A DNA stretch of 64,000 nucleotides from Ostreococcus lucimarinus. Lineage: Eukaryota. The stretch is from assembly GCA_000092065.1 (NCBI GenBank), contig CP000584.1; one strand, written 5' to 3'. Of the stretch, positions 1 to 64,000 are shown piece by piece. Each line of letters opens with the position of its first letter. Positions within the stretch are counted from its first letter, which is position 1. Made by a program: the position numbers and the translations under genes. The notes beneath the pieces were generated by a model that was not told the origin of the DNA, did no database searches, and saw only the letters and a list, made by a program, of their open reading frames with translations.

Positions 1-2
1 CG

Positions 3-2144
3 CCGAGTCCGACGCCAGCACCGCAGCAGTCGCCGGTCGACGCCTTTGAACCGACGCCGGGTGCGCCGACGGAGAGCCTCGACGACGCCCCGCCAGAAAG
101 TGACGACTCATACGCTGACTTCGCGCCGGCGTCTGCGTACCCGTCGAGCGTGAACGGTACGTCTGGCTACCCGTCGAGCGTGAACACCACGACGCCGGAC
201 GCGACATCGAGCGCGAGCGAGCCAGCTCTGCCAACGACCCCCCCGAGTCCGCCGCCGCCGCCGAGTCCGCCGCAGCCGCCGAGCCCGTCGCCGCCGCCGC
301 TTCCACCGGCGCCTCCTGGAATCGTTAACGTGCACAACGTCACCATGCAAGCAGGTTCGAAAGCGGTGATGTTCCATCCACCAAAAACAGTTGAGACGCT
401 GCAATCGCCGAATCAACCACTGACGCTGCACTTTATGGAGAATGGCAACGACGCTCAACTCGCGAGTTCTGGATTGCCGTTGTGGACCGAAGTCTACGTC
501 AACGGCGACTTGCAAGACGACGCCGACATCACCTTGAGTAACGGTGATCGTTTGCAACTTTTCGTCAAAGCTTCTCCAGCTCCCCTGGTTCGACGCGCCG
601 CATATCTTTCATACGGTCACAAGCAATTCGTTCTCGACGTCACCACGGCGCAGACGAGCCCGCCACCCCCGCTTCCGCCGGCGGCGCCGCCGCCGCCGAA
701 CGACGTCATCCTTGCACACGTCGCCGCGAATCACCCGACACAGTGCACGTCGGCACAAGCGTACAAGTGGTCGACGTTGACTCAGAATGATCGATCTACC
801 GTGCCCATGAACGCGTGGTGCTCGAGAAACACCACGTTTGGCGAGTTTCAGGCTCCGCTGTGCTCGCATCAAACCGGGCGGGACATCATCATCTTAGTCG
901 ACGCCAGCGAAGCCATCGGTAGTGAGGTGTTCTATGGGAAGATGATCGACATGTTGCATGATTTGTACTGCACGATCGAAGGCACGGGATCGCAAGTCGG
1001 CGTTTTGCTACTCCCAGGAGCTGGCAACCCGTACGTGTGCGACGCCTACACGAGTTACATTCCGTTGCAGCAGCACACGAGCGAGGACTTCCACGCGAGT
1101 TTAGAAAGGATGCGAGCGGACGAGGGCGCGTGTTGCGGCCGAAGCGTGCCGTTGGCGCAAGGTTTGAAAGCTGCGAACGGATTGTTCCGCGATTTCGGCA
1201 TCTTTCCGCCGAATGAGCGAAGCGTCATCTTCGTCACGGCTTCGCACCCATCGACGCCGGTGGAGTTCGAGACTTGTTTGAGCATAAGTGTACCTGAATT
1301 CCGTGACTTGACGCGAGATCACCCCTTCAACGTGCTTCCGAGCGGTGAAGAAATGACAACGTGCGAATACAAGCTTCGATCGGTGCCTGTCGCCGCGGCG
1401 GAACTGAAAACTGCCGGTGTTCGCGTTTCCGTCGTCACCGTTCCGGGCGCCGACGGCGCCGTCCCGTCGAGCGCGTACTACAGCGGCTCTCCGTGGCCGA
1501 GCAAATGCACGGCGGACGGCCAGTGCGAATTTTCTGCCCCGTACGGCGGCGATCGCGGTCACTGGGGCTCGTGGTATACCGACGCCAACGGTGACCTGAC
1601 GCGCGACTACAACCCCGGACCCGAGCTCGCGTGCCAAATGCGCGTCCATCCCGGGACGCCCGTCGTCAGCAGGCCCGTGCTCGCCAACGCCTTGCGCGTC
1701 AACGCGTGGAACCCTCGCGGGTACGCCGACACTCTCGCTGTGGCCATGTGTCCCGCGCCGCAGTGCTTACCCTCGAGCTTGTTCGGCTCCACGTTCGCCG
1801 ACAACTGCGTCGGCGACGACGCGTCGAATTGGGCCCAAACGCTCTCGTGCGTGCGCGGCGAATCGTACTCCATGTGCGACCGTCTCATCCCTCGCACCGA
1901 GCGCTGCCACGCCGAAGTCCGAAGCGACCCCGTGGCCGTGGGCACCGTCAATAACGTCACCGCCGTCAGCGTTCGCATCCACTGCGAGCAACACTGCTCG
2001 GGCGAGCGCACGGACACGCACGCCAAGTCGATTCGCGTCGTCTGCCCGCGCGGCGCCTCGTGCGACGGCGAAGTCATCGGCGACGACGTCATCACCGCCG
2101 TCGAGGCTCAGAGCGCGACGCCGCCGACCTCATCGAACCAGTAA
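3..2144 (+). CDS. Secreted cysteine-rich, proline-rich protein with a von Willebrand factor A-like domain. The 5' end lies outside the window.
   Basis: The reading frame of ORF 150..2144 stays open back to the window start, and the track start is GTG rather than ATG. VWA-like motifs are present: DIIILVDASEAIG, QVGVLLLPG, GACCGRSVPLAQGLKAA and RSVIFVTASHPS. There are extensin-like [13 protein letters not shown] runs and many Cys residues. An AYPSSVNGT/GYPSSVNTT duplication sits at the 5' edge. Stop is at 2142-2144 and TGTAA at 2184-2188. Confidence 0.6.
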   Translation, partial: PSPTPAPQQSPVDAFEPTPGAPTESLDDAPPESDDSYADFAPASAYPSSVNGTSGYPSSVNTTTPDATSSASEPALPTTPPSPPPPPSPPQPPSPSPPPLPPAPPGIVNVHNVTMQAGSKAVMFHPPKTVETLQSPNQPLTLHFMENGNDAQLASSGLPLWTEVYVNGDLQDDADITLSNGDRLQLFVKASPAPLVRRAAYLSYGHKQFVLDVTTAQTSPPPPLPPAAPPPPNDVILAHVAANHPTQCTSAQAYKWSTLTQNDRSTVPMNAWCSRNTTFGEFQAPLCSHQTGRDIIILVDASEAIGSEVFYGKMIDMLHDLYCTIEGTGSQVGVLLLPGAGNPYVCDAYTSYIPLQQHTSEDFHASLERMRADEGACCGRSVPLAQGLKAANGLFRDFGIFPPNERSVIFVTASHPSTPVEFETCLSISVPEFRDLTRDHPFNVLPSGEEMTTCEYKLRSVPVAAAELKTAGVRVSVVTVPGADGAVPSSAYYSGSPWPSKCTADGQCEFSAPYGGDRGHWGSWYTDANGDLTRDYNPGPELACQMRVHPGTPVVSRPVLANALRVNAWNPRGYADTLAVAMCPAPQCLPSSLFGSTFADNCVGDDASNWAQTLSCVRGESYSMCDRLIPRTERCHAEVRSDPVAVGTVNNVTAVSVRIHCEQHCSGERTDTHAKSIRVVCPRGASCDGEVIGDDVITAVEAQSATPPTSSNQ

Positions 2145-2183
2145 CCAAACGACGAAACCACGAAACCACCCGTTTAGAATCCC

Positions 2184-2188
2184 TGTAA
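2184..2188 (+). terminator. TGTAA putative poly(A) signal downstream of the VWA protein gene.
   Basis: tgtaa lies 40 nt after the stop at 2144. UGUAA is the dominant poly(A) signal in chlorophyte algae. Confidence 0.4.
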
Positions 2189-2366
2189 TTCAGCTCGACG
2201 TTCGTCGCGCCTTCGCCGCGCCGCCGCGGCGCGTCGCCGCTCGAAATGAAAATCATCATTTCGCGACGCCTTCACCCGCGCGCGTCGCCGTCCCCGATCG
2301 CGCGCGTCGTCGACGCGCGCGAACCCATCGCGCGCCTCGGCGCGCTCGCGCGCGCGCGCGCCCGCG

Positions 2367-4856
2367 ATGAAGCTCGCGAAGCGTTTTCATCGCGCGCGTC
2401 GCGGCGGCGGCGGCGGCGAAAACTCGACCGACGACGACGACGACGACGCGCGCAGCGACGAGGACGCCTTCGAGGACGTCCGAGATAACGACGCGTTCGA
2501 CGACGAGGAGATCGACGAGGACGAGGCGTTCGACGAGGCGGACGAGGAAGCGTTCGGGGAGTTTTTCGGCTCGGGACGCGGCGACGACGGCGACGACGAC
2601 GCGTGGGACGACGAAGACGACGACGACGGCGCGGGAGACGGCGCGAACGACGACTCGTACGACGACGATGGGTTAAATCAGTTGATGGATAGCGATGACG
2701 AGGCGGAGGAGGCGGTGCGGGCGAAGGCGAAGTCGACGTCGAGGACGAGGGCGAAACCGACGCGCGAGGTCGTCGAAGAGGAGGACGTCGAGGCGTTGGT
2801 TTCGAGCGAAGACGACGACGACGAAAAACGCGAGCGCGTGCTGGATGAACTCGTCGGGGCGCGTAAACGAGTGACGCTGGATCCTCGGTATCGACCGGTG
2901 ATCACGGAGGTCGGGAGGGAGAATCCGATGGCGGTGCCGCTTCGTCTTCGCGAGGGCGAGGAGAAGCTGACGCTGAAGGACGTCATGGCGTCGCTCGGCG
3001 AAGACGCGCTCGATCGCGATACGGTGAAGCGGTTGAATAAGATTTCGAAGACTAAGGCGGTGGATGCGCCTTTGGCGCGACCGATTAAAGAGCGTATCGA
3101 TCGCAAGGCGGCGTACGCGGAGACGAGCAAGGACATCGGCAAGTATCAAGCCGTCGTCAAGGAAAATCGCGAAAAGCGAACGCTCAAGTTTGAGCCAGCG
3201 CGCAAGGAGATGCAACGCAAGGACACGCTCGGTGCGCTCGCCGCAGATTTTACGCCGCGATCGGAGGTTGAGTTGGAAATCGCTCGCGTTTTGAAAGAGT
3301 CTGGGCACGCGAGCGCCAAAGACGTCGTGCGCGGCGAGTTGCTCGAGATGAACCACTTGGACGTCGAGGACATACAGGCGCGCCAAGCCAAGCTCGCGAA
3401 GATGCGTGCGGTTTTGTTTTATCACGAGCAAAAGGCGAAAAGACTGAAAAACATCAAGTCTAAGGCGTTCCATAGGCACAATCGCAAGGGAGAACTCAAG
3501 GTGATCGGAGACGAGGATGACAGCGATTACGAAGGCGAGGGCGACACCCCGGAGGAACGCAGAGAGTACCTTCGCGCGCAAGAGCGCATGCTGTTACGTC
3601 ACAAAAACACGTCGAGGTGGGCGAAACGGGCGATTAAAAAGGGTATCGCCCATCTCGCCGGGACGCGAGAAAAGTTGCAGGAGCAGCTGCGCATCGGCCA
3701 ACAATTGAAGGAAAAGATTGAAGGCACTCGAACGACGACGACGGAACTCGACGAAGAGAGCACGGACGCCGAAGACTCTGAAGACGAAGATCCCAACGAC
3801 CCCGAAACCGAACGCAAGCGACGGCTCAGGGCGAAAGCCGCAGCGTTAAAGGCTTTGGAGGACGGCGGCGACGACGATGTCGAGGGAGCGAACGACAGCT
3901 TGTTCAAACTGCCCTTCATGGCGCGTGCGATGGAGAAACGCAAGTCGCAGACGAAAGCAGAGGCGCAAGAACTGCTTGATGAGCTCGATAGAATGGAACA
4001 GAACGGAGAGGAGCTCAGCGATAGCGACGATGATCATGAAGAGTGGGACGCGATGACAACGAATGCGAAGCGCGCCGCCGACGCCCGAACAGCGTCTGCT
4101 TCAAAGAAGGCTCGCACGGGCGACAACGACGTCGACGCGCCCGCGAAAAATTCCAGCGGGAAACAGTCGACGCAGCCGAAAAAGTCAACTGCAAAACCTA
4201 TCACGGAGATATCAGATGCGGCGAGGAAGATGCGTGCGAAAGCTGCCGCACGAGTGGCGCCGGTGAAAGTCAAGTCTGGCGAATCCGACGAAGACGCCGA
4301 CGACGGACCGACGGTGATGCTCGAAGAGGAACGCGACGCGGGGACGACGAACGAAGACTTGATGCGGCGAGCGTTCGCGAACGACGACATCGAAGCAGAA
4401 TTCGAAAAGGAAAAGCTCGCCGATGTCAGCGCAGAACTTCCTGAAACGGACATGCCGAAGAATCTTCCAGGATGGGGCGCGTGGGCGAGCGACAAGCGCG
4501 TTCCGAAATGGATGAAGGACGCGGAGAAAAAGGCGAAAACTGAGCGCGCGAAGGCTTTGAAGAGTCGTCGCGACGCCAAACTCAAGCACGTCGTAATCAG
4601 CGAAAAGTACGATAAAAAGGCTGCGCAATTCAACGTGGAATCGCTTCCGCACGGGTACGCGAGCAAGGCGGCGTACGAGGGCACGATGCGTCAACCTTTG
4701 GGATTGGACGTCAACACGCACGGCATGTTCCAAAAGTTGAACGCGCCGAAAGTATTGAAGCCAACGGGCTCTATAATCAAACCCATGAAGTTGCCGAAAC
4801 ACAAGGCGAAGGAAGCGTCGACGTCCAAGTCTTCGCGCAAAAAGAAGGCGCGCTGA
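2367..4856 (+). CDS. UTP14: U3 snoRNP protein UTP14 homolog (small-subunit processome).
   Basis: ATG at 2367. The N-terminus is acidic. The UTP14 signature block is RMRAVLFYHEQKAKRLKNIKSKAFHRHNRKGE. The C-terminal motif is LPGWGAWAS, matching the UTP14 GWGSW motif. The ORF is 829 aa and very Lys/Glu-rich, as expected for a nucleolar protein. Confidence 0.8.
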   Translation: MKLAKRFHRARRGGGGGENSTDDDDDDARSDEDAFEDVRDNDAFDDEEIDEDEAFDEADEEAFGEFFGSGRGDDGDDDAWDDEDDDDGAGDGANDDSYDDDGLNQLMDSDDEAEEAVRAKAKSTSRTRAKPTREVVEEEDVEALVSSEDDDDEKRERVLDELVGARKRVTLDPRYRPVITEVGRENPMAVPLRLREGEEKLTLKDVMASLGEDALDRDTVKRLNKISKTKAVDAPLARPIKERIDRKAAYAETSKDIGKYQAVVKENREKRTLKFEPARKEMQRKDTLGALAADFTPRSEVELEIARVLKESGHASAKDVVRGELLEMNHLDVEDIQARQAKLAKMRAVLFYHEQKAKRLKNIKSKAFHRHNRKGELKVIGDEDDSDYEGEGDTPEERREYLRAQERMLLRHKNTSRWAKRAIKKGIAHLAGTREKLQEQLRIGQQLKEKIEGTRTTTTELDEESTDAEDSEDEDPNDPETERKRRLRAKAAALKALEDGGDDDVEGANDSLFKLPFMARAMEKRKSQTKAEAQELLDELDRMEQNGEELSDSDDDHEEWDAMTTNAKRAADARTASASKKARTGDNDVDAPAKNSSGKQSTQPKKSTAKPITEISDAARKMRAKAAARVAPVKVKSGESDEDADDGPTVMLEEERDAGTTNEDLMRRAFANDDIEAEFEKEKLADVSAELPETDMPKNLPGWGAWASDKRVPKWMKDAEKKAKTERAKALKSRRDAKLKHVVISEKYDKKAAQFNVESLPHGYASKAAYEGTMRQPLGLDVNTHGMFQKLNAPKVLKPTGSIIKPMKLPKHKAKEASTSKSSRKKKAR

Positions 4857-4872
4857 TCAATCTCCTATTACG

Positions 4873-4877
4873 TGTAA
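4873..4877 (+). terminator. TGTAA putative poly(A) signal downstream of UTP14.
   Basis: tgtaa lies 17 nt after the stop at 4856. The context is AT-rich. Confidence 0.4.
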
Positions 4878-4918
4878 AACTATCAACAACGATTAAATTC
4901 TCAACTTCTACGAGCTAT

Positions 4919-6499
4919 CTATTCTTCCTCTTCCTCTTCCTCTTCCTCTTCCTCTTCCTCATCCTTCTCCTCTTCATCTAGACGCCGCGACGCTCTGTCC
5001 GCGGCTTCGCGCCAACGAATGGCGAACGGCACGCCCCACGCGCCCGTAAAACAGATCACTAAATTCCACATCAAATGGAGCACGCTGCTCACGATTATGC
5101 CGGTCCAAATCCCGACCAAACCGAGCTTGGGGCGACCGATGGCGAGATACGCGGCGAGGGGTAAGCCGATGACCCAGTACGACACGATCAAAATCGGCGT
5201 GGTTACCCCTTGGTACCCGGCGCCGACTATGATCCCCGCGGTGGCGACTTGTACGGCGTCGATGACTATGAACCACGTGAGCGTGGGCACCAACGCGTCG
5301 AGCCTTTCGACGACGGCTTTGTCATTCGTGTACACGGCGAATACCGCGTCCGCATTCGCGTAAAACACCATCGCGCACACGAGGGCGAACGAAAATGACA
5401 ACGCCGCCGTGCTCGCCGCGAGCGTCGCCGCGTCTCGCGTTTTCCCGGCGCCGACGGCGTTCCCAACGCTCGTGGACGCCCCTCTCGACCACACGCACGC
5501 CCACGAGTAAAAGAAAAAGTACGTGTTGGACAAGAACGCCTGCGCGTCGAGCTCGAGCGTGGGATCGGCGCACAGCCCCGCGAGCGCGGTGTTGAAATCC
5601 CAGCTCCACCATTCGATGCATTGCATCCCCATCCCTGGAATCGCCAAGCGCAAATACCCCCACCAGTCTCGAAACGCGTCTGGAAACACGCGCACGTTCT
5701 TCAGCGTGCCTCGCAGCGTCTCCGACGTCGCGAAACCCACGGCGTACATGCTAAACGTCCCGATGTCGACGAGCGTCAACCCAATCGCCGCGCCCTCGAG
5801 ATTTCTAAACTTCCGAATGCAGAAAAACGGCGCTATAAATTTCAACGGCGTCGTGCACACGCTCAGCGCCGCCACCCGACGACTCCGTTTCATCGCCAGC
5901 ATCGTCTTCAGCATCACGCACGTCGCGCACTGCAAAAACAATCCCGGTACGCGCCACCTCGCGAACCGTTCCACGCGTTCCGCCGTCTCCGCGTCGACGC
6001 CCGCGACGCGCAAAATCGTCCCGCTCTTCCACCACGTCAAACTCCCCGGCGCCCACGCCAGCGTCCACAGCACCGCCATCCCTCGCGCGAACGTCTCTCC
6101 GACGACGTCGATTCGTCCCATCCCGTTCGCCTGCGCGCTGATCGTGTCCACGCCAGATCCGAGTCCCCAGACCGCCGCGTGTCCCGTCACCGACGTCACG
6201 ACGTTGCCCAGTCCGAACGCCGCCGTCGCGCGCGCGCCCGAAACCCTAGACACCAGCGACAGCTGAAACGCCGTCGACAGCGACGTGGAGACGTACTGGA
6301 ATATCAGCGGCGCGCCGAGCGCGGCGACCGTCGCCGTCGCGCGCGCGCGCGTCAATCTTTTCGCTCGGTACGCCTCCGCCTCGTCGTCGTCGTCATCGTC
6401 GCGCTCGTCGCGCGCGTCGTCGTCGAGCGGCGCCGACGTCGACGCGACGTCGTCGAGCAGCGCGTCTCGAAGCCCCGCGTCGCGGCGCGCGCGTCGCAT
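4919..6499 (-). CDS. MATE (multidrug and toxic compound extrusion) family transporter.
   Basis: ATG at 6499, checked as cat at 6497-6499. The MATE hallmark LAIPGMGMQCIEWWSWDFNTALAGL is present (compare plant DTX LALPS..CLEWWSFE). About 12 predicted hydrophobic helices. Length 526 aa. The N-terminus has a poly-Asp stretch. The poly-Glu C-terminal tail is encoded by a GAGGAA microsatellite. Confidence 0.8.
   Translation of the reverse strand: MRRARRDAGLRDALLDDVASTSAPLDDDARDERDDDDDDEAEAYRAKRLTRARATATVAALGAPLIFQYVSTSLSTAFQLSLVSRVSGARATAAFGLGNVVTSVTGHAAVWGLGSGVDTISAQANGMGRIDVVGETFARGMAVLWTLAWAPGSLTWWKSGTILRVAGVDAETAERVERFARWRVPGLFLQCATCVMLKTMLAMKRSRRVAALSVCTTPLKFIAPFFCIRKFRNLEGAAIGLTLVDIGTFSMYAVGFATSETLRGTLKNVRVFPDAFRDWWGYLRLAIPGMGMQCIEWWSWDFNTALAGLCADPTLELDAQAFLSNTYFFFYSWACVWSRGASTSVGNAVGAGKTRDAATLAASTAALSFSFALVCAMVFYANADAVFAVYTNDKAVVERLDALVPTLTWFIVIDAVQVATAGIIVGAGYQGVTTPILIVSYWVIGLPLAAYLAIGRPKLGLVGIWTGIIVSSVLHLMWNLVICFTGAWGVPFAIRWREAADRASRRLDEEEKDEEEEEEEEEEEEE
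4921..4975. repeat. (GAGGAA)n microsatellite encoding the poly-Glu C-terminal tail of the MATE transporter.
   Basis: The plus strand reads ttcttcctcttcctcttcctcttcctcttcctcttcctcatccttctcctcttc. The minus-strand translation ends in EEKDEEEEEEEEEEEEEE. Confidence 0.75.
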
Positions 6500-6519
6500 C
6501 GCGCGCGCGCGGCGGTGTG

Positions 6520-7509
6520 ATGCGATGCGAGTCCCGTCGGGGACACATCGCGACGCGCCGCGCGACGCCGGCGACGCGCGCGGGCATGAGCCTCTTCTAC
6601 GGCGCCGCGGACGTCGAGTCGACGTCGTCGTCGAGCGACGACGACGGCGCGCGCGACGCCGGCGCGCGCGACGACGCGACGACGACGGCGAAAGATGCGC
6701 ATCGCGTCGCGCGGCGACCGACGACGACGACGGCGCTGCCGCGCGCGGCGGACGTGATGACGGCGCTGGACGGCGACGACGACGAGGCGACGCGGGCGAC
6801 GGTGATGCGCGGGACGACGGCGCGCGGGATGGCGCGCGCGGTGGCGGACGCGCTGCGGGAGACGCGGCGCGACGCGTACTACGCGGAGACGGCGAGGGAG
6901 GACGGCGCGAAGGACGCGGCGACGATACGGGTCGACGCGCGCAGGGTGATGATCGTGGAACAACGCGTCGCGGTGCGGTTGATGACGAAGACGTCGAACG
7001 GGGTGCTGGAGGCGGTGGCGGCGACGGGGGCGCGGGCGACGACGACGGAGGCGTCGGCGGAGGAGGATTTTGACGAGCGAGAGAAACGAAGGATCGCGAT
7101 CACGGGACCGCCGGAGAGCGTGCAAAAGTGCGTTGAGTTGATAGAATCGCTCGTGCGCGAGACGGAGAATCGAACGTCGAAGCGGTTCTTTTGTCCAAAG
7201 GCGTATTTGGGAGCGTTCATCGGACGCGGGTACGGGCACGTGCACAAGATTGAGGGCGTTTCAAAATGTAAAATCGTGATATCTGACGAGGACAAGGTGC
7301 ACGAAGGGAACGAACACTCGGTGGTGCGCGCGATTGAGGTCACGGGGACGCCGATGCAGGTGAGTTTGGGGTACAAACTCGCGTTGCAGACGTTGGACGA
7401 GGCTTTGGCGTCCGCGCCGGACGCCGAAGAGCTCAAAGCAGAGTTGAAAGAAACGAGCGGTGGGTTTGATTTAGACGCCGAACGCGCGAAGAAAAAAGCA
7501 AAGAACTAG
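6520..7509 (+). CDS. KH-domain RNA-binding protein with an acidic N-terminal region.
   Basis: The track start at 6517 is GTG; the first ATG is at 6520 and an alternative ATG is near 6586 (MSLFYG). Type-I KH-like segments are RRIAITGPPESVQKCVELIESL and FFCPKAYLGAFIGRGYGHVHKIEGVSKCKIVISDED...VVRAIEVTGTPMQVSLGYKLALQTL. The start lies only about 20 bp from the divergent MATE ATG. Confidence 0.5.
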   Translation: MRCESRRGHIATRRATPATRAGMSLFYGAADVESTSSSSDDDGARDAGARDDATTTAKDAHRVARRPTTTTALPRAADVMTALDGDDDEATRATVMRGTTARGMARAVADALRETRRDAYYAETAREDGAKDAATIRVDARRVMIVEQRVAVRLMTKTSNGVLEAVAATGARATTTEASAEEDFDEREKRRIAITGPPESVQKCVELIESLVRETENRTSKRFFCPKAYLGAFIGRGYGHVHKIEGVSKCKIVISDEDKVHEGNEHSVVRAIEVTGTPMQVSLGYKLALQTLDEALASAPDAEELKAELKETSGGFDLDAERAKKKAKN

Positions 7510-7546
7510 AAGGAACGAAGAGAGAGTAGCTAGAATCTAGGTAGTA

Positions 7547-7551
7547 TTACA
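7547..7551 (-). terminator. TGTAA putative poly(A) signal of the receptor-like gene (minus strand).
   Basis: Plus-strand ttaca at 7547-7551 sits 11 nt beyond the minus-strand stop at 7562, in a 52-bp convergent spacer shared with the KH gene. Confidence 0.4.
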
Positions 7552-7561
7552 GTTTCCGGTG

Positions 7562-10500
7562 TTATCGAAGGTCGCCCGTGTCCCAAATCCCCGTGCGCTC
7601 GTTGCGTAAATTTGCAATGTTTCGATCGAAATCCCATCGCGCGCGTGATTCCCGCGAACCGTCGGCGTCGTTATACTCGATCTCTACGAAATCTTGCGCG
7701 GGAATCGTCGACGTAAGCGGTGTTTGTCGTACGCTCGTCGGCTCGAGCGACCTCGCACTCAGCGTCGGTTCCAAAGATGCAGAGGCGACGGTGAACGCAG
7801 TCTTGCGCCCGACGGTGTCCGAGACGTCGAAGTCGGTGAACTCGCTTAGGTGCGGTGTCGCATTTTCGTCGTGCGATGCGCGCGTTTCACCACCGCTGGA
7901 AACTTCGCTTACCACACTCACTGCTTCTTCGCCGTCGTCGTCTTCGGGAATGTCAGCCGGAGGCCAAAACACACCCATGACGTCGACTTCGCCAAACGCT
8001 TCGTCGATGATGAAATATCCATCCTTGATGGCGTTTTGAAGTTTATTTACGAGTATTTCCAAAGGACCACCTTCATTGCTACCGTCACGTCGTTCTGTGA
8101 TGCGGACGGTGACGGTATCTGCGATGTCATCCGTGCGCGCCACGCGCACTCTGTTGACGTCGACGCCGAGCTCGACGGCGATTTCTTTGCAGAAAAAGAG
8201 TTGCGTCGCGTGAGACTTGAACTTTGCCACGGGCATGTGCGTCATGACCTCGATGTCTACGTGGGTTATGTGCGACTTCGTGCGCGACGTAGGCTGATGC
8301 TTTTTTGTACGGCGTATGCCGAACACGTCGACTTCGGCTGGAGCTAGTACCGCAGGCGGCGGCTCAATGTTCGCCTTTGCCATCGGAACGATAGTCTGTG
8401 CCTTAGGCGCGATCGACATGGCCATTTTCGCCGCCGTGCGCCATGAAACTTTCACTTTTTCTTCTTCACTCTCCTTGAGCGCGAGTAAACCGCCACCAGA
8501 TGCTTCTATCACCTTGTGTCGCGGCGGCGCTTGCGGCAACGCGGCCCAATCCTCGAGCGAGCCCGCGACGAAGTAACGTAAGCACGCCCACGCGCCACCA
8601 GCGGCGCCTTGCATCGCTTTGAGTTGTTCTGCCGTCAAATCGTACGTTTCGGATGATTCCATCTTGTCGCTGCACGAAACTTCGCACTCAAATTGATGCT
8701 CATACTTGATCATGCGCAACAAACTCACGTTTTCTTCGAGGGAGTAGTCGAGAGTCAAGAAGTCGAGACGTTTGCCTCGCCACTGCTGCAAGCCGAGAAT
8801 CTCGTTGAGACCTTTGAGGAATAACGCAATGTCACCAGTCTGCATCACTGTTCTCTTGTCCATGATCACGTCGTCGCCCAAGCGCACACCGCCCGGGAAT
8901 GTTGGCGCGATGACGGCGACGCGCTCTACAGGTTGCAAGCCACTGGCTGTCGATAGTCTCTCCTTAGCCTTCGCGATGAGCTTTCTACAAAGCATCGCAC
9001 TGTTGACGTCGTGCTCGTACAAGATAACGCACGTGTCGTCGAGCGCACATGCTTCCAGGCGTTCGGGAAACTTCATCGCGTCTGAGATAAACACGAGAGA
9101 TTCGTACACGCGTGTGGTGTTCGAACGCTTCATCTTTGGCGGCTGCGGCTCGACGTCTGCGGTCGCGACGATCGGGTTCAACGTCTGTTTTGTCGTCGCG
9201 GGTTTCGAACTCTTGCCATCGTCTGTTGTCGCCGCCAGTTGTATCTTTGCCAGTGCAATCTTCATGAGCTGATGTTCGACGGTGTTTGGCGTGAATTCCT
9301 CTGGCACGTCTGCGTCGTCCAACTCGTCGAGTTCCGCAAGTGCCATACTCAGATTGAACATTTGCGTTTTGGACAAAGCCGAACTGTCTGCGCACGCGCG
9401 TGTGCGCTGATAATATTTCATGCAATCCTCGATTCGACCTTGAGAGAGTCGAGTAAGCGTGAGATTGTACAGCGCCGGATAGTAACTCGGATTAATCGTC
9501 AACGCCAGCCTGAGTTGCTCGTTGCACGCGCTCAATAGTCCCTTGCACCAATCGAGCATGGCCAAGTTCGTCAACGCCTCGACGTTGCCCGGATCAACTT
9601 CCAACGCATTAAGGTAATTCGCCCCGGAGCGCTGGAAGTCGCCTCGCCTGAAGGCCAAGTTCCCGAGCTTAACTTGCGACGGAGCGTGCTTGGCGTCGAG
9701 GTTCAACGTCTGTTCAAAGTGATATTCGGCTTTCTTCCATTGTCCAAGCTTAACGTACAACAGCGCGAGGGCGTACGTCGCGCGTGAATCATTCGGACGG
9801 CAGTCGACGGCGCGTTTCATCCATTCTTTTGCCTCACCCACAGAACCAATGGAGTCGATGACGATTGCGAGATTGTACAAAGCCTTGAAGTAATTCGGTT
9901 CACGATCGAGCGCGGCGAGATAGCTCACGCGCGCGCTCGCCGCATCGCCCGCCAAGAAGTGCGCGTTGCCGATGTTGAAGTGCGCGACCGCGCTCACCGG
10001 ATCGCGACGAATTGCCATCGCGTACACCGTGCTCGCCTTTGCGAGCTTGCCTTGAGCGAGGAAAATATTGCCGAGCGTAATCTGCCGCTGCGCTGTCAGG
10101 GTAAGACTTGCACTCCGTTGCGCAAACGCGTGCGCATACTCGGTATCACCGGCGAATGCGCGACAGATGGCCAAGCCGTGCATGATATCGGCGTTTCCCG
10201 GATTCCTCTCTGCCATTCGCGCGTAAATTTCTTCGGCTTCTTCGATACCACCTCTTCGAAAGCAATCGATAGCATAGCGCAAGTCTTCGTCTTCAAATTC
10301 CTTTATGGTGCCGCGAGACGCCGCCGTGTTTTCCATCAACGGTGTGATAGCGTCCACGAAAGATTCGTTTTCGGCGTACTGAAGTGTGAGCTTTTCCCGA
10401 GCCCATATCCGTCTAGAAATTATCCAAAGAATTATGCCGTACACGGAGAGAGCGATGCCTCCCACGGTCCACGACGTCTTGTCGGCTTCGCGCACTCCGA

Positions 10501-13462
10501 GCGGTGGCGGCGGTAGTGGAGGAAGCTCGTACGTGCCGTCGGGGATGCACCGCACGCCATCAATGGCTTCCTGCACCTCTACGCTCAAAACACCGTCAGC
10601 ACGCATGCGAGGCGTTTCCCCGACCCACGCAGGAGCGCCACTAACGAATCCCGATGGACACGCCACGCACGCGACGGATCCAAACGACCCCGCGAAGAAA
10701 TTATCTTGACATTGCACGCAAGACGTCATGCCGCTCGCGGGTTGAATCGTCCCGCGCGGGCACAGAGCACACTCCAACGCTCCTGTTAGTGGTGCCACTG
10801 TGCCGGGCACACACGTGGGGCAACCCGTCGATCCACGAAAGCCAGTCGCCGTGCCCGCACCGCACGTCAAACACTGCGCAGCGTTCGTCGTCGTGGAATA
10901 CGAGCCCGGATTGCACAAAGAACACTCTCGCACTGCGGCGCTCGCGGATGAACTCACGTATGAGCCCGCTGCGCAATCAACTGACGGTAATGACAAAGGC
11001 ACTGCGCCTACGTTCAGCGTACTCGCCGTCACGGCGTCCGAAATCTTCGTCACCGCTTGCGAGAGGTACGTTTGATTCCAGTCGCCGCCGTAACTCGTTG
11101 GCAACATCGCGAGCGAATTGATCGTAAACACAACGATCACCGAGCCTTGTTTGATTCCCAGGATTTCAACATCGTTTGCGGTTGTTCCGTCACTCAGTGC
11201 GCTCGCTATACCAGTTTTGAACGCGGTCGCGTCGGTCTCCGTCCAACCTTCGACGTTTCCTTGTAATCGCAAAGAAATCTCAGGGACGTTGATCGTCACG
11301 TTGAGCGGCGGCAGCGACGGCGGCGATGGCGGCGGTGGTGATGGTGGAGGAGAGGGTGGTGGGTTCGGTGGCGGTGGGGCAAGTCCACAAGACGTCTGCC
11401 CGACGTCACCGAAAGTTCCAGAACCGCTCGCACACGGCGTCGGCGTGACGGTGCCTGCGTTGGGACAGCTGGTGTCCACCGGGCACAATACGCACGTGCT
11501 CGAATCGCTCGCCGCAGTCGCCGTGCTGTACATTCCGGCAGGACACTTAGTACAGTCCTCGTCCGAGACCGCGGCGGTCGTGAGCCCGAACGTTCCAGCA
11601 GGACACGAGCTGCAAGCACTGACACTGCCCAAGCTGTACGTCCCCTTCGCGCAGTCGTACTGCGCCGTCGCCGAACTCGTGTCGTTGCAATACCGCCCTG
11701 GTGGGCAGAACGAGCAATGTGTCTGACCACCTTCACTGAACGTCCCGGGCGCACAATCGGCATTACCACTACCGTCCGTCGCAGGGCATTGTTTGCCGAC
11801 TTCGCACCTCGTGCACGCGCTCACGGCGCCTCCGTAACTATAAAATCCTAACGCGCAGTTCAGCTGTATGTCCTGCGTTGTATCCGTGCAGTAGCGCCCT
11901 GGATCACACTCAGTACACGCTGCAGCTCTCCCTAAACTGAACGTTCCCGCTTGGCACTGCGTCTGATCACCCGGAAGCGGCGTGGGACACGCCGATCCCG
12001 CGGTACAATTTGAGCACGCCTGCGCGCCTGCGTAAGACTGCGTGCCGATCGGACACAAAGCCGGAGCGGACGCTCCATCGGCGCACGAGTAGCCTTCAGG
12101 ACACGTTACACATCCTGCGCCGGACGCCGCCGCGGTCGGCTGCCGAAGTGGGTCGGTGTCGTTGTAAGGCCTCGCAAACGCAACGGCGACATCCTTGAGA
12201 GCCCAGCCGCTGTAGGTGCCCGCGCCGCACTCCTGGTACGCAGTGAGCCCTTCGGTCGGGCACGACTTACCCACCGGGCACGTTAGACAGCTTCCTGACG
12301 CAGAGCTGGGCTGGTACGTGCCGATATCACACAGTTCGCAAGACGTCGATCCCTCCTCTGCGTACGATCCAGCGGGACACGCCGAAGGCGTAATTCTTTC
12401 CGCAGTCGACTCGCACTTGTAACCAGCCGGACATGGCAAGCACGACGTACTTCCCACAGTAGCCGCATATGTCCCGGCCAAACAAGGCGAGCACGTCGAA
12501 CTTCCCTCGGCTGCCGCCGACCCCGCGGCGCAAATCTCCGGCGTCACCGTGCCCGGCGATTCACACTTGTAGCCCGCCGTACAGCTTGTGCAAGTCGCTG
12601 ACGCCGCCGACGCCGCGAACGTGCCAGCATCACACGTCGAACATTCGAGCGATCCCTGCGCGGACGATGTACCCGCGAGACAGGGCTGCGGCGTGATTGT
12701 CGCCGCGCTCGCACACTTGTAGCCCGCCGGACACGGCGCGCACGATCCTCCCGCGGCGCCGTTGTACTCTCCCGCCGGACACGGCACCGCGATCGACGTC
12801 TTCAACAATTCACACTCCGTACCCGCCGGACACTGCGAGCACGACGACTGCTTTCCCTCGAAAACGCACGTCACAGTCGTTCCCTCGTTGTCCAATCCCG
12901 CACCGTTATTCGTCACCTCCCCGCACCCCGACACGAATCCGTCCGCTTGCCCAGCCGTCTCGCACACCATCCCGATCGTGCCCGTCGGGCTCACTGACGG
13001 CGCGCACGTCAACGTCATCGTCCCCGAATCCGGCAGCGGGATCACGCACGTCGCCGCTTGCTCTTTAAAAAAGCTCAACCCGCCCTCCGCGTACGCGCAC
13101 GTCGCCGCGATTTTCGACCCGTCCAGCCCGTGACTCGCCTGATACGCCTCCTGCAGCGCCGTCACCCAATTCGCCTCATCTATCGCGTTCCCCGCGCAAT
13201 CCGTGGCGACGTCCCACTGGCACACCGCGTTCGCGCCCGTGGCGTAATTTCCGACGCCGCAGTCGGCGCACGACGTCGCCGTCCCGTCGCCGCTCGTCCC
13301 CGCCGCGCAGTCCGCGCACGCGCCGTCATCGATGAACTGTCCCGCCGCGCACGTCTGCGCGGACGCGGGCGTTATCAACGCCGTCGCCGACAGCGCGAGG
13401 AGCGTCGCGAGCGTCAGCGCGCGCCGCACGCGCGCGAAACGAGGCCGCGGCTCTTTCGGCAT
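7562..13462 (-). CDS. Giant type-I transmembrane receptor-like protein. It has an ephrin-receptor-like/TNFR-like cysteine-rich repeat ectodomain, a Pro-rich stalk, a single TM helix and an intracellular TPR array with an unknown C-terminal domain.
   Basis: The in-frame ATG at 13462 (cat at 13460-13462) begins the signal peptide MPKEPRPRFARVRRALTLATLLALSATALITPASAQ. The alternative upstream start is at 13549. More than 15 repeats of the form C-x2-C-x-AG-x(8-12)-C-x2-C-x-xG-Y follow. Then comes PPPPNPPPSPPPSPPPPSPPSLPP, and then the TM segment WTVGGIALSVYGIILWIISRRIW. About 10 TPR units follow (for example ALYNLAIVIDSIGSVGEAKEWMKRAVDCRPND), then a roughly 600-aa C-terminal region with no recognised motif. 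Stop is at 7562-7564, and TGTAA on the minus strand is at 7547-7551. Confidence 0.7.
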   Translation of the reverse strand: MPKEPRPRFARVRRALTLATLLALSATALITPASAQTCAAGQFIDDGACADCAAGTSGDGTATSCADCGVGNYATGANAVCQWDVATDCAGNAIDEANWVTALQEAYQASHGLDGSKIAATCAYAEGGLSFFKEQAATCVIPLPDSGTMTLTCAPSVSPTGTIGMVCETAGQADGFVSGCGEVTNNGAGLDNEGTTVTCVFEGKQSSCSQCPAGTECELLKTSIAVPCPAGEYNGAAGGSCAPCPAGYKCASAATITPQPCLAGTSSAQGSLECSTCDAGTFAASAASATCTSCTAGYKCESPGTVTPEICAAGSAAAEGSSTCSPCLAGTYAATVGSTSCLPCPAGYKCESTAERITPSACPAGSYAEEGSTSCELCDIGTYQPSSASGSCLTCPVGKSCPTEGLTAYQECGAGTYSGWALKDVAVAFARPYNDTDPLRQPTAAASGAGCVTCPEGYSCADGASAPALCPIGTQSYAGAQACSNCTAGSACPTPLPGDQTQCQAGTFSLGRAAACTECDPGRYCTDTTQDIQLNCALGFYSYGGAVSACTRCEVGKQCPATDGSGNADCAPGTFSEGGQTHCSFCPPGRYCNDTSSATAQYDCAKGTYSLGSVSACSSCPAGTFGLTTAAVSDEDCTKCPAGMYSTATAASDSSTCVLCPVDTSCPNAGTVTPTPCASGSGTFGDVGQTSCGLAPPPPNPPPSPPPSPPPPSPPSLPPLNVTINVPEISLRLQGNVEGWTETDATAFKTGIASALSDGTTANDVEILGIKQGSVIVVFTINSLAMLPTSYGGDWNQTYLSQAVTKISDAVTASTLNVGAVPLSLPSVDCAAGSYVSSSASAAVRECSLCNPGSYSTTTNAAQCLTCGAGTATGFRGSTGCPTCVPGTVAPLTGALECALCPRGTIQPASGMTSCVQCQDNFFAGSFGSVACVACPSGFVSGAPAWVGETPRMRADGVLSVEVQEAIDGVRCIPDGTYELPPLPPPPLGVREADKTSWTVGGIALSVYGIILWIISRRIWAREKLTLQYAENESFVDAITPLMENTAASRGTIKEFEDEDLRYAIDCFRRGGIEEAEEIYARMAERNPGNADIMHGLAICRAFAGDTEYAHAFAQRSASLTLTAQRQITLGNIFLAQGKLAKASTVYAMAIRRDPVSAVAHFNIGNAHFLAGDAASARVSYLAALDREPNYFKALYNLAIVIDSIGSVGEAKEWMKRAVDCRPNDSRATYALALLYVKLGQWKKAEYHFEQTLNLDAKHAPSQVKLGNLAFRRGDFQRSGANYLNALEVDPGNVEALTNLAMLDWCKGLLSACNEQLRLALTINPSYYPALYNLTLTRLSQGRIEDCMKYYQRTRACADSSALSKTQMFNLSMALAELDELDDADVPEEFTPNTVEHQLMKIALAKIQLAATTDDGKSSKPATTKQTLNPIVATADVEPQPPKMKRSNTTRVYESLVFISDAMKFPERLEACALDDTCVILYEHDVNSAMLCRKLIAKAKERLSTASGLQPVERVAVIAPTFPGGVRLGDDVIMDKRTVMQTGDIALFLKGLNEILGLQQWRGKRLDFLTLDYSLEENVSLLRMIKYEHQFECEVSCSDKMESSETYDLTAEQLKAMQGAAGGAWACLRYFVAGSLEDWAALPQAPPRHKVIEASGGGLLALKESEEEKVKVSWRTAAKMAMSIAPKAQTIVPMAKANIEPPPAVLAPAEVDVFGIRRTKKHQPTSRTKSHITHVDIEVMTHMPVAKFKSHATQLFFCKEIAVELGVDVNRVRVARTDDIADTVTVRITERRDGSNEGGPLEILVNKLQNAIKDGYFIIDEAFGEVDVMGVFWPPADIPEDDDGEEAVSVVSEVSSGGETRASHDENATPHLSEFTDFDVSDTVGRKTAFTVASASLEPTLSARSLEPTSVRQTPLTSTIPAQDFVEIEYNDADGSRESRARWDFDRNIANLRNERTGIWDTGDLR

Positions 13463-13785
13463 TTCGCAACGCGTCGACGGTTTCGTCTCTACGCGTCGCC
13501 GACGATCGACGACATGCGCCCGTCGCGCGTGTGCGCGCCCGCGACGCACGTTTCTCTCGCGGGCGTCGCGGACGCGCGCGTGGGGGCGGTGCGCGCGATG
13601 TAAACTGACGCGATGGGGCCGCGGGCATCGTCCCCCTCAACCGTCCGGGCGGCGCGACGGCGGCTCGATTCGACGGATGGATTCGATTCGCGGCGTCGCG
13701 CGTCGACGGACTCGTCTCTACGGATTTTTTGGATGGATTCGTTCGTTAAATAATGCACGCGGGCCGAAGATGCGCGCGCGCCGGG

Positions 13786-14958
13786 CTAACGCTCGAGCCA
13801 GGCGTCTTCTTCCACGGCGACGCCGGTGTGACGAGCGACGCGATCGCAGACGACGAGGACCTCGTCGCCGGGGACGAGCTCGGCGACGGAGACGTGCGCG
13901 CCGCCGGGACGGACGAGACGACACGTCTCGGCGTTTTGAAGTAAAACGGCGAGCGTGCCGACGTCGGGCCCGCTCGGGTGGTCGGCTTCGATCATAAGCA
14001 TCGAACGACGCTCCATTTTGACGCGAGCGACGTTGGCCACGCGCGTTCGGCCGTCGGCGGCGCAGACGAGGATTTCGCTTCCACATCGCAGCTCGCTCAG
14101 GTAGGACGTTTTACCGTTCGGGGCGCGCACGTATGACGCCGTCGGGCCCGCATTGACCCTAAATGGACGCGTGTTGACGTAGCCGCACTCGATGTTTTCC
14201 GCGTGAATCAAGAACAAACCGCTCGCGAACGATCCCACCAGCATGCCCTCGCCGAGCTCAAAGTTCGTCGCCGCGTCCACGGCGCATCGATCACCAGCCC
14301 CCACGCGTTTCACCGCAGTCACTCGCGCGGGCACCAACTCTAATTTTTCACTCGATTCCCCACCGAACGAGCGCATCGCATCGGCTAACGCGCGTACCTC
14401 CGCCGGGTCGTTCGTCCGCAAGCACACGCCGTCGACGCCGGTCTCCAACGCCTCGAGCATCACTCGAGCCTCCGCGGCGTCGTGCACGCACGCGAACAGC
14501 GCCCTGTCTATCGGCGTTCCCGCAAACGCCGCGACTAAATTTTCTGCGGGAATGATGGACCAACCATCGACGCAGTCCATGACCAACACGTCGCCGTCCC
14601 GTCTCGAAGCCGCCGCCGCCGCCGCGCGAGCGCACTCCTCTGGCGATCTTATCACCGCGAACGCGCCTCTGCGCGCGCCTTGGACGCGATCGACGATCGA
14701 ACCATCGTCTTCGGCGACGAGTAATTCGCAATTCACCGACTTTGCGAACGTCTCGGCGTCGCGCGCCGCGCAAACCACCGTGGTGGTTAGAGCTAATTCA
14801 GCAGCCGTCTGCACGCACTGCACGTTTGACGTCTGTAACCAGCACTGACGGGCGCGATCGCGATCGCGTTTGCTCGCGCGACACACGATGGTGTCGCTTC
14901 GACGCGCGCGCGCGGTCGGCGGCGCGTGACTCGCGAGCGAGCGCGCGGTTGAAGCCAT
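13786..14958 (-). CDS. Archaeal-type 3-dehydroquinate synthase II-like protein (DHQS-like), probably plastid-targeted.
   Basis: ATG at 14958 (cat at 14956-14958); the upstream track start at 14991 is GTG. The N-terminus MASTARSLASHAPPTARARR looks like a transit peptide. The core segment GYVNTRPFRVNAGPTASYVRAPNGKTSYLSELRCGSEILVCAADGRTRVANVARVKMERRSMLMIEA and the overall pattern resemble the PF01959 family found in archaea and in plants (At3g28760-like). Confidence 0.6.
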   Translation of the reverse strand: MASTARSLASHAPPTARARRSDTIVCRASKRDRDRARQCWLQTSNVQCVQTAAELALTTTVVCAARDAETFAKSVNCELLVAEDDGSIVDRVQGARRGAFAVIRSPEECARAAAAAASRRDGDVLVMDCVDGWSIIPAENLVAAFAGTPIDRALFACVHDAAEARVMLEALETGVDGVCLRTNDPAEVRALADAMRSFGGESSEKLELVPARVTAVKRVGAGDRCAVDAATNFELGEGMLVGSFASGLFLIHAENIECGYVNTRPFRVNAGPTASYVRAPNGKTSYLSELRCGSEILVCAADGRTRVANVARVKMERRSMLMIEADHPSGPDVGTLAVLLQNAETCRLVRPGGAHVSVAELVPGDEVLVVCDRVARHTGVAVEEDAWLER

Positions 14959-15075
14959 GCGAGGCGAACAGTGTGGGACCGTGTGGGACACACATTGGAC
15001 CGTGTGTCGGCATAATTCGACGTACAGACGCGCGTCAGCGCGAGCTTTCGACCGAACGACGATCGAGATTGAACG

Positions 15076-15772
15076 ATGAAAATTTTCACGGCGACGCTAT
15101 GCGCGCTTCTTGTCCTCGCGTCCGGCGCGCTCGCGGCTGAGGCGGACGATGACGATACGAAAGAGGACATGCTGCGGGATTTTTGGAAGGACGAAATGGC
15201 GAACTTTGAGTACACGATGACGAACGCGACCACGGGCGAACCGATAGAGGGCGCGGGAGCTATCGTCGCGCCGACGTTCTCGCGCGATAAAGTTCTCGGT
15301 GCGTTTGAGAACGATTGTGTTTAATATTGATTTTCGCGCGCGACTGACGCCGCCGACGCGGGCGTGTTTCGTCGCAGTGGGCGTCTTCATACCCGCATCG
15401 AGCGGTTTCATAAATTCGCAAAAAACGGTGAACGTCACGGTGTGTGAATTCATGTACCCAGAAAACTGCCTGATGGAGACGCCGTATCCCGGAGCACCGA
15501 GCGAGTATGCGTGCGGCTTGTCCGACGAGGAGCGACCAGAAACTGGATTCGAGTGCGATTCGCGAGAAGTCGAAGTTGAGCCCGACGGCGATCTGTCCGT
15601 TGACGTGGAAATCGAAGAAGAAAATGAAGCGTTGTACGACGATTACGCCGAGTCGCCAGCGCCGGCGCCGGCGCGAAAGTTACTCGCGTCAGCTCGAATC
15701 GGGCGCGCGAATCCGCGAAGATCGCGCACGCTGCGAACGGCGGGGGCGCGCGGATACGGACGAGGTCGTTAA
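15076..15772 (+). CDS. Small secreted acidic protein, two exons: join(15076..15298, 15378..15772).
   Basis: ATG at 15076 is followed by the signal peptide MKIFTATLCALLVLASGALA. ORF 15076..15324 and ORF 15299..15772 are linked by a 79-nt intron. It has a GTGCGT donor at 15299, a CTGAC branch near 15343 and a CAG acceptor ending at 15377. Both junctions are phase 1, so the frame is kept. The intron has lower GC (tttaatattgatttt). Confidence 0.5.
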
Positions 15773-15841
15773 CAGAGCGCCCCAGGGTACGGTTCAAGCT
15801 ACGATGATCCTAACGATACGAATACAAAATTTTCTCTTCTT

Positions 15842-17809
15842 TCACACCACCGTGCCGCGCGACATACAATCGCGAAGTTGATACAATAACTGTCCCCCGC
15901 TCGCTTTGCTGGCCAACACCGAGATCGATTTCCCTTTTTTACCGCGGCCGAGCCACGCGGCGACGGCCAGAGCCTTGGCCTCGGTTTCTGTGTCGTCGTC
16001 TCTTGCTTTAGGGACTAAAATAACGCACCCATCGGACACCTTTTTTAGATGTTCGATGGATTTCGCATTCGTGATTTCCTCGGGGACGTCGTCCGAGCTC
16101 GATCGCGACGACGAATTCGCGCCCACGTTTTCGTCTTGCTGCCGCGCGAGAATGATTTCCAGCTCGCTCGCACGAACGCGGACGATTTGCTTCTTTAAGC
16201 ATGGCAGTGCGGTGTCGAGGCCTTCTTGCGTGATTCTATAAGCGCACTCGACGCCGTCGACGATTTGACGTTCAAACGCACGAACGCCGCACGCAACGAC
16301 CTGCAAACCAGCGTTCTTGCCATCCTTTCCCCGCGCCGTCAACACTTTTCGTGCGCCGTCGGACAAGTAATATAGACGCTTTGGAGTGACACCCGGAAGG
16401 TCGGAGTGCTGACGCGTCATCAACGCGTCGTCCAGATCGAGCGCGTCTTGCACGCCGTAATGTTTATTGATGCTCTTCACGATGGATCTGTCTTCAACCT
16501 TCATCACCGGCGCCACACGTTTCTTTTCGTTCCACTGCTCATTCGCACGCTCCATTCTATAAGTCTTGTTTGCGTCCATTTGCGGCGTTTGCTCCATCTC
16601 CGGAGGCAACTCGGCCGTCTTCTTCAACGCGGTGATGAAAAATCCACCCGTATCGTCGAGATGGGGAAATACTCGAACGCATCTCTCGAGCGGCATCGCG
16701 TCATACTCTCGGTTCCAAAACATCGTCTTCGCCACGGTTTTCATGCGTTTCTTCCCAGTCTCTTCGAAAGAGTCGTGCCATCCGTATATATCACCGACTT
16801 TCCATCTCTTCATCCCCGGTCGTCGCTTAAGCTCGGGCAAGCTCTTCGAGACGTCGACGAGCTCCACAGAGCCTTTCGCGCGCTTCAACAGCGCCGCGAC
16901 GACGGACTCATTCTCCAATGGGTTCAAACTGCACGTCGAGTAGACTAAACGCCCACCCACTTCGAGCAAGCGCAAGGCGTGGGTGGCGATCTCAAGCTGA
17001 AGCGTGTGTAAATCCACCCCGCTCGAGGCGTTCCACTTCTTCCAAAGGTCGGGCGATTTCCGCAGCGTCCCATCACCGCTGCACGGGACGTCGGCTAAAA
17101 TTCTATCGAACCTAATTTTCTTTCCCTTGGCGTCGTGTAAAATTGGAAACAACTGCGCCTGATGATTCGTCACGACGAGTGCCGGGGAGTTGCTTCGCTT
17201 GCACTGATGCGTGAGCAAATTCGCTCGCTGTAAAGACGCGTCGTTCGCTACCACCACCCCTCGAGGCGTCTCCCCAGCGTTCGTCGCGCCGTGCAACATC
17301 TCCAATAACTGTGACGTCTTACTTCCCGGCGCGGCGCACATATCGATCACGCGATGCTTCGGTTTCACCTCTAAAAACAACGGCGGAATCATCGAAACCA
17401 ACTCTTGCCTCGTCAGCGCCCCCGTCTCCCCGGCGCTCTTCAAAAACGCGTGCAACCCGAGCACGCCGCGCGATTCACTCTGTTTCAACGACGCGCTCTG
17501 CGATATATCTATCTGCCAGCTCAAACGATCCGGATACCACGCGACGCACTTCGGCGGCTTCATCGACGCCTCGCGCTTCAGCGCCGGCAACACGTCGCCC
17601 TCCAGCTTCCTCCGCACCGCCTCCACGAGCGCCGTCGACGCGTTCAGTCGAAACGTCAGCGGCAGCGGTCTTCGAAACGCCTCCATCATCGCTCGAAAGT
17701 CGCCCGCGTCTTCGCACACGCCCTGCGCGGCGTAATACGCCTCGAACCTTTCGTTCGCGAGCGCCGGCGGCTCGAGCTTCGCGCGCTTCTCGCGATGCCC
17801 GTCGTCCAT
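15842..17809 (-). CDS. NSUN2: NOL1/NOP2/Sun-family RNA (cytosine-C5) methyltransferase, NSUN2/Trm4-like tRNA m5C methyltransferase.
   Basis: ATG at 17809 (cat at 17807-17809); the Arg-rich region upstream in the 807-aa track ORF is excluded. SAM motif I is DMCAAPGSKTSQLLEML. The catalytic motifs PCSGDGTLRKSPDLW and TCSLNPLENESVV carry the two catalytic Cys residues. Length is about 656 aa. Confidence 0.85.
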   Translation of the reverse strand: MDDGHREKRAKLEPPALANERFEAYYAAQGVCEDAGDFRAMMEAFRRPLPLTFRLNASTALVEAVRRKLEGDVLPALKREASMKPPKCVAWYPDRLSWQIDISQSASLKQSESRGVLGLHAFLKSAGETGALTRQELVSMIPPLFLEVKPKHRVIDMCAAPGSKTSQLLEMLHGATNAGETPRGVVVANDASLQRANLLTHQCKRSNSPALVVTNHQAQLFPILHDAKGKKIRFDRILADVPCSGDGTLRKSPDLWKKWNASSGVDLHTLQLEIATHALRLLEVGGRLVYSTCSLNPLENESVVAALLKRAKGSVELVDVSKSLPELKRRPGMKRWKVGDIYGWHDSFEETGKKRMKTVAKTMFWNREYDAMPLERCVRVFPHLDDTGGFFITALKKTAELPPEMEQTPQMDANKTYRMERANEQWNEKKRVAPVMKVEDRSIVKSINKHYGVQDALDLDDALMTRQHSDLPGVTPKRLYYLSDGARKVLTARGKDGKNAGLQVVACGVRAFERQIVDGVECAYRITQEGLDTALPCLKKQIVRVRASELEIILARQQDENVGANSSSRSSSDDVPEEITNAKSIEHLKKVSDGCVILVPKARDDDTETEAKALAVAAWLGRGKKGKSISVLASKASGGQLLYQLRDCMSRGTVV

Positions 17810-17980
17810 CGCGCGCGCGCTCGACGCGCCGGCGCGTCGCGCGCGTTCGCAAGCGATCCGCGCGCGCGCTCGTTCGTCGCTCGACGACGCGCGTCGTCCA
17901 CTGGCGTCGTCCCGACGACGACGTGGGACGCGCTCGCGACGACGCCGCACTGCGCGCCGCGTCGACTCGACGACGACGCC

Positions 17981-18823
17981 ATGACGACGAGCGCGAACAA
18001 ACGCGCGATGTTCGACACCCCCGCCGCGGTCGCGTCGGACGCGAAGCGCGCGCGACGCGCGCCGGGAACGCCGAAAACGCCGAACGATGGCGCGCGCGTC
18101 GAGCTCGCGCCGCGAACGCCGTGCGATGGCGATCGATTCGGCTCGCCCGCGACGCCGAAAACGGCGCGAGGGAAGGAAAACGATTGTTTGAAACGGCTCG
18201 GCGGCGCGGACGACGCGCGCGCGGCGGGCGCGCGGCGGAGGGGCGGCGGTATGCTTTCCCGCCAAAATGTGTTTCGATTGTTTTCAAATTTGCTGTCGAG
18301 CGGCGCGGCGAAGGGACCGACGGCGGAGGAGGAGATTCGGGCGCTGAAGGAGGCGTTGCGGGAAGCGCACGATCGTGTGGAGACGTTGAGCGAAGATAAA
18401 CGATTGGCGGAGAAGAATGCGCGGCAGATGGACTCGGAACGCGCGGCGCTGGCGAGCGAGCAAGTGGCGGTGCAGAAGACCGTGAGCGAGCTCGGTCGTG
18501 AACTTTTGGAAACGGCGAAGGAATCGTGGAGTATCCGTTCGGAATTGGCGATAAAGGATGCGGAGATCGAGCGTTTGCGTAAGAACAAAGGTGAGGCCAA
18601 GTCGTCGAAAGTTGACGCGAAGCCATCAAACGTTGAAGACGCGAGAGAGTTTATTTTCAACTACTTTGCAACCAAGCGATGCGACTCCGTCGGCATGGAC
18701 GAGCTCATGCGCGTGAAGCCTTCGGCTCTAAGCGACATGGATTTGTTTGCGGCCCTCGCGGAGCGCATCACGGACACCGCGTATCAAACCGCGTCGCACA
18801 TGGTCGTCGTCCATCAAATCTGA
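17981..18823 (+). CDS. Hypothetical coiled-coil protein with a KEN motif and TP-rich N-terminus.
   Basis: ATG at 17981; upstream the track ORF is Arg-rich junk that overlaps the NSUN gene on the other strand. The N-terminus has TPKTP/SPATPKT motifs and a KEN tripeptide (TARGKENDCLKRL). A coiled-coil region follows (EEEIRALKEALREAHDRVETLSEDKRLAEKNARQ ... AIKDAEIERLRKNK), then a conserved-looking C-terminal 60 aa. Stop is at 18821-18823 and TGTAA at 18891-18895. Confidence 0.45.
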   Translation: MTTSANKRAMFDTPAAVASDAKRARRAPGTPKTPNDGARVELAPRTPCDGDRFGSPATPKTARGKENDCLKRLGGADDARAAGARRRGGGMLSRQNVFRLFSNLLSSGAAKGPTAEEEIRALKEALREAHDRVETLSEDKRLAEKNARQMDSERAALASEQVAVQKTVSELGRELLETAKESWSIRSELAIKDAEIERLRKNKGEAKSSKVDAKPSNVEDAREFIFNYFATKRCDSVGMDELMRVKPSALSDMDLFAALAERITDTAYQTASHMVVVHQI

Positions 18824-18890
18824 CGGTCGCGCTCGTCCGTTTTTTGTTTGTTTGTTTTGCGTGTACCGCTCTCGCACTTCTTTGCTTGTG

Positions 18891-18895
18891 TGTAA
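18891..18895 (+). terminator. TGTAA putative poly(A) signal of the coiled-coil gene.
   Basis: It lies in a T-rich, low-GC 126-bp convergent spacer (tttgtttgtttgttttgcgtg...tgtgtgtaataatattatac). Confidence 0.4.
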
Positions 18896-18936
18896 TAATA
18901 TTATACTTTCTGTTTTATGCGCGGTTGGTGTGACAG

Positions 18937-18941
18937 TTACA
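18937..18941 (-). terminator. TGTAA putative poly(A) signal of the AP beta-adaptin gene (minus strand).
   Basis: Plus-strand ttaca at 18937-18941 sits 9 nt beyond the minus-strand stop at 18950. Confidence 0.4.
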
Positions 18942-18949
18942 GTTTGCGA

Positions 18950-21307
18950 CTAAGGAATCGATGACAACGCTTCGGCGAAGAGACGTTGAAACGCGACGAA
19001 ATTCGTCCCGCGGCCGTCGCACTTTGCCGTAAACGTCGCCGCACGCGCCGTGGCGTCGATGAGCGCTTCCACTAGAAAGATTTCGCGGTTTCCATTATCG
19101 ATGGCGTAGAAATAAAACTTCATCGCATTCGACGGTCCACCGCTCGCCATGGTGGCGACGCCTCGAGGTGCGAGATGTTGCGTAACTTGCGCCGCGCTCG
19201 CGAGCGCGTTCGATCGCAGCGTCGCTTGCAATCCCGTCGCCACCACTGCGGCGGACGTCCACTTCATTTGAAAGCTCGTCGAATCGAGCGCTGGTAGTGG
19301 ATCGAGCGCGAATACTGCCGGCGGCGCATCGACAGATTGGGGCGCCGCCGGTACGTCTACGTCGAGGAGCGAGAGCAAATCCACCGCCGAACCGCCGCTG
19401 GCGGACGCCTTTTCCTCGTCGGTGTCCCCCAGGTCAATCATATCCATCGAGTGGTCGATCAATGAGCCACCACCGCCCGCGGCGATGTCGTCCATTTCGT
19501 CGGCATCCACGCGCGCGCGACGAGTGAACGCGTCCGGGTCCACAAATTTCACTTCTGGACGTTCGTACAGCACGGACAATGTGTTGAATTCGTTGAACAC
19601 CTTGTCGAACGTCTCATCCTCTATCACGGTTTCTTTGAAGGTGTAAATCGGCGATGACTTATCACGCGAGTTCACTACTTTCTCCGCCGCGCGCACATCG
19701 CGCTCTAACAGGCGATAGTACAAACTGGCCAAGTCGCGCACTTCCTGGTTTGTGTCGCACGAGCCCGCAAGCAAGGCGGCGCCGAGCATCGCTTGCATCT
19801 CCGGTGCGCGCTTAAAGAAGAGCTTCATCGCGCTCGACAGCAGTTGTGATCGCACATTGGCGCTCGGCTCATCGCCAAAGTTTGTGAGTACAGGCTCGAT
19901 AAAGTACGGCGCGAGCGGAATATCTTCGCCGTACTCGCCATACATCCACACCAAGGCGCCGCGCGCGCGAGACGGGACGACGTCAATCAGATCGATGTTC
20001 TTGATCGCCTGAACGCACTGTACCGCGTACTTTGGACGCTTGCGCAAGACATTTACCACCGAAATGATCGTTTCCGCTGTCACGTGCTCGATGTCTAAAT
20101 CAAAGTATTGCAACAAGCGGTCGACGATGCCTTCCAAATCATCCGCCGCCGAGAGTGCGATTTCCCCCACCGCGCGCACGGCGGCGCGCGCAATACCGAT
20201 ATCCGCGTCGGTGACGTATTCAGTGAGTTCGGTGACGATGTCGTATGTGTTTTGCGCATCCGCGACGGCTACGAGCATCGAAAGCTTCAAACTCTTCACC
20301 GCCCCTGAATCGCTCCCGCGGAAATAAAAGTTCTTGTAATCAGTCGAGAACAAGATGGGGGCGCGTTTCACCAACAACCGCACGTGAGCCCACACCGCGT
20401 AGCTCGTTTCCACTGTTCCGCCGTTCGCTAGCGTGAACAACGGCGCCTTGATGCGCTCCAGCACCTGTTGATGCACGTCTGGCATCTCGAGCGTAATGTT
20501 CAAAAAAACCTTCACCGTGCCCAAAACGATGGCGGAATTCGGCGCGCTCAGCCTCGACTCGAGCGCGTTCATGATGTCAAAAGTCTCATCTTTGTTCTGA
20601 ATCTCATACGCCCCCACTAACTCCAAAATCAACGCCTGGTTCCACTCGCTAAACGATTTAATTCTATTAATCAAAGCGTACACGATGGGCTTCGTCGCCA
20701 ACGACTCGATCCCGTCAATCTCCCTCAACACGATCAAACAATTCCCCACCACTCCCGCGTCGGTATCGTTCACCAGCATTTCTCGCAGCGCATCCAGTAT
20801 CCCAGTCTCCCGCACCGCGCTTGGATTCAAATCGTACACCTTGAGCGCCCCCATCGCCGCCACCGCTCGCGGATACCCTCCGGCGTCTCTCAACCCCGCC
20901 ATCACGCACGCCGTCGCGTACTCGATCAAATCATCCACCCCTAATCCCGCGATGCTTCGTATCGCCAATCCCCGTATCGTTTCATTCGCGCTCGCGCAAT
21001 CTTTTTGCAGCGCGTTCACCGCCAGCGTCGCCAGTTCCCGTTCGCGCCGCGCGTGGTGGCAAATGTACGCGTAAATCAACTTCTTACACGCCACGTCCAC
21101 GGTGTGCGCGTTCAGCACGACGTCTGGGAACAGTTTAGACACGTCGACCGCGATCGTGAGCAGGTTCAGGACGCGTCGGAGGACGTGTCTGCGCTGCGCG
21201 TTCGCGCGGTCGTCGTCCGATTGTTTGGAGCTCAACAGTTTCAACGCTTTCGACAGCTCCGCGACGTCATCCGCGCGTTTCGACGGCGATTTCGCGGTCG
21301 ACGGCAT
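18950..21307 (-). CDS. AP-complex beta-adaptin large subunit, most likely AP-4 beta judged by its roughly 785-aa length.
   Basis: ATG at 21307 (cat at 21305-21307). The Adaptin_N region VSKLFPDVVLNAHTVDVACKKLIYAYICHHARRERELATLAVNALQKDC...NETIRGLAIRSIAGL aligns to beta-adaptin [64 protein letters not shown]. A C-terminal appendage/platform-like domain is present. Minus-strand TGTAA is at 18937-18941. Confidence 0.75.
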   Translation of the reverse strand: MPSTAKSPSKRADDVAELSKALKLLSSKQSDDDRANAQRRHVLRRVLNLLTIAVDVSKLFPDVVLNAHTVDVACKKLIYAYICHHARRERELATLAVNALQKDCASANETIRGLAIRSIAGLGVDDLIEYATACVMAGLRDAGGYPRAVAAMGALKVYDLNPSAVRETGILDALREMLVNDTDAGVVGNCLIVLREIDGIESLATKPIVYALINRIKSFSEWNQALILELVGAYEIQNKDETFDIMNALESRLSAPNSAIVLGTVKVFLNITLEMPDVHQQVLERIKAPLFTLANGGTVETSYAVWAHVRLLVKRAPILFSTDYKNFYFRGSDSGAVKSLKLSMLVAVADAQNTYDIVTELTEYVTDADIGIARAAVRAVGEIALSAADDLEGIVDRLLQYFDLDIEHVTAETIISVVNVLRKRPKYAVQCVQAIKNIDLIDVVPSRARGALVWMYGEYGEDIPLAPYFIEPVLTNFGDEPSANVRSQLLSSAMKLFFKRAPEMQAMLGAALLAGSCDTNQEVRDLASLYYRLLERDVRAAEKVVNSRDKSSPIYTFKETVIEDETFDKVFNEFNTLSVLYERPEVKFVDPDAFTRRARVDADEMDDIAAGGGGSLIDHSMDMIDLGDTDEEKASASGGSAVDLLSLLDVDVPAAPQSVDAPPAVFALDPLPALDSTSFQMKWTSAAVVATGLQATLRSNALASAAQVTQHLAPRGVATMASGGPSNAMKFYFYAIDNGNREIFLVEALIDATARAATFTAKCDGRGTNFVAFQRLFAEALSSIP

Positions 21308-21479
21308 CGCGCGCGCGCGATTCTACCGCTCCGAAGCGATCGGGAGCGCGCGCGACGCGTCGCGTCGGTGACGCGCGACGATTTGTGCCGATGCGATTAC
21401 TCGCGACGCGCGACCAATCGCCGCAGAGCGAAGCGCGTCGACGTCGCGACGCGTCGCGCGCGCGCGGCGGCGTCGCGTC

Positions 21480-23123
21480 ATGTCGTTCGCGTCGATCGCG
21501 CGACGCGCGGGCGCGAGAGTCGCGCGCGCGACGAGAATCTCGAGCGTCGTCGAGGCTGGGACGAGTTGGCGATTCAACGCGCTGTCGACGGCGCGCGACG
21601 ACGACGACGCGCGCGGGCCGACGCCGACGTCGCCGCATCGACACCAAAAACTCGTGAACGTGCACGACGACGGCGGCGTCGGGCTGGGGGTGGATCTGGA
21701 CTACGACGACCGCGGCGCGGCGGGCGCGGGGAGCGCGGCGGGCCGGAGCGCGCAGTACGAGGAATACGTCTCGAGCCTCACCCCGCGACAAGCGAACGTG
21801 GTGATCGCGGCCGGAGACTTAGAGAAGGCGTCGGGAAAATATCGAGTAGAGGTGACGACGGGGCGAAATCGAGGCGCGGGGACGAGCGGGCGGGTGGAAT
21901 TGACGTTCGTCGGCGGCGACGGGTTGACGTATCCGGTGGCGCTGGAGTACGAAAGCGGGATAAATCCGACGTTTTCGAGGGCGTCGAGCCTGCCGTTTCG
22001 AATCGCGAGCAGCGCGAGATTGGGAGATTTGAAACGGACGCGCGTGCGATTGGTGCCTGAGCTCACGTCGGTTGGGCGGGGGTGGTTTTTGGAGGACATC
22101 AAGGTGACGTGCGAGAGCACGGGAGACGAATGGTTCTTTCCGTGTCATAGATGGTTCGGGCAGAGCGATGCGGGGGATGGGAAATCGGGGCCGTTTACGC
22201 AAGATCTCGAGGCGAAGTCACCGGATGAGATTCGCACGCCGTTGTGGATGGAAGGGGACATTCGTAAAGAACGCGGGGAATTTGAGTGCGTGGCGAGCGG
22301 CGCGGCGGTACCGCATCCGGAAAAGATGAAGCGCGAGGGCATGCGAGCGCTCGTGCGACGAACGCACGGACACGGAGGAGAGGACGCGTATTTCACCGCG
22401 CGTGGACCAGATAACACTATGGGCATGGGGATCGCCGACGGTGTGTACTTGTGGCGTTGGCAAGGTATCGACGCGGGCGAGTACAGTCGATTACTCATGA
22501 ACCACGCCGCCGAGGCGTTGCGGTCGGGGAAAGAGAATCGACCGACCGCCATGCTCACGCACGCGTACGAGCAAGTGACCGCGGCGGGCATGAAGGGAAG
22601 TACCACGGCGTGCGTGGTCGTCATCGATAGCGAACACGGTTTGCTATACGGCTCGAACGTCGGTGATAGCGGATTCATGCTCATTCGCGGCGAACGGGGG
22701 GCGCGATTTTGCGCGCATCGCAGCCCGCCGCAAGAGCACGATTTCGGCTGTCCATTTCAGCTCGGACATCACGAAGCGAGCGATAAGGCGAGCGATGCGA
22801 TGCGCACAAAGTTATATCTCGAACATGGCGACATCGTCGTCCTCGGTTCGGACGGGTTGTGGGATAACCTGAGCGAAGTCGAAGTGCTGGAGAGCGTCGA
22901 AGCGTCCGTCGCCGAGGGCGCGTCCATCGACGAGAGACTCATGGACGTCGCGGCGAGGAATTTGCTCTCGAAAGCGTACGAGGTGAGCATGGATAAATCG
23001 CGAACGACACCGTATTCTCTCGCCGCGACGGAGCATTTCGACATGGTGTATAGCGGCGGAAAGAAGGACGACATCAGCGTCGTCGTCTGCCACGCTCGAA
23101 TCGGGAACGGTGCCGATCGCTAG
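21480..23123 (+). CDS. PLAT/LH2 domain fused to a PTC7-type PP2C (PPM) protein phosphatase.
   Basis: ATG at 21480 is followed by an Ala/Arg/Ser-rich presequence. The PLAT segment is YRVEVTTGRNRGAGTSGRVELTFVGGDGLTYPVALEY...FRIASSARLGDLKRTRVRLVPELTSVGRGWFLEDIKVT. PPM motifs are GEDAYF, GIADGVYLW, STACVVVID, GSNVGDSGF and the LGSDGLWDN metal-binding motif. Confidence 0.75.
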   Translation: MSFASIARRAGARVARATRISSVVEAGTSWRFNALSTARDDDDARGPTPTSPHRHQKLVNVHDDGGVGLGVDLDYDDRGAAGAGSAAGRSAQYEEYVSSLTPRQANVVIAAGDLEKASGKYRVEVTTGRNRGAGTSGRVELTFVGGDGLTYPVALEYESGINPTFSRASSLPFRIASSARLGDLKRTRVRLVPELTSVGRGWFLEDIKVTCESTGDEWFFPCHRWFGQSDAGDGKSGPFTQDLEAKSPDEIRTPLWMEGDIRKERGEFECVASGAAVPHPEKMKREGMRALVRRTHGHGGEDAYFTARGPDNTMGMGIADGVYLWRWQGIDAGEYSRLLMNHAAEALRSGKENRPTAMLTHAYEQVTAAGMKGSTTACVVVIDSEHGLLYGSNVGDSGFMLIRGERGARFCAHRSPPQEHDFGCPFQLGHHEASDKASDAMRTKLYLEHGDIVVLGSDGLWDNLSEVEVLESVEASVAEGASIDERLMDVAARNLLSKAYEVSMDKSRTTPYSLAATEHFDMVYSGGKKDDISVVVCHARIGNGADR

Positions 23124-23165
23124 CCTAGAGGAATTTGTGATAGAATCGCTTGCTCGCGTATTACA

Positions 23166-24212
23166 TTATACATCGTTCGAGACGACGTCAATCACGGTTA
23201 GATTCGTTTCCGCGCGCCAAACCTTACCCGGGGCCACGACGACCGGTCTCGAAACCGCCGCGCTCTCGACGCAACAAAAGTTTTTATAACACTCCTTCAT
23301 GTTCGTGTGCGGATTCCAAATCACCGTATCCGTCCACCCCGCGGTGTTTTCCACGCTCACCGCCGCCCCACTCCCGACGTGCAACAACGTCTCCGGCTCA
23401 GTATCAAGATACACGCGATCAACGAGATCTAACCCGAAGAACACGTCTCTCGAATCTTGCACTTTTTTCGGCGGATCGTTCGCGTCGACGTTCTTGTCCA
23501 GATACGTCTTTCCCGACAAACCGCGCGCGAACACCCCCGCGTTGGCACAATCCGTCACCTCGATGTACGTGTGAATAGCCGCGGTGAAATCAATCGCTTT
23601 TCCACTCGTTTCTTCGTTCGTATTCTTCACGCACAGCTCCATCTTCAGCTTCTCCCGTCTTAAAGTCACCTCGTACGTCGCCTCAAACGCTTCGTCCCAC
23701 ATCGCTCGCGTGTACTCGTTCGGCTTCAATCGCATCATCACCGCAGGTTCCGGATCATCCGGATTCACGTCCGCAGACGTTCCGATGACCTCCCAATCCA
23801 CGTTTCGCGCGAATCCGTGCTGTTGCATCGCGCCCGGGCCGAATTGCGGAAAGCACAACGGCGCGCCGCCGCCGATGGGCTTCGTCTTGTCGAACGCCGC
23901 GTCCGGGCGCACGTACAACACCTCATCCCCGCTCGGCTGCGTCCACGACGTCACCGTGGCGCCGAATAGGTACACGCGCGACGTGGATCCGTTTTTATGC
24001 GTCAGCAGCGCCGTCGGAAGGTCACCGCGACCGTTTTCGAACGTCACCGACCCCGGGATGGCAAACTTTTCATTCAACGCATCGATCGTTGACTTCGCGC
24101 TCGGCCCGATGGCGGACGCGCGGATCGCGCGAATCGACGGTGCGCGGTGCTTTTTATGCCTCGGATGCGTCGGCGCGGCGCGCGGCGACGCGCGAGCGCC
24201 GTTGGCGCGCAT
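23166..24212 (-). CDS. Glucose-6-phosphate 1-epimerase (aldose-1-epimerase-like, YeaD family), with an N-terminal presequence.
   Basis: ATG at 24212 (cat at 24210-24212). Family blocks are VYLFGATVTSWTQPSGDEVLYVRPDA, GGAPLCFPQFGPG..QHGFARNVDWEV and WNPH. Length 348 aa. TGTAA follows immediately after the stop, at 23161-23165 on the minus strand. Confidence 0.8.
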   Translation of the reverse strand: MRANGARASPRAAPTHPRHKKHRAPSIRAIRASAIGPSAKSTIDALNEKFAIPGSVTFENGRGDLPTALLTHKNGSTSRVYLFGATVTSWTQPSGDEVLYVRPDAAFDKTKPIGGGAPLCFPQFGPGAMQQHGFARNVDWEVIGTSADVNPDDPEPAVMMRLKPNEYTRAMWDEAFEATYEVTLRREKLKMELCVKNTNEETSGKAIDFTAAIHTYIEVTDCANAGVFARGLSGKTYLDKNVDANDPPKKVQDSRDVFFGLDLVDRVYLDTEPETLLHVGSGAAVSVENTAGWTDTVIWNPHTNMKECYKNFCCVESAAVSRPVVVAPGKVWRAETNLTVIDVVSNDV

Positions 24213-24332
24213 GAGGACGACGAAGACGCGCTTCGGAGTGACGTTTCGGCGTCAAACGGCGACGCATCTCCGCTCCGTCGCGCGCTTTTGACGACCGAGA
24301 TCGCGCGTCGTCGGTGGTGCGCGCGGTGAACG

Positions 24333-27300
24333 ATGTCGGTGACGCGATTGGCGCGCGTGGTGACGCCCGAACGCGACGAGAAGCAGTACAGAAGATGCCG
24401 CCTGAGCAATGGTTTGGAAGTGTTGCTGATTTCAGACGCGACGCTGTGCGGCGCGGACGACGACGGCGCCGGCGCGGGCGCGAGCGAGGACGATGGTTCG
24501 GCCAGCGAGGATGCGTCGGGGATGGATCACGACGAAGACACGGATGGGGAGGAGGAGGAGGGTGATGACGATTCCGACGACGGCGGCGGCTCGAGCGGCG
24601 GCGGAATGAAACTGGCGGCGTGTTCGATCGCGTTCGACGTCGGCTACTTCGCGGATACGGACGAGTGCGATGGGTTGTCGCACTTTCTCGAACACATGGT
24701 GTTTATGGGAAGCGAAAAGTACCCGGGGGAGAATTTCTTCGGCGAGTGGTTGAACGAGCACTGGGGCTCGGACAACGCGTCGACGGATAGCGAGAATACG
24801 ATTTTTTATTTCGAATGCAATCCGAAGAATCTACGAGAGGCGCTGGAGATATTCAGTGGGTTCTTTGTCAATCCGTTGGTGAAGCTGGACAGCGTCGATC
24901 GCGAGGTGACGGCGGTGGAGAGCGAGTTCGAGCGCGTGGTGAATAACGATACGGTGCGCGCCGAGTTGTTGTTATCGTCGCTGGCGGCGAAAGGGCACCC
25001 ATACACGAAATTTGGATGGGGTAACCGCGCGTCGTTGACACAAAGCCCGCCGTATAAGGAAGGTCGCATGCGTGACGTGTTGTTGGAGCACTGGAGAAGG
25101 CATTATCACGCCAAGCGCATGTCAATTGCGCTCGTCGGGGCGGAGGATTTGGACGAACTTGAGAGTTGGATCGTAGAGATTTTCGGTGACATGCGCGACG
25201 ACGGGGACGAAGTGATTGATTTAAACATCGCGCATTCTTCACCGTATGCGAACGCGGTACCCATCCGCGTGTTAACGGCGCAAGTGAAGGATGGTCAACA
25301 CGTTTCTATCACGCACGAACTCCCGGCTTGGACGCAAAAGAATTACAAGCACAAGTCGGCGACTTACATGGAGACCTTGATCGGACACGAAGGACACGGT
25401 TCTTTGTTTGCTGAGCTGAAGCGTCGAGGATGGGCGAGCGATTTGCGTTCGGGTGTGGGCGCAGGTGGGATTGATTCGTCTACCGCCGGCGCGCTCTTTG
25501 GCACTACGATCAAGCTCACGGATGATGGTTTGACTCACGTCGACGATGTCATCGGGCTGTTTTTCGCGTACGTCAATATGCTTCGCGCCAAAGGCCCGCA
25601 GGAGTGGTTTTGGAATGAAATCAAGCAATTGGCTGATATTGACTTTAGATTTCGCGAACCCGAAGACGCGAGCGAGTACTCTGAACGTTTGGTGGCAGAT
25701 ATTCGAAAGTACGCCCCCGAAGACATCTTGCGCGGAGCGGATTTATTTGAAACGTACAAGCCCGAAGAAATTCGAGAAATTATTGATTTGATGACGCCTC
25801 AAAAGGCCATCATCGTCGTGCAAAATCATGCGTGGAACGGCGAAGGCGAGAACGTTGAGCACGAGCGATGGATTAACTTTCCATACAAAAAGGAGGCTTT
25901 AGATTCGGCGCTGTTGGAGACTTGGGCAAACGCAGACGCGGGCGAGCGCTTACATTATCCATCACCGAACCCATACATTGCGAGTGATTTCAGGTTACGA
26001 TCACCGGCGAGCGAACACAAAGACGCGTTGTTTTCACCCACGATCGTGCACGATTGCAAAGTCAGTCGCATCTGGCATCGTCTTGATGACCGATTCAACC
26101 AGCCACGGTCGTGCATGTACTTTCAAGTATCGCTGCCGCACGTACCTGAGGGTGCATTCGGTATGATGTTGATCCAGCTTTTCGTCGCCATGGTGGAAGA
26201 TTGCGTGAACGAGTCCGTGTATTACCCTGCGCATCTTGCTGGAATGGAAGTCGACATCGGCGCGTCGGCTTCTTATTCTGGTTTCGTGCTCTCACTCGAA
26301 GGTTTGAGCGACAAGCTCGGCGAGGTCGCGTTGTCGTATTTCAAAACGATGACTTCGTTAAAGATCGACGCTGATCGATTCGAAAAGCGCAAAGAAGAAA
26401 GATTGCGAGACGTCCATAATCTGTGCTTGAATCCCGCTAGGCACGCAAAGCGCGCGCTCGAGGTATTGCTCAAGCAAAAGGACGCGACGCAAGAGGACAA
26501 AGCAAATGCACTCCAGGAGATGACCGCAGCGGATTTGCAAGCGTTTGCGGATGGAATTTGGCAGCATGCGCACGTCGAAAGTCTGATGATTGGCAACTTG
26601 ACAAAGGATGAAGCCTGCGACGTCGGCGAACGCATTCGCGCATGCCTTCCAGGCGCGCCGATTCCTGATAACAGCTGGCCGGAAACTCGCATCGCGCGCG
26701 TACCTCAGGGTGCGCACTTGTTTAGCATCAAGGCAATCAACGCTGACGAGACGAATAACGTGGTGCTGTACTATTTTCAGCTCGGTGAGAGCACGTGGCG
26801 AGGTCGGGCGTTCATCATTTTGATGCAATCGCTCATGCACGAAAAACTCTTCGACCAGCTCAGAACGAAGGAGACTCTCGGCTATAGCGTGAGCTGCTCG
26901 TTTGACTCGACGCATGAAATCTTGGGTTATCGAGTTTCCGTCGAGTCCGCGTTCCACCCGCCGCATTTCGTTTCGAGTCGCATGGCAGCCTTCTTGCGAT
27001 CATTTCCCGAGATCCTTGACAACATGGATGACGCTTCTTATGAAAAGACTCGCCAAAGCGTCGTCGATGATATATTGGCAGACGATGTCAACTTACGCGA
27101 AGAAGCCATACGACACTGGGCGCATCTCGTGAATCAAAAGTACCAGTTTCATCGCGGTCGTCATGTGGCGCAAATAATCTCCGAAATCTCAAAGCGAGAG
27201 GCGGCAGATTGGTGCCGAGAGTTCATTCAGCCATTCGCACCTGGAAGTAGACACGTGAGCGTGCACATTCACGCAAAGAATCATCCAGTACCGGCAAACG

Positions 27301-27632
27301 GATCCGAGCACGCCTTGGGCATGGGAGACGCGCATTTTGACATCTCCGCGGAATTGAAAAACGTGTGGGGACTGCTCCCTCAACAAGGATGCGCCACGGC
27401 CGTCGAAGAGCTCATCATGCCGGACTCATCAAGCGGCACGATACATCGCGCAGTTGCGCGAACTGGTCAGAATTTGGACGCGGATACGGAATCGACGCAA
27501 GATAAATCTTTAAGTTTACGTTCGCAGTGGGCGGCGGATCTTGCCGAGATGCGCTCTGAATGCGGAGCTTCGTGTGCGTGCAGAAGAGCCAAGACCGGGC
27601 CGGTGTTCGTGTTACCCACGCCGAAAAAGTAA
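24333..27632 (+). CDS. M16A insulinase-family zinc metallopeptidase (insulin-degrading enzyme / nardilysin-like) with an acidic insert.
   Basis: ATG at 24333. The inverted zinc motif HFLEHMVFMGSEKYPGENFF (HxxEH...E) is present. An acidic insert DDDGAGAGASEDDGSASEDASGMDHDEDTDGEEEEGDDDSDD sits upstream of it, as in nardilysin. The length is 1099 aa. The N-terminus YRRCRLSNGLEVLLISD matches IDE EYRGLELANGIKVLLISD. Confidence 0.85.
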   Translation: MSVTRLARVVTPERDEKQYRRCRLSNGLEVLLISDATLCGADDDGAGAGASEDDGSASEDASGMDHDEDTDGEEEEGDDDSDDGGGSSGGGMKLAACSIAFDVGYFADTDECDGLSHFLEHMVFMGSEKYPGENFFGEWLNEHWGSDNASTDSENTIFYFECNPKNLREALEIFSGFFVNPLVKLDSVDREVTAVESEFERVVNNDTVRAELLLSSLAAKGHPYTKFGWGNRASLTQSPPYKEGRMRDVLLEHWRRHYHAKRMSIALVGAEDLDELESWIVEIFGDMRDDGDEVIDLNIAHSSPYANAVPIRVLTAQVKDGQHVSITHELPAWTQKNYKHKSATYMETLIGHEGHGSLFAELKRRGWASDLRSGVGAGGIDSSTAGALFGTTIKLTDDGLTHVDDVIGLFFAYVNMLRAKGPQEWFWNEIKQLADIDFRFREPEDASEYSERLVADIRKYAPEDILRGADLFETYKPEEIREIIDLMTPQKAIIVVQNHAWNGEGENVEHERWINFPYKKEALDSALLETWANADAGERLHYPSPNPYIASDFRLRSPASEHKDALFSPTIVHDCKVSRIWHRLDDRFNQPRSCMYFQVSLPHVPEGAFGMMLIQLFVAMVEDCVNESVYYPAHLAGMEVDIGASASYSGFVLSLEGLSDKLGEVALSYFKTMTSLKIDADRFEKRKEERLRDVHNLCLNPARHAKRALEVLLKQKDATQEDKANALQEMTAADLQAFADGIWQHAHVESLMIGNLTKDEACDVGERIRACLPGAPIPDNSWPETRIARVPQGAHLFSIKAINADETNNVVLYYFQLGESTWRGRAFIILMQSLMHEKLFDQLRTKETLGYSVSCSFDSTHEILGYRVSVESAFHPPHFVSSRMAAFLRSFPEILDNMDDASYEKTRQSVVDDILADDVNLREEAIRHWAHLVNQKYQFHRGRHVAQIISEISKREAADWCREFIQPFAPGSRHVSVHIHAKNHPVPANGSEHALGMGDAHFDISAELKNVWGLLPQQGCATAVEELIMPDSSSGTIHRAVARTGQNLDADTESTQDKSLSLRSQWAADLAEMRSECGASCACRRAKTGPVFVLPTPKK

Positions 27633-27705
27633 AGGCACAAGTTAGATGGATTTAGGTTGAGAATTTTTAAAATGAATTGATTGTGAATCGCTAATGTACA
27701 TTCGA

Positions 27706-30357
27706 TTAATTCCAGCGCCCTGCGTTCTTCTTTGCTTTCGCCGCGCCGCTTCCTGACGAGAAGTTCTTCGCCTTTTCCTTCTTCAATCGTGCCTTTTCTG
27801 CCTTGCTCATCTTCGATTTCGAAACAATTTGATCTTGCTGGACTTTTTTCTTCTTAGACTCGAGCGCGGCGTCCCGAGCACCCGCCGTGTCGTTCTTTTC
27901 TAAGAAGTATGCGTAATCGCCGGCGTAATCGGTAATCGCACCTTCGTCAAAAGCCAATACGCGCGTGGCAATTTGCCGCAAAAAGTAACGATCGTGCGAA
28001 ATGGCGATGACGGTGCCGTCGAACCGGCGAATCGCGTTTTCAAGCATTTCCTTACTCGGAATATCCAAGTGATTCGTTGGCTCGTCGAGCAAAAGCACAT
28101 TTGCTGGCGTCACCATAAACTTGGCGAGCGCCAGGCGCGCCTTTTCTCCTCCAGACAGAAATTTGACGGGCTTCTCGTGAAACGGCGTGCTGAACGCCAT
28201 TTGACCGAGCAATGCTTTCAAGTCGTTCAACTGCGCGTCCGGTGCCGCTTCGACGAGGGTTTGTAGTACACCCTTGTTCCTGTCTAAGCCTTCGGCTTGG
28301 TTTTGGTAAAAGTAGTTGACCTTGCATAAATCAGAGTCGCCAATTTGGGCGACACCCGAAATCGGTGTCTCGCGTCCTTGAATCAATCGCATGAGAGTTG
28401 ATTTTCCGCACCCGTTATCACCGATCATGGCCACACGCTCGCCGCGCGTGATTTCAAGAGATGTGTTTTTGAAGAGCGTCTTTTCATCGTACCCGTGAGT
28501 AACGTTTTCGACGCGCGCGACAATTTGCGAGCTTCTCTGACAGTCGGGGAAGAAGAATCGACGTCTCTTTGCTATCCACGGCTTTTCAACTGCTTCTTCT
28601 TGAAGCTTATCGAGAGCTTTCTGTGCCGCAGTCGCTCGACCGGATTGCCCGCCGCCCGCCAAACGCGAAATCATATCGCGTTGGCGCTGCACTTCCTTTT
28701 GCCATTTTTCGTACGCCACCATCTGTTGCGCGCCTCTGCTTTCTTTCTCGGCGCAGTACTGCGAATAGTTACCTTTGTAAGTCGTCGCTTTGCCGCGCTC
28801 AATTTCAACAGTCTTTGTGCACAGTTGATCCAAGAATTCGCGATCGTGCGAGACGATGACCATCGGGACGTCGAGCGACTTCAAGTAAGTTTCGAGCCAT
28901 TGAATGGTGTCCAGATCGAGATGATTTGTCGGTTCGTCGAAAAGTAAAAGCCCGGGCTCTTGGAGTAAAATTTTACCGAGCGAAATACGCATCTGCCAGC
29001 CACCGCTGAAAGAGGCAACGAGGCGATCGTTGTCTTCGGGCACGAAGCCAAGCTCTGGCATGATTTTATCAATCGCACGCTCCATCTTGAACAAGTCCAG
29101 ACGATCGGCCTGGCGTTGTAAATCAGAAAGCTTGTCCACTAAGAGTTGAACGAGCTCCATTCCTGGATTGTTTTCGAGTTCTTTGTTGATGCGTTCGATG
29201 TCAGCCATGATTTTAGTTTCGTCGCCGTAACTCGCCATGAATTCTTCGCGAACCGTGTTGGATTCTTTGACCTCAAACTCTTGCGTCAGGTAACCAATCT
29301 TCACACCATCCGCGAGCATGATTTCACCTTCGTCTGCTTCCATCTCACCAGTGATGATGCGCAATTGCGTCGTCTTACCCGCACCGTTCCAGCCGACTAA
29401 TCCGACGCGCTCGCCCTTTTTACAATCCCAGTTCACGCCGTCCAAGATTGGCATATTCTTGAACGTCTTACGAACGTTTTCCAATCGTACGCCCGTAGTG
29501 ACGGACCCAGAGCTACGTCTCACCGATGGTTTGGCGTCTTTCGCGAAGATGTCGCGCAGGTACGCAGGAATCGGGTTCCCGTCGTCCTCGGGCGTTTCCT
29601 CGGGTTCGCTCCAATCGATGGCTGGTCCGATGTACTCGCCATCTTCATCAAACATCGGCTTCACCTCCTCCGTCTCGTCGGCGGTCGCTTCGACCGGCGC
29701 GGTCGCCGCCGCCGGCACGGGCGCGGGCTCGGGCGCGGGCGCCTTCTTCGCGACGACGGGTTCGGGTTCGGGTTCGGGCTCCGGCTCGAGCTCCGGCTCC
29801 GGCTCCGGCTCCGGCTCGGGCTCCGGCTCGGGCTCCGGCTCCGGCTCCGGCGCCTTCTTCGCCACCACCGGTTCCGGCACCGGCGCCGGCGCCTCCTCCG
29901 CCACCGCTTCCTTCGCCTCCGGTTCCTCCTCCTTCGGCACCGGCGGCGGCACGAACGCCGGTTTCGTCCGTCCCTTCTTTTTATTCTTCTTCGGCTTGAC
30001 GAATTCTTCGTTTTCCCAGTCGTTCACCGCCGCGCCCGCGTCGTCCGCCGCCGCCGCCGCGCCTCCCGCGCCCGCCGCGCTCGCGTTCCCCCCCTCGCGC
30101 TTCGCCGCCGCCGCCGACGCCCTCGGCGTCGCCGCCGACGCCGACGCCGCCTGCGTCTGCTTCTTGGGCACCTTTTTATTCTTCTTCGCCTTCCCCGCGG
30201 GCACGAAATCGTCGTTCATCCAATCCAAACTCTCCCCGCCCGCGCCGGTCGCGTTCGCGCGCGAGGGTCGCCTCGCCGTCGTCCCGCGCGTCGTCCGTCC
30301 CGCGCGCGCGCGAGCGCGACCGGTGATCGCGCGACGCGCGATCGCGCGCGACGCCAT
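27706..30357 (-). CDS. ABC-F family soluble ATPase (two ABC cassettes, no transmembrane domain) with an N-terminal extension containing a (PE)n repeat.
   Basis: Two nucleotide-binding domains are present. The first pair of motifs is GERVGLVGWNGAGKTT and LSGGWQMRISLGKILLQEPGLLLFDEPTNHLD. The second pair is GERVAMIGDNGCGKST and LSGGEKARLALAKFMVTPANVLLLDEPTNHLD. No TM helices. The N-terminal extension is Lys-rich and carries PEPEPEPEPEPEPEPEPELEPEPEPEPEP. The chosen ATG at 30357 (cat at 30355-30357) gives an MASRAIARRAITGRARARAG presequence. Alternative starts are the ATG at 30450 and the TTG at 30465. Confidence 0.8.
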   Translation of the reverse strand: MASRAIARRAITGRARARAGRTTRGTTARRPSRANATGAGGESLDWMNDDFVPAGKAKKNKKVPKKQTQAASASAATPRASAAAAKREGGNASAAGAGGAAAAADDAGAAVNDWENEEFVKPKKNKKKGRTKPAFVPPPVPKEEEPEAKEAVAEEAPAPVPEPVVAKKAPEPEPEPEPEPEPEPEPEPELEPEPEPEPEPVVAKKAPAPEPAPVPAAATAPVEATADETEEVKPMFDEDGEYIGPAIDWSEPEETPEDDGNPIPAYLRDIFAKDAKPSVRRSSGSVTTGVRLENVRKTFKNMPILDGVNWDCKKGERVGLVGWNGAGKTTQLRIITGEMEADEGEIMLADGVKIGYLTQEFEVKESNTVREEFMASYGDETKIMADIERINKELENNPGMELVQLLVDKLSDLQRQADRLDLFKMERAIDKIMPELGFVPEDNDRLVASFSGGWQMRISLGKILLQEPGLLLFDEPTNHLDLDTIQWLETYLKSLDVPMVIVSHDREFLDQLCTKTVEIERGKATTYKGNYSQYCAEKESRGAQQMVAYEKWQKEVQRQRDMISRLAGGGQSGRATAAQKALDKLQEEAVEKPWIAKRRRFFFPDCQRSSQIVARVENVTHGYDEKTLFKNTSLEITRGERVAMIGDNGCGKSTLMRLIQGRETPISGVAQIGDSDLCKVNYFYQNQAEGLDRNKGVLQTLVEAAPDAQLNDLKALLGQMAFSTPFHEKPVKFLSGGEKARLALAKFMVTPANVLLLDEPTNHLDIPSKEMLENAIRRFDGTVIAISHDRYFLRQIATRVLAFDEGAITDYAGDYAYFLEKNDTAGARDAALESKKKKVQQDQIVSKSKMSKAEKARLKKEKAKNFSSGSGAAKAKKNAGRWN
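29757..29856. repeat. Hexanucleotide microsatellite (GGCTCC/GGAGCC)n, about 16 units, inside the ABCF coding sequence. It encodes (PE)n.
   Basis: The plus strand reads ggttcgggttcgggttcgggctccggctcgagctccggctccggctccggctccggctcgggctccggctcgggctccggctccggctccgg. On the minus strand this translates to PEPEPEPEPEPEPEPEPELEPEPEPEPEP. Confidence 0.8.
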
Positions 30358-30450
30358 GGCGGTCGCGTCGCCGCGCGTCGCGCGCGTCCGTCGTCGCGCG
30401 TCGCGCTGTGCGCCGCCGGGACGCCGGGACGCGACCCGAATGGTTTTCAT

Positions 30451-30460
30451 ATATATATAG
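30451..30460 (-). promoter_or_regulatory. TATATATATA element in the 5' region of the ABCF gene.
   Basis: This is the only perfect (TA)5 run in the window. On the plus strand it reads atatatatag. It directly abuts the upstream in-frame ATG at 30450 and lies about 95 nt upstream of the preferred ATG at 30357. Confidence 0.3.
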
Positions 30461-30685
30461 CGCAATTGGAGGTACTATACGTTATCAGTGTGTATATAAA
30501 GACGGTACGTCTACCCATGGACCGTATCCGAACGCACATCGCGACGCGCGCGGCGCGCGGTGGGCGGCGTGGGTGGTGCAATTCGCGCGCTTAAATAGGT
30601 TACAACACGTTTGTACTGTACAACAACAACGAGAACAACGACAAGAACGACAACGCGGGTCGGCGTCGTCGTCGTCGAGGAACGC

Positions 30686-32368
30686 TCATCGCGGCTTCGT
30701 CGTCTCGTCTTTCGAAACCTTCGCGTCGACGTCGACGAAGTCGACGTCCACGCTCGGTAAATCGTCATAGTAAACCGCGCACTCGAATGGCGTGACGTAG
30801 AGTGGAGACTCGTCGTCCTTGAAATAACGCCAACCGAGCGTGGCGGCTCGACCGAACATCAAAGTCGCCATCCCCAGCCACACCGACGTGAGCGAAGCGC
30901 CTTCCATTTGCCCAGCCGCCGTCAGCGCTAAGATGCCCCCTCCCGCGGAAATAGCCATGGCTTTGGCGAGGAAGTCGAAATCCGCGCTTCCTTGAAACAC
31001 GCCGTCGCCGACGAAAACCGCGGAGTTGAGCGGCTGCAAGAGGGATAAGATGCGTATCGGCGTCGCCGCTTGCGCGGCGATTTCGGCGTCGTTGGTGAAT
31101 ATATACGGCAACTGATCGGCGGACAAGAACACGACGACGCCGACGAGAACGCCCGCGCCGACGCCCCAGCTCAGCGCTCGATCGGCAGCGATGCGCGCGC
31201 CGGGAACGTCATTTTTCCCGAGACTCGCAGCAACCAACGCCTGCGCGCTCACGGCGACAGAGTCCAAGCCAAACAGCGTGACCCACCACGCCTGCAAACA
31301 CACTTGATGCGCGCCCGCGGCGCCGAGCATCGCCGCCGTCGACGTGGCGCGAACGAGTACGGTTTGTAAAAGCACCGTTCGCGCGAGCTGCGACGTCGAT
31401 CCGCTGACGAGCGTACCCAAGTCGTCGTTGGACTCGTCTGGCAGACGAAAGACGGATTGAAAATCTAAAATCTCCTCATCCATCATGAGCTTCCAAAACC
31501 AAATCGCGCCGACCCATTCCGCTACCGTCGTCGCCGTCGCCGCGCCGGCGACGTCGAACGCCGGGAACGGGCCGATGCCGTAAATGAGAAACGGATCCAA
31601 GCCGAGGTGGAAAATTTCCGTGACGACGGCGACGTAGAGCGGCGTCCGCGTGTCCAACAACCCGCGAAACGCGCCGACGCCCACCATGACGATCAAGCAC
31701 GCGGGCAAAGACGCGGCGCGAATTCGCAAGTAATCCTCCCCGTACTCCAACATCCCCTTTATCGTCGGCACGTCGGCGTCGGGAAGCAAATCTTCGCTCG
31801 GGTTGAGCAACGCCTCGTGACTCGCCCCGCAAAACGCCAATAAATCATCCGTGAAAACCTCCATGATCCCCATCGTCGCGAACCCGAGCGCGAGCGCGAG
31901 CGCCATCGCGCTCCCGACCGTCTTCTTCGCCGCCCGCCGCCCCTCCGCCGAATCCCGCCCCCCGCTCGCCGATATTTTCGCCGCCACGAGCGGTCCCGTG
32001 ACGACGGCTAAAAAGTTAAACAACTTGAAGCAAAACGTAAAGCACGTCGTGCTCACCGCCAACCCCCCCAGCGCCTCCGCCGCGCCGTCTCCCGTCAGCC
32101 TTCCGATGAACGCCGTGTCCACCGCGCCCATGACCGGATCCAACAGCAGCTCCGCCACGCCCGGCAGCGCGAGCGCGAAAATCGACGCGTCCAGCAGCTC
32201 GAGCGTCTCCGCGCTCGGCGGCGCCCGCGCCCGCCACTCCGCGCACTCGTCCCAGTCCGGAATCGCTTCCCCGGTCGCTCGATCGACGCCCAGGATCGTG
32301 CGCCGCGCCCGCGTCCGCGCGTCGCGCGCCGTCGCGTCGTCGGTCGCGCGCGGTCGGGCCGTCGGCAT
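30686..32368 (-). CDS. MATE transporter of the DTX44/45/EDS5-like (plastid-type) clade.
   Basis: ATG at 32368 (cat at 32366-32368); the track ORF continues as Arg-rich sequence up to 33136 and that part is excluded. The presequence is MPTARPRATDDATARDARTRARR. The segment LELLDASIFALALPGVAELLLDPVMGAVDTAFIGRLTG...FNFLAVVTGPLVAAKISA matches EDS5/DTX45 ELIALSLPAILGQAIDPL..METAYVGRLG. About 12 TM helices are predicted. Confidence 0.75.
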   Translation of the reverse strand: MPTARPRATDDATARDARTRARRTILGVDRATGEAIPDWDECAEWRARAPPSAETLELLDASIFALALPGVAELLLDPVMGAVDTAFIGRLTGDGAAEALGGLAVSTTCFTFCFKLFNFLAVVTGPLVAAKISASGGRDSAEGRRAAKKTVGSAMALALALGFATMGIMEVFTDDLLAFCGASHEALLNPSEDLLPDADVPTIKGMLEYGEDYLRIRAASLPACLIVMVGVGAFRGLLDTRTPLYVAVVTEIFHLGLDPFLIYGIGPFPAFDVAGAATATTVAEWVGAIWFWKLMMDEEILDFQSVFRLPDESNDDLGTLVSGSTSQLARTVLLQTVLVRATSTAAMLGAAGAHQVCLQAWWVTLFGLDSVAVSAQALVAASLGKNDVPGARIAADRALSWGVGAGVLVGVVVFLSADQLPYIFTNDAEIAAQAATPIRILSLLQPLNSAVFVGDGVFQGSADFDFLAKAMAISAGGGILALTAAGQMEGASLTSVWLGMATLMFGRAATLGWRYFKDDESPLYVTPFECAVYYDDLPSVDVDFVDVDAKVSKDETTKPR

Positions 32369-32750
32369 CGCGCGTCGGCGTCGCGCCGCGCGCCCGCGCG
32401 TCGCCCGCGCGACGCCGCGACGCGTCGACGGCGTCGCCCGCATCGCCCTCGGCGTCGTCGTCGCGCGCGTCGTCGCGCGCGCGCGTCTGCGCGACGCGCG
32501 CGCGCGATCGCGCGATCGGTCGGTCGGTCGGTCGCGCGGTCGGTCGCCGCACCGCCGCACCGATTTATTTTTTATACTAAAAAGTACATACCACAAACGA
32601 TATCGCGAATACGATACCCGTCGATCGGACGCATCGACGGGTCGTGACTCAGAAACAGGGGGACTCCCGCGCGCGCGCGCGCCGGGCCGACGCCGCGCGC
32701 CGACGCCGCGCGACGACGCACCGCGGCGCGCGCGCGAGCGACCGCGCCGC

Positions 32751-35700
32751 ATGTCGGACGTCGCGGCGCGATGCGCGGACGCCCTCGAGCGCGCCGCGCG
32801 CGGCGCCGAGGGCGCGCGCGCGCGCGCGGAGGCGGTCGAACTCGCGCGGGAGGTGCGACGCGACGACGCGACGCGACGAGACGCGACGACGACGCGACGA
32901 CGACGCGCGACGCGACGCGATCGGTGACTGACGATGGATCGATGACGCGCGATGGCGATGCGAAGCTGAAAACGGGCGACGCGCGACGAGCGATGGAGGC
33001 GTGTCGATCGCTGTGCGCGCGGGGACGCGGGCTCGAGGCGCGACACTTCGGCTTCGGCGTGCTGCGGGACGTGGCGCGGACGCGCTGGCGAGGGCTGACG
33101 GCGGAGGAGCGGATGGAGATGGCGAGCTTGGCGCACGGGATGCTGCTGGAGGTGAGCGCGGGAGACGCGGCGGAGGCGTACGCGGTGAAATCAAAGGCGG
33201 CGACGCTCGTGGCGGAGACGGTGCGGCAGGAGGGCGCGAGTCTGTGGACGAGGTTGGTGCCGGATTTGGTGAGCATGACGACGGGGGACGAGGCGCAGAG
33301 GGCGGAGATGGGGGTGAACGTCATACGGTACGTCGCGGAGGACGTGGCGGTGTATAACGAGGACATGATAGGTGGGAAGATGCGAGAGTTGTTGGGCGGG
33401 TTGTCGAGCACGGTGGGGACGATTTTGCCGGCGATTTACGCGCTGATGGAGAAGCATTACACCAAGGCGACCGCGGCGACGGATCGCGAGGTGGCGAAAA
33501 GGCACGCCGCGGCGGTGAATGCGGCGCTCGGGGCGGCTGCGGTGTACAGCGAGTGGGCTCCGTTGGCGCCAATCATGCGGAGCGGTTTGATCGAGGCGTG
33601 TGGGATGCTCTTGGTGCGTCTAGTTTTCTTCGCGCGCGCGTCTTTTTTTTCTTCGTCCAACACACGAACACGCACGACGCCGATGATGATAATCCAATAA
33701 GGATCAACCATCCGAACATCCCTATGTGGAATTTTTGCTAGTACTGTCCGAGGCGCGCGTGAACGACAAAGCGCCGGTGTGTTTGTTTTTTTTTGACTCT
33801 CGACTGACTCGCGCCGGACGTCACGAACCGCAGGCGAGCGATGAATTTCGTTGCGCGGCGTGCGATGCTTTGAGACACGTCGTCGCTCGCCGTGCCAACG
33901 TCGCGCAAGGCGTGGACGAGCAAGATGATCAGGATATCATCAAGGGTTTGACGCTCGCGGCGAACGCGATGTCCACGGCGGCGGAACGCGTGATTTCGCA
34001 CCCGAACCAAGCCGATCTCGTGAGCGATCCAGAAGAAGTCATGTTCATCAAGAGACTGGGTGAGACGATGGCATCGATGGCGGGGTACCATCTCAGCACG
34101 ATCACGGACGAGAGCACGCGTAACGTGTTCCTCGAGCGATTGATGGGGCTGTCGCGATTTCCTAGTTTGGAGGTTTTGGACGTCGTTATCGGCGCGTGGC
34201 CGGTGATGCTCCGCGCCATGGGTGCCGAGCTTCCCAAGACGTTCGTGCGAGGACCACCGTCGCAAGGAGTTAATAATCCATACAACGCGCAAAAGCTCGA
34301 GCCGAACGGGATTCTTCCCATGGGCGCTCCCGAGGTTTTGCTCGAAATCTCGCGCGTGTGGCTCAACGCCGGCGCGGGCATCGCCTCTGGGTTTGACACC
34401 AATGGTATTCCGGGTAATAAAGCGGAAGATTGGGCCGATGAATTCGAAAGCGTGGTAGAGCTTCGCGAGACGTGGGTGCAGCTTCGGGCGAAATGGATGG
34501 ACATCACCAAGTTGTGCACGGCGTTGTGTCCGAGCAGCGCGGCGAATCAAGCGTCGCAAAACACGCTGATGGTGATTTCGTGGACGCAACCAGGCGGACC
34601 TTTGGCGAATAGCTCGGATGAAACGAAATGCGCGGCTCTGGAGGGTGCGACGTCGTTTTTAGAAGCCATCATGGTCGCTCTTCCGACCGAGGGTCCGTCG
34701 TTTATGGGCTTCGCTAGCACGTTGGAGGCGCTCCTCGGCCAGCTCGTGGCGATTGACTTCAAGGCGCCGCTGAGCAACGCGCAGGTGTCCAAATTGCTCG
34801 AAACGTTCGGCAAGTTTGCCCGGGCGCGTCCAGAAGTGGCTCTGACGATAATGAGTCGACTTTTTACGATTTTGAATGAATTGCCCGCCGACGTACAATC
34901 TGGAGCGCCGCCGGTGCGGCAGCGCGACATCGTCGCGAGCGGGCGCACGGGCCAGGCGGCGAGACAAAAAGTGTGCGCGGCGATTCTCATAGTTTGTTCA
35001 GCGGCCCCAACGGTACGTCAATCGATGCGCTCGACTGATTTTCGACACCAAAGCGCCTCTTAGAAAACTTGACGAGCCTTTTCACTCGTTTCGATTTATG
35101 CTGGGGCGCGAAATAAATTCGCGAACGCGGCTCGAGCGCAGCCTCTTCGGCGGCTTCTCTTCGATTCGTGGTCGCCACATATTTTTGACGCGCGCGATTC
35201 GAGATTACATCGACTGACGGACAACGCGAACGTGTTTCACATCACGGCAACAGGCTTTGAACCCACATCTGGAGGCTTTTGCCTCTCAAATCGAAACCAT
35301 GAAATCTTCCGGACGACTGAGCGGCGCCGAGCGAGGTTCGCTCGCCGAGGCGCTCCTCGCGGTTGCTGGGCCGTCCGGCGCGCAGCGCGTGCGCGAAGTT
35401 CTCGAGTGGCTGCTGTCATCCGTCCGAAATAGATGGGTTCCTGGGGGTGCGCTCTCGCCAGAGGTTGAGCATCTGTTGGCCATTTCTACGATGGCGGCGG
35501 GCGAAGCCGCCGGCGGAACGCAAGGCTTGTCGTCGGCGCACTGGGAGCTGTTTCACGACGTACAACTCACCGAGCGTTGTCTTCGACGGAGTTTGGGTGA
35601 TGCGGAAACAGCTAAAGTACCGACAGGTTTGATGAAGCCCGTGGACCCACCGCCACCGATATCGGAATGTCCGGCAGTGGATCATATGGAATGGGCCGTC

Positions 35701-37044
35701 TCGCTCGTCTCGTGCTTGGCGCGAAGAATTCACTCGTACTGGACTCCGCAAGGGAGCGCGGCGATGCACAGTTGCCAATTAGGCGCGGCGCTTGGAATGA
35801 GCCCCGAAGAGAAGGCGGCGTATTTGATTCACGGTCCGGCGCGAACGCAAGTTCTCAACGAGGAAGAACCCGGGACGAGCACGACGGCGAGCGCGTCTCG
35901 CGATTGGATGCGATGCCTGCGCGATTGCTCGTACTCGGTCTTCGCGTTGTTCAGCATTCACGCTCCCGCGGCATTTTACCCGAACCAAGCCTTAGCGAGC
36001 GCGTGTGGTGGGTCTATGTTAGCTGATCTGCCGTACATGGAGCTCAGGCACGTTCGTCAAGTCGTGCACGCGGCGGTGCGACCGATCATGGGGCGGTGTC
36101 CGGCGGCGCATCGCGCGATGTGGCAGACGGCGCTCGTGAACCCGCTGTGCGCGGCGCTGCACGACCGCCTCGCCAAGGAATGGGCGAACACGCGCGTGGT
36201 GAACGCGACCAAGGCGCAAGAAAGAGGAGATGAAGACGACGAGACGGATGGCGTCGAGGTGAATGATTTGATTTCTGAACGAATTCTTCGCGACATCACG
36301 CGGGACCACTGCGCGATGCTCGCCATCGTCGCGGCTCCCGAAGGCACGTTCGGGCGCAAGACCAAAGGGAGTGGGTTGACTGGTGTCATGGGTGATATGT
36401 CAAACACGCTATTAGGGACATCGTACGCCGGAGGGAAACACATATTGGATTGGATCGCGCACGGTGACGCTAACGCGATTCGCGCCGGCATCGCCACGGG
36501 GGCCGCCGCGCTCACGTGGGAAGACGCGGAATCCACCGGCCACGCCGTGAACTTTGTGCGCGGGCTGTGTGCCGCCGCCGGGAGCGCGAACGCACCGCAA
36601 GCGTTGCGAGACAACGTCGGTTCAGATGTCTTCCAAGCCACCCTCGTGGCGCTGACGCAAAGCTCCAACGCCGCGCACCAAGCCGACATTCTCGGCTTGA
36701 TTCGCGACATCATCATTTGGCTCACCCCGAAGACGCAATCCGTGGTACAAATCTTGATGAGTCTTCCCGGAATGACGCAGCAAGCCCTCGATTCATGCGT
36801 GCGAGAGCTCGGTGCCATGCGAAGCGAGAAGAAAGCCGCTAATTTCGTCAAGGACTTCTTAATCAACGCCAGCGGAGGAGGAGAAGAGCTTCGCGCCCTC
36901 GTCGAGGCGCGTTCGCAAACCAACAAGAGCGGCGTCGCGATTCAAATACCGAAGACCGCCCCGCGAAATCCAGTGAAGCAATCGACGAGTCCGGACAATC
37001 ACGGTTTCTCCGCCGAGGCGGCGTCCAACGCGATCGGACTGTGA
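32751..37044 (+). CDS. XPO5: Exportin-5 / HASTY-like karyopherin, four exons: join(32751..32852, 32966..33613, 33834..35012, 35254..37044).
   Basis: Four track ORFs in different frames are connected by three introns. Intron 1 is 32853-32965 with a GTGCGA donor and a CTGAC branch near 32927. Intron 2 is 33614-33833 with GTGCGT and CTGAC near 33801. Intron 3 is 35013-35253 with GTACGT and CTGAC near 35213. All three are phase 0 with CAG acceptors. The spliced product is about 1239 aa, against 1204 aa for human XPO5. RHFGFGVLRDVARTRWRGLTAEERMEMASLAHGMLLEV aligns to XPO5 RHFGLQILEHVVKFRWNGMSRLEKVYLKNSVMELI. LIEACGMLL|ASDEFRCAACDALRHVVARR aligns to LLEILCLLL..LGAAECLLIAVSRKG. ATG at 32751. Confidence 0.75.
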
Positions 37045-37160
37045 GAACGTCCCGACGTTTCGTCCCGTCCCGCTCAGTCAACCGCCGTAGCGTTGTCGTA
37101 GACCCAACCGACTTAGACATCACTCTCGCGCGCGCCTCGATCGCTCGCCCGCGCGTAAAC

Positions 37161-38357
37161 ATGTGCGCCGCGCTCGACGCGTGCTCGACGTCCTACGCCA
37201 CCGGCGCGCGCGCGCCGCGCGCGCGTTCGCGCCGCCGCCAGCCGTCCTCTCGCGCCACCGCGCGCGCCTCGCGCGACGACGACGACGCGCCGAGGCGTCG
37301 GCACGCCCCGCCGCTTCCTCCGCTCGATCCTCGACCGCCGTTGATCACGCACTACGAAGCGCGGCGGTTGCTCGACGCGCGCGCGAACGGCGAGACGTCG
37401 TGCAAAGTCAGCTGGGATTTTCACTTTACGACGCCGAACGACGCGCGCGTGGACGCGCTCGGCGCGAGGGCGACGCTGGACGGCGACCGCGAGGTGTTCA
37501 TGGCTTGGGATGCGATCGAAACGATCGCGGGCGATGAGCGAGGGGTGTACGAGCCGGCCGATGAGGACGATTGGCTCGGAGGTGGGGCGCGCAAGGTGGT
37601 GACGTTTAGCGACGACACCGAACGAGCGGTTTCGTTGATGCCGAGCGGCGAGCGCACGTGGCCCACGGCGTTGATCGCGGGGTTTAGCATGCATAGGTTC
37701 GGCGTCGGCGTCGATCCGAAGGAAGACACGGAGAAAAAGTTGGGAGCGGTCGCGCCCATACGCAAGAATGCGCGATTGCTCGATATTTGCACGGGGTTGG
37801 CGTACACGTCGTGCATGGCGCACGCTCGAGGCGCCGACGTCACCACGATTGAACTCGATCGCACGATGACAAAGATGTGCAGAATGAACCCACATTCAAA
37901 AGCACTGTTTGAAGGCGAAATTGAGCAGTTGTACGGCAACGGTGCGGACGTCGTCAAGACGTTTGAAGACTCATGCTTTGACGTTATCATAACCGACCCG
38001 CCGACGTTTGCTCTCGCAGGCGAACTCTACTCTGCCGAATTCTACGCCGATCTCAAGCGCATCTTGCGCCCTAAAGGCAAACTGTACCACTATATTGGCG
38101 ATCCGAAGAGTGCGTCGGGTTCCGGCGTCGCCGCGGGCGTCGTCCGTCGTTTGAAGCAAGTCGGCTTTGACGCCGCCATCGACTACGACGCGCACGGCAT
38201 AGTCGCCGCCCACGACCGCGTTCGTCTCAACCGCACTTCCAAGGACAAGTCGCCGCGCAAGTCATCATCTAAATCTCGCGGTCGACGCGTCGACGACGCC
38301 TCCACGCGTCGTCCGCGCCGCGGTCGCCGTCCCGAGGACTTCGAAGACGACGAGTAG
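37161..38357 (+). CDS. Class-I SAM-dependent methyltransferase-fold protein with a spermidine-synthase (aminopropyltransferase)-like core and an N-terminal presequence.
   Basis: ATG at 37161; the upstream frame from 37041 overlaps the exportin stop. The core segment LLDICTGLAYTS...VTTIELDRTMTKMCRMNP...FDVIITDPPTFALAGELYSAEFYADLKRILRPKGKLYHYIG resembles PABS [32 protein letters not shown]. It lacks the canonical GGGDGG motif. The C-terminal tail is Lys/Arg-rich. Confidence 0.5.
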   Translation: MCAALDACSTSYATGARAPRARSRRRQPSSRATARASRDDDDAPRRRHAPPLPPLDPRPPLITHYEARRLLDARANGETSCKVSWDFHFTTPNDARVDALGARATLDGDREVFMAWDAIETIAGDERGVYEPADEDDWLGGGARKVVTFSDDTERAVSLMPSGERTWPTALIAGFSMHRFGVGVDPKEDTEKKLGAVAPIRKNARLLDICTGLAYTSCMAHARGADVTTIELDRTMTKMCRMNPHSKALFEGEIEQLYGNGADVVKTFEDSCFDVIITDPPTFALAGELYSAEFYADLKRILRPKGKLYHYIGDPKSASGSGVAAGVVRRLKQVGFDAAIDYDAHGIVAAHDRVRLNRTSKDKSPRKSSSKSRGRRVDDASTRRPRRGRRPEDFEDDE

Positions 38358-38433
38358 GTAGCCAAAATGTCATGTCAAATTTCAGGTCTATGCGCGAGTC
38401 ACGACGAACGGTCGAGTGGACTGATCGCGGATT

Positions 38434-39432
38434 TCATTTCGTGGCGTACAGGTCTATCATTGTCGAGAATCGCTCGCGCGGTGGGGGTGGTTCTTCAAGG
38501 GGGTCAAAGCCAAAATATTCGCGCAGCTGTCCTATCACTTCTTCGCGCACATCTAGTTCCGGCCACGCGCGCAAGAAGCGGTTCACCGTAGGCGTGAGCT
38601 CGCGTAGCGACACGTAGCCGTCTCGTTGATGTGACAGTGCGATTTGGACGATCAATTCCACCGCGCTGACGTACATTCGTTGCCAATCGACGACGTAATG
38701 CGCTGAATCGGGCGCGCCGTGATCTTGCGCGTATCGCAAACATTCAATCTCGTTCACATAGGCGGCAGCACCGCACGTCAACTCGTCCCAGCGACACCCG
38801 TGCTCGTGTGCGTACTTCAAACACTCCAAATGTCCTTTTTCAGCGGCATTCTGGCACGTCTCTTCGTTCCAAGGACACCCGCGCTCGTGCAAGTACTTCA
38901 AACACTCCAAATGTCCATTCGAAGCGGCATACGCGCACATTTCCTCGTATAAAGGACACCCGCGCTCGTACGCGTACTTCAAACACTCCAAATGTCCATT
39001 CTCGGCGGCAGCACCGCACGTCTCCTCGTTCCAAGGACACCCGTGCTCGTGCGCGTACTTCAAACACTCCAAATGTCCATTCTCGGCGGCATTCGCGCAC
39101 GTCAAGTCGCTCCAATCACACCCGCGCTCGCGCGCGTACTTCAAACATTCCAACTGTCCACTCATGGCGGCACTCGCGCACGTCTCCCAGTTCCACTCGT
39201 ACCCGAGCTCGAGCGCCAACCGCAAGAGTTCCAAGTCTCCGAGAAACGCCGCGCACGCCGGCACCGCCGCGCTCGTCGCAATCACAGCCGTCCCGACACG
39301 TGCGAGCGCGTCCAGACCATGATCCGCCCGATATACCGCATAATCATCCTCGTTCTCCACCGCCTCGAGCCTCATCGCCGCGAACGCCCGTCGCAACCGC
39401 CGCCTCGCGCGCGCCGCGCTCGCGCGCTCCAT
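38434..39432 (-). CDS. Degenerate ankyrin-like repeat protein built from a 27-residue GHLECLKYAHEHGCPWNEETC-x-AAE-N unit.
   Basis: At least six tandem 27-aa units (81 nt each) are present: G-H-L-E-C-L-K-Y-A-[HY]-E-[HR]-G-C-[PR]-W-[ND]-E-[ET]-T-C-x-x-A-A-x-N. They lie between roughly 38700 and 39250. The chosen ATG at 39432 is MERASAARARRRL. The ORF stays open upstream to 39768, and the true start is uncertain. A paralog lies at 50932-51882. Confidence 0.6.
   Translation of the reverse strand: MERASAARARRRLRRAFAAMRLEAVENEDDYAVYRADHGLDALARVGTAVIATSAAVPACAAFLGDLELLRLALELGYEWNWETCASAAMSGQLECLKYARERGCDWSDLTCANAAENGHLECLKYAHEHGCPWNEETCGAAAENGHLECLKYAYERGCPLYEEMCAYAASNGHLECLKYLHERGCPWNEETCQNAAEKGHLECLKYAHEHGCRWDELTCGAAAYVNEIECLRYAQDHGAPDSAHYVVDWQRMYVSAVELIVQIALSHQRDGYVSLRELTPTVNRFLRAWPELDVREEVIGQLREYFGFDPLEEPPPPRERFSTMIDLYATK
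38700..39250. repeat. 81-nt periodic intragenic tandem repeat (six or more units) encoding the 27-aa ankyrin-like repeat.
   Basis: Both plus-strand off-frame ORFs (38808..39578 and 38992..39519) show a periodic RTSNTPNVHSRRH / STARLLVPRTPVLVRVLQTLQMS pattern with the same 27-codon period. Confidence 0.6.
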
Positions 39433-40349
39433 CGCCGCCGCGCCGCCGTCGATGTCGACCGTCTCGGAGTGCGCGACGCCAACCGTCGCGTCGAAAAAGG
39501 CGCAAAAAATCGCCTTTAAAAGGTCCGTGTTGCGATACGAATCGTCACGATTTTCCCGCCCGAAACGCACTTTTTTAAAAAGTGACGTTGACGCGAATCG
39601 ACGACGACGCGGCGTCGCCACGCGCGCGCGCGGAATCGAACGGGACGACGCGCTCGAGATGCACCGCGCCGCCATCGCGCTGACGTTCGCCGCGCCGTCG
39701 CCGCTCGCGCGACGACGCACGATCGACGCGACGCCCGCGGATGCGCCCGCGGCGGCGCAAAGACACATCGCGCAGACGAAACGACGCGGGGACGACGCGC
39801 GAGGACGCGCGGAATCGCTCGCCGCGAGCGAACGGCGGGACGCGATGACGGATGAATTGGTGGTGTACGCGCTGGATGAGTTCGGGGGGACGCGAAGGCG
39901 CGAACGACGACGACGAGGGACGCGGGAGGGGACGACGCGCGGGACGCTCGACGGTTTGAGCGCGCGGACGAGACGCGCGAGCGAAGAAAAGGCGACGCGC
40001 GTGATGACGTGGCGCGTGGGCGCGGAAGCGCACGCGCAGACGGCGACGTTGGGGTTGTTGACGACGCCGAGAACGCGCGCGGGGACGCGACGGTCGAACG
40101 CAAACTTGCGGGCGTTGTTCGACTAGACGGCGGGCGACAGCTGGCGAGACGTCGAATCGCGGGGAACGCGTCGACGTCCGATCGCGTCGACGTCCGATCG
40201 CGCGCGCGTCGGTGCGTGCGCTAGAAAACCTAATATGTATACAGCAACTGAATGGCTAGAATGTACTAGAATTTTGTCTCAATAAGAAAAAGGTACCGTA
40301 ACACCCCTCGCGGGTCTCGTCGCTCGAACGCCGCGCTTCGCGTCGCGAA

Positions 40350-41162
40350 TCAGACGATCACCTCTCCCGTCTCCTCGCGAATCACCGCCGCGATGTGCGC
40401 TTTCGAAACCGATCGATTCGACGGCGACGACGTCCACCGCGTGCCGTCGACCGCGCGCGCGTGCTCGAGGCGCGCCGTCGCTCGTCTCGCGACGTCCCTC
40501 GCGCGCGCCCTCGCCGCCGCCGCCAAAACTTTCCCCACGTCCGCGCGCACCCGCATTCCGCGCGCCATCCCTCGACTCACCACCGCTAATCTCGCGCGCA
40601 ATCGCGCCGCCGTGAGCGCTCCTCCCGTGGCGTCTCGACTCGCTTTCGATTCGCCCAGCGGCGCGCCCAGCGCCGTCCGCGTCTCGCTCGCCTTCCCCGC
40701 TCTCTCCGCCCGTCGGCTCCGTTTCTTCGTCACAACCGTCGCGAATCCGCTCCCGATCGCTCGTCGCACCGCGCCGCCATCGCTCGCGCGTCTCCGCGCG
40801 TCTTCGTTCGTCTTCGTCTCGCCCTCGTTCCCGCGTCGTCGTCCCGCGTCGTCCTCGTCCGCAGCCTCCGCGCCCGCTCGCGCCGCGCTCGCGCGCACCG
40901 CGCGCGCCAGCGTCTCCATCAGCGTCGCGTGCGTCGCCATCGCGCTCCGCGACGCGCCGAACGCGCGCGCCGCCTCGTCGTCGACGCGTTTCCGTCCGCG
41001 CGCGAACGTCTCCGCGCCCATTCGCTGCGCGTCGTCGCACGCCGCGCGCACCGCGCGCCAGTACGCCGCGAGGCACGCGCCGCGCGTCGCGTCGTCGAGT
41101 CGCGCGCGCAGGTCGACGAGCGCGTCGCGCGCGCGCGCGCGCGCGTCGGGCGGGCGCGACAT
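40350..41162 (-). CDS. Hypothetical protein (Ala/Arg-rich, 270 aa). Coding status is uncertain.
   Basis: ATG at 41162 (cat at 41160-41162). The translation reads more protein-like, with W, M, D, E and K, than the overlapping plus-strand Arg/Ser/Ala ORF. Its stop at 40350 is followed by an AT-rich island at 40225-40300, which is typical of 3' ends here. Both strands share third codon positions, so the high GC3 is not discriminating. Its ATG overlaps a plus-strand ATG at 41161 in the TVP38 frame. Confidence 0.3.
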   Translation of the reverse strand: MSRPPDARARARDALVDLRARLDDATRGACLAAYWRAVRAACDDAQRMGAETFARGRKRVDDEAARAFGASRSAMATHATLMETLARAVRASAARAGAEAADEDDAGRRRGNEGETKTNEDARRRASDGGAVRRAIGSGFATVVTKKRSRRAERAGKASETRTALGAPLGESKASRDATGGALTAARLRARLAVVSRGMARGMRVRADVGKVLAAAARARARDVARRATARLEHARAVDGTRWTSSPSNRSVSKAHIAAVIREETGEVIV

Positions 41163-41319
41163 GCCGAGACGCCGCGTCGGCGAGTCGCGACACTACGCGA
41201 CGCCGCGCGGCGCCCGCGTCTCCCGCGCGCGCGACGACCGCGTCCGAGGGTCCGCGCGAGCGCTCGCGCGCGCCTCGACCGCGCGCGCGTCGTCTCGGCG
41301 CGCGGGAGCCGCGCGCGCG

Positions 41320-42930
41320 ATGGCGCTGACGTCGACGCGCGCGACGACGACGACGACGACGACGACGGCGCGCGACGACGCGCGACGACGACGCGCGCGA
41401 ACGACGCGAAAAAACGCGACGCGCGCGTTTCCCGCGCCGAGGGACGACGACGCGGCGACGACGACGGCGACGACGGCGCGGACGCGGAATCGAGGGCGGG
41501 CGCGGGTGAACGCGGGCGACGCGCTGCGAGGCTTGTGGAGAGAGATTAAGTATAAACCGCTGAGAGAGGATGAATCGATCGAGGCGGTGGCGCTGATGGC
41601 GGCGCTTGAACTGGCGCGACGAGGACCCGAACCGGGGGAGACGTGGACCGCGGAGCGAGAGGAGATGCGAGCGCGGGCGCGGGCGTCGATTCCGAGCGCG
41701 GTGGGGACGTATTGGCGAGCGAGGAGCGAGGCGCTGATTGAAAGTCAAGCGGTGCGGGACGCGGCGCCGTTGATGTCGAGCGCGGTGAACGTGGCGATCG
41801 CGGGGGTGGTGCTGCGGTTGTTTTTGCCGCGCGTCGCGGCGCTGCAAGCGGTGGGTGGGTTCGACGAGTTGACTGAATTTTTTGGGTTGCCGCCGAGGAG
41901 CGAGTTGAGCGGATATTTGGATCAGTTGCGAGCGTTGCCCGTGGCGGCGGTGTTCGCGGTGTACGTTGGGTTGTTCGTGGCGGAAAAGTTGACGATGACG
42001 GATGAGTTTTTGCCGATCGGCTTCGTGCTGCCCGTGGTGTCGCCGGTGGTGTTCGGCGGCGTCTTCGGAGGGACGATGGTGACGTCGCTGGCGAGCACGC
42101 TGGCGGCGAGCGTCAATTTCTTCCTCGCGCGGTACGTGTTGAAGGATAAGATATTAGGCTTTAAGTGGGGCGAAAGTGATCCCGTGGGCGAGCAAAAGTG
42201 GTTCGCCGCGCTGAGTCGAAGATTCGACTCGTCGCAATTCCCCGAGTCCACGGTGCCCGAGGGGTTCAAGTCGGCGCTCTTGCTCAGGCTGTGCCCGATT
42301 TTACCGATTCCGATAAGTGGGAACTGGTACGTGTGCGGGCTGACGCCTCTCAAATTCAAAGAGTTCTTCGCCGCGCACTTCATCGGAAGCTCGAAGACTG
42401 CGTTCATCGACGCGTATTTAGGTTCAATTTTGCTCACCGCGGTGTTCGACGAGTCATCCGTCAAGGACCAGGCGCAAGGCGCGCTCGTGTTCGAAACCGT
42501 CGCCATCATGGTTGTTTCCATCTTAGTCAGCACGTACGCCACGGAGCTCTTCACGCAGATTCTCGACGAAGAAGGCGTCGACGCGGGGGCGATGATGGGA
42601 TTCGGTTCGGAATCCAAAGACGAAGACGAAGGCGAAGACGCCGTCGACGCCACCGTCGCCTTCATCGCCGCCGCCGCCCTGCCCGTGGAACCAGCCGGCT
42701 CCACGGCGACGAGCGATGATGAACCGAAAGCCGACGACGACGAGAACGACGACGACGCCACGTCGAACGAACCTGAACTCATCCCAATCGAGCGCATGCC
42801 CGAGGATGAAAAAGTTTTAATCGCCGAAGGCGAAGCGCTCTGGCGACGCGCCGCGCGCGTCGAAGCCGAGCGTCAAAAGCTCACCATCGAAGAGATGACC
42901 GATTACGACTCCATGGGACCAGACATGTGA
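41320..42930 (+). CDS. TVP38/TMEM64/DedA-family (SNARE-associated Golgi protein domain) membrane protein with an acidic C-terminal tail.
   Basis: ATG at 41320 (MALTSTRATTTTTTT). An alternative upstream ATG at 41161 would add an Arg/Ala/Ser presequence. The DedA/SNARE_assoc core is LLRLCPILPIPISGNWYVCGLTPLKFKEFFAAHFIGSSKTAFIDAYLG, with multiple TM helices. The C-terminus is Asp/Glu-rich. Confidence 0.7.
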   Translation: MALTSTRATTTTTTTTARDDARRRRARTTRKNATRAFPAPRDDDAATTTATTARTRNRGRARVNAGDALRGLWREIKYKPLREDESIEAVALMAALELARRGPEPGETWTAEREEMRARARASIPSAVGTYWRARSEALIESQAVRDAAPLMSSAVNVAIAGVVLRLFLPRVAALQAVGGFDELTEFFGLPPRSELSGYLDQLRALPVAAVFAVYVGLFVAEKLTMTDEFLPIGFVLPVVSPVVFGGVFGGTMVTSLASTLAASVNFFLARYVLKDKILGFKWGESDPVGEQKWFAALSRRFDSSQFPESTVPEGFKSALLLRLCPILPIPISGNWYVCGLTPLKFKEFFAAHFIGSSKTAFIDAYLGSILLTAVFDESSVKDQAQGALVFETVAIMVVSILVSTYATELFTQILDEEGVDAGAMMGFGSESKDEDEGEDAVDATVAFIAAAALPVEPAGSTATSDDEPKADDDENDDDATSNEPELIPIERMPEDEKVLIAEGEALWRRAARVEAERQKLTIEEMTDYDSMGPDM

Positions 42931-43034
42931 GTTGTTCGCGATCATTAGACACCACGCATTGTTTTAATCGCACCCATCCCATTCCCCTTTCGTTCGCGTC
43001 CCGCACACCGCGGCGGCCGGTACCGTCCGGCGTC

Positions 43035-43817
43035 ATGACCGACCCCACCGCGCGTCTCCGCGCCTTGGTCGAAAACGGCGTCGCCAAACGCTTCGACCTT
43101 CGCGCTTGGTCCGTGCAATCCGGCTGCGCGCGCGCGCGCGCGATCGAGCGCTTAGAGACGCTGCTCGAACAGGCGCGTCCCGACGTCATAAAGCTCATAG
43201 TCATGGAATCGCTTCAGGGGACGCCCGAGAGCGATCTAGACGTCATGGTGTACGGCGAGTGCGCGCCGCGCGCGTTTCTGGAGTTTATCAACGCGCACGC
43301 GCGGACGCTGGCGCTGGAACGCGCGGAAGAGGGAGATGAGACGCGACGCGGCGACGCGCGCGGGACGGCGTCGACGCGCGCGGCGCTGACGTATTACGAT
43401 TTAGGCAGCGGCGCGGGAAAATCCGTGCTCACCGCCGCGTTGTCACCGTATTTCGCGCGATGTCGTGGAATCGAGCTCTTGCCTTGCGTGCACGCGATCG
43501 CGGAAATTTTGGTGGAGGATTTCTCGCGAGACGTGGCGCCGCGAGACGACGGCGTCTCTCCGAGCGTCTCCGTCTCGCTCGGTGACATCTTCGTCGATCT
43601 CTCCTGGATCGACGCGGATTTCGTGTTTTGTAATTGCGTGACGTGGGACGAGGCGACGATGGCGCGATTGGCGTCGCACGCGGCGAAGATGCGACGCGGT
43701 GCTTTGTTCGTCACCGCGCTGTGTCCGCTGCCGAGCGACGCGTTCGAAGTCGTCGCCGAGGACGAGATCGATTTCAGCTGGGGGCGCGTCGACGCCATCG
43801 TCCACCGCAAGACGTAG
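43035..43817 (+). CDS. DOT1-like SAM-dependent methyltransferase domain protein.
   Basis: ATG at 43035; the track ORF from 42927 overlaps the upstream stop. Motif I [39 protein letters not shown] aligns to DOT1L [83 protein letters not shown] aligns to [48 protein letters not shown]. Confidence 0.6.
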   Translation: [260 protein letters not shown]

Positions 43818-44111
43818 CTCTTTTTTAGTTTTATTTTAGCCCGTAGCCGATCCCGCGTTCGTCGCTTTCGACGTCGAGTTTTCGGACGTCCGCGCGCGCG
43901 CGTCGTCCCGTCGTCCCGACTTTGGCCGTTAATCTTCGCTCACTGCTTCGGCGCGCCGCACTCCGTCCCGCGCGAAAAAACTTTCGCCGTGGCGCGCGCC
44001 GAGGTAAAAGCTCGCGCGGTCGATCGTTTCGCGTCGCGCTCGCGCGAACCGAGCGGCGCGCGGTGATACGACGCGGCGTCGCAAACCAAACGTTTAGAAT
44101 CTGTCCCAGCG

Positions 44112-44954
44112 ATGATGATGGTTCAAAGCGCGTCCACGCGCGTCCGAGCGCGCCCGAACGGCGTCGATCGACACCGCGCGACGCGTCGGACGCGCGTCGT
44201 TCGCGCCGCGGACGCCGGCGCGGATCGAGGGATGACGCGGGACGCGCGCGCGACGCGGGAGGTGGTGAGTCAACTGGGCGCGCGGCGAGACGCGAGCGCG
44301 CTGGCGCCGCGAACCGCGCACGGCGCCACGGTGGCGTACGTGCGGCAGCCGATCGAGGCGAAGAATGTGGAATTCATGACGCCGAACTTCGCGGTGTACG
44401 CGCTGTGTGGAGTGGGGTGCTTGTTGGGAAGCGCGCTGAGCGCGGTGCTGCTGAGTTTGATTCCGACGCTTCGAAGCGCGCGGCGAACGATGGATGAGAT
44501 TGCGTATCTCGCGGCGAGCGTGCGCGAGGAGGTGCCAGATACGCTCGCGGCGGTGCGTGTGAGTGGGTTGGAGCTCACGGACGTGATGGAGGAGGTTGGG
44601 GAACTGACGGCGGACGTCGGAGGAGGTTTGCGAAGCGCCGGACGCGGCATCACGGCGAGCGTGAACACGGCGCAGATGGTCGGGCGGTACGCGGCGGCGG
44701 CGGTTCCTGAGGTTCGAAGACGAGCGACACCGATCGTGGGATCGGTAAAGACTGGAACGGTGCGCGTGTTGGAGGAGCGCGCAGACATGGAACCGTACAG
44801 TGGACCCATCATATCGAACACGGCGAAGTCGGCGAAGAAGGGTGTGACGGCGGCGCGAAACGCTTTGAAATCTGCGGATGTGGCTCGAAACGTTGGTCGA
44901 TTATACAAGACGCTTCGCGCGCCGCCTGCGCGCCCAAAGGATATGCCAAAGTGA
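44112..44954 (+). CDS. Hypothetical organelle-targeted single-pass membrane protein; the helical region is DUF948-like.
   Basis: ATG at 44112. The N-terminus has an Arg/Ala/Thr-rich presequence. One TM helix is FAVYALCGVGCLLGSALSAVLLSLIP. It is followed by TLRSARRTMDEIAYLAASVREEVPDTLAAVRVSGLELTDVMEEVGELTADV, similar to bacterial DUF948 stress proteins. Length 280 aa. Confidence 0.45.
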   Translation: MMMVQSASTRVRARPNGVDRHRATRRTRVVRAADAGADRGMTRDARATREVVSQLGARRDASALAPRTAHGATVAYVRQPIEAKNVEFMTPNFAVYALCGVGCLLGSALSAVLLSLIPTLRSARRTMDEIAYLAASVREEVPDTLAAVRVSGLELTDVMEEVGELTADVGGGLRSAGRGITASVNTAQMVGRYAAAAVPEVRRRATPIVGSVKTGTVRVLEERADMEPYSGPIISNTAKSAKKGVTAARNALKSADVARNVGRLYKTLRAPPARPKDMPK

Positions 44955-45035
44955 TCGTCAAATTAGCTTAGTCGCATGTAAGTGTATGATTTACGATTAT
45001 GATTTACAGAAGGTGTGTTTACGTTTGCGAGAGTT

Positions 45036-48000
45036 TCAACGCGGCGACGAAGTCGCGGGCGTCGGAGACGCCGCGATGGCTTTGATCGCGTTGCCGCCAG
45101 AGAGGTCGCGCGCCAAGGATGGAAGCATCTCTTCGATCGGTCGAATACTGGGCAGCGCGCGCACGCTACCGCTGAGCGGAGAACCACCTCGATTGGCGTC
45201 GGCGAGCGGCTGACGAACCGCGCCGAAACCTCCGGCTGGTCGGTTGAGGAGCGCCGCCGTGGATCGTTGCTTTTCGAGCGCTTTTTGCATGTGCATGTCG
45301 CGCGTTTCCGTTTGTTCTCGTTCGAGCAGACGCGTTTTCTCGTCGAGATCGGCTTGCGTGTGTTGCAAGTCTTCCCATATCTTCTTCGTTTCTTCCCGTT
45401 GGCGATGCAACGTGTCCTTGTAACTCGCGATTTTATTCGTCGCTTGAATGTTCAATAACTCGAGATTACTGATCTTCTCGCGCGCTTCATCAAGTTTATT
45501 GCTTAACACTTGCATCTTGGCGTGCTCATCACTTACCGATTTCTCTAAGCGACTGACTTCACGGGAGAATTCTTCCGTCTTTGCGCGGAATTCCGTCGAG
45601 AGTGTCTCGTATGCCACGCGCGTCGTCGCCAACTCGTCTCGCATGCGAAGCTCGCGCGCTTGAGTTTCCTTGGCGGTTTCGTTGCTTCGAGACGCGTAAT
45701 CACGCGCGACTGACTCGGCGGCACGAGCGGACGCGGCTTCGCGTTCGGCTTCAGACATGTTCTTCAACATGTCCAAATACTTTTCGTTGTTCGCTTCCTC
45801 CTTTGAACGCGAGCGCTCAATCTCTGCCTTGGCGTACTCCACATCTTGCTTCCATTTTTCTTGCTGCAACGCCGTGGCCGTGAGCTCCGCCTTGAGTGCA
45901 GACATTTCTTTCTCCACTTGCACGAGCTGATCCGCCTTTTCTTCCAGTGCCTTGGATCGACCTTCCAAAGTGCCGTGCTCCTTCACGAGCGCTTCGTTTT
46001 GGCGTCGGAGATCTTGAAGTTCGGCGCGCGCCTCTCGCTCGCGTTCTTCCGCGGACTTTGCGGCAGCGGTGAACGCGGTGATTTCCATTTGGAACGACTT
46101 TGCCTCGGTTTCGCGCTGCACGAGCGCCTTTTCAGACGTAATGAGTTGCACCTTGGTGGCTTCTTCGCAACGCTGCGCGTCGTGCATCTTTTCGAGCGCC
46201 TCCTCGCGAGCGGCGGCGGCGTTTTCGAGCGCAACCTTGGACGCGGCGAGTTGCTTGTTGGAGTCTTCCAATTTCGCCTTCAAAGCAACCAGAGACATGT
46301 TGGACTTTTCCTTGGCGTCTCGCATGCTCTCACGCTCAGATTGCACCGCCTGCAGAGCGGCGGCGCTCGTCTCCTTGGCGTCGACGACAGCGCTCTCGAG
46401 TTCTTTGCGCTCTCGCGCAAAGTTTGCCCTGTCCTCATCTCTTTGTAATTTCGCCTCGCTCAACTTGCTGAACGCCTCTTCGAACTTCGATTGTAGCGTA
46501 GCCGTGGCCACGGCCGCTGCCTCACGCTGAGTACGAAGGTTGTCGACTTCGCTCTGGAGTTCGTCGCATTTAGCCGACTTGGCGTCGAGCTCGCGACGCA
46601 ACAAACTCTCGCGATGGTTGAGTTCGGCAGACTTCGTCTTCGTCACGTCTTCTTTTTCGGCACGCAACGTAGCGATTTGATTCTTCGCTTCGTCGTACTT
46701 GGCTTTCAAAGTCGCCACGTGAGCGCCCGACGATTCTCGCGTGGTACGCAACGCGGCGATTTCGGCTTCGAGCGCCTCAATCTTCGTCACCTTGTTTTCT
46801 AAGGCGCTCTTAAGCTCCGTTTCGCGACGATGAACCTCGTGCGACGCGGTTTCAATATGGTTTTCTTTATCTTCTCGCGCGGTCTTCAGGGCATTCTTCA
46901 CCTCTTCATATTTGACTTGAAGCTTGGCGGACGAAACGGTCTTGTCGTTGAGATTGGCGCGAAGCGCATCCACTTGCGCTTGGAGCGCCTTGACTTCGGC
47001 GGCTTGAGTCTCCAAATCCGACTTCACTCGCATCATCTCCGCAGCGTCGTTCGAAATATTTGAGTCGCTCGACGGCTTCGCCATCGTTCGCTCTTCTTGC
47101 ACCGCCGCTCGAAGCTCGGCGATTTCATTCATCGCGTCGTCGTACTTGCTTCGCAACGTCGCCGAATCCTCCACCTTCTTGTTGAGTCGTCCACGAAGCG
47201 CCTCGACGTGCGCCTTGAGCGATTCAATTTCTGTGATTTTGACACTCATTTCGGCATCGGTGGCGGTGCGCGTTGAGCGCGCCTCGTTCGAAGCCTCGAG
47301 CGCGGCGATGTGCTTCATGGCCTCTTCGTACTTGTTTTGAAGCTTTTCGAGATTCGCAGAAGAGTCTTCGCGCTTGGATCGGAAACCTTCGAGCTCAGCC
47401 TCGAGTTCGCACACGCGACGAGATTCCTTCGCCGAAACTTCCGAGAACTTCGTGAGCTGCGATTCGAGCTGACCGAGCTCGATGACGAGTTTGGACTTTT
47501 CGCTGACGAGCGCGTCGCGTTGATCCCGCAACTCGCTCGCCGAGCGTCGTGCCTTTTCATTCTCCGCCTTCATCTGCGCCTTATCTTCTTGCCACATCTC
47601 CTTGAACTTACTCACCTCTTCGCTCAACTCGTTGATCGTCGTGTTCTTTTCTTCTAAAAGATCGTCAATCTTCTTATCGAACGAGGCTTCCATGTCCGCG
47701 AACTTCTTCTCCGCCGCGCGACGCGCCGCCATCGCCGCCGACGCCTTGCTTCGAAGGCTTTCGCACTCCTCCTCGTAATCGCGAACTTGGCACACAAGTT
47801 TTTTCTTTTGCCTCTCCATGCGCTCTTCGTTCTCGCGCAAGACTTCAATCTCCACGATTTGATCGCGCTCGCGCGCCTCGGCGCGTTTCGTCTTTTCCCG
47901 TTCGGCGCGCAATTCGTCGTTGAGGGCGTTGAACTTTTCCTGACTCGCGCTCATCGCCTCTTGACGTTTGCGCCCTCGCGCCATGATCAACTCCGTCCGC

Positions 48001-48566
48001 AACGCCCGCGCGTGATTCAACTTCTCCACCGTCTCCCGCGTCCACTCCGCCTCCATGAGCGCCTTCACGCTCGACGGAAAGTAAAACCCCCCAAACCACA
48101 TCGAGCTCCCGTCTCGCATCGTCAGCGCCACCCCGCTCTCGCCCCATCCCTCGCTCCTCACCTCGATCCGCTCGATCTCTTTATACGCAATCTTCAGCGA
48201 TATCGGTTTCCCGCTCGATCGCCGCTTCGAGGGCGAGAACAACAGCCCGTCCCGCCTCGTCGCGTCGCTCGTCTCGCAATAAAAGCACGCGTGCCCGCTC
48301 GTGACGTACAAATCCCCCGTCCCGCTCGCGATCGGTCCGCCCAGATGCGCCCGGTACGTCTCCACCACCGTCTCGCTCGCGTTCAGCGAGAACAGCGCCC
48401 AGACGCCGCCCTTCGCGCGCGACGCGCGCCCGTCGTCCTTTCGTTTCTTGTGGCGCTGCGCCCAGCCCCGCATCTTCGCCTGGCACGCGATGACGCATCG
48501 TTTCTGGTGGTCCGTCAGCGATTCGTAGCGTTCCTCGACCGCGAGCAGGTCGCGCGCGGACACCAT
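45036..48566 (-). CDS. GRAM-domain protein with a roughly 1000-residue coiled-coil rod containing internal repeats.
   Basis: The in-frame Met (MVSARDLL) lies about 69 nt below the track start at 48635, which is TTG. The GRAM-like block is LYVTSGHACFYCETSDATRRDGLLFSPSK...ISLKIAYKEIERIEVRSEGWGESGVALTMRDGSSMWFGGFYFPSSVKAL. A long heptad-rich region carries recurring units such as ATLRSKYDDAMNEIAELRA, AKLQVKYEEVKNALKTARE and ATLKAKYDEAKNQIATLRA. Confidence 0.7.
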   Translation of the reverse strand: MVSARDLLAVEERYESLTDHQKRCVIACQAKMRGWAQRHKKRKDDGRASRAKGGVWALFSLNASETVVETYRAHLGGPIASGTGDLYVTSGHACFYCETSDATRRDGLLFSPSKRRSSGKPISLKIAYKEIERIEVRSEGWGESGVALTMRDGSSMWFGGFYFPSSVKALMEAEWTRETVEKLNHARALRTELIMARGRKRQEAMSASQEKFNALNDELRAEREKTKRAEARERDQIVEIEVLRENEERMERQKKKLVCQVRDYEEECESLRSKASAAMAARRAAEKKFADMEASFDKKIDDLLEEKNTTINELSEEVSKFKEMWQEDKAQMKAENEKARRSASELRDQRDALVSEKSKLVIELGQLESQLTKFSEVSAKESRRVCELEAELEGFRSKREDSSANLEKLQNKYEEAMKHIAALEASNEARSTRTATDAEMSVKITEIESLKAHVEALRGRLNKKVEDSATLRSKYDDAMNEIAELRAAVQEERTMAKPSSDSNISNDAAEMMRVKSDLETQAAEVKALQAQVDALRANLNDKTVSSAKLQVKYEEVKNALKTAREDKENHIETASHEVHRRETELKSALENKVTKIEALEAEIAALRTTRESSGAHVATLKAKYDEAKNQIATLRAEKEDVTKTKSAELNHRESLLRRELDAKSAKCDELQSEVDNLRTQREAAAVATATLQSKFEEAFSKLSEAKLQRDEDRANFARERKELESAVVDAKETSAAALQAVQSERESMRDAKEKSNMSLVALKAKLEDSNKQLAASKVALENAAAAREEALEKMHDAQRCEEATKVQLITSEKALVQRETEAKSFQMEITAFTAAAKSAEEREREARAELQDLRRQNEALVKEHGTLEGRSKALEEKADQLVQVEKEMSALKAELTATALQQEKWKQDVEYAKAEIERSRSKEEANNEKYLDMLKNMSEAEREAASARAAESVARDYASRSNETAKETQARELRMRDELATTRVAYETLSTEFRAKTEEFSREVSRLEKSVSDEHAKMQVLSNKLDEAREKISNLELLNIQATNKIASYKDTLHRQREETKKIWEDLQHTQADLDEKTRLLEREQTETRDMHMQKALEKQRSTAALLNRPAGGFGAVRQPLADANRGGSPLSGSVRALPSIRPIEEMLPSLARDLSGGNAIKAIAASPTPATSSPR

Positions 48567-48706
48567 CGTCGTCGTGTGCGCGCGTTCGCCGTTCGTCGTC
48601 GCGCGCGTCGCGCCGTGACGCGTCGCGAATCGCAATCGTCAACCGTGCACGCATTCGTCGCCGCGGTGTCGGTTTGGATCGTTCCCCTCGTCGCGCGTGC
48701 CTACTT

Positions 48707-48776
48707 CCGGGTGTTTTCGCGCGCGCACACCCGGGTGTTTTCGCGCGCGCACACCCGGGTGTTTCGCGCGCGCGCC
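48707..48776. repeat. 24-bp tandem repeat, 2.9 copies, of unit ccgggtgttttcgcgcgcgcacac in the divergent promoter between the GRAM/coiled-coil gene and the DEAD-box helicase.
   Basis: Copies lie at 48707-48730, 48731-48754 and 48755-48776; the third lacks one T. Each unit contains the CCCGGG palindrome. The repeat sits within a 278-bp head-to-head intergenic spacer. Confidence 0.7.
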
Positions 48777-48913
48777 GCCCGATCCGCCGTCGCGCGTCCC
48801 GCGTCGCGACTCGACGGCGCGCCGACGACGCGCGCGCTCGATCGCTCGACCGCTCGACCGCCGGACGACCGCCGCGCGAGGACGAGGACGCGCGACGGCG
48901 CGCGCGCGCGACG

Positions 48914-50875
48914 ATGGATGCGCCGCGGCGACCGTCCGGCGGCGGCGACGACGACGACGCGACGACGGCGCGCGCGACGACGACGACGGGCGCGAGCGAC
49001 GGAAGCGAAAAGTACGTCTCCGCGGCGACGCGGGCGCGACTGCGCGCGCGCGGGATCGACGCGTTGAACGCGATGCAGCTCGCGGTGTGCGAGGCGGCGG
49101 TCGGACGACGCGCGGACGCGACGTGTCGAGCGCCGACGGGGAGCGGGAAGACGCTGGCGTACGTGCTGCCGATCGCGAAGATGTTGGAGAGGGCGGCGCG
49201 CGACGGATCGGGGGGAGGCGGAGGCGGAGGCGCGGTGCGGGCGATGGTGGTGACGCCGACGCGGGAGCTGGCGAGTCAGGTGCGGACGCAGTGCGAGCGG
49301 TACTGCGGGGAGGGGTCGAGCGCGCTGTGCGTGGGAGGGACGAGCGCGAAGGCGCAGGAGGACGCGATTCGTAAGGGTGGGGCGAAGATTGTCGTCGGGA
49401 CGCCGGGGAGGATGAAGGAATTCATCGATCGGGGGGTGATCGAACCGCGCGCGGTGGAGATTCAGGTGTTGGACGAAATCGACCGCCTCCTCGACGGAGG
49501 GTTTGAGGGCGAGATCGACGCGGTGATGCGACCGCCCGGGACGTGTCAGACGCTTTGTTTTTCGGCGACGATCTCTGCGGCGTTGTCGAGATTTTTAGAT
49601 CGTAAACTCGTGCCCGGGTACGCGGAGGTGGTCGTCGCCGGACGAGGCGGCTCAAACGTGGGCGGGATGGTGGAGCACTTGGCGTACGCCACGAAGTCGG
49701 GAGACGACGCCGTCGGATCGGCGGTCGTGGACGCGTTAGAGCACTACGCGGGTGAGCACGTGGATGGGAGAGTCGGTGGTCAGGCGATCGTGTTCACGGA
49801 GACAAAGTCCACCGCGGAACGCGTCAGGGCGATGCTGACGAATATGTTGACGACGGTGCGTGCCTTTGAATTTTTCTCTTCTTTTTCGATCGAGTCGGTC
49901 GTCGATGACGAACAAACTATTAAGGGATTTATGAGATTGGAATCCGTTCCATGTTCGTACCAATAGACTACAATTCTCCGAGACGCCGACCTTCGAGACG
50001 CAGACGCAGACGAGCGCGTTTGTTCAATTTTTTCTCGTCCGAGTTCCAGAGGATTGCATGAATAATTCTTATCTACATTCCCTGAGATACCGGTGATTAC
50101 ACCTTTCAAGATGATGGAACTGCTTTGCGTTAGTTTTTTGACGCGCGCGCTCGCTCGCGTTCGATGGCGATGAAGATACACCTTATTTCACATGTTAGAC
50201 TGTCGAGATCGAGGGGTGAGGATCCTTCGATCGATGTGCACAACAATTCCGCCGAGCCATCGAATGCGGGCGAGGCAACCGATCTGACCCTCGTGCGCTC
50301 GCGATGACTGATTACCTTTTCCTTCTCGCGCGTAGGAATTCGACACTGGCAAACGAACTCGGCGAGTGGCGTCTTTACACGGCGACTTGCCGCAACCGGC
50401 GCGCGACGCGACGCTCGCGAACCTTCGCTCTGGCGAAGTCGACGTGCTCGTCGCTACAGACGTCGCCGCGCGTGGTCTCGATTTACCCGGAGTCGAGCTC
50501 GTCGTGCACGCAGACATGCCCAAATCTGCAGACACTTACTCGCACCGCGCCGGACGCGCCGGGCGTCCAGGGTGCGCCGTGCCCGGCGTTTCGTTGCTCA
50601 TCTCCCGACCCGAGCTCGCGTCTGAAATCACGCGCCTCGAGCGCGAAGCCAAGGTTTCGATTCGTCGTCTAGTGTTCATTGGCGAACGCGAACGCGTCGT
50701 CGTCACGGGTGACTTGGGCGCGAGCGTTTCCACGCTTGAGCCTGAAAGTCGCGAAAGCGCGCCCGCGAGACGGGACGACAGTCTCATCGCCGACCATTTC
50801 GCTCGCTTTGCGGATGACATTCAAAACATCGCGACGTCGAAGAAGAAAGGGAAATCGAAATCGCGCGGCAAATGA
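48914..50875 (+). CDS. DEAD-box ATP-dependent RNA helicase, two exons: join(48914..49855, 50336..50875).
   Basis: ATG at 48914; the track ORF starts upstream at a TTG. Helicase motifs Q and I are NAMQLAVCEAAV and APTGSGKT. Motifs Ia, II and III are VVTPTRELASQ, a DEID variant of DEAD, and SAT. A 480-nt intron runs 49856-50335 with a GTGCGT donor, a pyrimidine tract and a TAG acceptor, phase 0. Exon 2 carries LHGDLPQPARDATLANLRSGEVDVLVATDVAARGLD and HRAGRAGR. The product is about 494 aa. Confidence 0.75.
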
Positions 50876-50931
50876 TTTTTTAGTGCAGTCGTATAGTACT
50901 GTGTATTGCAAATAGCGATAGGTAGTCGTGA

Positions 50932-51882
50932 TCAACCGTTCAAACCGCGCAACTGCGCCGCATCCGGCGCGTCGTTCAATAATTCGCGAAGGTGTCGACG
51001 ATTGCGTCGGCGCTCGCGTTCGTTAACCTTGGACGTGACATCTTTCAGTCGCATCCAGATTCGTTGCGCGCGCGCGCAATTTTCAATGTACGCGCCTTCC
51101 GGCGCGTGCTCGGCGAGTTCTTCGATGAAACTCATCACGCCTTGCAGATCCTCCATCACCGGGTCCTCGGGTTCTAGCAGTTTTAAAATTTTCTCATACG
51201 TCCTCGCGTCTTCGTCGACGACGTTTCGCCCGTTCCCGCGATTCTCATTCTCAATCTGTTTATTCACCTCTTTAATCAGACGCTTCATGTCCCCGCCTTG
51301 CGGCATCGGCGCGTCGTGATCGAGCGCGTACGTCAAACATCCGATGTATCCCTTCTTCGCGCTCTCCGTGACCACCCGCGTATCCCAGGGACAACCGTTT
51401 TCTCTCGCCCAAATTAAAACGTGCAAATGGCCGTTGAAGCACGCGCTCCAGCACGTCGACGCGTCCCACGCCACGCCTCGCTCCCGCATCCACCTCAACT
51501 GATCCAACGCGCCCTTCCGAGCGCACGCCGCCGTCGTCAACGCGCCGCCGTCGCGTCCCAGCGCGCCCGCGCGCGCCGCGTACCTCGCGCAATCCCAGTG
51601 TTCGCCCTCGATCGCCTCCGTCGCCGTCTTCTCGTCCCACGCGCACGCGTGCGTCTCGACGAGCATCGTCAGCATCGCGAGGTTCCCGCGCCGCGCGCAC
51701 GCCGCCGCCGTCCACGCGTCCGGCGCGTGCGCCGCGCCGTCGTCGTTCAAAAGTTGCTCGACGCGATGCCAATCCGCGGCGCGCGCGGCGACGTTGAGCG
51801 CGCTGTCGTGGTCGCTCGCCGGCGCGGGCGCGTCCGGAGACGCGTCGCGCGCGTCTCGCGCGCGGGCGTCGGCGGCGGACAT
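50932..51882 (-). CDS. Degenerate ankyrin-like repeat protein, paralogous to the family at 38434-39432.
   Basis: ATG at 51882 (cat at 51880-51882); the track start at 51954 is TTG. Repeats include ARKGALDQLRWMRERGVAWDASTC and ACFNGHLHVLIWARENGCPWDTRVVTESA. The C-terminal part is not repetitive. Confidence 0.55.
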   Translation of the reverse strand: MSAADARARDARDASPDAPAPASDHDSALNVAARAADWHRVEQLLNDDGAAHAPDAWTAAACARRGNLAMLTMLVETHACAWDEKTATEAIEGEHWDCARYAARAGALGRDGGALTTAACARKGALDQLRWMRERGVAWDASTCWSACFNGHLHVLIWARENGCPWDTRVVTESAKKGYIGCLTYALDHDAPMPQGGDMKRLIKEVNKQIENENRGNGRNVVDEDARTYEKILKLLEPEDPVMEDLQGVMSFIEELAEHAPEGAYIENCARAQRIWMRLKDVTSKVNERERRRNRRHLRELLNDAPDAAQLRGLNG

Positions 51883-52268
51883 CGCGCGCGCGAGTGCGGG
51901 GCGCGAGGGCGCGGCGCGACGCGTCTCCGGAACTGTTCGCCGGAACTGTAACAATGAATCCGAACGGCGATGACGTTCGGACGAGAGAAAATGTCGCGTC
52001 GTCGCGTCGCCCGACGCGGGCTTCCGCTTCCCGCGTACTTTGAATCGTTCTCTCGCGCGCGGACGCGCGCGGACGCGGACGCGGACGGACGCGGCGAAGG
52101 ATGGACGAGGGACGCGACGGCGTCGGCGCGCGCGGCGCGCGGGTGCCCAGTTGGGTGCCGCGATTGGAGCGTCGGCGGCGGATCGCGCGCGCGCGGATGG
52201 ATGATGCTACAGCGATGGCTACGCGCGCGAGGACTAAGAGCGATCGGGGTGATGATGGAGACGACGTC

Positions 52269-54119
52269 TCACGCGTCCGTCGGGGACGTCGGCGCGCGCG
52301 CGCGGCGTTTGAGTTTGTAATCGACGTACGCGTTCTTCTTCTCCGAGTATCCGGGGATGTAAAAGACGCGCGTGAGCGTGGGACTTCGAGATGGATCGAT
52401 GAACTTTTCCACGGCGACGTCGATCCATTCGCCCGGGACGAAATCTTTTGAGGCGCTGTGCGCGTTGCCGCGCTCGAATTCGGCTTCGACGAGGAAACGA
52501 CACGACGAAGGGTCGACGTATTGGTTTGGGTGCGCCCGGTTGTCGTCGTTCAAGCCCTCGGGGGTGTGCGCGGTGCCACCCTTGGAAAAATCGAACGGCA
52601 TCGGGAGCGCGCCGTCGAAACCAGCCTTGAGGAAACGAAGGCGATACTTGTTCGATGGGAAGTGATAGGAGCTAGGAAATCTGTACCACTCGTCCCCGAC
52701 GCACACGTCGACGGTGGCGTCGTCGCCGCCCGCGGCGAATTCCTCGGCGAGCCACGCCGGCCAGGCGTTCCCGTTCGCGCGCGATGACGGCATCGGCAGC
52801 GCGTGATACATCTTCGCCGGCGCGCCGTAATATTGCAGCAAAGCCGCGGTGCGCGACAGCGAAAGCACCATGACGGTGAGGACGCAGCCGCAGACGCCGA
52901 CGACGACGCCGAGTTTAACGACGCGCGATTTCCCGAACGCGTGCGCGTTGAGACCCAACGCACTTTCGGCGAGCGCACCGACCGTAATCGCCGCGCTCAA
53001 GCACAGGCACGGATAAATCATGTACAAAAACCGTTCCTCCTTGTGCGGAATCCAAGTGAAGAAGGCGGTGACGATTGGAAACGGCGAGCACACGGCAATC
53101 ATGGCGCGCCAATTGTTCCTGTACGCGCGAATCTCCGCGAGCGCCGTCTTCGCGTCGCACTTTTTTGTTTTCAACAGCTTCCGCATGCGCAAAGCCTTAA
53201 CGGCCACGGCCAAAGCGACGGCGAACGGGGCGAAGATGGCGAGCGCGGCGGCGAGTTGAAAATTCAACGCCAGATTCTTCGCGTAAAACGTCGCGCTCTC
53301 CGTGCCGTACAAATCGCTCTTCCCACTCGCGACGTTATACTTTAGCAAATTGTACACCGAACTGACGATTTTCCAACCTCCCGACCGTGATATGTCGTTA
53401 TACATGTACGTATCGCACGCCACCGAAATCGCCGCCGAAATCGCCGTCGCCGCGACCACGCACCCGAAAACCGCCCAGAACCCGATCGCGTGCACCGCGC
53501 ACAACCCGAACGGCACCACCGCGATCCCGCTGAACGGCCACCCGAACACGACCGCCACGACGCACGCCACGCACGCCCGCCTGTGCTCGCCTCGCAGCGT
53601 CGCCGCGCACGCCGCCGTCACGCACGTCATCGCGAACGAGCTCGGCAGCATCGCCGTCGACGCGATCGCCATCCCCGAGCTCGTCGCCAGTATCATCATC
53701 AACACCGACCCCACCAGCGCCTTCCGCGCGCGCACCGCGCTGACGAGCGCCGCCTCCGCGCACGCGCTCGCCAGTCCCAGCGTCCCGCGGCCGCACGCGA
53801 ACGCCGCGCGTCCCGCGTCCTCGCCGAGCGCCCATCGCGCCGCCCGCACCGGGGCGTAGTGCAGGAATAAATACGCGTACGACCGCAGCGCGTACGCGCT
53901 CCCGTGCTCCCACGTCTGCAGGCCGTGGCCGTGCGTGAGCGCGTGCAGCGGTTCCCAGTAGTTGAACGCCTCGTCGCAATCGAACGTCGTCGCGTTGACG
54001 ATCGCGCCGAGCGCGCGGAAGGCGACGATGACGCACAGCGCGGTCGCGAACGCGTCGCGCTCGCGCGGCGCGCGCATCGCGCGCGCGTGTGACGCGGCGT
54101 CGCGGTCGCCGTCGTGCAT
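52269..54119 (-). CDS. ALG9: ALG9 alpha-1,2-mannosyltransferase (GT22, dolichyl-P-Man dependent).
   Basis: ATG at 54119 (cat at 54117-54119); the upstream track ORF is non-genic. DEAFNYWEPLHALTHGHGLQTWEHGSAYALRSYAYLFLH matches human ALG9 DETFNYWEPTHYLIYGEGFQTWEYSPAYAIRSYAYLLLH. Further matching blocks are PHKEERFLYMIYPCLCL, VCVGDEWYRFPSSYHFP and the C-terminal FYIPGY..YVDYKLK. Length is about 617 aa, against 611 aa for human ALG9. Confidence 0.85.
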   Translation of the reverse strand: MHDGDRDAASHARAMRAPRERDAFATALCVIVAFRALGAIVNATTFDCDEAFNYWEPLHALTHGHGLQTWEHGSAYALRSYAYLFLHYAPVRAARWALGEDAGRAAFACGRGTLGLASACAEAALVSAVRARKALVGSVLMMILATSSGMAIASTAMLPSSFAMTCVTAACAATLRGEHRRACVACVVAVVFGWPFSGIAVVPFGLCAVHAIGFWAVFGCVVAATAISAAISVACDTYMYNDISRSGGWKIVSSVYNLLKYNVASGKSDLYGTESATFYAKNLALNFQLAAALAIFAPFAVALAVAVKALRMRKLLKTKKCDAKTALAEIRAYRNNWRAMIAVCSPFPIVTAFFTWIPHKEERFLYMIYPCLCLSAAITVGALAESALGLNAHAFGKSRVVKLGVVVGVCGCVLTVMVLSLSRTAALLQYYGAPAKMYHALPMPSSRANGNAWPAWLAEEFAAGGDDATVDVCVGDEWYRFPSSYHFPSNKYRLRFLKAGFDGALPMPFDFSKGGTAHTPEGLNDDNRAHPNQYVDPSSCRFLVEAEFERGNAHSASKDFVPGEWIDVAVEKFIDPSRSPTLTRVFYIPGYSEKKNAYVDYKLKRRARAPTSPTDA

Positions 54120-54266
54120 TCGTATATGTGTATTCAGTGAGGCGATATATATAGTACAGTACGTGTTGCATCCCGTATTTAACCGCGCGCGTTCGATAGA
54201 GGTCGCGCGCGCGCGCGCGCGACGCCACACCGTCGCGCGCGAGCGTCGACGAGACGCGCTGGCGCC

Positions 54267-55366
54267 ATGAGCGCGTCGTTCGAAGAGTCCGTCATCGCCC
54301 TCAAGAGCATGTTCCCCGATCTCAGCGAAGTCGTCGTTCGCGCGACGCTCGAAGCGCGAGACGGACACATGGAGAGCGCGGTGGAGAAGCTGTTGGCGAT
54401 GAGCCGTCGCGGAAGCGGGAACGGCTCGAGCGCGCACGGAGGCGGGCGAAACGGTGGACAAGAATACGGCGGTGCGAGATTCGGCGCGCCGGGGGCGGTC
54501 GGGATGTCGCCGAGCGCGACGGGGGGGAGAAACGGGTGCGTAGTGGTGACCTCGCGATATCGCGATTCGATGGTGGAAAGACGCGCGTGCGGCGCGCGCG
54601 AGCGTGGGTTTGACCGCGAGGGGACGCGAAACGGTGGTGAAGATTACGTGCGATCGAACGGTGCGGTCGCTGAGGGCGCGGAAGGGCGTTGGTGGGATGA
54701 ACATGGACGATCTATCGAGTTTGGGCGATCGCGCTGGCGGGCGGCGACGCGGCGGGGCGAGGTCGAGTGGCGAACGCTCGAGCGATGCGGCGATGATGAC
54801 TGACGACGGCGATGTTGCGATGATACAGACAAGGATTCGGTAACGGTGGTGGAGGGATGGGGAGTAATGACTTTTATTCCAACGTGCCGCCGCCGAGGGA
54901 GGATGAGGACTCGCTGTGGGGCTGGCTCACGGGCGACGACGATTACCTGAATTCTCGCGGACGAACGGGGCAACAGGATGAGACGTGGAATTGGATCGCG
55001 AACCAGATGTCGTATTTGGCGCTCGAAGTTTCGACGCAAATCAAAGGCGTGACGGACGCCATCGCGGAGGAGATTTTGGGTCCGCCCGAGGAAGAGTTAG
55101 GGGAGGAAGTCGAGGACATTACGGAGGAAGAACGAGAGCGCGCGGACGTCGTTTCCGGTGGCATGGCGATACAAGCGAACCGACGTACGACGCAGCCGAA
55201 GAGTGAGCCGAAACCAAAACCGAAAAAGCCGATGCGATCTTCGCAGGAGGAATACGACGACGACGAAGACGACGCGCTGGGGGGTATTTTGAACTTGCTC
55301 GGATTAGAGGACGACTTGGACGACGACGAGCAGTACGTTCGTCGCGATTCGAAGAAGGATAAGTGA
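54267..55366 (+). CDS. CUE-domain (ubiquitin-binding) protein with an acidic C-terminal half, two exons: join(54267..54535, 54829..55366).
   Basis: ATG at 54267. The CUE motif is VIALKSMFPDLSEVVVRATLEARDGHMESAVEKLLAM. The proposed 293-nt intron runs 54536-54828 with a GTGCGT donor, a CTGAC branch at about 54799 and a CAG acceptor. Both junctions are phase 2 and join the frame of ORF 54267 to that of ORF 54857. Exon 2 is Asp/Glu-rich, containing MGSNDFYSNVPPPREDEDSLWGW... Confidence 0.5.
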
Positions 55367-55456
55367 GCGAGATTTCAATTGTTTTTAGCCAGCGATTTGT
55401 TATTTCATATTCAGCACTCTCCTCACACAGAAAGGGGACGCCGAACCTAAGAAACT

Positions 55457-56491
55457 CTACGCGTCGAGCGCCAAGTCCCGAACGTCCGCGCACGCGCCCT
55501 CAATGGCGGATTGAAACGACGAAGTGCTATCCATGCTCGATCGCGGCGCGCGCGCCGTGATCGATTTCGAAGATATCGTCGACTGCGGGTCCAGATTCGA
55601 ATCGATCGTGGATTTTTCAAATCGAATCTTCACCGCCGCCGCCTCGCGCGCTCGCCGCCGCCGTCGCTTCTTCTGCAACTGCCTCAAACGTTCCTTCGCC
55701 TCCTCCGCCTCCTTCGCTTCGACGAGCTTGTGGAGCTCGTCGAAGTACTCTTTATCGGTCTTTTTCCGCGGCGTGGCGTCGACATCGACGGAATCGTTCC
55801 ATTGCGGCTTCCCCGCGCGCCGAGGCGGTTCCATCGAGACGCCGCCGGAAATCGCCGCCGCGCGCGCCGCGCGTCTCTCACGACTCCTCTTCGCGAGCAC
55901 CGCCGTGCGTCGCGCGTGACGCTTTCGCGCGCGCATCACAGAAACATCCACCGGCGTCTTCTCCCGCCCGACCGACGCGATCGGGACTTCCCCATCGCGA
56001 TCCTTCTCCGCGTCGACTTCGTTGACTCGCGTTGACCGCGCCGCGCCCGCCGCCTCCGCGCGCCTCACCTCCACCGCCCGCACCCCCACCGCGGGTCGCG
56101 GTCGCACCGCGCACGCGATCCCTCGCGTTTTCCCAACCACCCGCGCCGCTCGCTCGCGCTCCATCAGCGCCCTCTTCACCGCTCGAAGCTCGCGTTCTCG
56201 TCGTTCGCACGCCTCGCACGCCGCCTCCGCCTGCGCGCTCGCGCTCCGCGTCTCCACCACCGCCTCCTCCGTCCCGACGTTCGCCGCCCGCGCCTCCGCC
56301 GCGCGTTCGATCGATCGTCGTCGCGCCTCCGCCGCGTCCGCGCGCGCCATCTCTCGCACGGCGTCCATGAACGCGTCCATCGTCGCGCGCGCGCTCGGGA
56401 CGCGAACAGTCGCGTCGAGTCGCGTCGCGCCGTCGCGCGCCTCGAACCACGCGCGCGCGCCCTCGTCGACGCGCGACGTCGACGCGCGCAT
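55457..56491 (-). CDS. Hypothetical coiled-coil/Lys-Arg-rich protein. Coding status is uncertain.
   Basis: ATG ([11 protein letters not shown]) lies within the 486-aa minus-strand track ORF. The C-terminal 120 aa looks protein-like: [34 protein letters not shown]...[13 protein letters not shown]. The plus-strand alternatives here are Arg/Ala/Ser low-complexity ORFs. High GC makes the frame choice unreliable. Confidence 0.3.
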
Positions 56492-56614
56492 CGTTCGCTC
56501 GCGTTCGCGGGCGCGTCGCGCGCGCCCGCGCGTCGCGTCGCGCTGTGCGGCGCCGCGCGCGCGATTGTTGACCGCGGCGACCGACCGCGACGCATCGACA
56601 CGACGCGACGCGCG

Positions 56615-58342
56615 ATGCTCGGACGCGCCGCGCGGCGGATGGCGCGAGACGCGACGGCGATGGCGCGCGCGGACGCGTCGTGGCGCGCGGCGCGCTCGAT
56701 CCGACGTCGCGACCGCGCGAGCGACGCGTTCGAGCACGACGCGCCGTTCGCGACGCGCGCGGCGAAAGAGGTCGAGTGGCGACTGGTCACGCGCGACGGC
56801 GTGACGACGACGGCGGGCGCGGACGGGGAGACGTACGTCAAGGTGGCGCCCGAGGCGCTGACGGCGCTGGCGGCGCGCGCGGTGCGAGACGTGAGCCATC
56901 TGTTGCGTCCGGGACACTTGAAACAGTTACGAGGGATACTGGACGACCCGGAGGCGTCGAAGAACGATCGATTCGTGGCGTTGGAGCTGCTGAAGAACGC
57001 GTGCGTGGCGGCGGGAATGGTTCTACCGGGATGCCAAGACACGGGAACGGCGATCGTGATGGGGAAGCGCGGAGGAAGGGTGCTGACGGATGGGGAGGAC
57101 GAACGCGCGCTGAGCCGCGGGGTGTACGATACGTACAAAACGACGAATTTGCGCTACTCGCAAGTGGCGCCGTTGACGATGTTCGAGGAGAAGAACACTG
57201 GATCGAACCTTCCGGCGCAGATCGATCTGTACGCGACGAAGGGTGATGAGTATCACTTTCAGTTTATGACGAAGGGCGGCGGAAGCGCGAACAAGACGTT
57301 TTTATTCCAGCAAACCAAAGCCGTGCTCAACGAGGCGAGTTTGCTGTCGTTTTTGGAAGAAAAGATTAAAAACATCGGTACGAGCGCGTGTCCGCCCTAT
57401 CACTTGGCTATCGTCATCGGTGGACTGAGCGCGGAGCAAAATTTGAAGACGGTGAAGATGGCGAGCGCGCGGTATTACGACAACTTGCACACCTCCGGGA
57501 ACGAACTCGGGCGCGCGTTCAGAGACCTGGAGTGGGAAGAAAAGATCCACAAGTTGACACAAACCATGGGCATTGGCGCGCAATTCGGCGGGAAATACTT
57601 TTGTCACGACGTGCGCGTGATTCGCCTACCGCGTCACGGCGCCTCGTGCCCCATCGGCCTCGGCGTTTCGTGCTCGGCCGATCGACAAGCGCTCGGGAAG
57701 ATCACAAAAGACGGCGTGTTCATAGAGGCGCTGGAAACGGATCCGAGCAAGTACCTTCCCGACGTACGAGAGGACAATCTGTCCAACGAAGTCGTGCACG
57801 TCGATTTGAACCGGCCGATGTCTGAGATTTTGGCGACGCTGAGCGCGTGCGAGGTGACGACCCGGCTCACGCTCACCGGTCCCCTCGTCGTCGCCCGCGA
57901 TATTGCGCATGCAAAGTTAAAAGAACAGCTCGACCGCGGCGAGGATTTACCCCAATACATGAAGGATCACGCGGTGTATTACGCCGGTCCCGCGAAGACG
58001 CCCGAAGGCATGGCGAGCGGTTCCTTCGGTCCCACCACCGCCGGTCGCATGGACTCTTACGTCGATCAATTCCAAGCCGCCGGCGGTTCCATGGTCATGC
58101 TCGCCAAAGGCAATCGTTCCGCCGCCGTCACCCGCGCCTGTAAAACCCACGGCGGTTTTTACCTCGGCTCCATCGGCGGCCCCGCCGCGATTCTCGCTCA
58201 AAACAACATCAAAAAAGTCGACGTCCTCGAGTTCCCCGAGCTCGGCATGGAGGCCGTGTGGAAGATTCAGGTCGAGAATTTCCCCGCCTTCGTCGTCGTC
58301 GACGACAAGGGCCACAATTTCTTTTTAAAGTGGACCGGATAG
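56615..58342 (+). CDS. Class I (Fe-S dependent) fumarate hydratase, single polypeptide with both alpha and beta domains, with an N-terminal presequence.
   Basis: ATG at 56615. The presequence is [19 protein letters not shown]. The alpha domain has [17 protein letters not shown], the Fe-S hydro-lyase CQDTG motif. The beta domain has [31 protein letters not shown]...[11 protein letters not shown]...[10 protein letters not shown]. Length 575 aa. Confidence 0.85.
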
Positions 58343-58410
58343 CGTCTTGAAATCCCGCGCTCGCGCCGCCTCCAGCCCCGCGCCCCGCACACCTCGACGC
58401 GTGCCCGACG

Positions 58411-59436
58411 ATGCCGCGCACCGCCGACGACGACGCGCGCGCGCTCGCGCATCGCGACGTCAACGCCGCGACGGAGACGAACGGAGACGCGATGTGCGAC
58501 GCCGCGATGAAACCGAACGACGAAAAGGACGCGCGCGACGACGACGCGGGCGCAGACGACGACGCGGGGATTCAAAATCAAAATCTGGCTGTTGACGACG
58601 CGTCGAAGGATGACGACGCGACGACGATGATCGACGCGAAGCGCGCGCGAGAAGAAACCGAGGAAGAGGCGAAAGACGCGCGGGGAAAGGCGAAATCGCG
58701 ACACGGGAAGGAACGCGCGGCGAGAGAGATGGATTTGCAGACGCTGCCAGAGGCGTTGGGAGAGTGGAAGACGAACGCGGAGCTCGAGTTGGGGAATTTG
58801 TGGACGAGACAGCGCTTGCGATTGTTGGATTGGTTCGAGACGAAGTCGGCGATTAATAAGTGCATCGTGTCGTGTCCGGCGTCGGCGTTGAGAGAGAAGA
58901 TGCGGGCGTTGAGAGACGACGGGGTGTACGGGAGTTCGATGATTCCGTATTTGCAACTGTTGCGAGACGTCTTCGACGAGACGGATCAGTACAAGGATGA
59001 TTTGGATGAGGAATTGGATTTTAATGATTTTTTCGACGACGACGACGACGAGTCTGAAGATGACGAATCTGAAGATGACGATTCCGAAGACGACGAATCT
59101 GAAGACTCAGCTGAGGAGATTCCGGTCGTCTCTCGCGCGCCTCGCGCCGAAGCCGCCGCCGAGCCTCCTCAACGCGCGGGCGCCTCTCGATCAGCGCCGA
59201 GCACTGAAGAGATGGACGAAATCAAGATCAAGTTTAGTAAATTCACCCAATTCCTCGGTCAATACTTCTCCGAGAAGCGTCTCGAGGTGGAGAACGTCGT
59301 CGAAATAGTCGATCACGCGGCCCGAGCCGGCTTCGACGACCCCCAAGAAGTGAACAAGTTTTTAGAAGTCATGCAAAAGCAGAACAAGATCATGTACGAC
59401 CAGTCCGAGTCTCAGTGGACGGTGTACATCTTGTAG
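58411..59436 (+). CDS. Hypothetical acidic (likely nuclear) protein with a conserved-looking C-terminal 70 aa.
   Basis: ATG at 58411. The N-terminus is Asp-rich. The middle region is LQTLPEALGEWKTNAELELGNLWTRQRLRLLDWFETKS. An acidic array follows: DDDDDESEDDESEDDDSEDDESED. The C-terminal block is EEMDEIKIKFSKFTQFLGQYFSEKRLEVENVVEIVDHAARAGFDDPQEVNKFLEVMQKQNKIMYDQSESQWTVYIL. Confidence 0.45.
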   Translation: MPRTADDDARALAHRDVNAATETNGDAMCDAAMKPNDEKDARDDDAGADDDAGIQNQNLAVDDASKDDDATTMIDAKRAREETEEEAKDARGKAKSRHGKERAAREMDLQTLPEALGEWKTNAELELGNLWTRQRLRLLDWFETKSAINKCIVSCPASALREKMRALRDDGVYGSSMIPYLQLLRDVFDETDQYKDDLDEELDFNDFFDDDDDESEDDESEDDDSEDDESEDSAEEIPVVSRAPRAEAAAEPPQRAGASRSAPSTEEMDEIKIKFSKFTQFLGQYFSEKRLEVENVVEIVDHAARAGFDDPQEVNKFLEVMQKQNKIMYDQSESQWTVYIL

Positions 59437-59526
59437 CCCTAGCGAGTAGCCTTTGTCATCACATTCAATCATTACTGAAAAAAATTCAAAAATTCGAACG
59501 CGACAGACGGCACATCCCGTCGTCAG

Positions 59527-62019
59527 ATGTCCGCCGCGACGAAAGCCGCCGAGCGCGACGCCCTGGAGCGACTCCAGCGCGACGTGCGCAAGCACGCGCG
59601 CGACGAGAGCGTCGAGATCGATGCCGCGCGCGGCTGGCGCGTTACGTTTACCGAGCGCAAAACGGGCGCGCAAGCGGGGACATTTTACAAAGAGTTTTAC
59701 GCCCCCGACGGCACGCGGTTTCGAAGCGCCAAAGAAGTCTGCGCGCACGTCCAACAGATTCGAGGGATGAAGCGTAAAGCGCTGAAAGCGAGCGCGGGAT
59801 CGGGAAAGGAGAAAGGAAGCGGGAAGGGCGATGGAAAGGCGAAACGGGGGAGGCCGAGCGCGAGCGCGGAAACCGAGAACGAGGCGGACGCGCTGGAGAA
59901 ACTGTACGCGTACGTGAAGAACACGGCTGGTCGTGATATACGTCATCACGGTTGGGGCGTGGTGTTCGTGGAGCGGAAGTCGGGGGCGCTGGCTGGGCAG
60001 GTGTATAAAGACTACTTGACGCCGTGCGGGAACAAAGTACGGTCGATGAAGGAGGTGATGGTGTACTTGGCGGGGGTGAAGTCGCCGCAATCGAAAAAGA
60101 AGATTCGTCGTGACGATGGGAGCGTGGAGGAGGAGATGGAGGCGGAACCGACCGAGGCGGAGCTTCAAGCGTTGGAAATGAAGATTACAGAAGAGCACGC
60201 GGCGGCGATTACCAGAGCCGTGCCAGCGTTACCGGCGCGCACGCAATCCGTGCAAGTGACTGGCCTAGAATTAGACGATGATATGGATGAGGATCGGTTG
60301 CTTGTTGAATTTAGCAACATCACCGGACTCGAACCGGTGTATGAAACCTTGGAAGAGCTGCGGGAAATGGTGAATAAAGAGCGCGCTCGGGCGGCGGCGA
60401 AAAACGAGGCGATGGAGTTCAATTTCAAGCCGCCAACGACGCGCGCGCCGCGACCTTCTCTCGAAGCGCTGCCAAATGGGCTGAGCTACGCCGCGAAGGA
60501 AGTCGATGAGACGAAGAAGGCGGATCAGTTGGCGTTAATTCAACGCTTTCAGAAGGAAAGCAAAATCATGAATAAGCTTGGAGATGCTTCCAAAGCCGAT
60601 TGGAGAGGTGAAGCGCGCGTACCGAAAGTTTTGGGAGACACATCGGTTCCGGATGTTGTGCGTGGGGGTACGCGCGCCGGAGCGACGCCCATGATTGCGG
60701 GAACGGCGGCGGAAATCAAACTTTTACCGAGCACGACTGAGATTGATTACGACGGCGCTGAGGACAGGCCTCCGTTCGATCCCACTGATACGAGCTCGGT
60801 GACGACGCTCAAGGCAGCCATGCATACATCAACGGCGCCGGATGAAGTGCGGTGTCGCGAAGATGAGCGCGCGAAAGTGATCGATTTGATTCAAGGGTGC
60901 TTGCGTGATCACAAACCGGGCAGTCTGTATCTCGCCGGACTGCCAGGGACGGGGAAAACACTCACGCTCAAAGACGTTCAGAGAACAACGGAAAGATGGG
61001 GTATCGTAGGTAAGACTCGACCCCGTGTAGCTTTCATCAACTGCATGTCCGTGCACAACGCCAAAGATATTTTTGGAGTCGTTTTAGATCAACTTGGCGA
61101 AAGAGTTGCATCTGAAGACCGAGCGCCAAGCGTGGGATCCATAGAATACAGCAATATCCCAGAAGTCGTGGCGTTGAGAAGAGTAGTGACTTCGATGAAC
61201 GGTGGAATGTGCATCATTCTGCTCGATGAGATGGATCAACTCGAAACACGAGATCAAGAGGTTTTGTACGAGCTGTTTGCTTTGCCCGCACTCAAGGGAT
61301 CACGATGCGTTTTAGCGGGAGTCTCCAACGCGATCAATCTCACCGATCGCGTGCTGCCTAGATTGCGCGCTCGTGGATGCGAGCCTGCACTCGTAACGTT
61401 TTCTGCGTACGATGCCAAGCAGCTCAAGGTATTGCTGAAACAGCGCCTCGCGGCGCTTCCATTCAAGGCTTTCGAGGACTCTGCGTTGGAATTGTGTTCG
61501 CGGAAAGTAGGCGCGGCGACGGGCGACATGCGAAAGGCGCTCAACGTGTGCGCCACCGCCGTCGACATATGCGTGCAAGAAGCGACGAAGATCTCAGAGG
61601 ATGGTAGCGAAGCGCCCGCCTCGGCCAAGGGCACTGTGAAGATTTCCCACATGGCGCGCGCGCTTTCAAAAACGTACGCATCGCCAGTCGTGGACTCAAT
61701 CCGGGCATTGCCGCAAATGCAACAGATGGTCCTGTGTTCGGCGATAAAACTTTTGAGCAGTACGCACGCCATGGAGACGACGTTAGGGGCTTTGCATGAT
61801 CGATACGTCATCACTTGCAAGACAGCCGGTGTCAAGGATCTATCTCAAGGTGAGTTCCACAACATGTGCAGCGCGCTCTCGGATCATTGTTTGGTTAAGA
61901 TTGGGAATGCGAGTAACGATCGATTGCGCAAGCTACGATTGCTCGCCACGCGAGATGATGTGGAGTTTTCACTCCAAGGTGTGAACTTCTTCCGCAACTT
62001 ATTAGGGATCAACGAGTAG
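59527..62019 (+). CDS. ORC1: ORC1/CDC6-family AAA+ protein with two N-terminal methyl-CpG-binding-domain (MBD)-like repeats.
   Basis: ATG at 59527. The first MBD-like segment is RGWRVTFTERKTGAQAGTFYKEFYAPDGTRFRSAKEVCAHV, the second GWGVVFVERKSGALAGQVYKDYLTPCGNKVRSMKEVMVYL. Both fit the MBD consensus GW.R....R.SG...G..D.YY..P.G...RS..E...YL. AAA+ motifs are Walker A KPGSLYLAGLPGTGKTLTL, Walker B CIILLDEMDQL and sensor AGVSNAINLTDR. The segment GDMRKALNVCATAVDI aligns to ORC1/Cdc6 GDARRALDICRRA. A C-terminal winged-helix region is present. Length 830 aa. Confidence 0.8.
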   Translation: MSAATKAAERDALERLQRDVRKHARDESVEIDAARGWRVTFTERKTGAQAGTFYKEFYAPDGTRFRSAKEVCAHVQQIRGMKRKALKASAGSGKEKGSGKGDGKAKRGRPSASAETENEADALEKLYAYVKNTAGRDIRHHGWGVVFVERKSGALAGQVYKDYLTPCGNKVRSMKEVMVYLAGVKSPQSKKKIRRDDGSVEEEMEAEPTEAELQALEMKITEEHAAAITRAVPALPARTQSVQVTGLELDDDMDEDRLLVEFSNITGLEPVYETLEELREMVNKERARAAAKNEAMEFNFKPPTTRAPRPSLEALPNGLSYAAKEVDETKKADQLALIQRFQKESKIMNKLGDASKADWRGEARVPKVLGDTSVPDVVRGGTRAGATPMIAGTAAEIKLLPSTTEIDYDGAEDRPPFDPTDTSSVTTLKAAMHTSTAPDEVRCREDERAKVIDLIQGCLRDHKPGSLYLAGLPGTGKTLTLKDVQRTTERWGIVGKTRPRVAFINCMSVHNAKDIFGVVLDQLGERVASEDRAPSVGSIEYSNIPEVVALRRVVTSMNGGMCIILLDEMDQLETRDQEVLYELFALPALKGSRCVLAGVSNAINLTDRVLPRLRARGCEPALVTFSAYDAKQLKVLLKQRLAALPFKAFEDSALELCSRKVGAATGDMRKALNVCATAVDICVQEATKISEDGSEAPASAKGTVKISHMARALSKTYASPVVDSIRALPQMQQMVLCSAIKLLSSTHAMETTLGALHDRYVITCKTAGVKDLSQGEFHNMCSALSDHCLVKIGNASNDRLRKLRLLATRDDVEFSLQGVNFFRNLLGINE

Positions 62020-62097
62020 ACTCGTTGATTGTACATACAATTCGAGACGCGATTCGACGTCGTCAAACGAGGCGCACCACACAAAACGACACGCCAA

Positions 62098-62976
62098 ATG
62101 AAAGCTTCTCTCCTCCGACCATTGACATTGACCGCTCGACTTCGCGCTGTGCATCGCGTTAAGCCGCGTCTCAACACCGCTCGCTCGCTCGTCACTCGAG
62201 CCGACGCGACAGACCAATCAGGATCAGGCGCCTTCGTGCGAGGCCAAGCTCAGTTCTCGAAATTTTACCCAAGCGAAGCGCGCGATTTCACGTTCTCGAG
62301 ACACGTGATGCTCGCCGTCGACGGCACACATGCCTCTGAAGACGCCGCACGATGGGTCATTCAAAATGTCGTTCGCTCTGGAGATCTCCTGCACTTGATC
62401 CACGTCGCCGTTCCGGAATCGTTCGGTACGCTGCGTCGCGCGACGTTGTTCACTCGGAGAGACTGACCAAAACGACAAGGAGTTTACTACCTGGGCGCTC
62501 CCGGAACGGAGATCGCAGGAAGCGAGCTGGATTGGGAACGTAAAGACGAATTCTGGGCGAGTTGCATCCGCAGAACCGAACGCATGCTCGACGGCACCGT
62601 CACCCACATCATCGGCGAAGACGCCGACGCAGGGGAAGAGATGACGCCGTTTCGTCCGCCCATCGAACTCGATTGCATCTTGGATCAAACCTGGTACGCG
62701 TCACTTGATATACGTAACGCATATTTATCAACCTTCGACAGGGAGCCCGTTGGCGAGGTTTTACTCAACAAAGCGAAAGAGTCCAACGCCGAAATTCTCG
62801 TCGTCATCAAGCATCATAAGAGCTGGGTCCAAAAAATTTTCTCGGGATCGGTGAGCGAGTACCTGATCGACAAATCTGAGATCCCCATCCTCGTGTTTCC
62901 AGCCGCGATGCCCGCGTCTTCGGAAGACTTGATCTTAGGCGACGAAGACGATCAAAGTTCCAAAGGCGCGCGTTGA
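62098..62976 (+). CDS. Universal stress protein (UspA-family) domain protein with an N-terminal transit-peptide-like presequence and one short intron.
   Basis: ATG at 62098 (MKASLLRPLTLTARLRAVHR). The N-terminal USP block is RHVMLAVDGTHASEDAARWVIQNVVRSGDLLHLIHV. The donor GTACGC is at 62426 and CTGAC at 62463. The acceptor is at 62479, 62482 or 62518; all three keep the frame. The C-terminal USP block in ORF 62584..62976 is ILVVIKHHKSWVQKIFSGSVSEYLIDKSEIPILVF (compare GSVSNYVIHHAKCPVLVV). Confidence 0.6.
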
Positions 62977-63082
62977 TAACTTCATTTCATTACAAAGATC
63001 CGTCATGAGATGAGAAAATGACCGAAACGATGCGAAAGAATCAAGACGAAATGTTTGAGCGCGGTTCGATTACACGCCGCGC

Positions 63083-63721
63083 TTAGTGGGCGAGGATTTC
63101 GCGCACGTACTTGTACGAGTTACTCCACACAGCCTTGCAAAGATCGATGGGCAAGCACTCTTGTTTGTTCTTGATGTTCTTGTCCGCACCATTTTGTAGC
63201 AAGAGATTGACGATTTCCACGTGTCCACGCATCGCCGCCCAGTGCAGCGCGGTGTTGTCGCCCATATCCAGCGCGTCCACGTCCGCGCCTTGCTCGAGCA
63301 TGAACTTCACCGTGTGATAGTGTCCGTTGTGCGCCGCGCGCTGCAACCCAGTATCTTTCATCAATCCGCTCTGTTGAATGTCAGCGCCTTCGTTGAGCAA
63401 CAGTTCGACAACCTTCGTGTGCCCGTTGCCCGCCGCGAGCACGAGCGGAGGATCCCCGCAGTGGTCGCACTCGTTAATCGGCGCGCCTTCGTGGATGTGC
63501 TCCTTCACCCAGTCGTAATAGCCATCGACGCAGTCGCGCCAAATATTGGATTTTTCCGGGATGAATCGTCCGGTCTGCGATGCGTTCGCGTTCGTTCGTC
63601 AGTCGTCGACTCGGGAATCGCGCACGAGGGGCCTCGGACGCGCGGACGCGATCCAGCGTCGTCGCCTTTGCGCGCCTTCGCCCGCGTCGCGAGTTTCACG
63701 CACCACGAGGTCGAACGGCAT
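63083..63721 (-). CDS. Canonical ankyrin-repeat protein, two exons: join(63083..63574, 63704..63721).
   Basis: Three to four classical 33-aa ANK repeats are present, for example GDPPLVLAAGNGHTKVVELLLNEGADIQQ and GNTALHWAAMRGHVEIVNLLLQNGADKN. The reading frame stays open upstream of the track GTG start up to an in-frame TGA and contains no ATG. The proposed 18-nt first exon is ATG CCG TTC GAC CTC GTG at 63721-63704. A 129-nt phase-0 intron follows with a GTGCGT donor, a CTGAC branch about 20 nt before a CAG acceptor. Confidence 0.5.
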
Positions 63722-64000
63722 CGTGTTTTCTCGGTTTCTGTCGCCGTGTCGGGCGCGCGTGTGTGCAGCGCGCGCGCGCGCGTTCGCCCGCCTCGAAATG
63801 CGCGAGCCACTTTCAGCCGTTTTTTTGCCGTTTTTTCACTCGAGCAAAACTCTCTCAGAAACGAGCGTTGTATTAAACCGAGGCAAACTAACGAGAAATG
63901 CGAAAGTACTAATCGAGAGCGCGATATCACTTGGAGGGATCGATCAACTTCTTCGGCGGCCGAGCCGCCTTTTCGTCGACGCCGCTCGTGCCGAAGCGTC

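Follow-up and report, generated by a model that had tools for sequence, protein, structure and literature searches.

The locus at 7562..13462 raises the question of what a receptor-like protein of nearly two thousand residues is, and what it does, in a minimal green alga. Ostreococcus is the smallest free-living eukaryote, with naked cells and a very compact genome, and, to our knowledge, there is next to no information on how such naked picoalgae perceive contact, partners or viruses. We analysed the gene within a 64,000-nucleotide stretch of Ostreococcus lucimarinus contig CP000584.1 (hereafter the window), together with its relatives. A first, sequence-only reading had likened the product to an animal cell-surface receptor. 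With the analysis below, what had been an anonymous ‘TPR repeat / hypothetical protein’ gains a concrete model that can be tested.

A single intron-free gene conserved across the Mamiellales

The open frame lies on the minus strand, as do all features described here, and spans 7562..13549. With its first ATG at 13462 and a TAA stop codon at 7562-7564, it gives a complete CDS (7562..13462) of 1,966 codons plus stop; the predicted ORF of about 1,970 aa was thus borne out, at the same coordinates. The CDS is colinear with six full-length orthologues. It represents a real, intron-free gene encoding a 1,966-aa membrane protein, and is single-copy within the window, where tblastn of the protein found no paralogue. 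No tRNA or Rfam features were found in the window. Proteins encoded beside the gene are identical to XP_001417435.1 and XP_001417434.1 of O. lucimarinus.

Seven full-length orthologue clusters were recovered, and full-length relatives were found in green picoalgae only. Full-length conservation extended across the Mamiellales, at 52-59% identity for Ostreococcus-type and about 35% for Micromonas-type proteins; P0001 (Logan contig L001) was 99.5% identical to the window protein. A protein search with the C-terminal 587 aa alone returned at least three matches. Among public records, O. tauri OUS49281.1 (UniRef A0A1Y5II90) and the partial Micromonas pusilla entry XP_003057720.1 belong to 90%-identity clusters whose representatives are 59% and 36% identical to the window protein, respectively. 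The annotation of such orthologue records goes no further than hypothetical, MYND-type or uncharacterised; in the O. tauri model, an upstream MYND gene has been fused on and the signal peptide is missing. No relevant literature emerged from searches on PF07699, ephrin-like or GCC2 proteins of Ostreococcus or Micromonas; a CRINKLY4 paper deals with other proteins. Synteny with a 58%-identical relative covered DHQS and NSUN2 upstream and KH, MatE and Utp14 downstream. Given this synteny, the conservation across the Mamiellales and the compactness of the genome, a 5.9-kb single-exon gene is unlikely to be dispensable.

Conservation was graded along the protein. Mean pairwise identity was lowest, for a folded part, in the membrane-distal ‘head’ (0.32), intermediate in the Cys-rich rods (about 0.55) and the TPR and DUF4347-type regions (about 0.65), and highest in the juxtamembrane segment of the ectodomain (0.76). 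The cytosolic half (about 950 aa) was better conserved than the ectodomain and was kept in all relatives. This gradient fits a variable recognition end joined to a constrained transmission or scaffold end.

Type I topology and a Cys-rich ectodomain

The signal peptide and single TM helix on which the sequence-only reading depended were both recovered by hydropathy, as a signal-peptide-like N-terminus and one TM segment. The predicted signal peptide (aa 1-35; 13358..13462) has a basic n-region, an h-region at aa 15-33 (Kyte-Doolittle scan) and an ASA↓Q motif after A35, and all orthologues aligned have an equivalent N-terminus. The TM helix (core aa 998-1016; 10403..10471, including a basic RRIW stop-transfer sequence) has a hydropathy of 1.77 over 19 residues. 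It is the sole strong internal hydrophobic segment, is directly followed by RRIWAREK and sits exactly at the boundary of the Cys-rich and Cys-poor halves, 94 of the 96 Cys residues being N-terminal to it. The protein has type I topology, with positive-inside residues. The membrane receptor-like layout held: in this green alga, a single gene encodes a type I protein whose Ephrin_rec_like (GCC2_GCC3) repeats face outwards and whose TPR array lies in the cytosol.

A motif scan located 24 CxxC motifs in three blocks, with two at aa 38-81, 16 at aa 208-692 and six at aa 830-935. Pfam Ephrin_rec_like (PF07699) matched seven stretches at E=2.2e-25 (88.6 bits against a cutoff of 23.1), in agreement with the earlier estimate of more than 15 Cys modules of ephrin-receptor-like type. 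Two N-terminal CxxC modules (aa 37-81; 13220..13354; motif scan) are followed by the head (aa 82-207; 12842..13219), which has eight Cys and no family match. Cys rod 1 (aa 208-692; 11387..12841), long and disulfide-rich, comprises 16 modules of the Ephrin_rec_like/GCC2_GCC3 type, identified by PF07699 and motif scan, and Cys rod 2 (aa 830-943; 10634..10975) comprises a further six identified by motif scan, with a weak NCD3G match. The juxtamembrane segment (aa 944-997; 10472..10633; PAWVGETPRMRADGVLSVEVQEAIDGVRCIPDGTY...), the best-conserved part of the protein, was delimited by alignment of orthologues. Its conserved ‘TPRMRA’ motif was inspected as a furin/kexin-type site and rejected, being neither R-x-x-R nor dibasic.

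A Pro-rich stalk had also been proposed. A Pro-rich segment does exist (aa 693-722, APPPPNPPPSPPPSPPPPSPPSLPP; 11297..11386) and is present in all aligned orthologues, with one SPPP and one SPPPP motif within about 28 residues, compared with the repeated, hydroxylated and arabinosylated Ser-Pro(3-5) motifs of extensin-like stalks. Since it is so short and is flanked by Cys rod 1 and a globular domain, away from the membrane, it is an internal linker and not a membrane-adjacent stalk.

A predicted SEA-like domain with a candidate cleavage site

The ectodomain block at aa 723-829 (10976..11296), which follows this linker, had not been singled out before. Its AF2 model (pLDDT 86; MSA of 12 sequences, as for AF2 throughout) has a beta-alpha-beta-beta-alpha-beta topology, for which beta-dystroglycan was the nearest solved structure; the closest structural analogues are plasma-membrane proteins. 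G773-S774-V775 (11138..11146) falls in the beta2-beta3 turn, as model residues 58-60 between strands 50-56 and 60-66. The motif G-S-V-[IV]-V was invariant in 12/12 aligned homologues, both Ostreococcus- and Micromonas-type, and nearly every family member retained GS[VI][VI]V, which reads GSVVVDF in the Micromonas-type proteins. In the beta2-beta3 hairpin of SEA domains, a motif of the type G↓S-[VI]-[VI]-V has a role in self-cleavage (PMC6954182), and SEA domains carrying GSVVV or GSIVA self-cleave at the beta2-beta3 turn (PMC6954182; PMC10327162). Both marks of SEA and SEA-like domains were thus found here, an ectodomain fold and the hairpin motif G773-S774-V775-I-V, which together suggest that aa 723-829 is a SEA-like domain and that G773-S774-V775 is a candidate SEA-type autoproteolysis site.

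Sequence profiles gave no family assignment. Pfam SEA (PF01390) did not match any family member, each scanned at E<=10, and DAG1 appeared in a single member, at E=0.26; searching PDB sequences with a profile of the domain gave only noise (E>0.3). A protein search with the trimmed alignment of the domain (A6) returned one 188-aa match and missed known family members, and so was uninformative on its distribution or on a link to animal SEA domains. An internal duplication relating the domain to the cytosolic ferredoxin-like domain described below was considered and rejected (hhalign probability 1.4%).

The conserved Gly-Ser pair in its tight hairpin could be purely structural. Mutation of G773/S774 should abolish the predicted cleavage; if cleavage does not occur, the protein would be an ordinary one, one more lineage-specific multidomain surface protein.

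A cytosolic scaffold with a diverged DUF4347-type domain

The expected array of about ten cytoplasmic TPRs was present, although the count came to nine in-register 34-residue units (aa 1058-1363) plus a capping helix (to aa 1380; 9323..10291 in all). Many Pfam TPR families matched, with E values from 1e-23 to 1e-9, and TPR_17, TPR_2, TPR_11, TPR_19, TPR_16, TPR_1, TPR_14, TPR_12 and TPR_8 scored above their cut-offs. The two conserved blocks that the sequence-only reading had noticed without recognising a motif exist at aa 1453-1645 and aa 1734-1835. With aa 723-829, these are the three blocks newly assigned here, as DUF4347-type, ferredoxin-like and SEA-like, respectively; none had been named before.

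DUF4347 (PF14252) gave no direct Pfam match for the window protein at E<=0.1, and aa 1453-1645 (8528..9106) was tied to this family through intermediates and the same fold. The modelled fold of this alpha/beta domain matches the T6SS effector Tce1 (P. aeruginosa PA0256, PDB 9qpe_G), and a DUF4347 profile including the window domain matches human ECT2L (PDB 11xu). P1520 and L1571 stand in place of the usual His and Cys and are invariant in 7/7 aligned Ostreococcus-type sequences, whereas among 157 related domains the same columns hold His in 69, Cys in 104 and both in 59. These columns probably correspond to Tce1 His186/Cys240. The His in ‘HG’ and Cys in ‘LLaC’, following consecutive strands, that would mark a DUF4347 domain as a putative CPD-like cysteine protease were not found in the window domain. 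On these sequence and fold relationships, we class aa 1453-1645 as a diverged DUF4347-type domain without the family's usual His/Cys pair. A link between DUF4347 and Cys proteases has itself only been proposed, for Tce1 (PMC13323088). The closest known DUF4347 systems are Tce1/PA0256, human ECT2L and the N-termini of giant bacterial proteins; the window domain is instead built into the tail that a receptor-like protein extends into the cytosol, compared with an effector or RhoGEF elsewhere, and gives DUF4347 a eukaryotic, apparently non-catalytic context.

The second block (aa 1734-1835; 7958..8263) is a ferredoxin-like beta-alpha-beta-beta-alpha-beta domain without a family match, profile searches with it giving nothing significant. 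It is followed by an acidic, Ser-rich C-terminal tail (aa 1836-1966; 7565..7957) with three conserved short motifs in the orthologue alignment (A1): SEVSSGxxTRxSHDENAxP, DFVEIEYNDA and the C-terminal RWDxDxNxxNLRxxERTGIWDT. The last of these also aligns in the Micromonas-type protein P0013.

Proposed function and alternative explanations

By analogy with dystroglycan and membrane mucins, we consider the protein most likely to be a non-enzymatic surface receptor of the adhesion or mechanosensing type, a function to which we attach roughly even confidence. The head and rod would contact an external partner, be it a cell, particle, virus or matrix. The SEA-like domain would cleave itself at G773↓S774 while folding, leaving two non-covalently joined subunits that mechanical load could part. 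The cytosolic scaffold of TPRs, pseudo-protease and ferredoxin-like domain would recruit partners or cytoskeleton, and binding of the TPRs to the conserved C-terminal motifs of the same protein is also conceivable.

Dystroglycan (DAG1) and the membrane mucins (MUC1, MUC16) are likewise type I proteins that carry a self-cleaving SEA or SEA-like module, cleavage in the window protein being a prediction. The analogy has clear bounds. At the sequence level no shared family emerged, matches to Pfam SEA and DAG1 being non-significant. The window ectodomain is a Cys-knot rod, whereas theirs is mucin or cadherin-like, and the TPR, DUF4347 and ferredoxin-like scaffold of the window protein has no relation to their cytosolic parts. 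In addition, the second Cys rod parts the SEA-like module from the membrane, placing it about 170 residues away, a difference from animal SEA modules generally.

The best-surviving alternative, which we think possible but rather unlikely, is a passive structural surface coat or adhesin, in which the Cys-rich rod serves just to decorate or shield the naked cell, or to stick cells to particles, and the cytosolic part does no more than tether it to the cortex, passing no signal. The Pfam searches found neither a kinase nor a death domain nor any other signalling enzyme in the window protein, and giant PF07699-rich proteins of the surface-coat or adhesin-like kind are common across many protists and animals. 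These giants (‘zonadhesin-like’, ‘TNFR-Cys domain-containing’ and apicomplexan GCC2/GCC3 proteins) belong to the same repeat family and gave hundreds of matches (E=1e-50 to 1e-130), but to the rod only. They share just 16-46% of the query, its Cys-rich region, and, among the listed matches with Pfam domains, have neither TPR nor DUF4347. The chief difficulty is the cytosolic half, which outdoes the ectodomain in conservation, is kept in all relatives and, if it served as an anchor alone, would be costly to maintain in so compact a genome. There is also overlap between this explanation and an adhesion-type receptor.

It is improbable that the protein instead works within the endomembrane system, as a Golgi, vacuole or ER cargo or sorting receptor with its Cys-rich part in the lumen and its TPR tail on the trafficking machinery. 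The topology evidence fits the plasma membrane and the secretory pathway alike, the acidic tail motifs could be sorting signals, and the TPR and ARM_TT21-like matches recall trafficking scaffolds. However, the plasma-membrane structural analogues of the SEA-like domain count against it, as does the fast-evolving distal head, which suggests exposure to external partners, and no obvious canonical YxxPhi or dileucine motif was seen by eye in the tail.

A comparably small chance attaches to host-virus or gamete recognition, with the variable head docking prasinoviruses or mating partners, a special case of the adhesion or mechanosensing receptor. The head is the least conserved folded region, and on naked Ostreococcus cells the protein would be directly exposed. 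Against this, the nine substitutions separating the window protein from P0001 were not concentrated in the head, and no literature link was found.

True homology to animal ephrin- or TNF-type receptors, with a secreted ligand and signalling like theirs, is very improbable. The PF07699 match and a type I topology with a large cytosolic domain first invite such a comparison, and the sequence-only reading had drawn it; the comparison fails at the level of domains. No Pfam match was obtained in the window protein at E<=0.1 for Ephrin_lbd, FN3, Pkinase or SAM, so it is not an Eph receptor tyrosine kinase. TNFR_c6 (PF00020) and Death, which mark the TNF receptor superfamily, also gave no Pfam match, and the kinase domain of plant and algal RLKs is equally lacking by Pfam. 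PF07699 itself is a generic Cys-rich module, occurring in thousands of protist, algal and animal surface proteins in the homologue listing and common to hundreds of unrelated architectures, and the restriction of full-length relatives to green picoalgae likewise speaks against such homology.

Finally, a gene-model artefact, in which at least two adjacent genes (one extracellular, one for a cytosolic TPR protein) are read as one ORF, is suggested by the many database entries that are 1,014-aa fragments beginning at M953 (P0124) and by the wrongly merged O. tauri NCBI model, but is scarcely credible against 5.9 kb without any stop codon at roughly 60% GC, the same unbroken architecture in at least seven species-level clusters and in Micromonas-type proteins, the position of the TM helix between the Cys-rich and Cys-poor halves, and MMETSP transcript ORFs of one relative, marked ‘type:complete’ (1,976 aa), that run the full length of the architecture. 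These transcripts, with the colinear orthologues, uphold the one-gene claim made earlier.

Related architectures in other chlorophytes

SEA-type mechanotransduction has been studied mainly in animals and recently in Firmicutes. An adhesion or mechanosensing receptor of the kind favoured here could, more speculatively, belong to an ancient and unrecognised green-algal receptor class that combines a self-cleaving SEA-like module, a TM helix and a DUF4347 pseudo-protease scaffold, the window protein being its most elaborate member and acting as a force- or contact-activated sensor. Pulling on the rod would dissociate the cleaved SEA-like domain and so change binding by the TPR/DUF4347 scaffold. 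We regard this extension as doubtful; if true, it would bring SEA-type mechanotransduction into the plant lineage.

Sequence comparison suggests that the SEA-like/TM/DUF4347 arrangement recurs in chlorophytes, in short single-pass proteins such as Volvox africanus GLI62112.1, Chlamydomonas XP_001691267.1, the Tetraselmis striata-type protein P0281, and P0293. Like the window protein, these have a TM helix with a DUF4347-like domain about 100 residues further on, starting with ‘PYERL[VI]LISSR’ where the window domain has ‘VYESLVFISDA’. In P0293 and P0281, the N-terminal ectodomain carries ‘PGSV[VN]V[ED]FE[VL]’ and gave weak matches to the SEA-like profile (E=5e-5 and 8e-4, respectively). Unlike the window protein, all are much shorter and lack Cys rods and TPRs, and some have C-terminal EF-hands. 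Their DUF4347-like domains keep the Cys of the family but not the His.

Domain architecture and topology

The minus-strand open frame 7562..13549, with its first ATG at 13462 and a TAA at 7562-7564, encodes a protein of 1,966 aa (7562-13462), in agreement with the ORF of about 1,970 aa put forward in a sequence-only reading. A Kyte-Doolittle scan (19-residue windows) returned two strongly hydrophobic windows: aa 15-33, signal-peptide-like in having a basic n-region before and ASA|Q after it, and aa 998-1016, predicted to be the only TM helix, with positive-inside residues in the RRIWAREK that follows it. The TM helix had been anticipated in that reading, as had more than 15 CxxC modules and about 10 cytoplasmic TPRs. 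Here, 24 CxxC motifs were found, grouped as three blocks, with a Pfam match to Ephrin_rec_like (PF07699, E=2.2e-25, seven stretches), and 94 of the 96 cysteines lie N-terminal of the TM helix. The full set of Pfam TPR families matched aa 1060-1370, where, by eye, nine TPR units of 34 residues run in register (aa 1058-1363), followed by a capping helix. The proposed Pro-rich stalk was borne out as a Pro-rich segment (aa 693-722), but this is short and, since it separates Cys rod 1 from a globular domain, is a linker and not a membrane stalk. Three short motifs are conserved in the C-terminal tail, one of which, RWDxDxNxxNLRxxERTGIWDT, forms the very end of the protein. A catalytic signalling domain was absent from the protein. 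The suggested likeness to an animal ephrin/TNFR receptor did not hold: on the Pfam domain tests a true Eph/TNFR-like receptor was rejected, and the protein belongs to the PF07699 repeat and TPR superfamilies but is not an Eph receptor, TNFR or RLK.

Gene model, synteny and orthologues

The window is gene-dense, intron-poor and ~60% GC. A protein on a Logan contig (P0001) was 99.5% identical to the window protein, and its neighbours were identical to beta-adaptin (XP_001417435.1) and NSUN2 (XP_001417434.1) of O. lucimarinus CCE9901. The two differ at nine residues (aa 260, 394, 449, 1223, 1409, 1637, 1663, 1796 and 1806), and against the further full-length members of the cluster the window protein showed 5-11 differences. 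Judged from these comparisons, such differences are natural population variation, dispersed over the whole protein and not concentrated in the membrane-distal head (aa 82-207).

On a metagenome contig of 135 kb, an orthologue with 58% identity is flanked by the same genes in the same order as in the window: DHQS-II and NSUN2 lie upstream, and KH, MatE and Utp14 downstream. Another six full-length clusters (52-59% identity, 1,929-1,976 aa) aligned end-to-end with the window protein; one included O. tauri OUS49281.1 and another contained 1,976-aa ORFs from MMETSP transcripts that are marked 'complete'. Micromonas-type relatives, including M. pusilla XP_003057720.1, had ~35% identity and ~2,500 aa. 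On the evidence of the colinear clusters and the 'complete' transcript ORFs of a relative, the split into separate genes that the sequence-only reading named as a refutation is unlikely. A fused or artefactual gene model was rejected, as conservation and transcripts speak against it. No paralogue occurred within the 64-kb window.

Database entries for the family read only 'hypothetical', 'TPR repeat protein' or mis-merged 'MYND-type', and no paper on the protein was found in the literature. The O. tauri NCBI/UniProt model (P0152; OUS49281.1 / UniRef A0A1Y5II90; 2,435 aa) is a mis-fusion with an upstream MYND-finger gene, in which ~500 N-terminal residues with zf-MYND are joined directly onto the mature ectodomain at the expense of the signal peptide; the entry owes its misleading name, 'MYND-type domain-containing protein', to this fusion. 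Metagenomic calls were often a 1,014-aa 'TPR repeat protein' beginning at the internal M953 (10604-10606; P0124; 82 contigs), and because such starts are frequent on fragmentary contigs, family counts in databases are dominated by truncated models in which the ectodomain is hidden.

A SEA-like module in the ectodomain

The AlphaFold2 model of aa 723-829 (12-sequence alignment, pLDDT 86) adopts a beta-alpha-beta-beta-alpha-beta fold. Structural matches (scores in brackets) were CELSR1 (8.2), protocadherin-15 MAD12 (7.7), IA-2 (7.5), the SEA domain 1ivz (7.5) and MUC16 SEA5 (7.2), followed by TMPRSS6, cadherin-23 MAD28, Notch2 HD, ADGRG6 and alpha-sarcoglycan. In an independent Foldseek comparison the top match was beta-dystroglycan (E=1.5e-3, prob 1.00, TM 0.62, 20% identity), with CELSR1 at prob 0.90. 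G773-S774-V775 was unchanged in 12/12 aligned homologues, GS[VI][VI]V was present in nearly every family member ('GSVVVDF' in the Micromonas type), and the G-S is modelled as the turn joining strands beta2 and beta3. By hhalign, G773-S774 aligned weakly (E=0.01 over 38 columns) with the 'RG|SIVVEW' stretch in a fragment of human dystroglycan, a protein cleaved at Gly653/Ser654. SEA domains with GSVVV/GSIVA self-cleave in the beta2-beta3 loop (PMC6954182), and their fragments remain associated until separated by force (PMC10327162). Pfam and PDB-sequence profile searches with aa 723-829 gave nothing significant. As fold and motif agree without a family-level sequence match, the modelled domain is SEA-like by fold and motif, and is named so instead of being assigned to Pfam SEA.

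Two cytosolic domains beyond the TPRs

Two conserved blocks had earlier been left without a recognised motif. For aa 1453-1645 there was no direct Pfam match; the equivalent domain of the Micromonas-type P0013 matched DUF4347 (PF14252; 38.4 bits, cutoff 24.6) and BLASTP aligned the two regions (E=2e-18), which identifies this block as DUF4347-type. The other, aa 1734-1835, is still without a Pfam match; it was modelled as a second beta-alpha-beta-beta-alpha-beta (ferredoxin-like) domain (pLDDT ~85), with no profile similarity to the SEA-like module.

The AlphaFold2 model of aa 1453-1645 is alpha/beta (pLDDT ~90). When 1.84 billion representatives were searched exhaustively with a profile, 201 matched, only ~14 of them very strong and belonging to the same receptor family; the others were mostly DUF4347-type domains, many close to the N-termini of large proteins. 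In alignment, many DUF4347 domains have 'HG' and 'LLaC' motifs behind consecutive strands, with the His in 69/157, the Cys in 104/157 and both in 59/157. For the T6SS effector Tce1, the resolved domain has been compared with the cysteine-protease domain of TcdB, and His186/Cys240 form a putative dyad of unproven activity (PMC13323088). We infer from spacing and strand position, without residue-by-residue alignment, that the His/Cys columns correspond to this dyad. The window protein differs from the family in having P1520 and L1571 at these columns, and the aligned Micromonas-type first copies likewise have Pro and Leu. If DUF4347 is a protease fold, the window copy is a dead one that presumably serves for binding.

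In the Micromonas-type P0012 and P0013 (~2,500 aa) DUF4347 occurs a second time (P0012 aa 1974-2144); this copy in P0012 retains the His ('MTHHK') and has Tyr at the Cys column; it probably accounts for part of their ~500 extra residues. A profile of DUF4347-type domains also matched human ECT2L (PDB 11xu, aa 289-461; E=1.5e-24), whose domain (11xu_A1) likewise lacks both His and Cys. ECT2L is a second case of the fold in a eukaryotic protein, again apparently non-catalytic. An ECT2L dimer has been placed on the ciliary transition-zone B-tubule (2026 preprint).

Occurrence in green algae

Distant metagenomic relatives (P0252, P0254; 1,600-1,700 aa) retained Ephrin_rec_like, TPR and DUF4347, and P0257 and P0261 retained the TPRs with a match to the C-terminal profile. 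Other chlorophytes (P0266, P0270, P0276, P0281 and P0293; among them Volvox africanus GLI62112.1, Chlamydomonas XP_001691267.1 and a Tetraselmis striata-type cluster) encode short proteins that cross the membrane once and have, ~100 residues past the TM helix, a DUF4347-like domain in the cytosol; some carry C-terminal EF-hands. P0293 and P0281 possess extracellular 'PGSVVVEFEV' and 'PGSVNVDFEL' segments weakly matching the SEA-like profile, so that a SEA-like/TM/DUF4347 arrangement seems recurrent in green algae, a lead from few sequences. Short chlorophyte proteins with PGSV[VN]V[ED]FE[VL] may represent an unrecognised green-algal receptor module.

Conservation gradient and proposed working

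Mean pairwise identity across seven orthologues was 0.32 in the distal head, about 0.36 in linkers, about 0.55 in the Cys rods, 0.56 in the SEA-like domain, 0.64 in the TPR array, 0.66 in the DUF4347-like domain and 0.76 in the juxtamembrane ectodomain segment (aa 944-997). We propose that the protein would be displayed on the naked cell surface, where its variable head and its stiff, disulfide-bonded rod would contact a partner outside the cell. While folding, the SEA-like module would cut itself, giving a mechanically labile joint by analogy with dystroglycan and membrane mucins. In the cytosol, the TPRs, the dead DUF4347 and the ferredoxin-like domain would form a scaffold on which partners or the cytoskeleton dock, and the conserved peptides at the protein's own C-terminus are possible ligands of the TPRs. 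In its working the protein would most resemble type I adhesion receptors with a SEA module, although it falls outside Pfam SEA by sequence.

A role as a virus or gamete recognition determinant would be compatible with this working; rival readings are an endomembrane sorting receptor and a passive coat or adhesin. We are highly confident of the architecture described, hold the cleavage and mechanosensing component of the surface-receptor model only tentatively, and consider the combined explanation evenly balanced. Algal cell biology gains a solid target in this protein, with G773/S774 as a sharply defined candidate site, but not a categorical surprise.

Other features of the window

No tRNA genes or Rfam families (gathering threshold) were detected in the 64-kb window. 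A 664-aa ORF at 150-2144 (+) had no Pfam match at E<=1e-5; at the matching position, the relative L002 has part of a 1,689-aa gene, likewise without a Pfam family. Long antisense ORFs overlapping 7562-13462 (e.g. 9959-10516 + and 11118-11726 +) are probably not genes but what a GC content of ~60% commonly produces. The upstream neighbour at 13786-14991 (-), syntenic in L002, encodes 3-dehydroquinate synthase II (PF01959, E=5e-95), an archaeal-type enzyme that provides an alternative entry into the shikimate route and is unusual for a green alga.

Follow-up and report, generated by a model that had tools for sequence, protein, structure and literature searches.

The locus raises the question of whether a PLAT/LH2 domain and a PTC7-type PP2C phosphatase are truly joined in one protein, how widespread such a protein is, and where in the cell it might act. 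We analyzed it within a window of 64,000 nucleotides (contig CP000584.1, assembly GCA_000092065.1) whose sequence matches Ostreococcus lucimarinus CCE9901. One nuclear gene of this strain encodes both domains in a single protein. The gene, its domains and its motifs are as follows.

21480..23123, +: PLAT-PP2C7 phosphatase coding sequence, complete and intronless, 547 aa plus stop
21480..21596, +: aa 1-39, N-terminus, basic, acid-poor, Ser/Ala/Arg-rich and presequence-like
21597..21833, +: aa 40-118, disordered acidic spacer, pLDDT 29-42
21660-21716, +: aa 61-79, VHDDGGVGLGVDLDYDDRG motif in the spacer, conserved in Ostreococcus
21756-21788, +: aa 93-103, YEEYVSSLTPR motif in the spacer, conserved in Ostreococcus
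21834..22211, +: aa 119-244, PLAT/LH2 beta-sandwich (Pfam PF01477, PDB profile matches, AF2 strands, Foldseek)
aa 121-145, +: YRVEVTTGRNRGAGTSGRVELTFVG, a PLAT motif quoted in the initial annotation
aa 201-210, +: GWFLEDIKVT, a second PLAT motif quoted there
22212..22280, +: aa 245-267, interdomain linker, short, poorly conserved and modeled with low confidence
22281..23102, +: aa 268-541, PPM/PP2C domain of PP2C7 (PTC7/PBCP) type (Pfam, match to PBCP 6AE9, pLDDT >90)
22377..22394, +: aa 300-305, GEDAYF, PPM motif 1, metal-binding D302 invariant
22428..22445, +: aa 317-322, GIADGV, PPM motif 2, D320-G321 invariant
22842..22868, +: aa 455-463, LGSDGLWDN, PPM motif 8, D458/G459/D462/N463 invariant
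23055..23078, +: aa 526-533, GGKKDDIS, PPM motif 11, D530-D531 invariant

A single gene and a truncated reference model

The ORF list gives an ATG start followed by 547 uninterrupted codons, and the product is 100% identical to a 547-aa database protein (P0001) found by homolog search. The reading frame is closed by a stop 36 codons upstream of M1, and as the intervening codons include no ATG, no methionine earlier than M1 is available. The CCE9901 reference model (XP_001417158.1 / A4RVK8) has 291 aa, 100% identical to aa 257-547. Its start codon is the internal M257 (nt 22248-22250), which lies within the linker, and the PLAT domain is left out.

Because that model begins at M257 and comprises the PP2C part alone, it could be taken to mean that the two domains come from separate genes, or are made as separate products, and that the long ORF reads through by chance. 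However, no stop or frameshift separates the two domains. At the protein level, aa 1-256 are conserved among the other Ostreococcus (overall identity 81-76%), and conservation of the PLAT part extends throughout Chlorophyta. The O. tauri protein Q01BE9 is annotated at full length, and transcriptome-assembled orthologs carry PLAT and PP2C on one mRNA (transcript-derived proteins P0050, P0051 and P0052). A protein starting at M257 would also have only 11 residues before its first PP2C strand and would lack a domain that is under clear purifying selection. We consider such an artefact very improbable. The uninterrupted frame, the conservation of aa 1-256 and the two-domain transcripts effectively refute a two-gene reading, and the single-ORF fusion proposed in the initial annotation holds. 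XP_001417158.1 / A4RVK8 needs lengthening from 291 to 547 aa. Analyses built on the 291-aa model overlook both PLAT and the putative targeting segment.

The gene neighborhood offered no functional clue; the neighbors are genes for beta-adaptin, an aldose-1-epimerase-like protein, an M16 insulinase and an NSUN2-like methyltransferase, and an ABCF gene.

The PLAT domain

In Pfam, PF01477 scores 50.1 bits over aa 121-230 (E 5.4e-13; gathering cutoff 23; profile positions 1-108 of 117), and profile searches against the PDB retrieved 5-LOX (1.6e-18) and polycystin-1 (5e-14). Modeled alone with AF2, aa 113-264 gave a confident structure of about 7-8 strands (pLDDT 87, pTM 0.82). In Foldseek, the best match of this model was the PLAT domain of coral 8R-LOX (E 2.8e-10, rmsd 1.3 A over 130 columns), and further matches included 5-LOX, 15-LOX-2, pancreatic lipase and Rab6IP1. 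The PLAT-like beta-sandwich that had been proposed for this ORF is thus borne out by Pfam, by the model and by superposition on a lipoxygenase PLAT, although it occupies residues ~119-244 and not, as had been expected, 150-300. T127, R131, A133, G134, W202 and W225 are among the residues that do not vary in the family. A PLAT-only profile run against a large protein database returned 7 short fragments only and is uninformative on other architectures.

Membrane binding is a property of many PLAT domains. In some members only, such as 5-LOX and alpha-toxin, it is Ca2+-dependent and involves loop Asp/Asn/Glu residues together with exposed Trp/Phe. In wild-type 5-LOX these are W13/F14 (membrane insertion) and N43/D44/E46 (Ca2+ ligands). 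The profile alignment places the invariant R131-G132 at the W13/F14 position and a variable loop, PTFSRA, at N43/D44/E46. Neither the Ca2+-ligand nor the membrane-loop residues are conserved; only a core Trp is kept (W225, aligned to W102). By analogy with other PLAT domains, this one may target the phosphatase to lipid.

A possible second PLAT-like stretch (cd01757) was noted by Kerk et al. (PMC4524716) at residues 75-135 of Q01BE9, with the probability not stated. We rejected this candidate here, as the equivalent aa ~50-110 have no Pfam match and a pLDDT below 45.

The catalytic domain

The C-terminal part scores above the Pfam cutoffs for both PF00481 (34.4 bits, cutoff 20.3) and PF07228 SpoIIE (33 bits, cutoff 25). 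All three PPM motifs named in the initial annotation (GEDAYF, GIADGV and LGSDGLWDN) are present, and the metal-binding Asp motifs 1, 2, 8 and 11 are invariant in 30 orthologs and across 16 aligned sequences that include non-algal members. The full-length AF2 model (pTM 0.68) shows two folded units, the beta-sandwich over aa 119-244 and a PP2C fold over aa 268-541, and has pLDDT <50 across aa 253-262 of the linker. We predict from the intact catalytic motifs that the protein is a Mn2+/Mg2+-dependent Ser/Thr phosphatase.

The catalytic domain belongs to the PP2C7 class and not to the canonical PP2Cs. Foldseek returned 226 PDB matches for it at E<=1e-3, and the best 50 of the 226 are all PP2Cs. 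PBCP ranks at E 6e-21, compared with about 1e-10 for ABI1/HAB1-type PP2Cs. The profile search against the PDB gave a similar picture, with E 5e-48 for PBCP (6AE9) and 1.3e-8 for the next PP2C, PPM1H. The proposed PTC7-type assignment is thereby supported by profile and fold alike, and the named homologs are PTC7, PP2C55 and PP2C80. The O. tauri ortholog also belongs to the PP2C7 dataset of Kerk et al. (2015, PMC4524716).

Distribution and origin of the fusion

Homolog searches recovered 116 proteins at E<=1e-5, far more than chance would give; the O. tauri protein among them is 76% identical. With Pfam, PLAT as well as PP2C was found in each of 10 divergent representatives. The fusion occurs across Chlorophyta (in many classes) and in other eukaryote groups: Mesostigma, Paramoeba, Rigifila and one Batrachochytrium record, so that Archaeplastida, Amoebozoa, CRuMs and Opisthokonta are all represented. 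No land-plant sequence with the PLAT-PP2C7 fusion was recovered in these searches. Two segments are conserved from the algae to Amoebozoa and CRuMs, namely the motif FPCxxW(F/L)GxSDxGxxxGP at the C-terminal end of PLAT (aa 220-238) and VPHPxK in the opening part of the PP2C domain.

The architecture has already been documented. Kerk et al. (2015, PLoS One, PMC4524716) list PLAT+PP2C proteins from O. tauri (Q01BE9/Ot32153), Chlamydomonas (Cre01.g036200), Volvox (D8U5M4) and Monosiga brevicollis (A9UVZ4), and in their trees these PLAT-bearing proteins group together as a single clade (posterior 0.99-1.0). The O. lucimarinus copy with PLAT is absent from that set because the public model is truncated. 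PLAT-PP2C7 is an old subfamily that spans green algae and several non-photosynthetic eukaryote lineages. The combination had been called unusual at first; since it is old, conserved and already tabulated, this applies only relative to PP2Cs in general. What the present analysis adds is the omission of PLAT from XP_001417158.1 and the observation that the aligned non-algal fusions all lack an N-terminal extension. Organelle targeting is therefore not intrinsic to the subfamily.

Our NJ tree, which left out PBCP sequences, separated PLAT-bearing from PLAT-less proteins with 46% bootstrap, supporting a single origin weakly. Membrane-state sensing (lipid composition, Ca2+, tension) has been proposed for the 5-LOX PLAT. 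One could imagine a single, very early eukaryotic fusion that gave rise to a distinct signaling enzyme, in which PLAT would couple the sensing of membrane state (lipid, Ca2+, tension) to dephosphorylation, followed by the gain of an algal presequence and relocation to an organelle, and by loss in land plants, animals and most fungi. We regard this broader scenario as rather doubtful.

Proposed targeting and role

Residues 1-39 contain 7 K/R against 1 D/E and have pLDDT <45 in the AF2 model, and the N-termini of chlorophyte orthologs are likewise basic and acid-poor. This segment may act as a targeting peptide. Conservation of the spacer motifs VHDDGGVGLGVDLDYDDRG and YEEYVSSLTPR was checked in an alignment of Mamiellales orthologs. 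Kerk et al. (2015, PMC4524716) report a mitochondrial prediction for Cre01.g036200 as the consensus of about 10 tools, predominantly mitochondrial predictions for the PP2C55 (At4g16580) group, and mixed predictions with a chloroplast consensus for O. tauri Q01BE9. Cre01.g036200 scores 0.96 for mitochondrion in PB-Chlamy and is predicted 'Not_Chloroplast'; the Chloroplast Protein Atlas entry for this Chlamydomonas ortholog reads 'not_known'. The organellar presequence suggested in the initial annotation is thus plausible, given the basic aa 1-39 and the mitochondrial prediction in Chlamydomonas, but the O. tauri predictions are mixed. A literature search by gene and protein identifier found no functional study of subfamily members (localization, activity or lipid binding).

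We interpret the protein, with some confidence, as an organelle-targeted, probably mitochondrial, Mn/Mg phosphatase whose PLAT domain docks to a membrane or a protein partner. The basic, cleavable-looking presequence would route the phosphatase into an organelle, which is most likely the mitochondrion, where Ptc7/PPTC7 also act. There PLAT would keep it at a membrane surface or attached to a partner associated with the membrane; tethered in this way, the enzyme would reach only certain phosphoproteins.

Two other readings concern the organelle and the role of PLAT. The lipase PLAT, which binds colipase, is a precedent for a partner-binding PLAT, and here too the domain might be a protein-protein or autoregulatory module that gates the active site or binds one specific partner, rather than a lipid anchor. 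The strongly conserved motif at its C-terminal end and a pTM of 0.68 despite 107 disordered residues suggest a fixed PLAT-PP2C unit, and the LOX Ca2+ and membrane-loop residues are not conserved. Kerk et al. (2015, PMC4524716) place PLAT among 'putative protein interaction domains' and annotate it with 'sequestered substrate access'. However, many PLAT domains do bind membranes, and we judge this reading unlikely; it bears on the role of PLAT only, and the remainder of the mitochondrial interpretation could hold alongside it. The protein might instead be a chloroplast phosphatase that acts like PBCP at the thylakoid, with PLAT docking to thylakoid lipids. Rice PBCP (6AE9) is indeed the closest solved structure, and the consensus prediction is 'Ch' for both O. 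tauri Q01BE9 and Volvox D8U5M4 (Kerk 2015, PMC4524716), although the Volvox model is a fragment. The trees of Kerk et al. (PMC4524716) argue against this, as the PLAT-bearing algal sequences fall outside the At2g30170/PBCP clade while another O. tauri protein, Q01BZ3, falls inside. The nearest PLAT-less relatives in our searches are PP2C55/80 and not PBCP, the fusion also occurs in the non-photosynthetic Paramoeba, Rigifila and Monosiga and in the chytrid record, and Cre01.g036200 is predicted to be mitochondrial and 'Not_Chloroplast'. We find a thylakoid role quite improbable. We set aside assignment as a PBCP ortholog, as the evidence points away from it: Q01BE9 lies outside the PBCP clade in those published trees, and PP2C55/80 are the top PLAT-less matches in our searches.

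In yeast and mammals, phosphatases of the PTC7 type regulate mitochondrial metabolism as well as mitophagy, and in plants the related PBCP regulates the phosphorylation of photosystem II. The conserved subfamily described here, which carries its own PLAT domain, offers a simple way to study how such enzymes come to sit at organellar membranes. No long-standing question rests on this gene. Localization and knockout work should be feasible, as the Ostreococcus gene is compact and intronless and Chlamydomonas is genetically tractable.

Comparison with known systems

Yeast Ptc7 and mammalian PPTC7 are mitochondrial PP2C7 phosphatases with roles in CoQ biosynthesis and in BNIP3/NIX control. The fusion protein resembles them in its PP2C7 class, its putative presequence and the predicted mitochondrial targeting of the Chlamydomonas ortholog, and JGI gene calls label it 'protein phosphatase PTC7'. 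However, Ptc7 and PPTC7 lack a PLAT domain, and the NJ tree supports specific orthology weakly.

PBCP (At2g30170; rice 6AE9) is the photosystem II core phosphatase. It is the best match to the catalytic domain (TM 0.89, rmsd 2.1 A, 28% identity) and has the catalytic motifs in common with it, but it lacks PLAT and belongs to another PP2C7 clade (Kerk's Assemblage A). The nearest PLAT-less catalytic relatives are the land-plant proteins PP2C55 and PP2C80 (At4g16580/At5g66720; about 37-40% identity, E about 1e-56 to 1e-60), which differ in having long N-terminal regions and no PLAT. They are grouped with the PLAT-bearing sequences in 'Assemblage B' (Kerk 2015, PMC4524716).

The orthologs Q01BE9 (76% identical) and Cre01.g036200 have the same architecture, with PLAT preceding PP2C7; Q01BE9 is tabulated with PLAT at 148-263 and PP2Cc at 329-566 (Kerk 2015, PMC4524716). 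Monosiga A9UVZ4 differs by an extra C-terminal LIM domain. The PLAT domain itself has its fold and sequence family in common with those of lipoxygenases, polycystin-1, LOXHD1, pancreatic lipase, Rab6IP1 and plant PLAT1. Its motifs TGxxRGAGT, GWFLExIxV and FPCxxW resemble LOXHD1/polycystin-type repeats, and multi-PLAT proteins ranked at the top of an exhaustive search. The homolog search on the whole protein matched fish LOXHD1b at 1.2e-35. Unlike these known proteins, a single PLAT is here attached to a phosphatase and not to a lipid-metabolizing enzyme or channel.

Other PP2Cs are membrane-targeted by unrelated modules and belong to other PPM subfamilies: PHLPP (PH domain), POLTERGEIST/PLL1 (acylation and PI4P binding), PPM1L (TM helix) and PPM1H (amphipathic helix). 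None of these is known to use PLAT. The design is shared, in that a generic PPM core gains specificity through a membrane tether.

A single gene encodes the PLAT and PP2C domains

The ORF listing of the window revealed a single ORF with an ATG start at 21480-23123 (+), encoding 547 amino acids, and all peptides quoted in the initial annotation are present where it had placed them. The nearest in-frame stop is 36 codons upstream of M1 with no ATG between, which makes M1 the earliest Met available as a start. Database protein P0001 (547 aa) is 100% identical to this protein, and database gene calls have already assigned both Pfam domains to it. The O. lucimarinus CCE9901 reference model (XP_001417158.1 / ABO95451.1 / A4RVK8) is 100% identical to aa 257-547. 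It is 291 aa long and starts at the internal M257 (22248-22250), and therefore the N-terminal extension and the entire PLAT domain are missing from it. This annotation needs extension from 291 to 547 aa. Q01BE9, the 575-aa ortholog in O. tauri (76% identity), has a full-length annotation.

PLAT and PP2C are parts of one gene because no stop or frameshift lies between them, aa 1-256 are kept at the protein level in other Ostreococcus lineages (overall identity 81-73%), and the PLAT domain is conserved across the Chlorophyta in the homolog search and alignment. Further, the transcriptome-assembled homologs P0050, P0051, and P0052 carry both domains on a single mRNA, and the motif FPCxxWFGxSDxGxxxGPxERxL (aa 220-238), spanning the PLAT C-terminal end, is among the best-conserved stretches of our 30-ortholog alignment (A1). 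Two separate genes, the alternative named in the initial annotation, are contradicted by the uninterrupted ORF and by these mRNAs.

The flanking ORFs (beta-adaptin, aldose-1-epimerase-like, M16 insulinase, NSUN2-type methyltransferase, and ABCF) and the GC content of ~60% fit the compact nuclear genome of a picoeukaryote.

Features adjoining or overlapping the PLAT-PP2C gene
18950-21307, minus strand: beta-adaptin gene, divergent from the PLAT-PP2C gene
23166-24212, minus strand: aldose-1-epimerase-like gene, convergent with the PLAT-PP2C gene
21005-22060, plus strand: overlapping ORF, 351 aa, Arg-rich
21267-21791, minus strand: overlapping ORF, 174 aa

A gap of 172 bp (21308-21479) separates the beta-adaptin gene from the PLAT-PP2C ATG, and 42 bp separate the PLAT-PP2C stop from the end of the aldose-1-epimerase-like gene. 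Both spacings fit a very compact genome, and the divergent pair probably shares a bidirectional promoter. Several long ORFs on both strands overlap the PLAT-PP2C gene at 21005-22202. With low-complexity translations rich in Arg and Ala, they look more like a consequence of the ~60% GC than like genes.

Domain structure and catalytic residues

Pfam analysis placed PLAT/LH2 (PF01477) at aa 121-230 (E 5.4e-13; 50.1 bits against a cutoff of 23) and both PP2C (PF00481) and SpoIIE (PF07228) in the C-terminal half, all above their own cutoffs. NCBIfam gave a weak match to bacterial Stp1 only, as expected of a eukaryotic PPM phosphatase. An AlphaFold2 model of the full-length protein, built from A1 (mean pLDDT 76.9, pTM 0.68), comprises a disordered region (aa 1-107, pLDDT <50), a stranded domain (aa 119-244, pLDDT ~70-94), and an alpha/beta PP2C fold (aa 268-541, pLDDT mostly >90). 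The top Foldseek match in the PDB was the rice photosystem II core phosphatase PBCP (6AE9; E 6e-21, target TM 0.89, rmsd 2.1 A, 28% identity), followed by ABI1/HAB1-type and bacterial PP2Cs (~1e-10).

The predicted PLAT beta-sandwich was recovered in a separate model of aa 113-264 (pLDDT 87, pTM 0.82). Its top matches include the PLAT domain of coral 8R-lipoxygenase (E 2.8e-10, rmsd 1.3 A, 130 columns), and the other best matches were the PLAT domains of 5-LOX, 15-LOX-2, pancreatic lipases, and Rab6IP1. Searching the PDB with a sequence profile gave results in agreement with these structure-based matches (PBCP 5e-48, 5-LOX 1.6e-18, polycystin-1 5e-14). Of the two outcomes that the initial annotation named as refuting, a failed PLAT model and two separate genes, neither was observed. 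The initial finding is real, and its domain-level interpretation was correct.

All 30 aligned orthologs share the same acidic residues in PPM motifs 1, 2, 8, and 11, as do 16/16 sequences of a set that includes non-algal members.

Invariant catalytic residues
D302, in GEDAYF: PPM motif 1
D320-G321, in ADGV: PPM motif 2
D458 and D462, in SDGLWDN: PPM motif 8
D530-D531, in KKDDI: PPM motif 11

From this invariance we infer an active Mn2+/Mg2+ phosphatase.

Distribution and origin of the fusion

The PP2C7 class was established by Kerk et al. 2015, who counted PLAT as one of its few accessory domains (PMC4524716). Their Table I lists OtQ01BE9 (PLAT 148-263, PP2Cc 329-566, 'lipid/membrane protein interaction'), Ot32153 with the same architecture (PLAT 56-171, PP2Cc 237-439), Cr1g036200 (PLAT 70-194, PP2Cc 238-505), and Monosiga brevicollis MbA9UVZ4, which has an additional LIM domain (PLAT-PP2C-LIM). 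These four PLAT-bearing entries form one clade in their trees (posterior 0.99-1.0), and Q01BZ3, a separate gene of O. tauri, falls with PBCP (PMC4524716). The protein studied here is an ortholog with a widely conserved architecture that had already been catalogued. Our literature searches found no functional study of any PLAT-PP2C7 member. We add the corrected O. lucimarinus gene model and wider taxonomic evidence for the subfamily.

The same fusion was found in many green algal genera, as the initial annotation had proposed to check; named matches include Ostreococcus, Coccomyxa, Chlorella, Auxenochlorella, Haematococcus, Volvox, Pleodorina, Monoraphidium, Bryopsis, Pyramimonas, Chlamydomonas sp. 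UWO241, and Pedinophyceae. When 1.84 billion representatives were searched exhaustively by HMM, there were 16,839 matches at E<=1e-3. The highest summed scores belonged to multi-PLAT giants, and several dozen 50%-identity clusters had one continuous match across both domains. Cluster look-ups and Pfam scans placed the architecture in Mesostigma viride, Paramoeba aestuarina (Amoebozoa), and Rigifila ramosa (CRuMs) as well. The fusion may also occur in a chytrid, unless the record is contaminated: in P0084 (BASA81_008038, Batrachochytrium salamandrivorans), with SpoIIE only in its precomputed Pfam annotation, a family-specific profile detected PLAT at residues 1-136 (E 1.4e-7). No land-plant fusion was among the homolog-search matches; the nearest relatives without PLAT are land-plant PP2C55/PP2C80.

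Two records have unusual contexts. The 2557-aa Mesostigma protein P0215 (Mv21845-RA.1) carries PLAT-PP2C at residues 49-487 and a guanylate/adenylate cyclase domain at 1611-1783, which points either to gene models merged in error or to a larger signalling protein with several domains. P0160 (MDA9080262.1), in the P0010 cluster, is labelled 'PLAT/LH2 domain-containing protein [Candidatus Dependentiae bacterium]'; at >=90% identity to a Mamiellales-type ortholog, it almost certainly stems from a eukaryotic contig that was wrongly binned with a bacterial MAG.

A neighbor-joining tree built on catalytic domains joins the 21 PLAT-less PP2C7s of the sample in one group, separate from all PLAT-bearing sequences, at a split support of only 46%, and hints at a single ancient origin of the fusion. 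Three apparently PLAT-less proteins (P0074, P0075, P0094) fall on the PLAT-bearing side. These are PP2C7 proteins of 507-527 aa. Their catalytic domains have scores similar to those of the fusion family, but no PLAT is detectable in their N-termini (~100-115 residues); PLAT could have been lost secondarily, or the N-terminal module could have diverged.

N-terminal extension and proposed mechanism

Residues 1-39 contain seven Arg/Lys and one acidic residue, and aa 40-118 form a disordered, acidic spacer with 14 D/E. Nearly all chlorophyte orthologs with an N-terminal Met open with a basic, Ser/Ala-rich, acid-poor stretch. The aligned non-algal fusions have no long extension: Met lies at most ~25-30 residues ahead of PLAT, in several directly ahead. 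The absence of the presequence-like extension from these fusions is a further addition of this study. Organelle targeting is likely for green-algal PLAT-PP2C7. The organellar-type presequence initially proposed is plausible from the basic, acid-poor character of aa 1-39. The predicted organelle differs between orthologs. Chlamydomonas Cre01.g036200 has a mitochondrial consensus from ~10 predictors (Kerk et al., PMC4524716), and the Chloroplast Protein Atlas, by prediction only, gives PB-Chlamy 'Mitochondrial' 0.96 and 'Not_Chloroplast'. O. tauri Q01BE9 has mixed predictions with a chloroplast consensus (PMC4524716). The mitochondrion seems the better guess.

The spacer also holds short acidic-hydrophobic linear motifs, conserved within Mamiellales, at aa 61-79 and 93-103.

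Spacer motifs in Ostreococcus
21660-21716 (aa 61-79): VHDDGGVGLGVxLDYDDRG
21756-21788 (aa 93-103): YEEYVSSLTPR

A second Mamiellales-like ortholog group (~50% identical; P0010, P0021, P0025, P0030) has GFADTxDDDMG(F/Y)VEVD(F/L) and a second copy, DGDVDWxSIDFD.

The PLAT sandwich and the intact PP2C7 core thus share one polypeptide with an N-terminus that resembles a presequence. We propose that the N-terminus would direct organellar import, probably into mitochondria, as with Ptc7/PPTC7; that PLAT would then dock the enzyme to a membrane surface or membrane-associated partner; and that docking would confine this generic PPM core to phosphoproteins close to the membrane. PLAT may also act in autoregulation, a role compatible with the conserved motif at its C-terminal end and with the moderately high pTM.

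Docking to membranes or partners is an established role of PLAT in lipoxygenases, polycystin-1, lipases, and alpha-toxin. The binding mode here is probably unlike that of 5-LOX: the 5-LOX membrane-insertion and Ca2+-ligand loop positions are not conserved in the alignment, and an invariant Arg131 sits at the position of W13/F14 in wild-type 5-LOX.

Follow-up and report, generated by a model that had tools for sequence, protein, structure and literature searches.

Gene organization of the locus

The window, i.e. the complete stretch of 64,000 nucleotides that was analysed, is ORF-dense with a GC content of about 60%, and the gene considered here lies in GC-matched DNA. The ORF list and its translation define an uninterrupted, intron-less reading frame of 260 codons that begins with an ATG and ends with a TAG stop codon at 43815-43817 (Table 1). 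The alignment of the encoded protein with its orthologues is collinear over the full length, and the AF2 model has a pLDDT of 84 and a pTM of 0.79. The neighbouring genes are eukaryotic and encode Exportin-5, ankyrin-repeat, VTT-domain membrane and GRAM/coiled-coil proteins, as well as a DEAD-box helicase and an Alg9-like mannosyltransferase.

Table 1. Position of the DOT1-like gene, its sequence elements and the adjacent ORFs in the window
Feature	Position	Strand	Basis and remarks
Short DOT1-like SAM-dependent methyltransferase (predicted), complete CDS (260 aa + TAG)	43035..43817	+	ORF, Pfam, orthologue alignment, AF2
N-terminal helical region, residues 1-62	43035..43220	+	Alignments; model helices 4-14, 22-28, 36-60
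D1/gate loop Y73-G74-E75, corresponding to DOT1L Y136-G137-E138	43251..43259	+	Y and E invariant, G nearly so (47 sequences)
Motif I D122-L-G-S-G-A-G-K129, putative SAM binding, corresponding to DOT1L D161/G163/G165	43398..43421	+	Alignments
Post-I G145-I-E147-L-L-P150; E147 corresponds to DOT1L E186, SAM ribose ligand	43467..43484	+	E147 invariant
G183-D184-I-F186; D184 corresponds to DOT1L D222, adenine ligand	43581..43592	+	Alignments
D2 block D195-F-V-F-C-N200-C-V-T-W204; N200 corresponds to catalytic DOT1L N241	43617..43646	+	Residue map
C-terminal beta-hairpin F247-S-W249-G...A254...T260	43773..43814	+	Alignment; model strands 237-247, 250-259
Exportin-5 region	33726..37044	+	Match in ORF 35257-37044
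ORF preceding the Exportin-5 ORF	33726..35063	+	
Class-I methyltransferase-like ORF, 438 aa	37041..38357	+	Weak Methyltransf_11, Spermine_synth and MTS matches
VTT-domain gene ORF	40393..42930		Pfam match from ~41515
ORF of 280 aa	44112..44954	+	No Pfam match
GRAM/coiled-coil protein, 1199 aa	45036..48635	-	Borderline GRAM match

A longer version of the protein, comprising 296 amino acids and starting from a GTG at 42927, is the form present in the Logan/JGI/ENA metagenome catalogues (P0001, with many cluster members). This gene model was rejected because its in-frame extension (42927-43034) is missing from the orthologues and overlaps the stop codon of the upstream gene (42928-42930), inside which the longer form starts. 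With the upstream gene extending to 42930 and every orthologue beginning at the ATG position, 43035 is the real start, and the 296-aa form is an artefact of prokaryotic gene calling on eukaryotic DNA. A transit or signal peptide at the N-terminus was dismissed on inspection only, as this region is conserved, helical and equipped with acidic residues. Between the window gene (43035-43814) and a 99%-identical Logan contig (L001, 1970-2749), three nucleotide differences were found, none of which is synonymous (dS = 0 by the NG86 estimate). Two amino acid changes lie near residues 27-30 (SVQSG versus SAQSS), in an N-terminal segment of poor conservation.

The VTT-domain gene is followed by the DOT1-like gene, by an ORF of about 220-280 aa and by a gene of about 1160-1200 aa on the opposite strand, and this order is common to the window, the 99%-identical Logan contig and O. 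tauri-like contigs. The VTT-domain ORF contains a poly-Thr run in its N-terminal part and its start is uncertain, with a Pfam match in the C-terminal ~470 aa only. It overlaps the region with the highest GC content observed (70.6% for the 40001-42000 bin), and long overlapping Arg/Ala-rich ORFs occupy both strands at 40279-41900. The 280-aa ORF is called with 229 or 220 aa in related contigs, and its position directly downstream of the DOT1-like gene is conserved in Ostreococcus contigs. In the 1199-aa protein, a borderline N-terminal GRAM match (22.9 bits versus a cut-off of 23.6) precedes a coiled coil of about 900 aa; the corresponding gene also adjoins the DOT1-like gene region in O. tauri-like contigs (1163 aa). 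About 5 kb upstream of the DOT1-like gene lies a second class-I methyltransferase-like ORF, which is unrelated to DOT1. The Exportin-5 match covers model positions 301-820 only, and the preceding ORF may represent the N-terminal part of this protein, in which case an intron or a frame change would lie between the two ORFs.

The DOT1-like methyltransferase core

A reading based on the sequence alone had recognised a DOT1-like core in this ORF and had proposed to verify it by an HMM search, a best match to a different class-I methyltransferase family in the absence of a DOT1 match being the outcome against it. PF08123 (DOT1) proved to be the best and sole Pfam match of the protein at E ≤ 10 (E 1.4e-5; 25.2 bits, with a gathering cut-off of 23 bits), spanning residues 119-227, and an NCBIfam scan of the protein yielded noise only (E about 0.08). 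The first homologue search retrieved 43 relatives, most of them already annotated with PF08123, and all 24 sequences of an alignment of family members (A1) match this model, with a best E-value of 1.4e-20. When the profile built from these 24 sequences was searched against all PDB sequences, the strongest match was LpDot1 of Legionella pneumophila (lpp3025; PDB entry 9NE1; 9.6e-43), followed by fifteen human DOT1L constructs (~2e-13) and yeast Dot1p (1e-11), and the profile favoured these proteins over other methyltransferases, the first of which appeared at 1.2e-4. The assignment of 9NE1 to LpDot1 rests on the PDB code stated in the corresponding paper and on the loops RDAIEYVYGE and INSSTL in the matched chain. 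A phmmer search with the window protein detected no DOT1L at E ≤ 10, and the kinship is visible with profiles only. The predicted fold is closest to solved DOT1 structures, and motif I (DxGxGxG), the D1 block (YGE) and the D2 block (FxN) follow each other in the right order. The DOT1 match is far beyond chance, and by these sequence criteria the protein is a class-I (seven-beta-strand) SAM-dependent methyltransferase of the DOT1 superfamily.

The residue map was derived from an alignment of 47 sequences, comprising DOT1L 99-339, LpDot1, the window protein and 44 relatives, in which the DOT1L sequence was confirmed to be 100% identical to the PDB chain. The alignment of catalytic residues, also recommended in the sequence-only reading, revealed conservation of the SAM-binding residues of DOT1L and of the equivalents of N241 and W305 (N200 and W249). 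The motifs listed in that reading were recovered with one correction: motif I, within the stretch of residues 119-135 quoted there, and the distal block, including LGDIF at residues 182-186, the D2 stretch (residues 193-204) and MRRGALFV, are all present, but the last aromatic residue of D2 is Trp and not Phe. D195, V197 and N200 are near-invariant in the family alignment, DOT1L F239 is conserved as F198, and DOT1L N242/F243 are replaced by Cys/Val. Among the residues that line the lysine channel or orient H3 in DOT1L, F131 corresponds to L68, which is located upstream in the gate loop, and Y312 to A254. Residues 69-71 of the AF2 model have a pLDDT below 50.

Several elements of DOT1L appear to have no counterpart in the window protein. 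The MAFFT alignment contains a gap of 16 residues opposite DOT1L 280-295, which include the arginine anchor R282, and Glu occupies the position of R278. The DOT1L helix 319-331 likewise lacks an equivalent in both the alignment and the predicted model, as the chain ends at T260 right after the last strand. The protein has a pI of 4.9 and a net charge of about -11 (29 K+R versus 40 D+E) without a K/R-rich tail, and the Mamiellales orthologues are all acidic (pI 4.5-5.1), although such values are only a proxy for a basic nucleosome- or DNA-binding surface. The N-terminal region is modelled with low to moderate pLDDT (55-85). Its first ~35 residues are conserved in the Mamiellales/marine-protist clade only, and the bacterial relatives contain a different N-terminus, e.g. 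a hydrophobic segment in place of the algal helical extension in a Coxiellaceae member (P0040).

Descent of the gene and the short DOT1 family

The protein has orthologues in O. tauri (CEF97459.1 / XP_022838705.1 / A0A090M5T6; 62% identity) and Micromonas pusilla (XP_003057711.1 / C1MQ81; 51% identity), both of which are collinear over the full length, contain the same motifs and differ at the species level only. Identities of 50-66% were observed across Ostreococcus, Micromonas and Bathycoccus-like sequences. In a neighbour-joining (NJ) tree, which is descriptive because human DOT1L served as the single canonical outgroup, the window protein groups with Ostreococcus (bootstrap 93), then with Micromonas (75) and then with other marine-protist sequences, including a Picozoa protein (74). 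This branching follows the species relationships. The Mamiellales/marine-protist clade is sister to a mixed group of bacteria and eukaryotes, and human DOT1L is placed on a long branch. NG86 estimates gave dN 0.31 and dS 1.03 against the O. tauri-like gene and dN 0.40 and dS 1.05 against Micromonas, corresponding to a dN/dS of about 0.30-0.38, which is to be read as an upper estimate of ~0.3-0.4 with saturated synonymous sites. Because of its eukaryotic neighbours, named orthologues, shared synteny, position in the tree and dN/dS, the gene has descended vertically, is under constraint and belongs to the nuclear genome of an Ostreococcus-type (Mamiellales) green alga. This agrees with the green-lineage host that had been supposed from the sequence. 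A prasinovirus or giant-virus origin was rejected, as a scan of viral contigs gave one weak match of 28%.

The DOT1 annotation as such is not new, because the orthologues already carry it in NCBI and UniProt: the O. tauri protein is named 'Histone methylation DOT1' and C1MQ81 'Histone-lysine N-methyltransferase, H3 lysine-79 specific'. These names are automatic Pfam/InterPro transfers and not experimental findings. The surprise implied by the sequence-only reading is weakened by these labels and by the fact that the short family is large and has been described, while the DOT1-like enzyme itself is real. The gene says nothing about land plants, and the view that they lack DOT1 is unchanged. A literature search found no specific study of DOT1 in Ostreococcus or green algae, and surveys of chromatin-gene evolution handle DOT1 broadly without singling out the short clade of the Mamiellales.

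The closest relatives of the window protein are LpDot1 and similar short single-domain proteins of about 200-300 aa. An exhaustive profile search retrieved 8,635 cluster representatives at E ≤ 1e-3, 3,745 at E ≤ 1e-10 and 594 at E ≤ 1e-30, and family members among the matches listed are mostly 190-350 aa long. Among the named eukaryotic members are those of Achlya (oomycete), Epipyxis (chrysophyte) and Picozoa as well as MMETSP transcripts. Short catalytic-domain-only homologues have also been described in ciliates, Acanthamoeba and a volvocine alga (bioRxiv 10.64898/2026.01.11.698932). In GTDB species genomes, 307 bacterial loci were identified; Legionella, Coxiellaceae, Berkiella and other Legionellales predominate, Patescibacteria contribute many as well, and a Parachlamydiaceae member was detected in addition. 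This mixed composition agrees with a published tree in which Legionella, eukaryote and virus sequences are intermingled and for which repeated interdomain transfer was proposed (PMC10117894). Short DOT1-like genes are common in Patescibacteria/CPR (Roizmanbacteria, Pacebacteria, Parcubacteria, Peribacteria and Microgenomates; e.g. L022, L024, L035, L054) and so are not confined to amoeba-associated Legionellales and Chlamydiae. In two distant relatives from ENA metagenomes (P0039 and P0043; 394 and 313 aa), about 150 inserted residues separate the post-I region from the GDF motif.

Proposed substrate and function of the algal enzyme

LpDot1 has the catalytic fold of DOT1 and is inactive on calf-thymus histones and on recombinant H3, but it methylates proteins of nuclear extracts, notably SFPQ at K518. 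It is devoid of the DOT1L loop 273-286 and helix 319-331, both of which are needed for nucleosome binding, and it has Ala at the F131 position and a near-neutral surface (bioRxiv 10.64898/2026.01.11.698932). The algal protein resembles LpDot1 in being a single-domain protein of about 230-260 aa, in the conservation of the YGE, DxGxGxGK, E, D, FxN and SWG elements, in the deletion of the nucleosome loop, the absence of the C-terminal helix and the same C-terminal end as judged from the alignment, and in the Ala at the position of Y312 and a non-aromatic residue at that of F131. These sequence features place it in the short, catalytic-domain-only DOT1 branch that is typified by LpDot1. On the basis of the residue map and its acidity, the algal protein therefore has all the features invoked by the LpDot1 authors to account for the inactivity on histones. 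In contrast to LpDot1, which is a secreted bacterial effector, the algal gene is endogenous and nuclear, and its product is only about 25% identical, contains FCNCVTW instead of FINSSTL in the D2 block and has a clade-specific, conserved N-terminal extension of ~35 residues as well as a charged insert (~92-117), which is variable within the algal clade.

DOT1L and Dot1p (KMT4) share with the algal protein the Pfam family, the class-I fold, the SAM-binding residues and the equivalents of N241 and W305. They differ from it by their basic character and by C-terminal lysine-rich or accessory regions, and DOT1L additionally by the acidic-patch loop 273-286 with R278/R282, by the helix 319-331, which contacts H2A/H2B and ubiquitin, and by the residues F131, Y312 and N242/F243 discussed above.

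The protein is most likely an active protein lysine methyltransferase with a soluble and probably non-nucleosomal protein as its substrate. SAM would bind via motif I (D122-G128), with E147 contacting the ribose and D184 the adenine, and the substrate lysine would pass into a channel bordered by N200, W249 and the gate loop (Y73-G-E75), where it would be N-methylated. Because all nucleosome-docking elements of DOT1L appear to be absent in the alignment and the model, and because the protein is acidic, we favour, with some confidence, a soluble non-nucleosomal substrate comparable to those of LpDot1 (SFPQ and other RNA-binding nuclear proteins) over nucleosomal H3K79. The initial reading was right in leaving the choice between a histone-directed and a non-histone DOT1-like enzyme, with the evidence leaning towards the latter. 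The database name 'H3K79-specific' is probably an over-annotation. The analogy with LpDot1 has its limits, since the substrate preference of a secreted effector with ~25% identity may not transfer to the algal enzyme.

The window gene could instead encode the true H3K79 methyltransferase of the alga, a minimal Dot1 that uses other surfaces of the nucleosome or of free H3 than DOT1L does. DOT1 is the only family that matches, the orthologues are labelled accordingly, if automatically, and there is conservation of the catalytic N200 and W249, whose DOT1L counterparts flank the lysine channel. The compact trypanosome enzymes DOT1A and DOT1B methylate H3K76 in nucleosomes, and compactness alone is compatible with histone activity. 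Moreover, one report describes trimethylation of H3K79 on non-nucleosomal H3 by Rv2067c, a bacterial DOT1-like protein of M. tuberculosis (PMC10739865). Nevertheless, the loss of the acidic-patch loop with R282 and of the C-terminal helix, the replacement of F131 and Y312 and the net negative charge at a pI of 4.9 make this explanation unlikely. In addition, the histone-inactive LpDot1 is nearer by ~30 orders of magnitude in profile E-value than DOT1L/Dot1p, and two ~257-aa PDB chains labelled H3K79-specific, 8fjm and 37bg, match only weakly (E 5e-4 and 3e-3).

It is rather improbable that the protein merely retained a DOT1-like Rossmann core and methylates a non-protein substrate such as RNA, lipid or a small molecule. 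Outside the generic core, the elements specific to DOT1 are conserved, i.e. the gate loop (YGE), the FxN block and the SWG hairpin at the C-terminus. Generic methyltransferase profile matches are at least 1e8-fold weaker than those to DOT1, and the closest relative that has been characterised methylates protein lysines. Contamination by bacterial DNA, recent horizontal transfer or decay into a pseudogene could be envisaged for a family that is rich in intracellular and host-associated bacteria (the 307 GTDB loci and the Parachlamydiaceae member) and for which interdomain transfer was proposed (PMC10117894). A foreign or non-functional gene is highly improbable, considering the eukaryotic genes and matched GC content around the locus, the synteny kept in O. 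tauri-like contigs and the VTT-domain gene found ~3 kb upstream of the DOT1-like gene in Micromonas contigs. No catalytic motif is missing from the intact ORF, its dN/dS is below 0.4, and in the tree the clade is joined to other sequences from eukaryotes (bootstrap 74). An Ostreococcus orthologue is furthermore present as an MMETSP transcript, and a 98%-identical fragment with the run-style accession ERR1712216 originates from a 'merc' source.

Knowledge of DOT1 enzymes is almost entirely limited to their role as the H3K79 writer. Picoplanktonic green algae keep a member of the little-studied short branch under purifying selection, and the only characterised member of this branch is LpDot1, a bacterial effector whose substrates are nuclear proteins other than histones. 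We tentatively propose, as a rather speculative extension, that the algal protein is either an endogenous eukaryotic non-histone lysine methyltransferase, acting e.g. on RNA-binding or splicing proteins, of a type later borrowed by Legionella and other intracellular bacteria, or a minimal H3K79 writer that is independent of ubiquitin and the acidic patch and would be the only DOT1-type histone methyltransferase of the green lineage. If either proved true, the algal enzyme would become a tractable model for the short DOT1 branch in eukaryotes. Identification of its substrate would reveal the role of this branch in a native eukaryotic setting and settle whether the label 'H3 lysine-79 specific' is wrong. 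O. tauri supports gene targeting.
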